Below, in pieces: positions 1-52,055 of a stretch of 52,055 nucleotides of DNA. The notes under the pieces are model-generated. The model was not told the origin of the DNA. It did no database searches and saw only the letters and a program-made list of their open reading frames with translations. The position numbers and the translations under genes were made by a program. Numbering within the stretch: the stretch's first letter is position 1; every line of letters begins with the position of its first letter. This DNA is from an uncultured Actinomycetales bacterium (lineage in GTDB: Bacteria; Actinomycetota; Actinomycetes; Actinomycetales; Angustibacteraceae), in contig CAXTEJ010000025.1 in NCBI GenBank assembly GCA_964243295.1, positions 1-52,055 on the forward strand, read 5' to 3'.

Positions 1-424
1 GCTGTCGCTCAAGCAGGCCAACGACAGCGCGATGTCGCCCACGGCCGAGTTCGACCCCACGCTCTACGGCATGGCGGCCGAGTACGACGAGGCCGGTCAG
101 TACAAGTACCCCGAGGGCTTCGACCCCGAGACCAACGACTGGCTCGAGGGCTACGAGTCCCAGCGCGAGGTGTGGGAGAAGCAGTACGCCGAGGCCCACT
201 CGCGCTACGAGGCGCACAAGGCCCAGGTCGAGGAGGCCCAGCGGGCCGACGCCGAGGCCCGCAGCGGCGGTGGCGAGGCGCCGACGTCCTACTCCTCGCA
301 GACCGGTGGCGGCAGCGACGACGTCGACGTCGACGTCGCGACCGCCCAGGACGACGAGGCCGAGGGCACGCTCGCCTCGGACGAGGCCCTGGCCGCCCTG
401 CGCGAGAAGCTCACCGGCGCCTGA
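1..424 (+). CDS. rpsA: 30S ribosomal protein S1, C-terminal part (5' end of the gene lies outside the window)
   Basis: Open frame from base 2 (LSLKQANDSAMSPTAEFDPTLYGMAAEYDEAGQYKYPEGFDPETNDWLEGY...TLASDEALAALREKLTGA) matches the conserved C-terminus of actinobacterial RpsA. rpsA-coaE-uvrB order as in M. tuberculosis Rv1630-1633. Confidence 0.8.
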   Translation, partial: LSLKQANDSAMSPTAEFDPTLYGMAAEYDEAGQYKYPEGFDPETNDWLEGYESQREVWEKQYAEAHSRYEAHKAQVEEAQRADAEARSGGGEAPTSYSSQTGGGSDDVDVDVATAQDDEAEGTLASDEALAALREKLTGA

Positions 425-500
425 CGCCGACGACGGCCCCGCACCCCGCCCGGGTGCGGGGCCGTCGTGCGTTGCGGGTCAGCGCACCTAGGCTGCGGCC

Positions 501-1445
501 GTGCTGCGGATCGGGTTGACCGGTGGGACCGGTGCGGGCAAGTCCACGGTGGCGCAGCTGCTTGGTGGCCAGGGCGCCGTGCTCATCGATGCCGACGTCC
601 TGGCCCGCGAGGTTCTCGCGCCGGGCTCGGCCGGGCTCGCGGCGGTCGTCGCCGAGTTCGGCCCCGGCGTCCTCGCACCGGACGGCGCGCTCGACCGACC
701 CGCGCTCGCCGCGGCAGCCTTCGCCTCCGACGACCGCCGCCGCGTCCTCGAGGGGATCACCCACCCGCGCATCGCCGCCCGCACCCGCGAGCTGTTCGCC
801 GCCGCGCCGGCCGACGCCGTGGTGGTGCACGACGTGCCGCTGCTGGTCGAGAAGGGGATGGGACCGGCGTACCACCTCGTGGTGGTCGTCGACGCCGACG
901 TCGAGACCCGCGTCGCCCGGCTCGGCGCGCGCGGCATGGCGGAGGGCGACGCGCGCTCGCGCATCCGCGCGCAGGCCACCCGCGAGCAGCGGCTGGCGGC
1001 CGCTGACGTGTGGCTGGAGAACCAGGGCGCCCAGCCGGCGCTGGCGCGGGCCGTCGAGCGGCTGTGGCTCGAGCGGCTGCTGCCCTACGAGCAGAACGTG
1101 CGGCAGCGCACCGCGGTCCCGAAGCCGACGGCTGCGGTGCCGTCCGACCCGTCCTGGCCCGCGCAGGCGGCGCGGCTGCTGGCCCGGTTGCGGCTGGTGG
1201 CGGGGGAGCGCGCCGTCGACGCGCGGCACGTGGGACCGACGTCCGAGCCGGGGCAGCCGGCGGCCGACGTCCTCGATCTCGAGCTCGGGCTTAGGTCGGC
1301 GCCGGACGCGGGCGTGCTCGCCGACCCGCTCGCCGACGCCGGCTTCCCCCCCGACGGCGAGCCGCCGGCCGGCTGCCTGGCGTGCTGCGGGTCCGCCGAC
1401 CCGGGGCGGCCGGCGAGGCTGCTGCTGCGCGAGCAGGCTCCCTGA
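501..1445 (+). CDS. coaE: Dephospho-CoA kinase with C-terminal GrpB-like remnant
   Basis: GTG start. N-term MLRIGLTGGTGAGKST carries the P-loop and CoaE fold (..VIDADVLAREV..ITHPRI..). Last ~110 aa (DPSWPAQAARLL..RHVGPTSEPG..DLELGL) resemble the N-terminal half of a GrpB/UPF0157 domain such as is fused to mycobacterial CoaE. Confidence 0.85.
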   Translation: MLRIGLTGGTGAGKSTVAQLLGGQGAVLIDADVLAREVLAPGSAGLAAVVAEFGPGVLAPDGALDRPALAAAAFASDDRRRVLEGITHPRIAARTRELFAAAPADAVVVHDVPLLVEKGMGPAYHLVVVVDADVETRVARLGARGMAEGDARSRIRAQATREQRLAAADVWLENQGAQPALARAVERLWLERLLPYEQNVRQRTAVPKPTAAVPSDPSWPAQAARLLARLRLVAGERAVDARHVGPTSEPGQPAADVLDLELGLRSAPDAGVLADPLADAGFPPDGEPPAGCLACCGSADPGRPARLLLREQAP

Positions 1446-1492
1446 CACCGGCGCCGTCGTGGACTGTCGGTGGGGCCGTCTACCGTTGAGGC

Positions 1493-3595
1493 ATGCGACC
1501 GACGACCGACCTGCAGCGCCGGGTGGCCCCCTTCGAGGTGGTCTCCGAGTTCTCGCCGTCCGGCGACCAGCCGACGGCCATCACCGACCTCACCAAGCGC
1601 GTGACCGAGGGCGAGAAGGACGTCGTCCTGCTCGGCGCCACCGGCACCGGCAAGTCGGCGACCACCGCCTGGCTGATCGAGAAGCTGCAGCGCCCGACGC
1701 TCGTCATGGCGCCCAACAAGACGCTGGCGGCCCAGCTGGCCAACGAGTTCCGCGAGCTGCTGCCGAACAACGCGGTCGAGTACTTCGTCTCGTACTACGA
1801 CTACTACCAGCCCGAGGCCTACATCGCGCAGACCGACACCTACATCGAGAAGGACTCCTCGATCAACGAGGAGGTCGAGCGGCTGCGGCACTCCTCGACG
1901 AGCTCGCTGCTCACCCGCCGCGACGTCATCGTGGTCGCCTCGGTGTCGTGCATCTACGGCTTGGGCACCCCGCAGGAGTACGTCGACCGGATGGCCGTGC
2001 TCAAGGTGGGCGACCAGCTGGAGCGCGACGACCTGCTCCGGCGCTTCGTCGGCATGCAGTACACGCGCAACGACCTCGCCTTCACGCGCGGCACCTTCCG
2101 GGTGCGCGGCGACACCGTCGAGATCATCCCGGTCTACGAGGAGCTCGCGATCCGGATCGAGTTCTTCGGCGACGAGATCGAGCGCATCTACACGCTCCAC
2201 CCGCTCACCGGCGAGGTCGTCAACGAGGAGACGGAGATGTACGTCTTCCCGGCGACCCACTACGTCGCCGGCCCCGAGCGCATGGAGCGGGCGATCACCT
2301 CGATCGAGGCCGAGCTCGAGCAGCGCCTCGCCGAGCTCGACGGGCAGGGCAAGCTGCTCGAGTCGCAGCGGCTGCGCATGCGCACGACGTACGACATCGA
2401 GATGATGCGCCAGGTCGGCTCGTGCTCGGGCATCGAGAACTACAGCCGTCACATCGACGGGCGGGCCCCCGGCACGGCGCCGCACACGCTGATCGACTAC
2501 TTCCCCGAGGACTTCCTGCTCGTCATCGACGAGTCCCACGTCACGGTCCCGCAGATCGGTGCGATGTTCGAGGGCGACATGTCCCGCAAGCGGGCGCTGG
2601 TCGACCACGGCTTCCGGCTGCCCAGCGCCATGGACAACCGGCCGCTGCGCTGGGAGGAGTTCCTCGACCGCATCGGGCAGACGGTCTACCTGTCGGCGAC
2701 GCCCGGCACCTTCGAGCTCGCCAAGGGCGACGGCGTGGTCGAGCAGATCATCCGCCCGACCGGCCTGGTCGACCCGGAGGTCGTCATCAAGCCGACCAAG
2801 GGGCAGATCGACGACCTGCTCCACGAGATCCGGGTGCGTGCCGAGCGCAACGAGCGGGTGCTGGTCACCACGCTGACCAAGAAGATGGCCGAGGACCTCA
2901 CCGACTACCTGCTCGAGCACGGTGTCCGGGTGCGCTACCTGCACTCCGAGGTCGACACGCTGCGCCGCGTCGAGCTGCTGCGCGAGCTGCGCATGGGCGA
3001 GTTCGACGTGCTGGTGGGCATCAACCTGCTGCGCGAGGGGCTCGACCTGCCCGAGGTGTCGCTGGTCGCGATCCTCGACGCCGACAAGGAGGGGTTCCTG
3101 CGCTCTGCCACCTCGCTGATCCAGACGATCGGCCGGGCGGCGCGCAACGTCTCGGGGCAGGTGCACATGTACGCCGACACCATCACGCCGTCCATGGCGC
3201 AGGCGATCGACGAGACCAACCGCCGCCGGGCCAAGCAGGTCGCCTACAACGTCGAGCGCGGCGTCGACCCCATGCCGCTGCGCAAGAAGATCGCCGACAT
3301 CACCGACCTGATCAACCGTGAGGACGCCGACACCGCCGAGCTGCTCGGCGGCGGCGGTCGGCAGCAGTCGCGCGGCAAGACGCCCGTGCCCGGCATGTCC
3401 TCCCGCCCGGACGGCGCCCCCGCCCGGCTCGCCGAGCTGCCGGCCGCCGACCTGGCCGACCTCATCCAGCAGCTGTCCGACCAGATGCACGCCGCCGCGG
3501 CCGACCTGCACTTCGAGCTGGCGGCGCGGTTGCGCGACGAGATCGGCGACCTCAAGAAGGAGCTGCGGGGCATGCAGTCGGCGGGCCACGCCTGA
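1493..3595 (+). CDS. uvrB: Excinuclease ABC subunit B
   Basis: 700 aa. [17 protein letters not shown], Walker A GATGTGKS, helicase motifs, C-terminal UvrB/UvrC interaction domain ([17 protein letters not shown]). Confidence 0.95.
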
Positions 3596-3671
3596 GCGCC
3601 GGCTCGCCGCCCGCCGCTCGCGCGGCGTCGTGGCGGGCGGTGGGCCGCCGACTCGGTACGATCGAGGGGTA

Positions 3672-3775
3672 CATCGGAGGGGAGTATCCCCGCGCGGTGT
3701 CCTCGTCATCACGGAGCCGCCGGCACGCCGGCCGCCCCCGGGGACCCGGCCCACGGGTGGGAGAGACCTCCGGCA
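3672..3775 (+). ncRNA. Candidate yybP-ykoY (Mn2+) riboswitch in the 5' leader of the TerC-family gene
   Basis: 5' strand cggaggGGAGUA (about 3675-3686) and 3' strand GAGAGAcctccg (about 3761-3772) reproduce the two conserved legs of the yybP-ykoY element (GGGGAGUA ... GAGAGACC), closed by a 6-bp P1 (cggagg/cctccg). Internal cucGUCAUCAcgg resembles the conserved GUCAUA loop. The 3' P1 strand (cctccgg) can alternatively pair with the RBS ccggaga 8 nt before the terC ATG. TerC/alx genes are classical targets of this riboswitch. Confidence 0.55.
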
Positions 3776-3825
3776 GCAGCGCGACCGCACCTGGCGGCGT
3801 GCGCCTCGACTGACCGGAGACCCGC

Positions 3826-4809
3826 ATGTCCGTTCCCACCTGGGTCTGGCTGACCACCGTCGGCGTCGCCATGGTGTTCCTGCTCGTCGACGTCTTCATC
3901 ATCGGCCGGCGTCCGCACGAGCCGAGCATGGGCGAGTCGGGCCGCCACCTGGCGTTCTTCGTCGCGGCGGCGCTGATCTTCGGTCTCGGCGTCTGGTACT
4001 TCGCCGGTGGCAGGTTCGCCGCGGAGTACTACGCGGGCTGGCTCACCGAGTACTCGCTGTCGATCGACAACCTGTTCATCTTCATCATCATCATGGGCAA
4101 GTTCGCGGTGCCGAGGCACCTGCAGCAGAGCGCCCTGCTCATCGGCATCATCCTGGCGCTGATCTTCCGCGGGATCTTCATCGCCGTCGGCGCCGCGGCG
4201 ATCAACCAGTTCAGCTGGGTGTTCTACCTGTTCGGCGCCTTCCTGGTCTACACGGCCGTCAAGCTCGCCCGCGAGAACGGCGACGACGACGACGAGTTCC
4301 AGGACAACAAGCTGATCGCCTTCACCAAGCGCCACCTGTCGGCCACCGACGAGTACCACGGCACGCACCTGACGATCAAGCGGGACGGCAAGCGCTTCGT
4401 CACCCCGATGCTGCTGGTGCTCATCGCGCTCGGCACGACCGACCTGCTGTTCGCGCTCGACTCCATCCCGGCGATCTACGGCCTCACCAAGGAGCCGTAC
4501 CTCGTGCTGATGGCCAACATCTTCGCGCTCATGGGCCTGCGGCAGCTGTACTTCCTCATCGGCGGGCTGCTCACGCGGCTGGTCTACCTCAGCCTCGGCC
4601 TCGCGTTCCTGCTGCTCTTCATCGGCGTCAAGCTGATCCTGCACGCGCTCCACGAGAACGAGCTGCCGTTCATCAACGGCGGCGAGCACGTGCCGTGGGC
4701 ACCCGACATCCCGATCTGGCTGTCGCTGCTCGTCATCCTCGGCACCCTCGTCGTCACCGCCGTCGCGAGCCTCGCCAAGACCCGGCGCGACGAGCAGGCG
4801 CTGTCCTGA
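3826..4809 (+). CDS. TerC-family integral membrane protein (putative Mn2+/metal exporter)
   Basis: 327 aa, multi-TM. Motifs EYSLSIDNLFIFIIIMGKF and ALDSIPAIYGLT are typical of the TerC/Alx family. Very high GC3. Confidence 0.85.
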   Translation: MSVPTWVWLTTVGVAMVFLLVDVFIIGRRPHEPSMGESGRHLAFFVAAALIFGLGVWYFAGGRFAAEYYAGWLTEYSLSIDNLFIFIIIMGKFAVPRHLQQSALLIGIILALIFRGIFIAVGAAAINQFSWVFYLFGAFLVYTAVKLARENGDDDDEFQDNKLIAFTKRHLSATDEYHGTHLTIKRDGKRFVTPMLLVLIALGTTDLLFALDSIPAIYGLTKEPYLVLMANIFALMGLRQLYFLIGGLLTRLVYLSLGLAFLLLFIGVKLILHALHENELPFINGGEHVPWAPDIPIWLSLLVILGTLVVTAVASLAKTRRDEQALS

Positions 4810-4837
4810 GCGTCCGCTGCACCGCGGCCGTCGTGGC

Positions 4838-5443
4838 GTGCTGAGCGCCGCCACGGCGGTCGGCGCCGTCGGCATCGCCCTCAACCAGGTCTTCATCTGG
4901 CCGCAGGTCGCCCGTGCCGTCCGCACCACCGAGGGCGTCGCCGCGCTGACCGTCCTCGGCGGACTGCTGGCCCGCTCGACCTGGACGACGTACGGCGCCG
5001 TGCTCGACGACACCGAGCTCGTGATCGGCAACGCGACGGTCGCCGTCGGCTTCCTGGTGCTCCTGGTGCTGCTCGTGCGGCGGACCCCTCGCCGGCGCCG
5101 GCTGCTGGCCGGGGCGCTGCTCGTCGCCGTCGTGGTGACCGCGGCGACTGCGGCCGGCTCGTCGGTGCTCGGGGCGGTGGCCGTCGTCACCGCGGCGGTG
5201 GTGAGCCTGCCGCAGATGGCCCGCGCCCTCGCCGACCGCGAGCGGCTGGCGGGTGTCTCGGTGCCGACGTACGTGCTGATCTGCATCGCGTCGGTCTGCT
5301 GGTTCAGCTACGGCGTGCTCATCGGCTCGTGGACGGTCAGCGCCCCGCACGTGGTGCTGCTGCCGACGTCCGCGGTGGTCACCGTGCTGGCCCACCGCAG
5401 CCAGCGCGCCGCCGCCCCGCCCGGCTCGCTCACCCGGCCGTAG
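4838..5443 (+). CDS. PQ-loop repeat membrane protein: fused double SemiSWEET (SWEET-like 3+1+3 TM architecture)
   Basis: GTG start. Two internal repeats each carry a PQ motif followed by a SemiSWEET-like helix pair (WPQVARAVRTTEGVAALTVLGG...TTYGAVL and LPQMARALADRERLAGVSVPTYVL...WFSYGVL), joined by a basic linker plus one extra TM helix. Confidence 0.65.
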   Translation: MLSAATAVGAVGIALNQVFIWPQVARAVRTTEGVAALTVLGGLLARSTWTTYGAVLDDTELVIGNATVAVGFLVLLVLLVRRTPRRRRLLAGALLVAVVVTAATAAGSSVLGAVAVVTAAVVSLPQMARALADRERLAGVSVPTYVLICIASVCWFSYGVLIGSWTVSAPHVVLLPTSAVVTVLAHRSQRAAAPPGSLTRP

Positions 5444-5485
5444 CCTCTCGCCCCGGCGTGGCTCACAGTGCCCCAGGGGCTGCGT

Positions 5486-6067
5486 TCAGCGATCGGTGCG
5501 AGCGGGCTCGAGGCCGAGGGCGGCGCGGGCGGCGGTGAGCGTGCTGGCGCGCAGCACCGCCGGGTCGTCGTCGGGCTCAGCGAAGAGCACGGTGCCGTGC
5601 ACGCCACCGAGCACGAAGCGGACCCGGGCGCGCGCTTGCGGCGAGTCACCGGCCGGACCGGCGAGCAGGGTGGTCAGCTGGAGGTAGAACTCGCGGCCCG
5701 CCTCCATGGCCGGCCGGCCGGTGGCTGAGGGGTCCTGCACGAGCACCCCCAGGAGCCGCCGGTGCTCGAGGACGACGTCGAGGTAACCGGCCAGGGCCGA
5801 TGCCCGGACGGCGTCGTCCACCGGCTGCACCGCATGCCCGGCGAGCACCCGGTTCAGCTCGTCCAGGACCGGCTCGACCAGGGCCTGCAGCAGGTCGTCC
5901 TTGGTGTGGAAGTGGTAGTACAGCGCCGCCTTGGTGAAGCCCAGCCGTTCGGACAGCTCGCGGGTCGTCGTCGCGGCGAAACCGTGTGCGGCGAACAGCT
6001 CCAGCGCGACGTCGAGGATGCGCTGCCGCGTCGATGCTGCAGCGCAGGGGGCGGCGTTGAGGGACAT
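5486..6067 (-). CDS. TetR/AcrR family transcriptional regulator
   Basis: N-terminal HTH RQRILDVALELFAAHGFAATTTRELSERLGFTKAALYYHF. Start taken at ATG 6067 (MSLNAAP..); an upstream in-frame start at 6109 is possible. Divergent from the MMPL gene. Confidence 0.8.
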   Translation of the reverse strand: MSLNAAPCAAASTRQRILDVALELFAAHGFAATTTRELSERLGFTKAALYYHFHTKDDLLQALVEPVLDELNRVLAGHAVQPVDDAVRASALAGYLDVVLEHRRLLGVLVQDPSATGRPAMEAGREFYLQLTTLLAGPAGDSPQARARVRFVLGGVHGTVLFAEPDDDPAVLRASTLTAARAALGLEPARTDR

Positions 6068-6156
6068 GCTCAGCAGCCTAGTCGCCGCCGCTTGACGGTC
6101 GACAAGCAAGTGCTACCGTCAGCTGTCCCAGGCTCCCGGTGGAAGGCAGTTCCCCG

Positions 6157-8298
6157 ATGTTCGCGCGTCTCGCCCAGCTGGTCGTCCACCACCCGTGGCG
6201 GGTGATCCTCGCCTGGGTCATCGCGGCCGTCGCCATCATCGGCTTCGCCCCGACACTGACCTCGACCAGTGACACCGCCAGCTTCCTGCCTCGCGACTAC
6301 GAGTCGATCAAGGCTCAGGACGTGCAGGAGAAGGCCTTCCCGTCCGCGGCCGCCCCGGCCGCACTGGTCGTGGTGGAGCGCCGGGACGGTTCGCCCCTGA
6401 CCGCCGCCGACTCCACGCAGGTCACCGAGATCGCGGCAGCGCTGACTGCGGCGGACATCCCGTTCGTCGACGCGATCACCGCCACGCCGGCCTCGAGCAA
6501 CAGGCTCGTCCAGATCATCGCCGTGCAGATGCCGACGGTGACCGACCCCGCCGACACCCGGTCCAACGACGCTGTCACCGAGCTGCGCGCGCAGCTGCAG
6601 GGCGAGCTGTCCGGCACTGAGCTGGTCGGCGGCATCACCGGCTCGGCGGCGCAGCAGCTGGACGCCGCCGAGTCCGGGAGCAGGGCCGAGGTGATCATCG
6701 GCGTCGCCACGATCGGGTTGATCCTGGTGCTGCTGCTGATCATCTTCCGCAGCCCGATCATCGCGTTCCTGCCGGTGATCACGATCGGCGTCGTCTCGCA
6801 GGTGGCCACGGGGCTGATCGCCTGGGCCAACGACGTCTTCGGTCTGCAGACCGACAGCTCGTCCAGCGCGATCCTGATCGTGGTGCTGTTCGGCGTCGGC
6901 ACCGACTACATCCTCTTCCTGATGTTCCGCTACCGGGAGCGGCTGCGCGCCGGGGAGGACTCCAGGACGGCGATGATCCACGCCGTCAGCCGGGTGGGGG
7001 AGGCCATCACCTCGGCCGCCTTCGCGGTGATCATCGCCTTCCTGGCGCTGACCCTGTCCACCCTGGGACTGTTCAAGTCCCTCGGCCCGGCGCTGGCCAT
7101 CGCGGTGGCGGTGACCCTGGTCGCGGGGCTCACGCTCATCCCGGCGATCGTCTCGCTGCTGGGCACCAGGGTGTTCTGGCCGTCGAAGGCCTGGCGCACC
7201 GAGCCCAAGGCGGCCCGGATCACCGCTGTCGGCAACTCGCTGGGCCGCCATCCCGTCCGCTACGTCGCCGGCGCCGGTGGAGCGATGCTGCTGCTGTCGA
7301 TCGCCGCGCTGGGGTTCAGTGCGAACTTCGACCTCACGGGTGGTTCCACCGCCAGTGCCTCGGAGTCCAGCACGTACAGCCAGGAGCTGCTGAAGGGGCT
7401 ACCGGCCGGGGCCACCCAGCCCACCTACGTCTTCCTGCAGTCCGCCGGCGACACGCTGACCCCGGCTCAGCTGAGCGACTTCGGCAGCAGCCTGACCGGC
7501 GTCGCGGGGGTCGGTACGGTCGGCGAGCCGGTCCTGTCGGAGGACGGGACCGTCGCCGACTACACCGTCACCCTCGCCGACAGCCCGGAGTCCAAGGCCG
7601 CCATCGCGACGGTGGACGGGCCACTGCGGGAGGCCGCGCACGCCGCCGCACCGGGAGGCGCGACGGCGCTGGTCGGCGGGGTCACGGCGATCTACGTCGA
7701 CATCCAGGCCGCGGTGAACCACGACTACCTGGTCGTGTTCCCGGTGGCCGCCCTGCTGATCATGGCGATCCTGGCGCTCCAGCTGCGCAACCTCGTCGCT
7801 CCGGTGTACCTGATGATCTCGGTGGGGCTGGGCTTCACCGCGACGCTCGGCGCCACCGTCCTGATCTTCCAGCAGCTCGCGGGCGAGCCGGGGCTGCTGT
7901 TCATCCTGCCGGTGATCATGTACCTGTTCGTGGTCGCGCTGGGCACCGACTACAACATCCTGATGGTCTCCCGGCTGCGTGAGGAGGCGCAGGAGGGGAG
8001 GTCGCCACGGCAGGCAGCTGCCCTGGCCGTCCGGCACGCGGGGCCGACCATCGCTGCAGCGGGTCTCATCCTGGCCGGGACGTTCGCCTCACTGATGCTG
8101 GCCGGCAACGCGACGCTGACGCAGATGGGGTTCGCGATCTCCTTCGGGATCGCGATCTCGGCCTTCGTGATGGCGATGTTCCTGACCCCGGCGCTGACCG
8201 CGCTGCTGGGGCACGCCGCCTGGTGGCCCGGCAACGGGGACTCACCCCAGCACGGCAGCGACCACGACGAGCGGGCGACGGTCGCCGCGCAGGCCTGA
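6157..8298 (+). CDS. MMPL family (RND superfamily) membrane transporter
   Basis: About 713 aa. Two 6-TM bundles separated by soluble domains; MFARLAQLVVHHPWRVILAWV... start is typical of MmpL proteins. GGAAGG SD 10 nt upstream. Alternative start 6139. Confidence 0.85.
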   Translation: MFARLAQLVVHHPWRVILAWVIAAVAIIGFAPTLTSTSDTASFLPRDYESIKAQDVQEKAFPSAAAPAALVVVERRDGSPLTAADSTQVTEIAAALTAADIPFVDAITATPASSNRLVQIIAVQMPTVTDPADTRSNDAVTELRAQLQGELSGTELVGGITGSAAQQLDAAESGSRAEVIIGVATIGLILVLLLIIFRSPIIAFLPVITIGVVSQVATGLIAWANDVFGLQTDSSSSAILIVVLFGVGTDYILFLMFRYRERLRAGEDSRTAMIHAVSRVGEAITSAAFAVIIAFLALTLSTLGLFKSLGPALAIAVAVTLVAGLTLIPAIVSLLGTRVFWPSKAWRTEPKAARITAVGNSLGRHPVRYVAGAGGAMLLLSIAALGFSANFDLTGGSTASASESSTYSQELLKGLPAGATQPTYVFLQSAGDTLTPAQLSDFGSSLTGVAGVGTVGEPVLSEDGTVADYTVTLADSPESKAAIATVDGPLREAAHAAAPGGATALVGGVTAIYVDIQAAVNHDYLVVFPVAALLIMAILALQLRNLVAPVYLMISVGLGFTATLGATVLIFQQLAGEPGLLFILPVIMYLFVVALGTDYNILMVSRLREEAQEGRSPRQAAALAVRHAGPTIAAAGLILAGTFASLMLAGNATLTQMGFAISFGIAISAFVMAMFLTPALTALLGHAAWWPGNGDSPQHGSDHDERATVAAQA

Positions 8299-8325
8299 CC
8301 CGGCCGCGGAGTTCCGGACGACCCC

Positions 8326-8994
8326 TTACCAGCCTCGCTCGCGCCAGACCGGCAGGCTCGCCCGCTCGGTGCCGAGCGTCGTGTCGGCGCCGTGGCCGGG
8401 GTAGACCCAGGTGTCGTCGGGCAGCACGGCGAACAGCCGCTGCTCGACGTCGTCGACCAGCGAGGCGAAGCGCGAGGTGTCCTGCTGGGTGTTGCCCACC
8501 CCGCCGGGGAACAGCGAGTCGCCGGTGAAGGCGTGCGCGCTGCCCGCCGGGTCGCGGTAGACGAGCGCCACCGAACCGGGCGTGTGGCCGCGCAGGTGGA
8601 CGACGTCGAGCGTGACGTGGCCGAACGTCACCACGTCCCCGTGCTCGAGCAGCTGGCCGACGGGCACGGGCAGCGCGTCGGCGTCGGCGGTGCCCGCGGC
8701 GGTGCGGGCACCGGTGTGGTCGACCACCTCCGCCAGAGCGCGGTGGTGGTCCCAGTGCTGGTGCGTCGTCACGACCACGTCGAGCTCGCCGCTGCCCTCG
8801 GCCACCAGGCGCACCAGCCGGGGCGCGTCGTCCGCCGCGTCGACCAGCAGCTGGCCGCCGGTGGCGGTGCAGGTCAGCAGGTAGGCGTTGTTGTCCTGGG
8901 GGCCGACGCTGACCTTGCGGATGGTCAGGGCCGACAGCTCGCGGACGTCGGCGTCGCCGCCCGAGGTCACGTCCCCGGTGTAGGTGGTGGTCAT
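8326..8994 (-). CDS. MBL-fold metallo-hydrolase (glyoxalase II-like)
   Basis: THQHWDHH metal-binding motif, HTPGS and later D/H ligands. Sits immediately before uvrA, as Rv1637c does in M. tuberculosis. Confidence 0.8.
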   Translation of the reverse strand: MTTTYTGDVTSGGDADVRELSALTIRKVSVGPQDNNAYLLTCTATGGQLLVDAADDAPRLVRLVAEGSGELDVVVTTHQHWDHHRALAEVVDHTGARTAAGTADADALPVPVGQLLEHGDVVTFGHVTLDVVHLRGHTPGSVALVYRDPAGSAHAFTGDSLFPGGVGNTQQDTSRFASLVDDVEQRLFAVLPDDTWVYPGHGADTTLGTERASLPVWRERGW

Positions 8995-9037
8995 GGCGCG
9001 ACCTTAGGACGCCCCGGTGACAGCCGCCGGCCCGAGG

Positions 9038-10825
9038 TCAGGAGCGTGCCCCTACGGCGTGCCGGTAGGCGAGCACGGCCTGCACCAGCGCCAGGTGGCT
9101 GAAGGCCTGCGGGTAGTTGCCGGCCATGCGCCGCCCGACGGGGTCGTACTCCTCGGCGAGCAGGCCGAGCGGTCCCCCGAGGGCGACGAGCCGGTCGAGC
9201 AGCGCGGCGGCCTCCTCGATCCGGCCGCTGCCCGCGTGCACCTGCGCCAGCCAGAACGAGCACGCGAGGAAGGGGTGCTCACCCGCGGGCAGGCCGTCGA
9301 CGCCGGCCTCGGTGCGGTAGCGCAGCAGCAGCCCCTCGTGCAGCAGCTCGCGCTGCACGGCGGCGACCGTCGCGACCACGCGGGGGTCGTCGTACGGCAG
9401 GAAGCCGCACACCGGGATCTGCAGCAGCGCCGCGTCGGTGTGGGCGGCGCCGTAGTACTGCACGAAGGTGCCGGCCTCGGCGTTCCACCCGTGCTCCAGC
9501 ACCTCGGCCCGCACCCTGTCGCGCAGGGCGGTCCACCGCTTGCGCGGGCCGGGCAGCCCGTGCTTCTCGATCGCGCGGACGCCGCGGTCGAACGCGGCCC
9601 AGACCATGACCCGCGAGTGCGTGAAGTGACGCAGCGGGCCGCGCACCTCCCAGATGCCGTTGTCGGGCTCCTCCCAGCGCCGCGCCAGCTCCTCGAGCAG
9701 CAGGCGCTGCAGCGCCCACGTCATGCCCGTGCCGTCCAGGCCGACGTCGCGCGCGGCCTCGAGCGCCATCATGACCTCACCGAGCACGTCCGACTGGCGC
9801 TGGTCGACGGCCCCGTTGCCGATCCGCACCGGCGCCGAGGCCTCGTAGCCGGGCAGGTGGTCGAGCGTGCGCTCGGCGAGGTCGCGCCCGCCGTCGACGC
9901 CGTACATGATCTGCAGGTCCTCCGGGTCGCCGGCGACGGCCCGCATCAGCCAGTGCTGCCAGGCGAGCGCCTCGTCGCGAAAGCCCGCCTCGACCAGCGA
10001 CTGCAGCGTCAGCGCCGCGTCACGCAGCCAGCAGAACCGGTAGTCCCAGTTGCGGGTGCCGCCGAAGTCCTCAGGCAGCGAGGTGGTGACGGCGGCGACG
10101 ATGCCGCCGGTCTCGGCGTGCGTCATCACGCGCAGCACCAGCAGCGAGCGCACCAGCGCGTCCTGGTAGGGGCCCTCCAGCCGTGCCGCGGTCGCCCAGG
10201 TGCGCCACGCCAGCGCGGTGCTCGCCAGCCGCTGCGGGACGTCGAGCGCCGGGGGCACGCGGTCCCAGGCGGGGAACCAGGTCGTCGACCAGTGCAGCGT
10301 CTCGCCGGCGCCGACGTCGAAGACGTCCTCGTGCCGGCCCTCGACGGCCGTCGGCAACCGGCTGCCCCGCAGCACGAGCATGTCGGGGCCGGCGACCGCC
10401 TGCAGCGCGGGGTGGCCGTGCGGGTCGACGACGCGGTGCACCCACGGGCGCACCTTGCCGTAGCCGAGCCGCACGACCCACTCGTGCCGCATCCGCACGC
10501 TGCCCTCGATGCCGCGCACCTGCCGGACGACGTCGGCCCGCTCGTCGCCCATGGGCATCGCGTCGAGCACCTGCACGACGCCCTCATCGGTCGTGTAGGT
10601 GCTCTCGAGCACGAACGAGTCCTCGAGGTAGCGACGGCTGACCTCGTAGTCGACGTCCGGCGCGAGCAGCCAGCGACCGTGGTCGGGCGTGCCCAGCAGC
10701 GCCGCGAAGCAGGCGGCGGAGTCGAATCTCGGCAGGCACAGCCAGTCGACTGAGCCGTCGACGCCGACCAGGGCCGCCGTGCCGAGGTCGCCCAGCACGG
10801 CGTAGTCCTCGATGCGTCTGGCCAC
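9038..10825 (-). CDS. Glycoside hydrolase family 15 protein (glucoamylase/trehalase-like)
   Basis: 595 aa. N-term IEDYAVLGDLGTAALVGVDGSVDWLCLPRFDS and (alpha/alpha)6 toroid signatures (WDYRFCWLRDA, FSHLALVQA) are typical of actinobacterial GH15 trehalases. Confidence 0.85.
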   Translation of the reverse strand: MARRIEDYAVLGDLGTAALVGVDGSVDWLCLPRFDSAACFAALLGTPDHGRWLLAPDVDYEVSRRYLEDSFVLESTYTTDEGVVQVLDAMPMGDERADVVRQVRGIEGSVRMRHEWVVRLGYGKVRPWVHRVVDPHGHPALQAVAGPDMLVLRGSRLPTAVEGRHEDVFDVGAGETLHWSTTWFPAWDRVPPALDVPQRLASTALAWRTWATAARLEGPYQDALVRSLLVLRVMTHAETGGIVAAVTTSLPEDFGGTRNWDYRFCWLRDAALTLQSLVEAGFRDEALAWQHWLMRAVAGDPEDLQIMYGVDGGRDLAERTLDHLPGYEASAPVRIGNGAVDQRQSDVLGEVMMALEAARDVGLDGTGMTWALQRLLLEELARRWEEPDNGIWEVRGPLRHFTHSRVMVWAAFDRGVRAIEKHGLPGPRKRWTALRDRVRAEVLEHGWNAEAGTFVQYYGAAHTDAALLQIPVCGFLPYDDPRVVATVAAVQRELLHEGLLLRYRTEAGVDGLPAGEHPFLACSFWLAQVHAGSGRIEEAAALLDRLVALGGPLGLLAEEYDPVGRRMAGNYPQAFSHLALVQAVLAYRHAVGARS

Positions 10826-10999
10826 GCGGCCAACCTAGCCCGACTGGGGGGCCTGGCGCCGCCGCCTCGCCCACGTCGGGTCGCCGGACTCCTCCGGCAG
10901 CAGGTCTGGCGCGATCGCCGGCCCCGCGACGCGCGGGATTCGGGACTGTCGGTGGGGGCACCTAGCATGGACCGGGGTCGGCGAGGACCCACCCCAGCC

Positions 11000-11044
11000 G
11001 TGCTCACACCGCCTGTGCTCACACCGCCTGTGCTCACATCCGCC
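11000..11044 (+). repeat. 3 x 15-bp tandem direct repeat (GTGCTCACACCGCCT) in the uvrA upstream region
   Basis: gtgctcacaccgcct gtgctcacaccgcct gtgctcacatccgcc, ending about 65 bp upstream of the uvrA start; non-coding. Confidence 0.7.
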
Positions 11045-11108
11045 CGGTCCGCCGCGACCGCGCCCCGCGCCACCCGTCCGCTCACCACATGCAGGAGCGT
11101 CTCCCACC

Positions 11109-14252
<3,144 letters not shown>

Positions 14253-14313
14253 CCGGCCGCGTGACCCCGCGGCCGAGCGGAGTCTGTCAGACCCGGCTCG
14301 TAGGATCGGCACC

Positions 14314-16269
14314 GTGACGGACCCCGCCTCCTACCGCCCGAGACCGGGGGAGATCCCCACCGGGCCGGGCGTCTACCGCTTCCGCGACGCCCAGCGCCGG
14401 GTCATCTACGTGGGCAAGGCCAAGAGCCTTCGACCGCGGCTGTCGTCGTACTTCCAGGACCTCAGCGCGCTGCACCCGCGCACCCAGACGATGGTCACGA
14501 CCGCGTCCAGCGTGGAGTGGACCGTCGTCGGCACCGAGGTCGAGGCGCTGCAGCTGGAGTACGCCTGGATCAAGGAGTTCGACCCGCGGTTCAACGTCAA
14601 GTACCGCGACGACAAGTCCTACCCGTTCCTCGCCGTGACGATGGGCGACGAGTTCCCGCGGGTGCAGGTCATGCGCGGCGACAAGCGCAAGGGCACCCGC
14701 TACTTCGGGCCGTACAGCCACGCCTGGGCGATCCGCGAGACCGTCGACCTGCTGCTGCGCGTCTTCCCGGTCCGCACCTGCAGCAACGGGGTGTTCCGGC
14801 GTGCCGAGCAGGTCGGCAGGCCCTGCCTGCTCGGCTACATCGACAAGTGCTCGGCGCCCTGCGTCGGCCGGGTCAGCGCCGAGGAGCACAAGGCGCTGGC
14901 GGCGGAGTTCTGCGACTTCATGGCCGGCGACACCGGCCGGTTCGTGCGCCGGCTCGAGAAGGACATGCGGGAGGCCTCGAGCGAGCTCGACTTCGAGCGC
15001 GCGGCCCGGCGCCGCGACGACGTCGGCGCCCTCAACCGCGCGCTCGAGAAGAGCGCCGTCGTGCTGCCCGACGCCACCGACGCCGACGTCTTCGCCCTCG
15101 CCGACGACGAGCTCGAGGCCGCCGTGCAGGTGTTCCACGTGCGCGGCGGCCGGGTGCGCGGCCAGCGGGGCTGGGTCGTCGAGAAGGTCGAGGACGTCGA
15201 CACCGCCGAGCTCGTCGAGCGGCTGCTGCTGCAGGTCTACGGCGCCTCCCCGGACGCCGTGCCGCGCGAGGTGCTCGTGCCGGCGGTGCCGACCGACGAG
15301 GGGGAGATGGCGGAGTGGCTCAGCGGCCTGCGCGGGTCGCGCGTCGACGTCCGCGTGCCGCAGCGCGGCGACAAGCGGGCGCTGCTGGAGACGGTGGCGC
15401 GCAACGCCTCCCACGCCCTCACGCTCCACAAGACCCGCCGCGGCGGTGACCTCACCGCCCGGTCGCTGGCCCTGCAGGAGATCCAGGAGGCGCTGGGCCT
15501 CACCGACGCGCCGCTGCGCATCGAGTGCTACGACGTGTCGAACCTGCAGGGCACCGAGGTGGTCGCGTCGATGGTGGTCTTCGAGGACGGCCTGCCGCGC
15601 AAGAGCGAGTACCGCCGGTTCGCCGTCCGGGGCACGCACGGGCAGGACGACACCGCGTGGATGCACGAGGTGATCACCCGGCGGTTCCGCCGTCACGTCG
15701 AGGAGCAGGCCGCGCTCGAGGCCGCTGAGGGTGCCACCGGCCCCACCGGCATCGACCCCGACACCGGCAGGCCGCGGCGCTTCGCCTACGCGCCGAACCT
15801 CGTCGTCGTCGACGGTGGCCCGCCGCAGGTGGCGGCTGCCCAGCGGGCCCTCGACGGGCTCGGGGTGACCGACGTCGCGCTCGTGGGCCTCGCCAAGCGG
15901 CTGGAGGAGGTGTGGCTGCCCGACGACGACCACCCGCTGGTGCTGCCCCGCTCGAGCGAGGGCCTCTACCTGCTGCAGCGGGTGCGCGACGAGGCGCACC
16001 GCTTCGCGATCACGTTCCACCGCCAGCGCCGGTCCAAGGCCATGACGTCGTCCGCCCTCGACACCGTGCCGGGGCTCGGGGGCACCCGCAAGACCGCGCT
16101 GCTGAAGCACTTCGGCTCGGTGAAGAAGGTCAAGGCGGCGACGGCCGAGCAGATCGCCGAGGTGCCCGGCATCGGCCCGAGCACGGCGCGCGCCGTCGTC
16201 AGCGCCCTCGCGGGCCAGCCGGCCGCTGAGCCGGCCGTCAACGTCACGACCGGTGAGGTGCTCGACTGA
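14314..16269 (+). CDS. uvrC: Excinuclease ABC subunit C
   Basis: GIY-YIG domain ([29 protein letters not shown]), UvrBC-interaction region, RNase H-like endonuclease and C-terminal (HhH)2. Confidence 0.95.
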
Positions 16270-16324
16270 CGCTCCTCGGGGCCTGGCGCTGGCTAGGCTG
16301 GGCACACCCCCCGAGAGGACCCGT

Positions 16325-17308
16325 GTGAGCCGCGACGACGCGCCGGCCCCGCCCCCGCGAGAGCCCGTGCCGCCCACCGGGCAGCCGACCCAGCAGTCGA
16401 GCGAGCAGCCGGCCCAGCAGCCGACCCCGCCGTCCGCCCCGGTCGGCGTCGCCATCGAGCTGGTGCTCATCACCGGCATGTCGAGCGCGGGCCGCTCGAC
16501 CGCGGCGAACGTGCTCGAGGACCTCGGCTGGTACGTCGTCGACAACCTCCCGCCGCAGCTGCTGCCGCAGATGATCGAGCTCACCGCCAGCGCGCCGCAG
16601 CACGGCGGCCGGCTCGCCGCGGTCATCGACGCCCGCAGCCGGGCGTTCTTCGAGGCGCTGCAGGACGCCCTGGTCGAGCTGGACAGCCAGGGGGTGCAGC
16701 CGCGCGTGGTGTTCCTGGACGCCTCCGACGACGTGCTCGTGCGCCGGCAGGAGTCGGTGCGTCGTCCCCACCCGCTGCAGGGCTGCGACCGGATCCTCGA
16801 CGGCATCGGCCGCGAGCGCGAGCTGCTGGCGCAGGTGCGCGAGGGCGCCGACGTCCTCATCGACACCTCGGGACTCAACGTCACCCAGCTCAAGACCAAG
16901 GTGACGCAGGCGTTCGACCGCGCCGACGACGTCCGGCTGCGGGCGACGCTCATGTCGTTCGGCTTCAAGTACGGCATCCCGCTCGACGCCGACTTCGTCA
17001 TCGACATGCGCTTCCTCCCCAACCCGTTCTGGGTGCCCGAGCTGCGGCCGCACTCGGGGCTGTCCGACGACGTCCGCGACTACGTGATGAGCCAGGACGG
17101 CGCGACGGTCTTCCTCGACCGCTTCGTCAGCAGCCTCGAACCGGTGCTCGAGGGCTACCTGGCCGAGGGCAAGCGCTACGTGACGATCGCCGTCGGCTGC
17201 ACCGGCGGCAAGCACCGCTCGGTGTCGGTCACGCGGGCGCTGGCCGAGCGGCTCGAGGGCCTCGGCGTGCAGGTGGGCGTGCTCCACCGCGACCTGGGCC
17301 GCGAGTGA
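16325..17308 (+). CDS. rapZ: RNase adapter protein RapZ (P-loop NTPase, YvcJ family)
   Basis: Walker A GMSSAGRST and conserved C-terminal RapZ core (VAVGCTGGKHRSV). GTG 16325 chosen so the gene does not overlap uvrC; ORF track start 16253 is the alternative. Confidence 0.85.
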   Translation: MSRDDAPAPPPREPVPPTGQPTQQSSEQPAQQPTPPSAPVGVAIELVLITGMSSAGRSTAANVLEDLGWYVVDNLPPQLLPQMIELTASAPQHGGRLAAVIDARSRAFFEALQDALVELDSQGVQPRVVFLDASDDVLVRRQESVRRPHPLQGCDRILDGIGRERELLAQVREGADVLIDTSGLNVTQLKTKVTQAFDRADDVRLRATLMSFGFKYGIPLDADFVIDMRFLPNPFWVPELRPHSGLSDDVRDYVMSQDGATVFLDRFVSSLEPVLEGYLAEGKRYVTIAVGCTGGKHRSVSVTRALAERLEGLGVQVGVLHRDLGRE

Positions 17309-18309
17309 CGACGCCGCCCGGCGCGCTGGTCCAGCCTCCCGGCGCCGCCCTGCCGGCGGGCTCCGGCGGCTCGTCGGCGCCCGTCGTCGTCGCGCTCGGC
17401 GGTGGCCACGGCCTGGCCGCGTCGCTGTCGGCGCTGCGCCACCTCACCGACCGGCTCACCGCCGTGGTCACCGTCGCGGACGACGGGGGGTCGAGCGGGC
17501 GGCTGCGCCGTGAGCTGGGCGTGATCCCCCCGGGCGACCTGCGGATGGCGCTCGCGGCGCTGTGCGACGACGGCGAGTGGGGCCGCACCTGGCGCGACGT
17601 GCTGCAGCACCGCTTCGCCAGCTCGGGTGAGCTGCACAGCCACTCGGTGGGCAACCTGCTCATCGTCGCCCTGTGGGAGCTGCTGGGCGACACCGTCGGT
17701 GGCCTGGACCTGGTCGGCCGGCTGCTCGGAGCGCGGGGCCGGGTGCTGCCGATGAGCGCGGTGGCCCTCGACATCGAGGCGGTCGTGCTGGGCCTCGACC
17801 CGCGTGACCCCACGGCGACGACGCTGGTGCGCGGGCAGGTCGCGGTCGCCACGACCGCCGGCCGCGTCGCGTCCGTGCGGCTGGTGCCCGACGACCCACC
17901 GGCGTGCGACGAGGCCGTCCGGGCGGTGATGGACGCCGACTGGGTCGTCCTCGGCCCCGGCTCGTGGTTCACCAGCGTCATGCCGCACCTGCTGGTGCCC
18001 GACCTGCGCCGCGCGCTGTGCGAGACCCCCGCGCGCCGCATCATCACCCTCAACCTCACCAACCAGACGGGCGAGACCGACGGCTTCAGCGCCGAGAACC
18101 ACCTGGAGGCGCTGTTCCTGCACGCGCCCGAGCTCACGGCCGACGTCGTGCTGGCCGACCCGGCCGTGGTGGGCGACCGCCGGTCCCTGGAGGCCGTCTG
18201 CGAGGACGTCGGCGCGCGCCTGGTCGTCTCGACCGTCGCGTCGTCGACCCGCCGGGAGGTGCACGACGAGCTGCGGCTCGCCGCGGCCTACCGCGACCTG
18301 CTGGCCTGA
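17305..18309 (+). CDS. yvcK: Gluconeogenesis factor / UPF0052 (YvcK, CuvA-like, CofD fold)
   Basis: VVALGGGHGLAASLSAL...VTVADDGGSSGRLRRELGVIPPGDLRMALAAL are hallmark YvcK motifs. ATGA overlap with rapZ. rapZ-yvcK-whiA cluster is conserved in Gram-positive bacteria. Confidence 0.85.
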   Translation: MTTPPGALVQPPGAALPAGSGGSSAPVVVALGGGHGLAASLSALRHLTDRLTAVVTVADDGGSSGRLRRELGVIPPGDLRMALAALCDDGEWGRTWRDVLQHRFASSGELHSHSVGNLLIVALWELLGDTVGGLDLVGRLLGARGRVLPMSAVALDIEAVVLGLDPRDPTATTLVRGQVAVATTAGRVASVRLVPDDPPACDEAVRAVMDADWVVLGPGSWFTSVMPHLLVPDLRRALCETPARRIITLNLTNQTGETDGFSAENHLEALFLHAPELTADVVLADPAVVGDRRSLEAVCEDVGARLVVSTVASSTRREVHDELRLAAAYRDLLA

Positions 18310-18363
18310 CGCTCGGCTCCTGCGACGTCTCGACCCGCCTCGACCAGGTGGCAGGATGGTGGG

Positions 18364-20465
<2,102 letters not shown>

Positions 20466-20470
20466 ATCCG

Positions 20471-21673
20471 GTGCGGACCGTCGACGACCTGACCGCCGAG
20501 CTGGGCGGGCTGCGCGGCAAGCGCGTGCTCGTGCGCAGCGACCTCAACGTCCCGCTCGACGGGCAGCGGATCACCGACGACGGGCGCATCCGCGCGTCGG
20601 TGCCGACGATCCGGCAGCTGCTGGACGCCGGCGCCCGCGTCGTGGTCTGCGCCCACCTCGGCCGCCCGAAGGGGGCGCCGGAGGAGCGGTACTCCCTCGC
20701 GCCTGTCGGGGTGCGCCTCGCCGAGCTGCTCCAGGTGCCGGTGCCCGTCGCGGCCGACACCGTCGGGCCCGACGCGCAGCGGCTCGTGGGCCAGGCGCAG
20801 GACGGGACCGTCGTCCTGCTGGAGAACCTGCGGTTCAACGCGGGCGAGACCAGCAAGGACGACGCCGAGCGCGGCGCGTTCGCCGACCAGCTCGCGGCCC
20901 TCGCCGACGCCTTCGTCAGCGACGGCTTCGGTGTGGTCCACCGCAAGCAGGCCAGCGTCTACGACGTCGCCCAGCGGCTGCCGCACGCCGCGGGTGGTCT
21001 CGTCGTCGCCGAGGTCGAGGTGCTGCAGCGGCTGACCGTCGACCCGGCGCGGCCCTACGCCGTCGTGCTCGGCGGGTCGAAGGTCTCCGACAAGCTCGGC
21101 GTCATCGACAGCTTGGTGGGCACCGCCGACCGCATCCTGGTCGGCGGGGGCATGGTCTTCACCTTCCTCGCGGCTCAGGGCCTCGAGGTGGGCAAGAGCC
21201 TGCTCGAGGCCGACCAGCTCGACACCGTGCGCGGCTACCTCGCCACGGCCGCCGAGCTGGGCGTCGACATCGTGCTGCCGACCGACGTGGTCGCGGCCGA
21301 GGCCTTCGCCGCCGACGCCGCCCACGACGTCGTCGCAGCAGACGCCATCCCCGCCGACCGCATCGGGCTCGACATCGGGCCGGCGTCGGCGGCAGCCTTC
21401 GCCGCGGCGCTGTCCGACGCGGCGACCGTCTTCTGGAACGGCCCGATGGGCGTGTTCGAGATGGAGCCCTACAGCCACGGCACCCGCGCCGTGGCCCAGG
21501 CGATGGTCGCCAGCGACGCGTTCAGCGTCGTCGGTGGCGGCGACTCGGCTGCCGCCGTCCGCACCCTCGGCTTCGCCGACACCGACTTCGGTCACATCTC
21601 GACCGGCGGCGGGGCGAGCCTTGAGTACCTGGAGGGCAAGACCCTGCCCGGTCTCGCCGTCCTGCAGAGCTGA
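20471..21673 (+). CDS. pgk: Phosphoglycerate kinase
   Basis: GTG start 5 nt after the gap stop. [11 protein letters not shown], hinge and ATP-binding motifs ([17 protein letters not shown]). The 585-aa ORF-track entry is a run-on of this frame upstream into gap. Confidence 0.95.
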
Positions 21674-21686
21674 TCCGAGGAGACCG

Positions 21687-22496
<810 letters not shown>

Positions 22497-22553
22497 GCCG
22501 GCGCACCAAGGGTCAGCTGCTGACCGACCTGACCAGAGCCGAACGGACGTCTC

Positions 22554-22802
22554 GTGACCGCTGTACGCATCAGCCTCCAGGTGGTGCTCATCATCGCCAG
22601 CCTGTTCCAGACCCTGCTGATCCTGCTCCACAAGGGCAAGGGCGGGGGCCTGTCGGACATGTTCGGCGGCGGCGTCTCGTCCAGCCTGGGCGGCTCGTCG
22701 GTCGCCGAGCGCAACCTCGACCGGTTCACGATCGCCATCGCGCTGATCTGGATCACGGCCATCGTCGGGCTCGGTCTCATCGAGCGCTTCACCACCACCT
22801 AG
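22554..22802 (+). CDS. secG: Preprotein translocase subunit SecG
   Basis: 82 aa, two TM helices flanking the conserved LLHKGKGGGLSDMFGGG loop. gap-pgk-tpiA-secG synteny. Confidence 0.85.
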   Translation: MTAVRISLQVVLIIASLFQTLLILLHKGKGGGLSDMFGGGVSSSLGGSSVAERNLDRFTIAIALIWITAIVGLGLIERFTTT

Positions 22803-22819
22803 GACCTGGGAGACAACGC

Positions 22820-23170
22820 ATGGCAGGCGGCAACGCGATCAGAGGCAGCCGGGTCGGCGCCGGCCCGATGGGCGAGGCCGAGCGCGGCGACGCGGCGCCC
22901 CGGCTGGTCCTCTCGTACTGGTGCGCCAACGGCCACGAGACCCGGCCGAGCTTCGCCGACGAGCCGGGCATCCAGGTGCCCGAGACCTGGGACTGCCCGC
23001 GCTGCGGGTTCCCCGCCGGTCAGGACAAGGCGAGCCCGCCGTCCCCGAACCGCGTCGAGCCCTACAAGACGCACCTGGCCTACGTGAAGGAGCGCCGCAG
23101 CGACACCGACGGCCAGGCCATCCTCACCGAGGCCCTCGAGCAGCTGCGCTCCCGCGGTCTCATCCGCTGA
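22820..23170 (+). CDS. rbpA: RNA polymerase-binding protein RbpA
   Basis: 116 aa. IRGSRVGA N-terminus, RbpA core with Cys ligands (YWCANGHE...WDCPRCGF) and basic C-terminal sigma-interaction helix (ILTEALEQLRSRGLIR). Confidence 0.8.
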   Translation: MAGGNAIRGSRVGAGPMGEAERGDAAPRLVLSYWCANGHETRPSFADEPGIQVPETWDCPRCGFPAGQDKASPPSPNRVEPYKTHLAYVKERRSDTDGQAILTEALEQLRSRGLIR

Positions 23171-23186
23171 CGCGCGCCGCACCTCG

Positions 23187-23215
23187 GAGCCCGGTTCCCC
23201 TCGGGGAGCCGGGCG
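23187..23215 (+). terminator. Hairpin immediately after rbpA
   Basis: gagcccgg-ttcccctcggggag-ccgggc nested stem-loop 17 nt after the rbpA stop. Confidence 0.35.
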
Positions 23216-23220
23216 CCGTC

Positions 23221-23283
23221 GCGTCCGAGGCCGATCGTCGCGTCCGAGGCCGATCCGCCGCGTCTGACGCCGATTCGCCGCGA
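23221..23283 (+). repeat. About 3 copies of a ~19-bp tandem repeat (gtcgcgtccgaggccgatc)
   Basis: gtcgcgtccgaggccgatc gtcgcgtccgaggccgatc cgccgcgtctgacgccgattcgccgcg; intergenic. Confidence 0.6.
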
Positions 23284-23287
23284 CCCC

Positions 23288-23400
23288 CCGTGATCATGCG
23301 ATCCCGGACCACCCGCCCGCCCCCCGCCCCGCCGTGATCATGCAGCTCCGGATCACCCGGCGCGACCCACGTGATCATGCGATCCCGGACCAGGCGCTGG
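23288..23400 (+). repeat. Array of 3 (plus 1 degenerate) forward copies of dispersed repeat unit CCGTGATCATGC(G/A)ATCCCGG(A/C)CC
   Basis: ccgtgatcatgcgatcccggacc / ccgtgatcatgcagctccggatcacc / acgtgatcatgcgatcccggacc; partial gtgatc....ccggcc at about 23407. Confidence 0.75.
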
Positions 23401-23450
23401 CCTCGCCGTGATCCCGGCCCGGCCGCGCGGGCGGACGTCGGCAGGCGGGT

Positions 23451-23510
23451 GGGCCGGGATTGCATGATCACGGCGGGGGTGGGCCGGGATTGCATGATCC
23501 CGGGGGGGCT
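23451..23510 (+). repeat. Array of 2 reverse-orientation copies of the same repeat unit (GGGCCGGGATTGCATGATCACGGCGG)
   Basis: gggccgggattgcatgatcacggcggg / gggccgggattgcatgatcccggggg. Reverse complement of the forward unit; forward and reverse arrays face each other across a ~60-bp GC-rich centre between convergent rbpA and pgl. Confidence 0.75.
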
Positions 23511-23531
23511 GGTGGGCCGGTGCCTGCGGGT

Positions 23532-24317
23532 TCAGTCCTCGGTGGCGGGGAGCAGGTGGTCGGGGACGCCGGCTGCGGCGGCGGCGTCGAGCAGCCACAG
23601 GGTCGCCTCACGGCCGTGCACGGCGCCGGCGGGGGCCTCGGCCGGCGCGGCGCCGCTGAGAGCGAGCCGCACCGCCTCGGCGCGGTCGGCGCCCGCGGTC
23701 ATCAGCCAGGCCTGGCGCGCCGAGCACAGCGCCGGCACCGTCAGGCTGAGCCGGATCGGCGGCGGCTTGGGGGAGTCGTGGACGGCGATCACCGACGAGC
23801 CGTGCTCGTGCACCCCGGGCAGGCCGGGGAACAGCGAGGCCACGTGCGCGTCGGGGCCGACGCCCAGCATCAGCACGTCGAACACCGCCCCGCCGACCTC
23901 GGTGCCGCCGCCGGCCTTCGCCGACAGCTCGCGGGCGTAGCGGTGCGCTGCGGCGGCGACGTCGTCGCCGTCCGGGCCGTCACTGGCCGCCATGACGTGC
24001 ACGCGAGCCGGGTCGAGCGGCAGGACGTCGAGCAGCACGCCGCGCGCCTGCGTCTCGTTGCGGTCGGGGTCGCCTGCCGGCAGGAAGCGCTCGTCGCCCC
24101 ACCAGACGTCGACGCGGTCCCATCGCACGGCGTCACGGGCGGGGGAGGTCGCGAGCGCCGCGAGCACCGCGGTGCCCGTCGACCCGCCGGTGACCACGAT
24201 CGACGCGGTGCCGCGCGCGGCCTGCGCGTCGACGATGGCGGTCACCAGCCTGGCGCCCACCGCCTCCGCCAGCGTCGCCGCATCGGGGTGGACGACGACG
24301 CTGGGCTGAGCGCTCAC
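23532..24317 (-). CDS. pgl: 6-phosphogluconolactonase
   Basis: 261 aa from GTG. VSAQPSVVVHPDAATLAEAVGARL, GGSTGTAVL, DERFLPAGDPDRNE, VLMLGVGPDAHVASLFPG are DevB/Pgl motifs. GTGA overlap with opcA. Confidence 0.9.
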   Translation of the reverse strand: MSAQPSVVVHPDAATLAEAVGARLVTAIVDAQAARGTASIVVTGGSTGTAVLAALATSPARDAVRWDRVDVWWGDERFLPAGDPDRNETQARGVLLDVLPLDPARVHVMAASDGPDGDDVAAAAHRYARELSAKAGGGTEVGGAVFDVLMLGVGPDAHVASLFPGLPGVHEHGSSVIAVHDSPKPPPIRLSLTVPALCSARQAWLMTAGADRAEAVRLALSGAAPAEAPAGAVHGREATLWLLDAAAAAGVPDHLLPATED

Positions 24318-25573
24318 GAGCCGGCCTCCGTGCTGGTGGTGGACCGGCGCGGTGACCGCCCGGCGGCCTTCGTGGGCTGGGTGGCCTTTGCGGTCTTCCT
24401 CGGCGTCGCGCGCTGGGGCTCCTTGGGCGCCGTGCGCGCGCTGCGCCGGGACGTCGGCGCCGACCCGATCGGCTCGCCGGCGGCGTCGCTGCTCCCGCGC
24501 CTGGCGTCGGTCGAGGGCTCGTCGGTGGTCGCCGGGCGCTCGGCGGGCTCGCCGCTCGGCGAGGCCTTGGCGATGGCCCGGGCGGTGGAGCGCTCGCGGC
24601 GGTCGGCGGTGCGCGCGCGGGAGCGGGCCTCGTCCAGCGAGGGACCGGCGGCACGCCCGGTCTCGAGCCGGCCGAGCCCCTTGCTCAGGGCGAGCTGGTA
24701 GACCTCGTCGGGGTCGAGCCGGCGCAGCTCCTCGGCCAGGCACTCAGCCGTGGGACGGCGGGGCAGGGCGATGCGGCGGTCGGGCTGCCCGGGCTGGGTG
24801 AGCGTCGCGATGGCGCCCTCGACGCGCACCAGGTCGATCGGCCCGTTGCGTCGCTGCAGCCGCACGCTCGCCATGCCGGTGCCCGTTCCGGACCTCGCGC
24901 GCACGACCGGTGCCTTGAGCGTCTCGGCCAGCCACGCGCCCAGCAGGTCGGTGCTGGGGCTGTCGGAGGCGCCGGTCACGACGACCTGCTCGACGGACAG
25001 GTACGGCGGCTGGTCGAGAGCCGCGGCGAGCAGCCCGCGCCAGCGGGTGATCCGCGTCCAGGCCAGGTCGGTGTCGCCCACGGCGTAGCCGGCGCGGCGC
25101 TTGTCGAGCTCCTTGCGCGGGGAGCGGGTCTCGGCGGCGTCGGTGATGCGCCGCTGCGCCATGGCGCCGATGGGGTCCTCGCTCGGCACGGCGGGCGCCG
25201 TGGACGGCCACCACGCCACGACGGGGGAGTCGGGCAGCAGCAGGGGCGTGACGACGCTGTCGCCGTGCTGGGCGAGGCGGCCGTAGAGCCGCAGGATGAT
25301 GACCTCGCTGGCCCCGGCGTCGCCGCCGACGCGGATCTGGGCGTCGACGCGGTCGACGCCCCGGCGGTTGGCCTGCACGATCACGAGCACCCGGCAGGGG
25401 TGCTCCCGGCTCGCGCTGTTGGCGGCCTCGATGGCCGCCTCGGCGCCGTCGTCCTCGGTGACGATGATCAGCGTGAGCACCCGACCCAGGGCCACGGCGC
25501 CGCCGTTGTCACGCAGGTCGACCAGCTTGCGGTTGACCGCGCTGGTCGTCGTGCTGGGCATGTCGATGATCAC
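24314..25573 (-). CDS. opcA: Glucose-6-phosphate dehydrogenase assembly protein OpcA with ~110-aa basic disordered C-terminal extension
   Basis: First ~305 aa is the OpcA core. The rest (...ARSRARTADRRERSTARAIAKASPSGEPAERPATTDEPST...PRKTAKATQPTKAAGRSPRRSTTSTEAGS) is S/T/P/A/K/R-rich; same frame, high GC3, and it ends in the GTGA junction with pgl. Confidence 0.85.
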   Translation of the reverse strand: MIIDMPSTTTSAVNRKLVDLRDNGGAVALGRVLTLIIVTEDDGAEAAIEAANSASREHPCRVLVIVQANRRGVDRVDAQIRVGGDAGASEVIILRLYGRLAQHGDSVVTPLLLPDSPVVAWWPSTAPAVPSEDPIGAMAQRRITDAAETRSPRKELDKRRAGYAVGDTDLAWTRITRWRGLLAAALDQPPYLSVEQVVVTGASDSPSTDLLGAWLAETLKAPVVRARSGTGTGMASVRLQRRNGPIDLVRVEGAIATLTQPGQPDRRIALPRRPTAECLAEELRRLDPDEVYQLALSKGLGRLETGRAAGPSLDEARSRARTADRRERSTARAIAKASPSGEPAERPATTDEPSTDARRGSSDAAGEPIGSAPTSRRSARTAPKEPQRATPRKTAKATQPTKAAGRSPRRSTTSTEAGS

Positions 25574-27111
25574 GGCAGCCTCCAGGACCGGCCGTCGCGG
25601 GCCATCATCGTGTCGGCGCCCGCGGGCCCCCAGGTGCCCGCGGAGTAGGGCTCGGGCCGGCCGTTGCGCGACCAGTACGCCTCGATCGGGTCGAGGATGC
25701 GCCAGGACAGCTCGACCTCCTCGTGGCGGGGGAACAGCGGCGGGTCGCCCAGCAGCACGTCGAGGATCAGCCGCTCGTAGGCCTCGGGCGAGGACTCGGT
25801 GAAGGCGTGGCCGTAGCCGAAGTCCATGGTCACGTCACGCACCTCCATGGCCGTGCCCGGCACCTTGGACCCGAAGCGCATGGTGATGCCCTCGTCGGGC
25901 TGCACCCGCACCACGAGCGCGTTGCGGCCGAGCTCCTCGGTGGCGGTGCTGGCGAACGGCAGGTGCGGCGCCTGCTTGAAGACGATGGCGATCTCGGTGA
26001 CCCGTCGTCCGAGCCGCTTGCCGGTGCGCAGGTAGAACGGCACCCCGGCCCAGCGGCGCGTGTCGATCTCGAGCTTGACCGCCGCGTAGGTCTCGGTGAC
26101 GGTGTCCTTGGAGATGCCCTCCTCCTGCAGGTAGCCCTTGACGGGCTGCCCGCCCTGCCAGCCCGCGGCGTACTGCCCGCGGGACGTCGAGGCGTCGAGG
26201 TCGCGAGGCACTCGGACGGCGGAGAGCACCTTCTCCTTCTCCGAGCGCAGGCTCTCGGCCTCGAAGGAGACCGGCTCCTCCATCGCCGTGAGCGCCAGCA
26301 GCTGCAGCAGGTGGTTCTGGATGACGTCGCGCGCCGCGCCGATGCCGTCGTAGTAGCCGGCGCGGCCGCCGATGCCGATGTCCTCGGCCATCGTGATCTG
26401 CACGTGGTCGACGTAGTTGGCGTTCCAGATCGGCTCGAACATCTGGTTGGCGAAGCGCAGCGCCAGGATGTTCTGCACCGTCTCCTTGCCCAGGTAGTGG
26501 TCGATGCGGAAGACCGAGTCGGGCGGGAAGACCTGCGAGACGATCTCGTTGAGCTGGCGCGCGCTCTTGAGGTCGTGGCCGAACGGCTTCTCGATGACCA
26601 CGCGGCGCCAGCTGTCGGTGGCGGGCTTGGACAGCCCCGACCGCTGGAGCTGCTGGCACACGTCGGCGAAGAACCGGGGCGGGATCGACAGGTAGAACGC
26701 GTGGTTGCCGCCGGTGCCGCGCTCGGCGTCGAGTGTCTGCACGGTGTCGCGCAGCGTGTCGAAGGCCTCGTCGTCGCTGAAGTCGCCGGGGACGAACCGG
26801 AACCCGTCGGCGAGGTGGCGCCACACGTCCTCACGGAACGGGGTGCGGGCGTGCTCGCGCACGGCGTCGTAGACGATCTGCCCGAAGTCCTGGTTCTCCC
26901 AGTCGCGGCGCGCGAAGCCCACCAGCGAGAACCCCGGCGGCAGCAGCCCGCGGTTGGACAGGTCGTAGACCGCGGGCATCAGCTTCTTGCGCGCGAGGTC
27001 GCCCGTGACGCCGAAGATCACCAGGCTGCACGGCCCCGCGATCTTCTGCAGCCGCTTGTCACGCGGGTCGCGCAGCGGGTTCTGACCCGCGGCGACGCGG
27101 GCAGGACTCAC
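25570..27111 (-). CDS. zwf: Glucose-6-phosphate 1-dehydrogenase
   Basis: 513 aa. NADP-binding LVIFGVTGDLARKKL, active site DHYLGKE, RIDHYLGKETVQNI. Confidence 0.95.
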   Translation of the reverse strand: MSPARVAAGQNPLRDPRDKRLQKIAGPCSLVIFGVTGDLARKKLMPAVYDLSNRGLLPPGFSLVGFARRDWENQDFGQIVYDAVREHARTPFREDVWRHLADGFRFVPGDFSDDEAFDTLRDTVQTLDAERGTGGNHAFYLSIPPRFFADVCQQLQRSGLSKPATDSWRRVVIEKPFGHDLKSARQLNEIVSQVFPPDSVFRIDHYLGKETVQNILALRFANQMFEPIWNANYVDHVQITMAEDIGIGGRAGYYDGIGAARDVIQNHLLQLLALTAMEEPVSFEAESLRSEKEKVLSAVRVPRDLDASTSRGQYAAGWQGGQPVKGYLQEEGISKDTVTETYAAVKLEIDTRRWAGVPFYLRTGKRLGRRVTEIAIVFKQAPHLPFASTATEELGRNALVVRVQPDEGITMRFGSKVPGTAMEVRDVTMDFGYGHAFTESSPEAYERLILDVLLGDPPLFPRHEEVELSWRILDPIEAYWSRNGRPEPYSAGTWGPAGADTMMARDGRSWRLP

Positions 27112-28799
27112 GCAAGCACCTCCAGCAGGCGCCGGACGCCCGCCTCGCGGTCGGTGAGGTGCAGCTTGAGCACCGGGCGCCCGTGGTCGGCCAGCACCTG
27201 CGCGTCACCGGCGGCCTGCGCGGTGATCAGCTCGCCGAAGGTGAACGGCTGGCCCGGGACGTCGAGGTCCTCGTGCGGTGCGCCGGTGACCTGCAGGTAG
27301 ACGCCGGTCGCGGGGCCGCCCTTGTGGTACTGGCCCGTCGAGTGCAGGAACCGGGGGCCCCACCCGAAGGTGGTGGGGCGCTCGCTGCGCCGGGCGAGGG
27401 GCTCGCGCACGCCCGCCAGCTCGGCGTCGGCGAGCCGGTCGAGGTACACCATGACCGAGAGGTAGCCGCGCTGGGCGTCCAGCTGCCCGAGCAGGGCCTC
27501 GACGGCGCCGGGGACGTCGGTGACGCCGTCCAGCAGACCGTCGGTGCCGCGCACCTCGATGCCGCCGTCGACGAACGCCGGGGCGTCGGCGGTGGGGGCG
27601 TCGAGCAGACCGCGCGCCGCCTTCTTGGCGCTCTCGACGTCGGGCTGGTCGAAGGGGTTGATGCCCAGCAGGTGGCCGGCGACCGCGGTCGCGACCTCCC
27701 ACAGCAGCATCTGGGCGCCGAGCGAGCCGGCGACCGTCACCTCGGTGGGCGGGGGCGTCGCGTCGTCGGTGGCGTCCGGCACCTCGGTGCCGGTGTCGTC
27801 GGTCGCCGAGACCAGCCGCGCCGGCAGGACGTCGGCCGGCGCGCTGGCCACCTCGGGTGCCTGCGGGCCGTCGACCACGACGGGCAGGATGCCGAGCCCG
27901 GACTTGCCGGTGCTCTCGGCGATGAGCTGCTCGGCCCAGTCGGCGAAGCCGGGGATGCCCGACCCGTCCTCGGCGAGCACCACCTTGTCGCGCGGCGGCG
28001 TGGCGTCGGGCAGCCCGGCGAGGGCGGCGCCGAGGACGAGGCCCGGGTTGCCCTCGGCGTCCTCGGCGAGCAGGTCGGCGACGGCCTCGGCCTGGTCGAG
28101 CAGGCCCGCGACGTCGACGCCTGCCAGACCGCTCGGCACCAGGCCGAACGCGGTGAGCGCGGAGTAGCGGCCGCCGACGTGGGGGTCGGCGAGCACGACG
28201 TGGTAGCCGGCCTCGCGTGCCGACGCCTCGAGCGGCGAGCCCGGGTCGGTGACCACGACGATGCGCGTCGTGGGGTCGATGCCGGCGTCGGTGAACGCCT
28301 TCTCGTACGCCGCGCGCTGGCTGGCGGTCTCGAGCGTGCCGCCGGACTTGCTGGACACCACGACGACGGTGCGGTCGAGGGAGGTCTGCAGCGCGGTGCG
28401 CACGGCGTCGGGGTCGCTGGAGTCGAGCACGGTCAGCGGGACGCCGGCGTCGGCGCAGATGACCTCCGGCGCCAGCGAGGAGCCGCCCATGCCGCAGAGC
28501 ACGACGTGGTCGGCGCCGGCCGAGGCGAGCGTCTCCTTCAGCGCGGCGATCTCGCCGACGAGGGGGCGCGAGCTTCGGCCCAGGCCCGTCCACGACAGCC
28601 GGATGGCCGACTCGGCCTCGGCCTCGGGGCCCCACAGCGTCGCGTCCTGCGCGAACAGCCGGGAGGCGACGTGGTCGTCGACGAGCGCCGCGACGTGAGC
28701 GTGGACGGCGTCGGCCGCCTCGCCGGACGCCGTGACCTCCAGCTGCGCGGAGCCCTCGTCACCGGCCCAGGCGAGCAGCCAGGACCCTGCCTCGGTCAC
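27108..28799 (-). CDS. pgi: Glucose-6-phosphate isomerase
   Basis: 563 aa from [28 protein letters not shown] and [15 protein letters not shown] are PGI signatures. GTGA overlap with tal upstream and ATGA overlap with zwf downstream. The 673-aa ORF-track entry is a run-on into the tal region. Confidence 0.9.
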
Positions 28800-29923
28800 T
28801 GGTCGGCCTTCTCGGCCGCGCCGACGCGCTCCAGCTCGTCGGTCACGGTGGCGAGCAGCTCGCCCCAGGACTTCTCGAACTTCTCCAGGCCCTCGCGCTC
28901 GAGCAGCTCGGTGACCTCGGCGAAGGAGATGCCGAGGCGCTCGAGGGCGTCGAGCACGGCGGCGGCATCGGCGTACGAGCCGCGGATGGTGTCGCCACCG
29001 ACCTCGCCGTGGTCGAAGACGGCGTCCATGGTGGTGCTCGGCATGGTGTTGACCGTGCCGCGGGTGACGAGCTCGGTGACGTACAGCGTGTCGGGGTAGG
29101 CCTTGTCCTTCATGCCCGTCGAGGCCCACAGCGGACGCTGGGCGTTGGCGCCGGCGTCCGCCAGCACGGTCCAGCGCGGGGTGGCGAAGACCTCCTCGAA
29201 CGCCTGGAAGGCGAGGCGGGCGTTCGCGAGGGCCGCCTTGCCGCGCAGGGCTGCGGCGTCCTCGCTGCCGAGGGCGTCGAGGCGGGCGTTGACCTCGGTG
29301 TCGACGCGCGAGACGAAGAACGAGGCGACCGAGTGGATGGTCGACAGGTCCTTGCCGGCCTCGCGGGCCTGCTCGAGGCCGGTGAGGAACGCCTGCATCA
29401 CGCCGCGGTAGCGGTCGAGCGCGAAGATGAGCGTCACGTTGACGCTGATGCCCTCGGCGATGACCTGGGAGATGGCCGGCAGGCCCTCGACGGTCGCGGG
29501 GATCTTGATCATGACGTTGGGCCGGTCGACGGCGGCCGACAGCTCCTTGGCGATCTCGACCGTCCGCGCGGTGTCGTGCGACAGCCGCGGGTCGACCTCG
29601 ATCGACACGCGGCCGTCCACGCCGCCGGTGCTGTCGTAGAGCGGGCGGAACACGTCGCAGGCGCGCTGCACGTCGGCCGTGGTGATGGCGAAGACGGCCT
29701 CCTCGACGGTGGCGCCGCTGGCGGACAGCTCCTTCATCTGGTCGGTGTAGGCCTCGCCCTTCGACAGCGCCGAGGCGAAGATCGTGGGGTTCGTGGTGAC
29801 GCCGACGACGTGCTTGTCGCTGATCAGCTTGTCGAGGTCGCCGCCGTTCAGCAGCTCGCGGGACAGGTCGTCGAGCCAGATGGAGACGCCGTGCTCACTG
29901 AGCTGGGCGAGTGCGTCGGTCAT
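28796..29923 (-). CDS. tal: Transaldolase
   Basis: 375 aa. VTTNPTIF, catalytic Lys region [19 protein letters not shown]. Confidence 0.95.
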
Positions 29924-29988
29924 GGGGTTCCTCCCGGTTGCGGGTGGTGCGGGTTTCGTTCAGGGGTGGGGTCGAGGGCCGGCAGTGC

Positions 29989-32196
29989 CTACTGCTGGTC
30001 GCCGGTGCCGGTCGAGCTGGGCGCGGAGGTCGGCTGGTCGCCGCCGGGGCGCACGGCCGCCAGGCCGCCCGCGACGGTGGCGATGCTGTCGCGCGCCGCG
30101 GCCACGACCGCCTCGGTGGTGATGCCGAACTCGCGGTAGAGCGTCTGGTAGTCGGCGGAGGCGCCGAAGTGCTCCAGCGAGATGATCCGGCCGGCGTCAC
30201 CGACGACGTCGCGCCAGCCCTGGCCGATCGCCGCCTCCACGCTGACGCGCGCCCGCACGGACGGCGGCAGCACCTCGTCGCGGTAGGACTGCGGCTGGTC
30301 GGTGAACCACTCGCGGCACGGCATCGACACCACGCGGGTGGCGACACCGTCGGCCTGCAGCGCCGCGCGGGCCTCGACGGCGAGCGACAGCTCGCTGCCG
30401 GTGGCGACCAGGATGACCTCGGGCGTGCCGCCCTCGGCCTCGGCCAGCACGTAGCCGCCCTTCGCGACGCCCTCGGCGGGCGCGAACTCCGCACCGCGGT
30501 CGTAGACCGGCAGGTTCTGCCGGGTCAGGATGAGCCCGGCGGGGCGGTCCGTGTGCTCCAGGATCGTGCGCCACGCCCAGACGGTCTCGTTGGCGTCGCC
30601 GGGCCGGACGACGTCCAGGCCGGGGATCGCGCGCAGCGCCGCCAGGTGCTCGACCGGCTGGTGGGTCGGGCCGTCCTCGCCGACGCCGATGGAGTCGTGC
30701 GTCCACACGTAGGTGACCGGCAGCTTCATCAGCGCCGCGAGGCGCACGGCGCCGCGCATGTAGTCGCTGAACACCAGGAAGGTGCCGCCGTAGGGACGGG
30801 TCAGGCTCTGCAGCGCGATGCCGTTCATCGCCGAGCCCATCGCGTGCTCGCGGATGCCGAAGTGCAGCGTGCGGCCGTAGGGGCCGCCCTTCCACTTCTG
30901 GGTCTGGCGGTCGCTGGGGACGAACGACGGCTCGCCGTCCATCGTCGTGTTGTTGCTGCCCGCGAGGTCGGCCGACCCGCCCCACAGCTCGGGCATCACC
31001 GATGCCAGCGCAGTGAGGACCTTGCCGGACGCCGACCGGGTGGCCACGCCCTTGGGGTCGGCCGGGAACTGCGGCAGGACGTCGGTCCAGCCCTCGGGCA
31101 GCCGCTGGGCGCTCAGCCGCTCGAGCAGCGCCGCACGCTCGGGGTTGGCGGCCTTCCAGGCGTCGAAGCGTCCCTGCCAGGCCTCGTGGGCGGCCTTGCC
31201 GCGCTCCTGCGCCTTGCGGGTGTGGGTGATGACCTCGTCGCTGACCTCGAAGGTCTTCTCGGGGTCGAAGCCGAGCAGCGTCTTGGTGGCCGCGATCTCG
31301 TCGTCGCCGAGCGCCGAGCCGTGAGCCCCACCGGTGTTCTGCTTGCTGGGGGCGGGGTAGCCGATGATGGTCCGCAGCGCGATGAAGCTGGGGCGGCCCG
31401 TCTCCGCCTTGGCGGCGTCGATGGCGGCCTTGAGCGCGTCGACGTCCTCGACGTACGAGCCGGTGCTGGTCCAGTCGACCGTCTGCACGTGCCAGTCGTA
31501 GGCGGCGAAGCGGGCGGCGACGTCCTCGCTGAAGGCGACGTCGGTGTCGTCCTCGATCGAGATGTGGTTCTTGTCGTAGATCACGACCAGGTTGCCGAGC
31601 TGCTGGTGGCCCGCGAGCGACCCGGCCTCGGCCGTCACGCCCTCCTGCAGGTCGCCGTCGGAGGCGATCACGAAGACGTGGTGGTCGAAGGGGCTCTCGC
31701 CGGGGGCGGCGTCAGGGTCGAGCAGACCGCGCTCGCGGCGGGCGGCCATCGCCATGCCCACGGCGCTGGCCAGGCCCTGGCCCAGCGGGCCGGTCGTGAT
31801 CTCGACGCCCTTGGTGTGGCGGTGCTCGGGGTGGCCGGGCGTGGCCGAGCCCCAGGTGCGCAGCGCCTGCAGGTCGCTCAGCTCGAGGCCGTAGCCGGCG
31901 AGGTAGAGCTGGATGTAGAGGGTGAGGCTGCTGTGACCGCACGACAGCACGAACCGGTCGCGGCCGAGCCACTGGTCATCGGTCGGGTCGTGTCGCATGA
32001 CGTCCTGGAACAGCGTGTAGGCCAGGGGGGCGAGGCTCATCGCGGTGCCGGGGTGGCCGTTGCCGACCTTCTGCACGGCGTCGGCCGCGAGGACGCGGAC
32101 GGTGTCGACGGCGCGGACGTCGAGGTCCGTCCACCCGACCGTGCTGGCGACCGGAGCGCTCAGCGACGCGTCTCGGGCGGTGGTGGTCTCGCTCAC
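29989..32196 (-). CDS. tkt: Transketolase
   Basis: 735 aa from GTG 32196 (GAAGGGA SD upstream). TPP-binding [24 protein letters not shown]-type motif (SDGDLQEG), pyrimidine-binding and C-terminal domains. ORF-track start 32253 has poor GC3 and is rejected. Confidence 0.9.
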
Positions 32197-32517
32197 AAAT
32201 GATCCCTTCGTCGGGGGGAAGCCGTGATCGGCTCCGCCGTCGCAGCCCTGCACCGGCGAGCCTAGACCTCACCGCAGGTGGCGCACGCGCTGGCGCCTGA
32301 GCACGGCAGCGGGCCCGTCCGCGGGCCGACGCGCCGAGCGGCGGGCGCCGGCCGACCCGCCGGTCACCGGCCGGTCCGCCGGACCCGCACACCGCCGGTG
32401 CGAGCGGGTCGAGCCCCTCGGGTGGGCCGGCCGCCCGCAGGTACAGTGACGGGGACACAGCGCCCGGGCCGACCACGCGTCGCAGCGACGGCGCGACGCC
32501 CCCGACCCGAGGACCTC

Positions 32518-33483
32518 GTGACCGCGACCCACGCCCGCTCGAAGGCGCTGCTCCACCGCACCTCGTCCTCGCAGCAGGCGTCCGGCCGGGCGCAGGGCCC
32601 CGTGGCGACGGTCAGGGCGTACGTCGGGCTGACCAAGCCGCGCATCATCGAGACGCTGCTGGTCACGACCGTCCCGACGATGTTCCTCGCCGCGAAGGGC
32701 CTGCCGCCGCTGGGGCTGGTGGTCGCCACGCTGGTCGGCGGCACGCTCGCCGCCGGCAGCGCCAACACGCTGAACTGCTACGTCGACCGCGACATCGACG
32801 TCGTCATGCACCGCACCAGGAACCGCCCGCTGGTGACCGGCGCCGTCTCGCCGCAGGCGGCCCTGGTCTTCGGGCTGGTGCTCGGCGTCGCGTCCGTGCT
32901 GTTCCTCGGCCTGGTCGTCAACTGGCTGGCGGCAGGCCTCGCGCTCGGGGCGATCGCCTTCTACGTGCTCGTCTACACGATGCTGCTCAAGCGCCGCACC
33001 CCGCAGAACATCGTGTGGGGCGGCGCTGCGGGTTGCATGCAGGTGCTCATCGGCTGGGCTGCGGTCACCGGGTCGCTGGCCGCCGCCCCGTTCGTGCTGT
33101 TCCTCGTCATCTTCTTGTGGACCCCGCCGCACTACTGGCCGCTGTCGATGCGGTTCGAGGACGACTACGCCGCCGCCGGCGTGCCCATGCTGCCGGTCGT
33201 CGCCAGTGACATCGCCGTCGCGCGGCGGGTCGTCGCGTACTCGTGGGCCATGGTGGCGGCCTCGCTGCTGCTCGTGCCCGTGGCGCCGACCGGTCCGGTC
33301 TACGCCGTCTCGGCCGTCGCCCTCGGAGCCGTGTTCGTGCTCGAGGCCCACCGGCTCCTGGCCCGCGCGAACGCCGGGGTCTCGGGCGCCGCGCTCAACC
33401 CGATGCGGCTGTTCCACTACTCGATCACGTACGTGTCGCTGCTGTTCACAGTCGTCGCGATCGACCCGTTCCTGCGCTTCTAG
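32518..33483 (+). CDS. ctaB: Protoheme IX farnesyltransferase (heme O synthase)
   Basis: 321 aa from GTG (GAGGA SD). UbiA-family motifs [23 protein letters not shown] and DxxxD. The 401-aa upstream extension is Arg/Pro-rich and rejected. Confidence 0.85.
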
Positions 33484-33504
33484 CGCGGGCGGGCTCAGCC
33501 CGCG
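33484..33504. terminator. Bidirectional stem-loop between convergent ctaB and M15 peptidase genes
   Basis: cgcgggc-gggctca-gcccgcg, 7-bp stem overlapping both stop codons (genes 11 bp apart). Confidence 0.4.
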
Positions 33505-34820
33505 AACTCCCAGTGCCACGGCTCGGGCCGGCTGCCGTCGGCCCGCGCCCACGAGGGGTGGAACCACCCTGACAGCGGCGCGTGCTGCCGCATCCACCCG
33601 TGCTGTGCGCTGCCGAACCGCTGCACCCCGCCGCACAGGTCGAGTGCGACCCCCCACCCGTGGTTGCTGGTGCCCGGTCGGGCGGCGAGCTGCGGCTTGG
33701 TCTGCGCCAGCCGCACCTGGTCGGCCAGCGGCCGGTAGGAGTCGGTGACGCACAGCGGCGTGCCGAAGTCGGCGGCGAAGGCGTGCGACAGCGACACGAA
33801 CGCGGCGGCCGCGTCGGCCCGCAGCAGCTGCCCCGGCGAGCTCCACAGCGGGCACAGCGCGGACGTCGGCAGCTGGCCGTTCGGGTACGCCGACAGGTCG
33901 CCGCCCTGGCACGCCCCTGCGGGCAGGGCGCCGGGCGCCCGCTGGGCGAAGCCGTGCCCGTCCTCGTCGCCCCACGTCGCGGCGACACCCAGCAGCGCGG
34001 CCTGCCGGTCGCGCTCGCGCTCGGCGACCTCCCGCAGGCGCTCGGCCTCGGCAGCCAGCCGCTGCTGCTCCTGACGGTGGCGCAGCGCCGCGCGGTCGGC
34101 GGCGAGCACGGCCTGCAGCAGGGCGAGGTGGTCCCGCTGGACCGCGAGGAGCTGCTGGCTGCGGACGCGCAGCGCCTCGGCCTGCGTCGCGGCGGCGGTG
34201 GCGCTGGCGCTCGCCGATTCGGCCCGGGCCTGGTCGAGGGCGGCGTCGCGCTGCACCTGCACGGCGCGCTCGGCGTCGTGCGAGCGGGCGGCCGACACGT
34301 TGCGCAGGGTGGCGAGGGCGCTGGCCGCGGTGGAGGGCGTCGCGTCCTGCAGCACGACCAGCGCGGCCGACAGCTCGCCGGCTCCGCCGGCGTGCACGTA
34401 CGACCAGCGCGCCCACTGGCTCACCGCGGCGCGGGAGCTCCGTGCCGACTGCTGCGCGTCGCCGGCCACGAGGTGCTGGACGACCTCGACCGTCCTGGCC
34501 TGCGACAGCTGCCGCTGGGCGGCCTGGTAGGCCTCGAGCGCCTGCGAGGCGGCGTCGGACACGGCGTCCAGCTCGGCCTCGACACCGGCGACGGCTCGCT
34601 CGCTGTCGCCCACTGCGTCGGCGTCGCCAGTGGTGGTCGGGATGGCCGACGGCGTCGGCGCGGCGTAGAGCGCGGCTGCGGGCGCCGCGGCTGCGGGTGT
34701 TGGGGTCTGCAGGGCCGCGGCGGGCGCGAGCGGCAGGGCGAGGGTCGCCAGCAGCGCGAGGACGGCGGCGCGCGGCCGGCGGTGCCGACGTCCGGCAGCG
34801 ACGTGCTGGCGTGGCCGCAC
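33495..34820 (-). CDS. Secreted M15-family (VanY/LAS-type) D-Ala-D-Ala carboxypeptidase-like protein with long coiled-coil N-terminal region
   Basis: Signal-peptide-like N-terminus (RRHRRPRAAVLALLATLALPLAPAAA), ~250 aa Ala/Glu/Gln/Arg-rich predicted coiled coil, C-terminal zinc-peptidase motifs SNHGWGVALDL and EPWHWE. Start uncertain. Confidence 0.7.
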   Translation of the reverse strand: MRPRQHVAAGRRHRRPRAAVLALLATLALPLAPAAALQTPTPAAAAPAAALYAAPTPSAIPTTTGDADAVGDSERAVAGVEAELDAVSDAASQALEAYQAAQRQLSQARTVEVVQHLVAGDAQQSARSSRAAVSQWARWSYVHAGGAGELSAALVVLQDATPSTAASALATLRNVSAARSHDAERAVQVQRDAALDQARAESASASATAAATQAEALRVRSQQLLAVQRDHLALLQAVLAADRAALRHRQEQQRLAAEAERLREVAERERDRQAALLGVAATWGDEDGHGFAQRAPGALPAGACQGGDLSAYPNGQLPTSALCPLWSSPGQLLRADAAAAFVSLSHAFAADFGTPLCVTDSYRPLADQVRLAQTKPQLAARPGTSNHGWGVALDLCGGVQRFGSAQHGWMRQHAPLSGWFHPSWARADGSRPEPWHWEFAG

Positions 34821-34922
34821 CCGTCACCCCGTCCGTCGACCGGCGTCGCGCCGGCTGCGGGCGCCGTCGCCGGGCGCCACCCTGGGTCTCGACCTCGGGG
34901 CGCGTGGGCTTGAGCGGGTGGC

Positions 34923-35885
34923 TCAGCGCGTGAGGGTGAGTGGCGGTCGTTGCCGCAGGGTCATGACGGCCCGCGTGACGGCCACGACGAGCAGGCACGC
35001 CCCCAGCATGTGCAGCGCGACCGCGACGACCGGCAGGCCGGTGAGGTACTGCACGTACCCGATCAGACCCTGCAGCAGCCCGACGCCCAGCACGACCAGG
35101 CCGGCGCGGCGGGCGGCGGCGGGGGCATCGGTGAGGCGCAGCGCCACGAGCAGTGCCAGGAGCACGCCGAACCACACGAGCACGGCGTCGGCGTGCAGCC
35201 AGCTGATGGCGCGCGGGTCGAAGCCGAAGCGCGCGTTCGCGCCCTCGTCGCCCGAGTGCGGGCCGGAGCCGGTGACGACGGTGCCCAGCACCACGACCAC
35301 GGCGGTCAGCGCCGCGAGCGCGAGCGCCATCCACCACAGCTCGGCCCGGACGACGAGCGCCGGCCGGCCGTCCGGCTGCCCCATCCGCACGAGCAGGGCG
35401 ACCGAGCAGGCGACGATCACGGCCGAGACCAGGAAGTGCAGCGCCACGGTGGCCGGCGACAGGCCGGTGAGCACGGTGACGCCCCCGATGACCGCCTGCG
35501 CGACGACACCGAGCAGCGGGACCGCGCCGAACGCGACCAGCCGGCGCGGCCTGCGGCGGCGCACGACGTCGACGACCACGGCGACCAGCGACAGCAGGGC
35601 CGTGACGCCCACGACGCTGATCAGCGTGCGGTTGCCGAACTCGATGTACTTGTGGAAGCCCTGCGCCTGGTCGGCGACCGGGACGTACGACCCGTCCACG
35701 CACTCGGGCCAGGTCGGGCAGCCCAGGCCCGAGCCGGTGAGGCGGACCACGCCGCCGGTGACGACGATGCTCACCTGCGCGACGACGTTCGCGATCAGCG
35801 ACCACCGCATCCAGGCGCGCAGCCCGTCAGTGGCAGCCGGGCGCACGTCCCGCGCGGGAGGGGTCAGCTGCGCCGAGGTCGCCAC
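34923..35885 (-). CDS. ctaA: Heme A synthase (COX15/CtaA)
   Basis: Multi-TM. Conserved Cys pair in loop 1 (GSGLGCPTWPECVDG) and His ligands (ALHFLVS, ALHMLGA). GTG 35885 chosen; ATG 35810 is the alternative. The 630-aa ORF-track entry runs on through the repeat array and is rejected upstream of 35885. Confidence 0.8.
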   Translation of the reverse strand: MATSAQLTPPARDVRPAATDGLRAWMRWSLIANVVAQVSIVVTGGVVRLTGSGLGCPTWPECVDGSYVPVADQAQGFHKYIEFGNRTLISVVGVTALLSLVAVVVDVVRRRRPRRLVAFGAVPLLGVVAQAVIGGVTVLTGLSPATVALHFLVSAVIVACSVALLVRMGQPDGRPALVVRAELWWMALALAALTAVVVVLGTVVTGSGPHSGDEGANARFGFDPRAISWLHADAVLVWFGVLLALLVALRLTDAPAAARRAGLVVLGVGLLQGLIGYVQYLTGLPVVAVALHMLGACLLVVAVTRAVMTLRQRPPLTLTR

Positions 35886-35982
35886 GGGTCCAGGGTAGGT
35901 CAGCCGCGTCCCGCCGGCCGGTGCCCATCGCGCCGTGTGACGCAGCCGACCCGCCGCCGCGACGTCCGCCCGCCGCCCCCTC

Positions 35983-36112
35983 CCGTGATCATGCAATCCT
36001 GGCCCGCGGCCTCGCGTGATCATGCGATCCCGGCCCACCCGACGGCGCCCCTCGTCCTGATCATGCACGTGTGGCCCAGCCCTGCCGTGATCATGCACGT
36101 CCGGCCCAACCC
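35983..36112 (+). repeat. Array of 4 forward copies (plus 1 degenerate) of the dispersed repeat unit, upstream of the GNAT gene
   Basis: cccgtgatcatgcaatcctggccc / gcgtgatcatgcgatcccggccc / cctgatcatgcacgtgtggccc / ccgtgatcatgcacgtccggccc at 31- to 41-bp spacing; same family as 23288-23510. Confidence 0.75.
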
Positions 36113-36368
36113 CTCGTGCTGATCCGGCGATCCCTGCCCGCCCCGTCGCCCTCGGTCCCGGGCCGTCGGCCCGGCGATGGCTGCAGGTGCCGTTGTGACA
36201 GCCGGGTGGTGATGCAGCCACGTCGTGCACACGCCGGTGTCCACGCTGCCAATCCGGGCACAGGCACCCCTGCGGCGGAACGGCGTGAACACGGACCCAC
36301 GAGGCCTTCCCAGCCGGAAGCCGACAGCCGACGTCCAGCACGACACACGTCGGCCTAGGCTGCCGCCC

Positions 36369-36854
36369 GTGCGCATCCGCCCCGCCACCGAGCCGGACTG
36401 GCCCTCGATGTGGCCGCTCGTGGCGGAGGTGGCCGCCGCGGGGGAGACCTACGCCCTGCCCGACGACCTCACCTCGGAGGTCGCGCGTGACATGTGGCTG
36501 GAGCAGCCGCCCGGTCTCACGGTCGTCGCGGTCGAGGGCGACGTCGTCCTGGGGATGGCGAAGACGGGCCCCAACCGGCCCGGCCGCGGTGCGCACGTGT
36601 CGACGGCCAGCTTCATGGTGGCCGGGTGGGCGCGAGGCCGCGGCGTCGGGCGGGCCCTGTGTGAGCACGTCCTCGAGCATGCGCGGGACGCCGGCTACCG
36701 CAGCATGCAGTTCAACGCCGTCGTCGAGACCAACACCGTCGCCGTGCGGTTGTGGCGGTCGCTCGGCTTCGAGGTGCTGACCACGGTGCCCGAGGCGTTC
36801 GATCACCCGGTCCACGGGCTGGTCGGGCTGAACGTGATGTTCACGCGGCTCTGA
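36369..36854 (+). CDS. GNAT family N-acetyltransferase
   Basis: 161 aa from GTG. Acetyl-CoA-binding motif A region (MVAGWARGRGVGRALCEHVLEHARDAGYRSMQ) and LWRSLGFEV. ORF-track start 36225 adds 48 codons with noticeably lower GC3 and two hairpins, so it was taken as leader. Confidence 0.7.
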   Translation: MRIRPATEPDWPSMWPLVAEVAAAGETYALPDDLTSEVARDMWLEQPPGLTVVAVEGDVVLGMAKTGPNRPGRGAHVSTASFMVAGWARGRGVGRALCEHVLEHARDAGYRSMQFNAVVETNTVAVRLWRSLGFEVLTTVPEAFDHPVHGLVGLNVMFTRL

Positions 36855-36865
36855 CCGAGGAGGAC

Positions 36866-36982
36866 GGGCCGCGATCGCATGATCACGGCGGAGGCGGCGG
36901 GGCGGCGAGCGGGCCGGGATTGCATGATCACGGCGGAGGCTGCGGGACGGCGAGCGGGCCGGGATTGCATGATCACGGCGGG
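36866..36982 (+). repeat. Array of 3 reverse-orientation copies of the dispersed repeat unit at 44-bp period, downstream of the GNAT gene
   Basis: gggccgcgatcgcatgatcacggcgg / gggccgggattgcatgatcacggcgg / gggccgggattgcatgatcacggcgg. 'Spacers' nearly identical (aggcggcggggcggcgagc vs aggctgcgggacggcgagc), so tandem duplication, not CRISPR. Confidence 0.75.
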
Positions 36983-37004
36983 GTGGGCGCGCGGTCAGTC
37001 CCAG

Positions 37005-37043
37005 CGGTGAGTCCCAGCAGTCAGTCCCAGTGGAACCAGCGGG
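37005..37043 (+). repeat. 3 x ~13-bp tandem repeat (gtcagtcccagcg-like) overlapping the 3' end of the ABC permease gene
   Basis: gtcagtcccagcg gtgagtcccagca gtcagtcccagtg; encodes the ...WFHWD* C-terminus on the opposite strand and extends into intergenic DNA. Confidence 0.5.
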
Positions 37044-37785
37044 CGGCGGCGGCGCCGGCGACGGCGGCCCACACCAGCAGCACGGCGCAGGGGCCGAGCG
37101 CGAGGTGCCCGCCGACCAGGGCGCTGCGCATGGCCTCGCCGAGGGCGCCGGAGGGCAGGGCCTCGGCGACGTGCGAGAGCACGGGCGGCAGCCGGTCGGC
37201 CGGCACGACGACGCCGCCGCCGGCGAGCAGGAGCACCCACAGCAGGTTGGCGGCGGCCAGCGTGGCCTCGGCCCGCAGCGTCCCGGCGAGCAGCAGAGCC
37301 AGGGCCACGAACGCCGCCGTGCCGAGGACGACGGCCACGACCGCCGCGGGGACGCCGAACCACCGCGGGTGCCAGCCGAGGGCCAGGCCGAGGCCGCCGA
37401 GGACCACGACCTGCAGCACCTGCACGGCCAGCACGGCCACGACCTTGCCCGCCAGCAGCCCCGACCGGCCGAGCGGCGTGGTGCCGAGCATGCGCAGCAC
37501 GCCGTAGCGGCGGTCGAACCCGGCGGCGATCGCCTGGCCGCTGAACGACGTCGACATGACCGCGAGCGTCAGCACTCCGGGCACCAGGACGTCGATGCGG
37601 CGTCCGGCACCGAGGTCGGGCGTCGACGTCCGCTCGAGGGCCACGAGCAGCAGCACGGGGAGCGCGATCGCGAGCAGCAGCTGCTCGGCGTTGCCGAGGA
37701 TGAGCCGGGTCTCGAGCCGACCCTGGGCCAGCACGCGGCGCGCCAGCGACGCTGCGGCCGGGGGGGCGAGGGCGGGCGCCGTCAC
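37021..37785 (-). CDS. ABC-2 type transporter permease
   Basis: 254 aa from GTG (GTGA overlap with the ATPase stop). Six hydrophobic segments. Position equivalent to Rv1457c. Confidence 0.75.
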   Translation of the reverse strand: MTAPALAPPAAASLARRVLAQGRLETRLILGNAEQLLLAIALPVLLLVALERTSTPDLGAGRRIDVLVPGVLTLAVMSTSFSGQAIAAGFDRRYGVLRMLGTTPLGRSGLLAGKVVAVLAVQVLQVVVLGGLGLALGWHPRWFGVPAAVVAVVLGTAAFVALALLLAGTLRAEATLAAANLLWVLLLAGGGVVVPADRLPPVLSHVAEALPSGALGEAMRSALVGGHLALGPCAVLLVWAAVAGAAAARWFHWD

Positions 37786-38711
37786 CGACGGCCACCGGTC
37801 AGGTCGAGGAAGACGTCCTCCAGGCTGCGGCGACCGACGGTCAGGCCCTGCGGCATGACCTGCTGCGACGCGCACCACGAGGTGATGGTCGCGAGCACGA
37901 GCGGGTCGATGAGCCCGGTGATGAGGTACTGCCCGCGGGCCGGCTCGCCCACCTGGACGTCCGGTGGCAGCGCCTCGCGCATCGAGCTGAGGTCGAGCCC
38001 GGCCGGGGCGGAGAAGCGGACGGCCTCGGCGCTGTCACCGACGTCCGTGAGCGCCGTGGGCGAGCCGTGGGCGACGACGGTGCCGGCCGAGACCAGCACC
38101 ACGTCGTCGGCGAGGCGCTCGGCCTCCTCGATCAGGTGCGTGGTGAGGACGACGGCCGTGCCCGACGCGCGGATCTCACCCACGAGCTCCCACACGGCGA
38201 TCCTGGCCTGCGGGTCGAGGCCGGCGCTCGGCTCGTCGAGGAACAGCACGCGGGGCCGGCCGACCACGGCGCAGGCGAGGGCCACGCGCTGGCGCTGCCC
38301 GCCGGACAGCCGGCGCACCGGCGTCCGGTCGAGGTCGGCGATGCCGAGACGCTCGGCGAGCACCAGCGGGTCGAGCGGCGCGGCGTGCATCCGGGCGACG
38401 TGGCGCACGAGCTCGAGCGGGCGGGCGCCGTTGGGCAGGCCGCCTCCCTGCAGCATCACGCCGACGGCCGCCCGGTGGTCGGGGCCGGCGGTGAGGGGAT
38501 CGGCGCCCAGCACGCGGACGGTGCCCGAGTCGGGGGAGCGCAGGCCCTCGCAGCACTCGATCGTGGTGGTCTTGCCCGCGCCGTTGGTGCCGAGCACCGC
38601 GGTGACCTCGCCGGCAGCGGCGGTGAAGGACAGCCCGTCGACCACCCGGCGCCCGGCGTAGGACTTCACCAGCCCGTCGACGACCACGAGGTGGTCGCGC
38701 GGGCTGGGCAT
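37782..38711 (-). CDS. ABC transporter ATP-binding protein
   Basis: 309 aa from ATG (CGAGG SD). Walker A GTNGAGKTT, signature LSGGQRQRV, Walker B VLFLDEPSAGLD. ORF-track start 38786 adds 25 unneeded residues. Confidence 0.85.
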   Translation of the reverse strand: MPSPRDHLVVVDGLVKSYAGRRVVDGLSFTAAAGEVTAVLGTNGAGKTTTIECCEGLRSPDSGTVRVLGADPLTAGPDHRAAVGVMLQGGGLPNGARPLELVRHVARMHAAPLDPLVLAERLGIADLDRTPVRRLSGGQRQRVALACAVVGRPRVLFLDEPSAGLDPQARIAVWELVGEIRASGTAVVLTTHLIEEAERLADDVVLVSAGTVVAHGSPTALTDVGDSAEAVRFSAPAGLDLSSMREALPPDVQVGEPARGQYLITGLIDPLVLATITSWCASQQVMPQGLTVGRRSLEDVFLDLTGGRR

Positions 38712-38792
38712 GGCCTCGAGTGTAGGTCGCCGCCCCCGAGCCGCCTGCACCGATCGCGCGCTGCCCCGGTTGAGTGCAGCGGCCAATTAGCG

Positions 38793-38811
38793 CACACTGG
38801 TGTTGTGCAAT
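38793..38811 (+). promoter_or_regulatory. Candidate SufR operator (ACACT-N5-TGTGC palindrome) overlapping the sufR start
   Basis: gcACACTggtgtTGTGCaa; inverted repeat GCACA/TGTGC with nested ACAC/GTGT, immediately at the sufR GTG. Resembles the palindromic SufR box described for the mycobacterial suf operon (recalled from literature, not searched). Confidence 0.45.
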
Positions 38812-39569
38812 TCGCTCCCACCCCGGACGTCGCGGACGCGCGCGCCCAGGACTCCCGGACGCGTGACCGCGTGGCGCGGGCCGTCCTCGAGCACGGTCCC
38901 CTCACGGCCAGCGACCTCGCCTGCCGGCTGGGCCTGACCTCCGCGGCCGTGCGCCGCCACCTCGACGCCCTCGCGGCGGCTGGGCTGGCCGACGTCCGGC
39001 CGGCTGCGACGGCGCCCGAGAGCTCGCGTGGCCGGGGTCGACCGGCTCGTGCCTACGTGCTGACGACCGCCGGCCACCACGCCATCGCCACGGCCGACGC
39101 GTCCTCGGCGTCCGACGACCTCGCGGTCGAGGCGCTCGCGTTCGTGGCCGAGCAGCTCGGGCCGGAGGCGGTGCACGCGCTCGCCGAGCGCCGGGTCGCC
39201 GGGCTCGAGGAGCGCTACGCCGAGCTGGTCGCCGCGGCCGGTCCCGACGTCGCCGCCCGCACCAGGGCGCTCGCTGCCGCGCTGTCCGCCGACGGATACG
39301 CTGCGTCGACGCGCAGCGCGGGGGCTGCGGGCACGCAGCTGTGCCAGGGCCACTGCCCCGTCCAGCACGTCGCTGCGCGCTTCCCCCAGCTGTGCGAGGC
39401 CGAGACCCGGCTGTTCTCCCGCCTGCTCGGCGTCCACGTGCAGCGGCTGGCCACCCAGGCCGGCGGCGCCCACGTGTGCACCACCCACGTTCCCACCGGC
39501 GCGACCGGTACCACCCGCACCACCTCGTCCAGCACGACACGGACACCCGACGGAAGGACCCGCTCATGA
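38805..39569 (+). CDS. sufR: Fe-S cluster assembly transcriptional repressor SufR (ArsR-type HTH with C-terminal Cys cluster)
   Basis: 254 aa from GTG. HTH ([30 protein letters not shown]), conserved C-terminal cysteines ([11 protein letters not shown]...FPQLCEAE). The 500-aa ORF-track entry's upstream part overlaps the ABC ATPase and is rejected. Confidence 0.8.
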
Positions 39570-41017
39570 CCTCCACCCCGACCACCGGCACCCCGGCCAG
39601 CAACGTGCCGGAGGCGACCCAGCGCGAGATCGACGACCTGGGCCGCTACGCCTTCGGCTGGGCGGACTCCGACACCGCGGGGGCCGTCGCCAAGCGCGGT
39701 CTGTCCGAGGACGTCGTCGCCGACATCTCCGGCCGCAAGAACGAGCCCGAGTGGATGCTGCGCACCCGCCAGAAGGCGCTGAAGATGTTCTACAAGAAGC
39801 CCATGCCGAGCTGGGGCAGCGACCTCACGGGCATCGACTTCGACAACATCAAGTACTTCGTGAAGTCGACGGAGAAGCAGGCCACCACGTGGGACGAGCT
39901 TCCCGAGGACATCAAGAACACCTACGACAAGCTCGGCATCCCCGAGGCGGAGAAGCAGCGCCTCGTCGGCGGAGTCGCCGCGCAGTACGAGTCCGAGGTC
40001 GTCTACCACCAGATCCGCGAGGACCTGGAGGAGAAGGGCGTCATCTTCGTCGACACCGACACCGGGCTGCGCGAGCACGAGGACCTGTTCCGCGAGCACT
40101 TCGGCACCGTCATCCCCACCGGCGACAACAAGTTCGCCGCGCTCAACACCTCGGTGTGGAGCGGCGGGTCCTTCATCTACGTGCCCCCGGGCGTGCACAT
40201 CGACATCCCGCTGCAGGCCTACTTCCGGATCAACACCGAGAACATGGGCCAGTTCGAGCGCACGCTGATCATCGCCGACGAGGGCTCCTACGTGCACTAC
40301 GTCGAGGGCTGCACGGCGCCGATCTACAAGAGCGACTCGCTGCACAGCGCCGTCGTCGAGATCGTCGTGAAGAAGAACGCCCGCGTGCGCTACACGACCA
40401 TCCAGAACTGGTCCAACAACGTCTACAACCTCGTCACCAAGCGGGCCACCGCCGCCGAGGGCGCCACCATGGAGTGGGTCGACGGCAACATCGGCTCCAA
40501 GGTGACCATGAAGTACCCGGCGATCTTCCTCATGGGCGAGCACGCCAAGGGCGAGACGCTGTCGATCGCCTTCGCCGGCGAGGGCCAGCACCAGGACGCC
40601 GGCGCCAAGATGGTGCACGCGGCGCCCCACACGTCGTCCTCGATCATCAGCAAGTCGGTCGCCCGCGGCGGCGGCCGGACGTCCTACCGCGGGCTGGTGC
40701 AGGTGCTCGAGGGCGCCCACCACTCGGCCTCGACGGTGCGCTGCGACGCCCTGCTCGTCGACACGATCAGCCGGTCCGACACCTACCCCTACGTCGACGT
40801 CCGCGAGGACGACGTGTCGATGGGCCACGAGGCCACGGTCTCCAAGGTGAGCGCCGACCAGCTGTTCTACCTGATGTCGCGCGGCATGGCCGAGGACGAG
40901 GCCATGGCCATGATCGTGCGCGGGTTCGTCGAGCCCATCGCGCGCGAGCTGCCGATGGAGTACGCCCTCGAGCTGAACCGCCTGATCGAGCTGCAGATGG
41001 AGGGCGCTGTCGGATGA
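39566..41017 (+). CDS. sufB: Fe-S cluster assembly protein SufB
   Basis: 483 aa, ATGA overlap with sufR. Highly conserved SufB core ([15 protein letters not shown]..., [22 protein letters not shown]). Confidence 0.95.
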
Positions 41018-42372
41018 CCGACACCACCCAGACCGACGTCCCGCACGTGTCCGACGAGGTGACCACGCAGGAGCACGCGGTCGACCACGCCGCCGCGGCA
41101 CCCTCGCCGGTCGTGATGAGCTCGTCCGAGGCGCCCGGGCCCGGCTACTCGGCGGTCGACGCCACCGGCGACCCGGCGGCGGAGCCCGATGAGCTCGTGC
41201 AGCACGGCCTCGTCGAGCACTCCCACGGCGCCGGCTCGCCGATCCCCGACCAGTCGCGCGCCGAGCGGCGCACGTCCTTCGACGTCGCCGACTTCGCCGT
41301 GCCCACCGGGCGCGAGGAGGAGTGGCGCTTCACCCCGCTCGACCTGGTGCGCCAGGTGCTCGAGGACGCTCCCACCGACGAGGGTGCCGCCCACGTCGTC
41401 GTCGACGCCCCCGGCGCGACGGTGGGGCTGCTCACCGCCGGGCAGGCGCCGCGCGGCACCGCTCTGGTGCCCGCCGACCGCGCCGCGGTCGTCGCGCACG
41501 CGGGCACTCCGGAGGCGCTGCACGTGCGGATCCCGCACGACGCCGAGCTCGCCGAGCCCGTCCGCGTGACGGTCACGGGCGCGGCGGGCCTGCGTGGCAA
41601 CCAGCACGTCGTGATCGAAGCGGGCCGTCACAGCCGCGCGACCGTCGTGCTCGACCACGTCGGCTCCGGCCGCCACACCGGCAACGTCGAGATCGTCACC
41701 GGCGACGGCAGCGACCTCACGGTCGTCACGCTGCAGCGCTGGGACGACGACGCCGTGCACCTCGCCCAGCACGACGCCCTCGTGGGCCGTGACGCGCGCT
41801 TCAAGCACGTCGCGGTCTCGCTGGGCGGCAAGGTCGTGCGGCTGAACGCCAACGTGCGCTACGCCGGCCCCGGCGGCGACGCGACGCTGCTCGGCGTCTA
41901 CTTCGCCGACGCCGGCCAGCACCTCGAGCACCGCTCGTTCGTCGACCACGAGCCGGCGCGCTGCACCAGCCTGGTCACCTACAAGGGCGCGCTGCAGGGC
42001 GACACCGCCCGCACGGTGTGGGTCGGCGACGTGCTGATCCGCGCGAGCGCCGAGGGCACCCAGACCTACGAGCTCAACCGCAACCTGGTGCTCACCGACG
42101 GCGGTCGCGCCGACTCGGTGCCCAACCTCGAGATCGAGACCGGCCAGATCGAGGGGGCCGGGCACGCGAGCGCCACCGGCCGCTTCGACGACGAGCAGCT
42201 GTTCTACCTGCAGGCACGCGGCATCCCCGAGATCGAGGCCCGCCGGCTCGTCGTCCGCGGCTTCTTCGCCGACGTGGTCGCGCAGATCGGCGTCCCTGAC
42301 GTCCAGCAGCTGCTCATGGCGGCGATCGAGGACGAGCTCGCGGGCGCCATGGTCGAGGGGGCGCGGCTGTGA
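41014..42372 (+). CDS. sufD: Fe-S cluster assembly protein SufD
   Basis: 452 aa, ATGA overlap with sufB. SufBD beta-helix C-terminus (..[34 protein letters not shown]..). Confidence 0.9.
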
Positions 42373-42743
42373 GCTTCCAGCCCACCGTCGCCCTGGCGAG
42401 CCTGCAGCCCGGCAGCGCGGTCAAGGTCGAGGTCGAGGGCAAGGCCGTCGCCGTCGCGCTCGACGAGGACGGCAGCGTGCACGCCGTCGACGACGTGTGC
42501 TCGCACGCCGAGGTCTCGCTGTCGGAGGGCGAGGTCGAGGACTGCACGATCGAGTGCTGGCTGCACGGCTCGCGCTTCGACCTGCGCACCGGCGCGCCGA
42601 CCAGCCTGCCGGCCACCGCCCCCATCGCCGTCTACGCCGTCGATGTCCGTGACGGCACCGTCCACGTCGACGTCACGGCCGCCCCGTCACCGACCTCCGC
42701 ACCGGGCGCGTCCCGCGTGCCCGCCACACCCAAGGAGAGCTGA
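42369..42743 (+). CDS. Rieske [2Fe-2S] ferredoxin-like protein embedded in the suf operon
   Basis: 124 aa, GTGA overlap with sufD. Rieske ligands CSHAEVSLSEGEVEDCTIECWLHGSRFDL (CxH...CxxH). Confidence 0.8.
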   Translation: MSFQPTVALASLQPGSAVKVEVEGKAVAVALDEDGSVHAVDDVCSHAEVSLSEGEVEDCTIECWLHGSRFDLRTGAPTSLPATAPIAVYAVDVRDGTVHVDVTAAPSPTSAPGASRVPATPKES

Positions 42744-42748
42744 GCCGC

Positions 42749-44845
<2,097 letters not shown>

Positions 44846-44846
<1 letters not shown>

Positions 44847-45307
44847 TGGACCTGTACCAGGAGCTCATCCTCGAGCACAGCAAGCGGCCTCACGGCATCG
44901 GGCTGCGCGAGCCGTTCGGCGCCCAGGTGCACCACGTCAACCCGACGTGCGGCGACGAGGTCACGCTGCGGGTGCGCGTCGAGGGCAGCGGCGACGACGC
45001 CGTGCTCACCGACGTGTCGTACGACGCCCTCGGTTGCGCGATCAGCCGGGCGTCGGCGTCCGTGCTGCACGACACCGTCGCCGGGCGGCCGGTGCGCGAG
45101 GTGCTCGCCACCCACACCGCCATGCACGCCATGCTCACCAGCCGCGGCGCCGACGCCGGTGACGAGCAGGTGCTCGGTGACGGCGTCGCCCTCGCCGGCG
45201 TCTCGAGGTACCCGGCGCGCGTCAAGTGCGCGCTGCTGGGATGGATGGCCCTGACCGACGCGTTGGCGCAGTCAGCGCAGCGCACGCCCCACACCCAGGA
45301 GTCCTGA
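44846..45307 (+). CDS. sufU: SUF sulfur-transfer scaffold SufU (NifU-like)
   Basis: 153 aa, ATGA overlap with sufS. MDLYQELILEHSKRPHGIG, Cys ligands NPTCGDEV..., LGCAIS, VKCALLGW. Confidence 0.9.
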
Positions 45308-45642
45308 TGACCGACACCACGACCAGCCCGATGCCGCCGACCGTGGCCGACGTCGAGGAGGCCCTGCACGACGTCGTCGACCCCGAGCTCGGCATCAACG
45401 TCGTCGACCTCGGCCTGATCTACGGCGTCACCGTCGACCAGCACGCCCACGCCGTCATCGACATGACCCTCACCAGCGCGGCCTGCCCGCTGACCGACGT
45501 CATCGAGGACCAGACCAGCGAGGCGCTCGCGGGCCTCACCAGCGGGTTCCGCATCAACTGGGTCTGGATGCCGCCGTGGGGCCCCGACAAGATCACCGAC
45601 GACGGCCGCGACCAGCTGCGGGCGCTCGGCTTCAACCTCTGA
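45307..45642 (+). CDS. sufT: SufT/DUF59 (MIP18-family) Fe-S assembly protein
   Basis: 111 aa, ATGA overlap with sufU. DPELGINVVDLGLIYGV, MTLTSAACPLTDVI. Confidence 0.8.
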   Translation: MTDTTTSPMPPTVADVEEALHDVVDPELGINVVDLGLIYGVTVDQHAHAVIDMTLTSAACPLTDVIEDQTSEALAGLTSGFRINWVWMPPWGPDKITDDGRDQLRALGFNL

Positions 45643-45760
45643 GCACGCCCTGAGCGCCGCGGGCCAGCACCGCCTGCTCGAGATCGGCGGCCCGCGGCTC
45701 GTCCGCTGGGTCGAGGGCTTCGCGCTGCGGCACGGCGACACCACGGCGGACGTCGGCCCG

Positions 45761-46300
45761 GTGGCGGTCGCGCTGACCGCCGCGGACGGCGCCACCGCCG
45801 TGCTCGAAGTGCCGTGGCCGCCGTGGACCCCGCCGCCGACGTCCGACCCCTCGTTCGTGGCGGGCGTGCTGGCCCGGCACGCCGCCCGCTCGCGCACCGT
45901 CGGGCTGCTGCTCGTGCGCCGCGGCGGCTGGGCGGTCGGCACCGCCCGTGACGGCGAGCTGATCGTGCACAAGGCCGGCACCCGCTACGTGCAGGCCCGC
46001 ACCGCCGCGGGCGGCTGGTCGCAGCAGCGCTACGCCCGCCGCCGCGGCAACCAGGCCGACGCCCTGGTCGACACGGTCACCGAGGCGGCCGCTGCCCGGC
46101 TGCAACCGGCCGACCTCGACGGCCTCGTCGTCGGTGGCGACCGGGCGCTGGTCGACGCGGTGCTCGCCGACACCGTCCTCGCGGGGGTCGCCGCGCTGCC
46201 GCGCTCGCCGCTGCTCGACGTCCCCGACCCGAGGAACGACGTGCTCGCTGCAACCGCCGAGCGGGCACGGGCCGTGCGGGTCCGGCTGACCCAGCCCTGA
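45761..46300 (+). CDS. acVLRF1-like (actinobacterial Vms1/eRF1-domain-2-like) putative peptidyl-tRNA hydrolase
   Basis: 179 aa. Segment VGLLLVRRGGWAVGT...GELIVHKAG...TAAGGWSQQRYARRRGNQAD aligns with eRF1 domain 2 (FGFIVIDGSGALFGT...EVLHKFT...GRGGQSALRFARLRMEKR). GTG is the first start after a long start-free stretch in frame. Confidence 0.6.
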   Translation: MAVALTAADGATAVLEVPWPPWTPPPTSDPSFVAGVLARHAARSRTVGLLLVRRGGWAVGTARDGELIVHKAGTRYVQARTAAGGWSQQRYARRRGNQADALVDTVTEAAAARLQPADLDGLVVGGDRALVDAVLADTVLAGVAALPRSPLLDVPDPRNDVLAATAERARAVRVRLTQP

Positions 46301-46452
46301 CGCCCGGTCGCGCGCACGAGCCGCACGATCGGGGCAGCTGTCGGCGCCAGGTGCCCCTCCCTCGCGCAGTCGGTGAGCGGCGAGGCCGCGCCCCAGGGGG
46401 AGTGCGTGGCAGGCTGCCCACCGGGTGGCCGGACGACGACGAGGAGGCGGCC

Positions 46453-46917
46453 GTGGCCGTACGACGCAGCGCCGGGCTGCTGGTGTTCCGTCGGGCCGGG
46501 GACGGCGTCGAGGTGCTCATCGGCCACCCGGGCGGCCCGCTGTGGGCCCGCCGCGACGAGGGCGCCTGGTCGATCCCCAAGGGCGAGTACGAGCCGGGCG
46601 AGACCCCCGAGGACGCCGCGCGCCGCGAGTTCGCCGAAGAGCTCGGGCTGCCCGCGCCGCCGGGGGAGTGGCTGGACCTCGGCGAGTCGCGCCAGCCGTC
46701 GGGCAAGGTCGTGACGATCTGGGCCGTCGAGGGCGACCTCGACCCGGCGGCCGTCGTGCCCGGCACGTTCGAGATGGAGTGGCCCCGCGGCTCCGGGCGC
46801 AGCCAGGCCTTCCCGGAGATCGACCGCGTCGGGTGGTTCTCGCCCGACGCCGCGCAGACCAAGCTGCTCACCGGGCAGCGGGTGTTCATCGACCGGCTCC
46901 TCGCCGAGCTGAGCTGA
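46453..46917 (+). CDS. NUDIX hydrolase
   Basis: 154 aa from GTG with GAGGAGG SD 5 nt upstream. Nudix box GEYEPGETPEDAARREFAEELGL. ORF-track start 46351 adds an Arg/Gly-rich extension. Confidence 0.75.
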   Translation: MAVRRSAGLLVFRRAGDGVEVLIGHPGGPLWARRDEGAWSIPKGEYEPGETPEDAARREFAEELGLPAPPGEWLDLGESRQPSGKVVTIWAVEGDLDPAAVVPGTFEMEWPRGSGRSQAFPEIDRVGWFSPDAAQTKLLTGQRVFIDRLLAELS

Positions 46918-46934
46918 GCCGGCTGACCCGAGCG

Positions 46935-47615
46935 TCAGTCGCGCAGCAGCGGTGGGTGCAGCAGCCGGGCGGCACCCCGGCGGAACAGCTGCGCCGGACG
47001 ACCGCCGTCGCGGGTGGTGCGCTCGTCCAGCGGCGCGAGGAACCCCGCGGCGCCGGTCACCTTGCGGTGGAAGTTGCGCGGGTCGAGGGGTGTGCCCCAC
47101 ACCGCCTCGTAGACGCGCCGCAGCTCGGCCACGGTGAAGGTGGGTGGGCAGAACGCCGTGGCCAGCGGGGTGTACTCCAGCTTGGAGCGCGCGCGCTCGA
47201 CACCGTCACGCAGCAGCATGCCGTGGTCGAAGGCCAGCCGGTCGCCGTCCACCTCGCGCAGGGGCACCCACCGGGCGTCCGAGGCGTCCGTGCCGGCGAT
47301 CGGCCCCGGCAGGTCGGGGGCGAGCGCCAGGTAGACCACCGTGACGACGCGCTGGCGGGGGTCGCGCCCGGGCGCGCCGTACGTCGCGACCTGCTCCAGG
47401 TGCACCGACCCGGCGGGCAGCCCGGCCTCCTCGGCGAGCTCGCGTGCGGCGGCGTCGGGCAGGTCCTCGTCCGGGCGCACGAAGCCGCCCGGCAGCGCCC
47501 AGGACCGACGGTGCGGCGCCTCGCCTCGCCTCACCAGCAGCACGGCGAGCTCGTGGTCGCGCACGGTCAGGACGACGAGGTCGACCGTGACGGCGAAGGG
47601 CGGGTGCTCGCTCAC
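46935..47615 (-). CDS. Nudix-domain plus C-terminal winged-helix regulator (NrtR-like)
   Basis: 226 aa from GTG. N-terminal Nudix fold (VLLVRRGEAPHRRSWALPGGFVRPDEDLPDAAARELAEEAGL) fused to a C-terminal ~90-aa domain (MLLRDGVERARSKLEYTPLATAFCPPTFTVAELRRVYEAVWGTPLDPRNFHRKV), the architecture of NrtR NAD-metabolism regulators. Confidence 0.7.
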   Translation of the reverse strand: MSEHPPFAVTVDLVVLTVRDHELAVLLVRRGEAPHRRSWALPGGFVRPDEDLPDAAARELAEEAGLPAGSVHLEQVATYGAPGRDPRQRVVTVVYLALAPDLPGPIAGTDASDARWVPLREVDGDRLAFDHGMLLRDGVERARSKLEYTPLATAFCPPTFTVAELRRVYEAVWGTPLDPRNFHRKVTGAAGFLAPLDERTTRDGGRPAQLFRRGAARLLHPPLLRD

Positions 47616-47631
47616 CCGACCACCGTAGCGG

Positions 47632-47683
47632 CTTGTCGTCGGCTTGACGACAAGGCCGGTTGCCCCTTAGCGTCACCATGACG
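47632..47683 (+). promoter_or_regulatory. Two palindromes (candidate operators) in the divergent nrtR-like / SPFH intergenic region
   Basis: CTTGTCGTC-ggctt-GACGACAAG (perfect 9-bp arms, 47632-47654) and CGTCA-cca-TGACG (47671-47683), both containing the TGACG(AC) half-site. 17-39 bp upstream of the regulator start and 24-75 bp upstream of the SPFH ATG. Confidence 0.5.
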
Positions 47684-47706
47684 ACAACGACGATCCTGGA
47701 GCTCAC

Positions 47707-48750
47707 ATGGCTGACATCACGCGGTACCCGTTCCTCCGGCACCTGCGCAGCACGCCCACCGCCTACGTGATCCACCAGCGGGGCAGCACCACCGTGCACG
47801 CCGGCCCGGGCGCCGCCTTCTGGTTCCGGCCGCTTTCGGCGGTGCTGTCGGAGGTGCCGGTCGACGACCGCGAGCTGCCGCTGCTGATGCACGCGCGCAC
47901 CGCGGACTTCCAGGACGTCACCGTGCAGGCGACGGTCACCTTCCGGGTCGAGCAGCCCGAGGTCGCCGCCGCCCGCATCGACTTCTCGCTCGACCCGCTG
48001 ACCGGGCGCTGGCAGGGCAACCCGCTGGCGCAGGTGACCGGTCTGCTCACCGAGACCGCCCAGCAGTACGTGCTCGACGTGCTGGCCGGTCTGCCGCTGC
48101 GGCAGGTGCTGGTCACGGGGATCGCGCTCACCCGCGAGCGGATCGTCGCCGGCCTGACGGCCGACTCGCGGCTGGCCAGCACCGGCCTCGCTCTCGTTGA
48201 CGCGCGGGTGGTCGCCGTCCGGCCGCAGCCCGATGTCGAGAAGGCGCTGGCGACCCCGATGCTCGAGCAGCTGCGGCAGGAGGCCGACCGGGCGACGTCC
48301 GAGCGGCGCGCCAACGCCGTCGAGCGCGAGCGGGCCATCAGCGAGAACGAGCTGCAGAACCAGATCGAGCTGGCGCGCCGCGAGGAGCAGCTGGTCGCCC
48401 AGCGCGGCGCCAACGACCGGCGTGCGGCGCAGGAGGCGGCTGCCGCGGGCGAGGTGCGGACGGCGGCCGAGGCCGAGCGCGAGGAGCGGCTGGCGGCCGC
48501 CAGGGCCACGGCGACCCGGCTGTCCGGCGAGGCCGAGGCCGGTGCCCAGCGGGCGCTGCTCGGGGCCGTCGCGGGCACCTCGCCCGAGGTCCTGCTGGCC
48601 CTGGCCGCTCGTGAGCTGGCGGGTCAGCTGCCCGACATCGGCACGCTGGTGCTGACCCCCGACCTGCTCGGCGCGGCGCTGGCACGGTTCGCCGGTCCGG
48701 CCGCCGTGACGGGCGCGGGCGCGGCGGCGGGGGCGGAGGCGGACCGATGA
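47707..48750 (+). CDS. SPFH/band-7 (flotillin-like) domain protein with Ala/Glu-rich coiled-coil tail, no N-terminal TM
   Basis: 347 aa, GGAG SD. SPFH core (YVIHQRGSTTVHAGPGAAFWFRPLSAVLSEVPVDDRELPLLMHARTADFQDVTVQATVTFRV) then EA-repeat-like coiled coil (ERERAISENELQNQIELARREEQ...AEAEREERLAAARA). Confidence 0.75.
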   Translation: MADITRYPFLRHLRSTPTAYVIHQRGSTTVHAGPGAAFWFRPLSAVLSEVPVDDRELPLLMHARTADFQDVTVQATVTFRVEQPEVAAARIDFSLDPLTGRWQGNPLAQVTGLLTETAQQYVLDVLAGLPLRQVLVTGIALTRERIVAGLTADSRLASTGLALVDARVVAVRPQPDVEKALATPMLEQLRQEADRATSERRANAVERERAISENELQNQIELARREEQLVAQRGANDRRAAQEAAAAGEVRTAAEAEREERLAAARATATRLSGEAEAGAQRALLGAVAGTSPEVLLALAARELAGQLPDIGTLVLTPDLLGAALARFAGPAAVTGAGAAAGAEADR

Positions 48751-49643
48751 GCCTCGCGCCTCGCGCGGTGCTGGTGCACCGCCGCACCGAGCTCGCCGAG
48801 GCCCTCGCCCGCCACGGCACCCGTGGTCAGGCAGCCTTCTTCCTGCGCAGCCGCGGGCGCGACGTCACCGACCTCGAGGCCGCCGACGCCCGGCAGACGG
48901 CGGCTCTCGCGGCGGTCGCGGCGTCCGTCCCGCTGGAGTGGCGCAGCGGCAGCGTCGAGCGCGAGGACCTGTCGCGCTTCCTGTTCGCACCCGAGGACGT
49001 CGTGGTCGTGGTCGGCCAGGACGGTCTGGTCGCCAACGTCGCGAAGTACCTCGACGGCCAGGTGGTCGTGGGCATCGACATCGACCCCGGTCGCAACGCC
49101 GGCGTGCTCGTGCCCCACCCGACCGGCGCCGCGGAGGTGCTGCTGCGACGGGCGGTGGCGCCCGGCGCCACGGCCGGGTGCGAGCAGCGCACGATGGTGC
49201 GGGCCGTGACCGACGACGGCCAGGAGCTGCACGCGCTCAACGAGGTCTACCTCGGGCACAGCAGCCACCAGACCAGCCGCTACGAGGTGCGGACGCCGGA
49301 CGGCCGGCGCGAGGTGCAGGCGTCGAGCGGGGTCGTGGTCGGCACGGGGACGGGAGCCAGCGGCTGGCTCGCGTCGCTCTCGCTCGAGCGCGGCGCCCCG
49401 GTCGAGCTGCCCGGCGCGACGCAGGGCCGACTGGCGTGGTTCGTGCGCGAGGCGTGGCCGTCACGGGCGACCGGAGCGGCTCTGACGAGCGGGCTCCTGG
49501 ACGACGGGGCGCTGGAGGTCGACGTCCTCAGCGACGAGCTCGTCGTCTTCGGCGACGGGCTCGAGGACGACCGCCTGCTCGTCGCGCGCGGTCAGCGGGT
49601 GCGCATCGAGGTCGGTCCGCGGCGGCTGCACCTGCTGCGCTGA
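48747..49643 (+). CDS. NAD kinase family (ATP-NAD/DAGK-type) protein, divergent from canonical PpnK
   Basis: 298 aa, ATGA overlap with the SPFH gene. GGDG-like motif is GQDG (VVVVGQDGLVANV); NE/D motif (LNEVYLG) and DG...ASSGVVVGTGTGASGWLAS correspond to NADK's DGlivsTPtGSTAYslSAGGP. Confidence 0.7.
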   Translation: MSLAPRAVLVHRRTELAEALARHGTRGQAAFFLRSRGRDVTDLEAADARQTAALAAVAASVPLEWRSGSVEREDLSRFLFAPEDVVVVVGQDGLVANVAKYLDGQVVVGIDIDPGRNAGVLVPHPTGAAEVLLRRAVAPGATAGCEQRTMVRAVTDDGQELHALNEVYLGHSSHQTSRYEVRTPDGRREVQASSGVVVGTGTGASGWLASLSLERGAPVELPGATQGRLAWFVREAWPSRATGAALTSGLLDDGALEVDVLSDELVVFGDGLEDDRLLVARGQRVRIEVGPRRLHLLR

Positions 49644-49706
49644 CGTCGCTGTCGCACCACCGGCGAGAGGCGTCACGTGACCTGGCCACAGCCGCGGGGA
49701 GGCAGA

Positions 49707-50402
49707 TCAGCCTGCTGTGGCGACGTAGAAGGGCGCCGCGTTGGCGTTCATCCAGTCCGTGAACTGGTTGCGGTCGGCGGAGAAGACGACGTCGATGCGG
49801 CTGGCCGAGACGGTGGCGACGTCCCGCACGGCGTCGAGTGCGAGCTGCCTGGTCTGCGGGTGGTCGGGGTCCAGGTCCAGCCCGATGACCAGGCCGGGGG
49901 AGTCCTCGCCGACCTGGGCCCAGCACCGCCGTGCTTCCCTGACCGCGGCGACAGCGGTCAGGGCGGCGGCCAGGCGCTCGAGGGCGTCGACGGGTTCGTC
50001 CGCCGGCTCACCGATGCGGATCCTGGTGCCAGCGGGCAGGGTCGTGCGGCCCTGGTCGGCCTGCCGCAGCGTCGCGGCGTGGATCGGCAGCCCGACGTCG
50101 CCGCCGACGTTGACCGCGAAGCCGACGTGGGCGGGGAGCATGTCGAGCAGCTCGCGCACCGGGGGGCGCACACGTGGGGCGTCGGGGGCGCCTGCGTGCA
50201 GCTGCTCCTCGCTGGTGAAGACCGGCAGCAGCGCCTGCTGGTCCATCGTCACGGTGGGCATGGTCTGCGTGCCGTCGGGCTGCTGCGCCAGCGGCACCCA
50301 GACCACGTCGTCCAGCAGCCGAGCCACGAACACCTCGACCGGTGTCCGCTGGTCGAAGGCGTCCTGCAACGACACCTCGAGCTCGTTGGCGGGAAAGGTC
50401 AT
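49707..50402 (-). CDS. SseB-family protein
   Basis: 231 aa. SseB N-domain motifs (VWVPLAQQPDG...ALLPVFTSEEQL) and C-domain; ATGA overlap with the upstream 210-aa gene. Confidence 0.65.
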   Translation of the reverse strand: MTFPANELEVSLQDAFDQRTPVEVFVARLLDDVVWVPLAQQPDGTQTMPTVTMDQQALLPVFTSEEQLHAGAPDAPRVRPPVRELLDMLPAHVGFAVNVGGDVGLPIHAATLRQADQGRTTLPAGTRIRIGEPADEPVDALERLAAALTAVAAVREARRCWAQVGEDSPGLVIGLDLDPDHPQTRQLALDAVRDVATVSASRIDVVFSADRNQFTDWMNANAAPFYVATAG

Positions 50403-51031
50403 GACGTCCTCTCGGCGCTGGCGAGTGCGTCAGCGATGCGCTGGGCCAGCCAGGGTGGTAGGTCGGGGGAGGGAGCGACGAAGAGCGGAGGGACGGGGTG
50501 GTGCGCGGCGACCACCTCTCGAGCGGCGCCGAGGTCAGCCGGCAGAGCTCGGCTCGTGACGTAGAGCAGCTGCCCGTGCTGGTCGTCCGAGCAGGAGACG
50601 AGCTCGCCGGGCCCGAGCTGCTCGTGGAGCGCGGCGTGCAGGGCAGGCCGGCGGGTCGAGGCACCACGCACGCGACCGGCTCGGCTCACCACGAGGTGGG
50701 GGACGGGCTCGGTCGCGCTCGACCCCGGGTCCTGCAGGTCCGCGGCGGTGAAGGTCACGTAGGGGGGCCGGAGCGGGTCGACGACGGCCAGCGTCCCCGC
50801 CGGGCACCGCTGGAGCACCTCGCCCAGCGTCAGCTCCGCGACCGCGCTGCCCGCGGGGGGGTCGGCTTCGGGCGTGAAGGCCTGCACCACCAGACCCTGC
50901 CCACGGTCGCCGCGCTCGAGCACGGGCTCGCCGCCGCGCACGGGGACCCGCACCGGTTGGTCGCGCCACGCGAGCCCGTGCCACAGGCAGCGGCTCGTGA
51001 GCAGGGGGTGAGCCCTCGTCAGCCCGAGCAT
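50399..51031 (-). CDS. Hypothetical 210-aa protein translationally coupled to the upstream toxin-like gene (candidate immunity protein; weak SseB-like motifs)
   Basis: ATG overlaps the upstream stop as TGATG. High GC3 in this frame. LLYVTSRALPADL and VDPLRPPYVTFTA resemble SseB-family motifs. The 508-aa ORF-track entry in this frame is a run-on through the toxin gene and is rejected upstream of 51031. Confidence 0.55.
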   Translation of the reverse strand: MLGLTRAHPLLTSRCLWHGLAWRDQPVRVPVRGGEPVLERGDRGQGLVVQAFTPEADPPAGSAVAELTLGEVLQRCPAGTLAVVDPLRPPYVTFTAADLQDPGSSATEPVPHLVVSRAGRVRGASTRRPALHAALHEQLGPGELVSCSDDQHGQLLYVTSRALPADLGAAREVVAAHHPVPPLFVAPSPDLPPWLAQRIADALASAERTS

Positions 51032-52055
51032 CAACGAGCGACCGGGCGGTGGTCGACCAGCCCGTAGGGGTCGACGACGTCGATCCCCGCCTGCTCGGCC
51101 GCCCTGACGTCGGCGTTCCACCGGCTCAGCAGGGCGGGGTCCGGCACGACCTGATGACCGCCGCCGAGCACGGAGCCGGGGATGCTGACCCCGTCGGCGG
51201 CGCTGCTCACCCCGCTGCTGTGCTGCGGCGCGGTCGGCCCCTCGAAGAGGGTCGTGCCCCGCGGGAAGGTGGCCTCCACGTAGTGGGTCGCCTGCGGCAG
51301 CGTCCGGTGGACGGCCCCGAGATCCGCCCGGTTGGTGATGAGCCACTCCGGCTTGAGGGCGAGGTCCAGCTGCGTGTGCAGCGGGCCGCGTGGTGTCACG
51401 CGCGACCAGAAGTCGCCTCGGGCGTTGCTGAACTCGTTGACGGATCGGTACGTCGTCGTCGGTCGGCGGAGGACGACCTCGTCGTAGGAGGCGCTGCGAA
51501 AGGTGTCCGCAGGATGGCCGACACCGAGCGGCCCCGGTTCGTGCGCGGGTGTCCAGCGTCTGACGACCATGTCGCCCTGGGGAGTGAGCCGGCCGCCGTG
51601 GAGGCGGTGCAGCAGGACCCGGCCCTCCATCTTGAGCGTGGCGAGGGGTGTCGCGGCGCCCTCGCGCAGGAACGTCAGGGACGTGCGCACCTCGGACAGC
51701 CCGAGGCGGACCTGTCCGGCCATCGACGTGAGTGCGGTGCGGGCGTTGCCGAGCAGCGCCCGGCCGGCGCCCGCGACCTCGACGACCGCGTTCTTCCCGG
51801 CCCCGAGGACGTGGACGGCAGCGGCGAGGGTGCCTGCCTCCTTGAAGACGCCGCTGAGCGCCTTGAACGTCGTCAGGCCCTTCGTGCCCGGGATGAGCCC
51901 GAGGGCGGCGAACGCGACGTCCCACATGGAGGCCTTGCCCTGCAGCGCCTTCGCGATCGTGTCGGCCAAGATCAGCACCGCCGCCGCGAACACGATCCAG
52001 GCGATCGGCCCACCGATGATCAGCGCCACGATCCCCAGCACGGCGACCACCACCT
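51031..52055 (-). CDS. Membrane-anchored toxin-like protein, C-terminal 340 aa (5' end outside window); C-terminal domain possibly ART-fold/TNT-like
   Basis: Frame open to the window edge. In-window N-terminal part has two hydrophobic helices (VVAVLGIVALIIGGPIAWIVFAAAVLILADTIA), then ~200-aa soluble domain (VVRRW..FRSASY..TTTYRSVNEFSNARGDFWSRVTPRGP..HRTLPQATHYVEATFPRGTT..GPTAPQHSSG). GC3 >90 % in checked segments. Confidence 0.6.
   Translation of the reverse strand, partial: VVVAVLGIVALIIGGPIAWIVFAAAVLILADTIAKALQGKASMWDVAFAALGLIPGTKGLTTFKALSGVFKEAGTLAAAVHVLGAGKNAVVEVAGAGRALLGNARTALTSMAGQVRLGLSEVRTSLTFLREGAATPLATLKMEGRVLLHRLHGGRLTPQGDMVVRRWTPAHEPGPLGVGHPADTFRSASYDEVVLRRPTTTYRSVNEFSNARGDFWSRVTPRGPLHTQLDLALKPEWLITNRADLGAVHRTLPQATHYVEATFPRGTTLFEGPTAPQHSSGVSSAADGVSIPGSVLGGGHQVVPDPALLSRWNADVRAAEQAGIDVVDPYGLVDHRPVAR

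Follow-up and report, generated by a model that had tools for sequence, protein, structure and literature searches.

Much is known of small palindromic repeats (REP, REPIN and MITE elements, for example) in Proteobacteria, but to our knowledge they are poorly described in high-GC Actinomycetota. MITEs can also flank composite cassettes, as in the integron mobilisation units and the Tn3-derived TIME composites. A further type of organisation is found in transposons with multi-site ends, among them Tn7 with its TnsB sites, Mu with L1-L3 and R1-R3, and IS21 with its multiple terminal repeats. The Correia/NEMIS elements of Neisseria and the MIRUs of mycobacteria can affect transcript ends; Correia elements have TA target duplications, and MIRUs, the classical tandem intergenic units of actinobacteria, are direct tandem repeats that form no palindrome. 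The REP, BIME and REPIN elements belong to Proteobacteria and are mobilised by RAYT transposases.

Here we describe a repeat that surrounds a GNAT N-acetyltransferase gene (locus A) and occurs a second time without cargo (locus B) on one entire contig of 52,055 nt, referred to below as the window. Overall it behaves like REP and MITE elements: it is small and intergenic, it can form hairpins, and a given orthologous site may have or lack it. As with REP, BIME and REPIN sequences, the copies are short, GC-rich and clustered, are found for the most part at the 3' ends of genes and where two genes converge, and have no target-site duplication. Inverted doublets form a hairpin as in REPINs, either as single doublets (contigs L004, L014 and L053) or as larger structures (locus B and Planotetraspora mira). 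In contrast to REP, the single unit is not a significant palindrome, and in contrast to BIMEs, whose units alternate in orientation, all units of one arm point the same way and only those of the opposite arm are inverted. The C-run or G-run outer tract, the actinobacterial host and the presence of a whole gene at the centre of one copy set it further apart from all three.

The repeat resembles MITEs in being a small non-coding element with terminal inverted repeats, and MITE-flanked composites in that two inverted ends bracket a passenger gene. It differs from MITEs in its lack of target-site duplications and in ends that are arrays of 1-5 modules with variable spacing, and from the composites in that the passenger lies inside a single palindrome and not between two complete MITE copies. 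Since target duplications are missing and the unit is not palindromic, the family lacks one defining feature of MITEs and one of REPs; we know of no insertion sequence related to it. Like multi-site transposon ends, each end has several direct sites of about 20-30 bp, inverted between ends with cargo inside, but site number and spacing are not fixed, no transposase or target duplication was found, and most copies are ends only, down to a single 46-nt hairpin. Correia/NEMIS elements and MIRUs are likewise dispersed small intergenic repeats, but have no sequence relationship to it.

We put at about 0.5 the probability that this is a REP/MITE-like palindromic element of several actinobacterial lineages, with the GNAT gene a passenger at the exact centre of one copy.

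Repeat arrays of the window

The repeat module is about 30 bp long and consists of a C-run followed by the 22-nt core CGTGATCATGCRATCCCGGCCC. The core 11-mer GTGATCATGCA has 14 matches in the window with no more than one mismatch, against 0.46 expected, and 12 of these fall in loci A and B. A sequence-only model built from the 12 intact units was used to search the whole window with filters off. It returned the 12 intact units (E = 3e-7 to 3e-11), together with two that are degenerate; every one of them lies in the two loci, and there was no further copy in the 52,055 nt. The coordinates are collected in the table.

Features of loci A and B and of their surroundings (positions in the window)
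Feature	Position	Strand	Remark
rbpA	22820-23170		Neighbour of locus B
Tandem repeat	23216-23282	+	20 nt x 3.4; continues without a gap into the first forward module (outermost) of locus B
Locus B	23276-23515	.	No cargo; between rbpA and pgl
Locus B, forward cores	23289-23310, 23333-23354, 23370-23391	+	
Locus B, degenerate unit	23395-23422		
Locus B, reverse cores	23451-23472, 23481-23502	-	
pgl	23532-24317		Neighbour of locus B
ctaA	34923-35885	-	
Lineage-specific segment	35952-37019	.	Between ctaA and ABC permease
Locus A, forward arm	35971-36141	+	Four intact modules and a degenerate fifth
Locus A, forward cores	35984-36005, 36015-36036, 36056-36077, 36086-36107	+	Each with a C-rich tract on its 5' side
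Locus A, degenerate fifth forward module	36120-36141	+	
Left-arm inward continuation	36142-36157	+	In register with units f5 and r1
Passenger	36158-36852	+	695 bp; leader and GNAT coding sequence
Leader	36158-36368	+	211 nt; part of the passenger; holds two small hairpins
GNAT N-acetyltransferase gene	36369-36854	+	Complete, 161 aa
Locus A, reverse arm	36853-36990	-	Inward continuation (36853-36865), three modules, G-rich outer tract
Locus A, reverse cores	36866-36887, 36911-36932, 36956-36977	-	45-bp period
Permease 3'-end triplication	36991-37030	-	13 nt x 3.1; stop codon included; directly abuts the element
ABC-2 permease	37021-37785	-	
ABC ATPase	37782-38750	-	

The four forward and three reverse units that the first-pass annotation had placed around the GNAT gene are all present, and a degenerate fifth forward unit can be added to them. 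Start-to-start spacings of the forward units are 31, 41 and 30 nt. The reverse array is regular, as had been stated, with a measured period of 45 bp instead of a strict 44 bp; it forms a 45-nt tandem repeat with a 94% match between copies. Its spacers are near-identical (91%), so it is not a CRISPR array, which agrees with the earlier view; the repeat cores also vary, and the arrays are inverted blocks. Arrays of this kind resemble CRISPR or tandem-repeat calls and can mislead both annotation and MAG assembly. As regards a possible invertible segment (inverton), inverted repeats are present on either side of the GNAT segment, and no recombinase gene was seen among the window genes examined.

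Locus B had been described as a second copy without cargo, which is confirmed here: three forward units, one degenerate and two reverse units span 23289-23502. The region folds as one hairpin (DNA fold of 23270-23520, -95.9 kcal/mol, z = -5.97). A relative, contig L052 (from the same sample as L017, see below), does not have locus B and has an rbpA-pgl spacer of 60 nt with an ordinary 14-bp GC hairpin.

At both loci the units of one arm are more alike than units of opposite arms; GGACC, for example, is common to the forward units of locus B, and GGCCC to its reverse units. This within-arm likeness, together with the recent 45-nt tandem repeat of locus A, shows that modules multiply by local tandem duplication within an arm, by which the arrays grow. 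Nested self-insertion was considered as the origin of the arrays in this window and rejected, as units resemble their same-arm neighbours and not their mirror partners. The core stays intact while the spacers drift, which suggests that something acts on each unit, be it selection, gene conversion or protein recognition. The same pattern, an intact core in the inner modules and drifting spacers, would be just as compatible with modules that each serve as the site of a binding protein.

Relatives of the repeat in other Actinomycetota

A 19-mer was scanned in species-representative genomes and metagenome contigs, and clusters of units were found in several high-GC actinobacterial contigs. The core was also found in several Actinomycetota MAGs and metagenome contigs; carriers of the module include Planotetraspora mira NBRC 15435, CAWJHN01, CAVQCD01 and CAXTFU01. 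In each of the 11 independent clusters that hold both orientations, the forward units lie to the left and the reverse units to the right. The element thus has terminal inverted repeats that read inwards, with the C-run followed by CGTGATCATGCAATCCCGG; the outermost modules are inverted copies, and complementarity reaches the C-run and G-run tracts. The dispersed repeat with inverted ends that the first-pass annotation had recognised in the window is therefore found, with inward arms, in several actinobacterial lineages. As the left modules point inwards and the right ones are their reverse complement, a cargo-less element can fold into one long hairpin, and hairpin folds of the cargo-less copies have z-scores of -6 to -16.

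The number of modules (1-5) and their spacing (17-53 nt) vary between loci. The smallest copies are single doublets: a nearly perfect hairpin of about 46 nt on L004 (at about 2648-2694), one of 82 nt on L014, and a 77-nt element on L053 (1370-1446) that takes up all of the DNA separating two convergent stop codons. In a Motilibacteraceae MAG the units overlap, at a distance of 17 nt, and L040 has two tandem copies of about 180 nt each, in which the internal part is conserved. In Planotetraspora mira two opposed arms with a 53-nt period together hold 10 intact units, plus a degenerate outer unit, and this locus folds as a single hairpin with z = -16. Conservation peaks from -7 to +20 around GTGATCATG and falls off on both sides (50 candidate units, of which about 3 would be chance matches). 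A single unit is not a significant hairpin by itself (-3.5 and -1.1 kcal/mol, z = -0.77 and +0.75), and neither the commoner CAATCC variant nor P. mira retains the GATC-N4-GATC sub-hairpin.

The elements are intergenic and lie near stop codons, that is, at gene 3' ends, often filling the spacers between convergent genes. On two contigs the predicted stop codon of the host gene is a TGA within the unit.

Single 19-mer matches in non-actinobacterial contigs (L001, L003, L007, L009, L011 and low-GC metagenome contigs) have neither a C-run nor partner units and were therefore treated as chance. A scan of viral contigs for the two-unit pattern gave only unrelated low-GC tandem repeats and no true copy, and a viral origin of the repeat was rejected. 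BLAST against PLSDB for plasmid copies or annotated mobile elements gave chance matches only. Rfam gave no match at gathering thresholds in the whole window, with chance-level scores only in 35800-37100, and a known RNA family was rejected for both the repeat and the leader. No description of the core sequence, or of such a REP, MITE or REPIN family in Actinobacteria, was found in the literature. The repeat thus appears to represent an undescribed family of intergenic palindromes that occurs in several high-GC lineages of actinobacteria.

Signs of mobility were also looked for. Direct repeats at symmetric offsets were sought in 12 pairings of arms, taken from 10 loci; none recurred, and no offset gave a target-site duplication. 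There is no transposase among the window genes examined, which are all housekeeping genes, nor among the ORFs scanned near units in three repeat-bearing loci.

The GNAT gene and the ctaA-ABC site

Judged by CtaA, the nearest named relatives are Angustibacter species. In the two closest relatives found, contigs L051 and L017 (CtaA 90% and 86% identical), the stop codon of the permease gene is followed after 108 and 106 nt, respectively, by ctaA; in L018 (CtaA 72% identical) the spacer is 58 nt. All three have neither the GNAT gene nor the repeat between permease and ctaA, and the gene is also absent at this site in a fourth related contig, L019. An unrelated ORF of 141 aa occupies the corresponding position in Angustibacter sp. 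McL0619. In BLAST alignments to L051 and L017, collinearity stops at 35951/35955 of the window and picks up at 37020; where these relatives have about 30 nt, the window thus has about 1,065 nt. In the empty-site comparisons about 30-58 nt are replaced, which is not a clean insertion. CtaA identity to the relatives is no higher than 86-90%; at such a distance the junctions are not sharp, and any short target duplications may have been lost by decay.

Judging from these alignments, the block of about 1 kb is an insertion into conserved ctaA-ABC synteny, as had been proposed. Relatives that keep the GNAT gene here amid ordinary DNA, which would have counted against the proposal, were not found: L051, L017 and L018 are without gene and repeat alike. 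The locus shows the gain of a single gene in a neighbourhood (ctaA-ABC-suf) of high conservation, and the comparison with the empty sites is clear.

The acetyltransferase gene had been noted between the arrays, and it is a complete ORF with a Pfam Acetyltransf_1 domain (PF00583, E = 1.4e-16). Among solved structures PDB 4h89 is the best homologue (E = 4.9e-56); enzymes of the PA4866, YncA and Mpr1 type come next and are more distant. Look-ups of the exact GNAT and RbpA proteins of the window gave no recorded entry. GC3 is 0.95, like that of the adjoining genes, and the codon composition is native-like.

The palindrome of locus A runs on past its innermost units. Of the 13 nt at 36145-36157, 11 agree with the reverse complement of 36853-36865, and the two stretches keep the register of the units f5 and r1; among random 13-mers drawn from the window, a match this good has a frequency of 2e-4. 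The arms therefore extend 13 nt inside the innermost units, which puts the passenger at the exact centre of the palindrome, and the stop codon of the GNAT gene straddles the boundary with the right arm.

Two leader hairpins had been reported, and they are found at 36306-36320 and 36327-36354; a structured leader is not borne out, as the fold of a 268-nt stretch is no better than that of shuffled sequence (z = +0.86). The leader has no Rfam match and no sigma-70-type promoter or intrinsic-terminator consensus, and a riboswitch or other structured leader was rejected on these grounds.

The best homologues of the GNAT protein, likewise 161 aa long, are 74-76% identical and occur in other gene contexts, at least two in number. 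On L015 and L016 the gene follows a peptidase S9 gene, with recA several kb downstream, and has no flanking repeat; on L053 it lies between xseA and xseB, splitting the pair, again with no flanking repeat. Nucleotide homology with these three is confined to the coding sequence, plus about 12 nt upstream that are common with L053, and the flanks of the gene were therefore rejected as a pointer to a donor locus. The L053 contig carries the repeat family, yet its GNAT gene has no repeat alongside. No second copy of arrays plus GNAT gene was found. As homologues occur without the repeat even in the family-bearing L053, the GNAT gene appears to be a roaming gene whose movement needs no arrays.

Other genes are found next to the repeat. 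On L002 and L013 a gene of 316 aa with an AbiEi_1 domain is bracketed by inward-pointing units; the two loci are 95% identical and were counted as one event. On L005 an AlkA-like gene has repeat units in both flanking spacers, both in the same orientation.

Origin of the gene-bearing copy

Capture of the GNAT gene by an element that was already there is favoured over a single composite insertion. The element would be non-autonomous and would be spread by an enzyme acting in trans that leaves no target duplication; given this lack, hairpin recognition of the REP/REPIN or IS200/IS605 kind fits better than DDE cut-and-paste. Most likely the GNAT fragment entered the centre of a pre-existing element, by breakage or template switching at the palindrome centre, and was not brought by the arrays. 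Intact copies probably act as hairpins at transcript ends, and the copy split around the GNAT gene would be unable to form such a hairpin locally.

Alternatively, the locus might be a composite transposon (a "pack-MITE") in which the arrays are multi-site ends, leader and GNAT gene moved in one event, and locus B is an ends-only derivative. A single insertion of arrays and gene explains their joint absence from the relatives equally well, the modules are direct in each end and inverted between ends as in multi-site transposons, and the core is conserved in the inner modules too. The AbiEi_1-domain gene is bracketed likewise, and the triplicated permease end (see below) adjoins the array and not the gene. 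Nevertheless, we regard this explanation as rather unlikely, in view of the missing target-site duplications in the 12 arm pairings, the absence of a transposase from the window, the wide variation in module number and spacing, and the many single-pair hairpins. In addition, arrays with a GNAT gene occur nowhere else in our comparisons, and the homologues lack the repeat, also where the family is present in the genome. Of the MITE-like cassette envisaged in the first-pass annotation, the dispersed family with inverted ends thus stands; for movement of the gene by the arrays no support was found, with no duplication, no transposase and no second arrays-plus-GNAT copy. Independent insertions on either side of a GNAT gene that was ancestral at the site, and lost from the relatives, might be suggested by the units on both sides of the AlkA-like gene on L005, but those flanks share one orientation. 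Each independent insertion should hold both orientations, whereas the left side of locus A is forward-only and the right side reverse-only; moreover, the arms pair in register past the units, and all four related contigs are without the gene at the site. Such a history is highly improbable.

The modules might also be sites for a host DNA-binding protein, with the arrays serving as a regulatory or architectural scaffold, or as a roadblock, for GNAT, ctaA and the flanking genes. The AT-richer core GTGATCATGCAAT is invariant in DNA of 73% GC while the spacers diverge, the same 19-mer is found in several actinobacterial lineages, and the forward array lies within the divergent ctaA/GNAT promoter region. 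But both loci are missing from the orthologous sites of relatives in which ctaA, permease, rbpA and pgl are otherwise conserved, the flanking genes are functionally unrelated across loci, most copies lie at gene 3' ends and not at promoters, and no matching operator sequence was found in the literature. We therefore consider a binding-site function of this kind quite doubtful. For a scaffold controlling the acetyltransferase, as had been proposed, no evidence was found; the leader gave no Rfam, fold, promoter or terminator signal.

Capture by a pre-existing element, the explanation favoured here, does not account for the tandem duplications that are found beside the insertions. The relatives hold one copy of the 13-nt permease 3' end that is triplicated in the window, and similar flanking duplications are seen on L006, L012, L040 and L044. 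Duplications beside hairpins would follow from replication slippage, or from template switching where forks have stalled. On L053, however, the 3' end of xseA, including the stop codon, is triplicated (20 nt x 3, at 3902-3961) at the GNAT junction without any repeat unit, which suggests that this footprint belongs to the insertion process itself. Triplications both by the arrays here and by the repeat-less GNAT gene of L053 hint at a shared insertion process.

The conservation of a 19-30 bp module across several actinobacterial lineages implies a conserved partner protein. Conceivably, though we think it unlikely, a conserved protein of actinobacteria, be it a transposase or a domesticated relative, recognises the 30-bp module, the palindrome centres are gene-capture sites, and the triplications are the footprint of this process. 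Palindrome centres that capture genes would provide a simple insertion route for accessory genes that needs no transposon, and single accessory genes could in this way enter rigid neighbourhoods of core genes; the GNAT gene and the AbiEi-domain gene on L002 and L013 would then be two cases.

Tandem duplications and GNAT homologues

Both repeat elements of the window adjoin a short tandem duplication (see table). At the GNAT block, which lies in the spacer between ctaA and the ABC permease gene, the triplicated end of the permease gene is directly against the repeat element. This 3' end occurs three times in the window, compared with once in L017 and L051, two relatives' contigs that have neither the GNAT gene nor the repeat at this site. 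The second duplication runs into locus B, the cargo-less copy between rbpA and pgl; just 5' of it, at ~23190-23215, is a terminator-like hairpin of rbpA.

Tandemly repeated features and genes of the compared spacers and units
Feature	Position	Remarks
Tandem triplication, last 13 nt of ABC permease gene including stop codon	window 36991-37030	minus strand: CCACTGGGACTGA / CTGCTGGGACTCA / CCGCTGGGACTGA
Tandem repeat, 20 nt x 3.4, CCGCCGCGTCCGAGGCCGAT	window 23216-23282	continues into outermost forward unit of locus B
VanY-domain (D-Ala-D-Ala carboxypeptidase-like) gene	window 33495-34820	between ctaB and ctaA
141-aa ORF, Angustibacter sp. McL0619	L019 5579-6004	between ABC permease and ctaA
316-aa AbiEi_1-domain protein gene	L002 115-1065; L013 3348-4298	inward-pointing units on both sides

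The closest GNAT homologue (L053 3902-4531, 76% identical) is an insertion that separates xseA from xseB, genes that as a rule are neighbours. At the GNAT junction xseA has a tandem triplication (20 nt x 3) of its 3' end together with the stop codon, and no GTGATCATG units flank this homologue. The homologues in L015 and L016 are each followed by a nearly perfect hairpin of ~60 nt, CACCGTTGTGTCCGAAGTGGC...GCCACTTCGGACACAACGGTG (~6500-6560 in both contigs), which differs from the repeat element of the window and may be a member of another repeat family. The recA gene of L016 has a domain match to LAGLIDADG (intein-type).

Variability of the ctaB-ctaA-ABC neighbourhood

The ctaB/ctaA spacer of this conserved neighbourhood is variable too, since it holds the VanY-domain gene in the window, a HEM4-domain gene in L018 and nothing in Angustibacter (L019). 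DNA homologous to the VanY-domain gene region was found in L051 and L017. The 141-aa ORF of Angustibacter, for which there was no Pfam match, occupies the same spacer as the GNAT block of the window.

Other arrangements of the element

A minimal copy (L053 1370-1446) constitutes the whole spacer between the convergent genes rmuC and ispH. It runs from the stop codon TGA through a C-run, a unit, a loop of 4 nt, a second unit and a G-run to the stop codon TCA, and the palindrome is lengthened by the two stop codons themselves. In L004 (2648-2694) and L044 (~1944-1950) a crude gene call based on GC3 ends the host gene at the TGA within the unit (CGTGATC), so that the element seems to provide its stop codon.

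The AbiEi_1-domain protein encoded between units has a C-terminal nuclease-like motif (EYDG..H); a DnaA-box-like TGTGGATAAC is found upstream of its gene.

Two copies of ~180 nt are arranged in tandem in L040 (2270-2750), separated by a host-side direct repeat of 28 nt (2455-2482 and 2497-2524). Both share a conserved internal sequence of ~100 nt with an inverted repeat of its own, GCTACCGGATTC...GAATCGGGTAGC.
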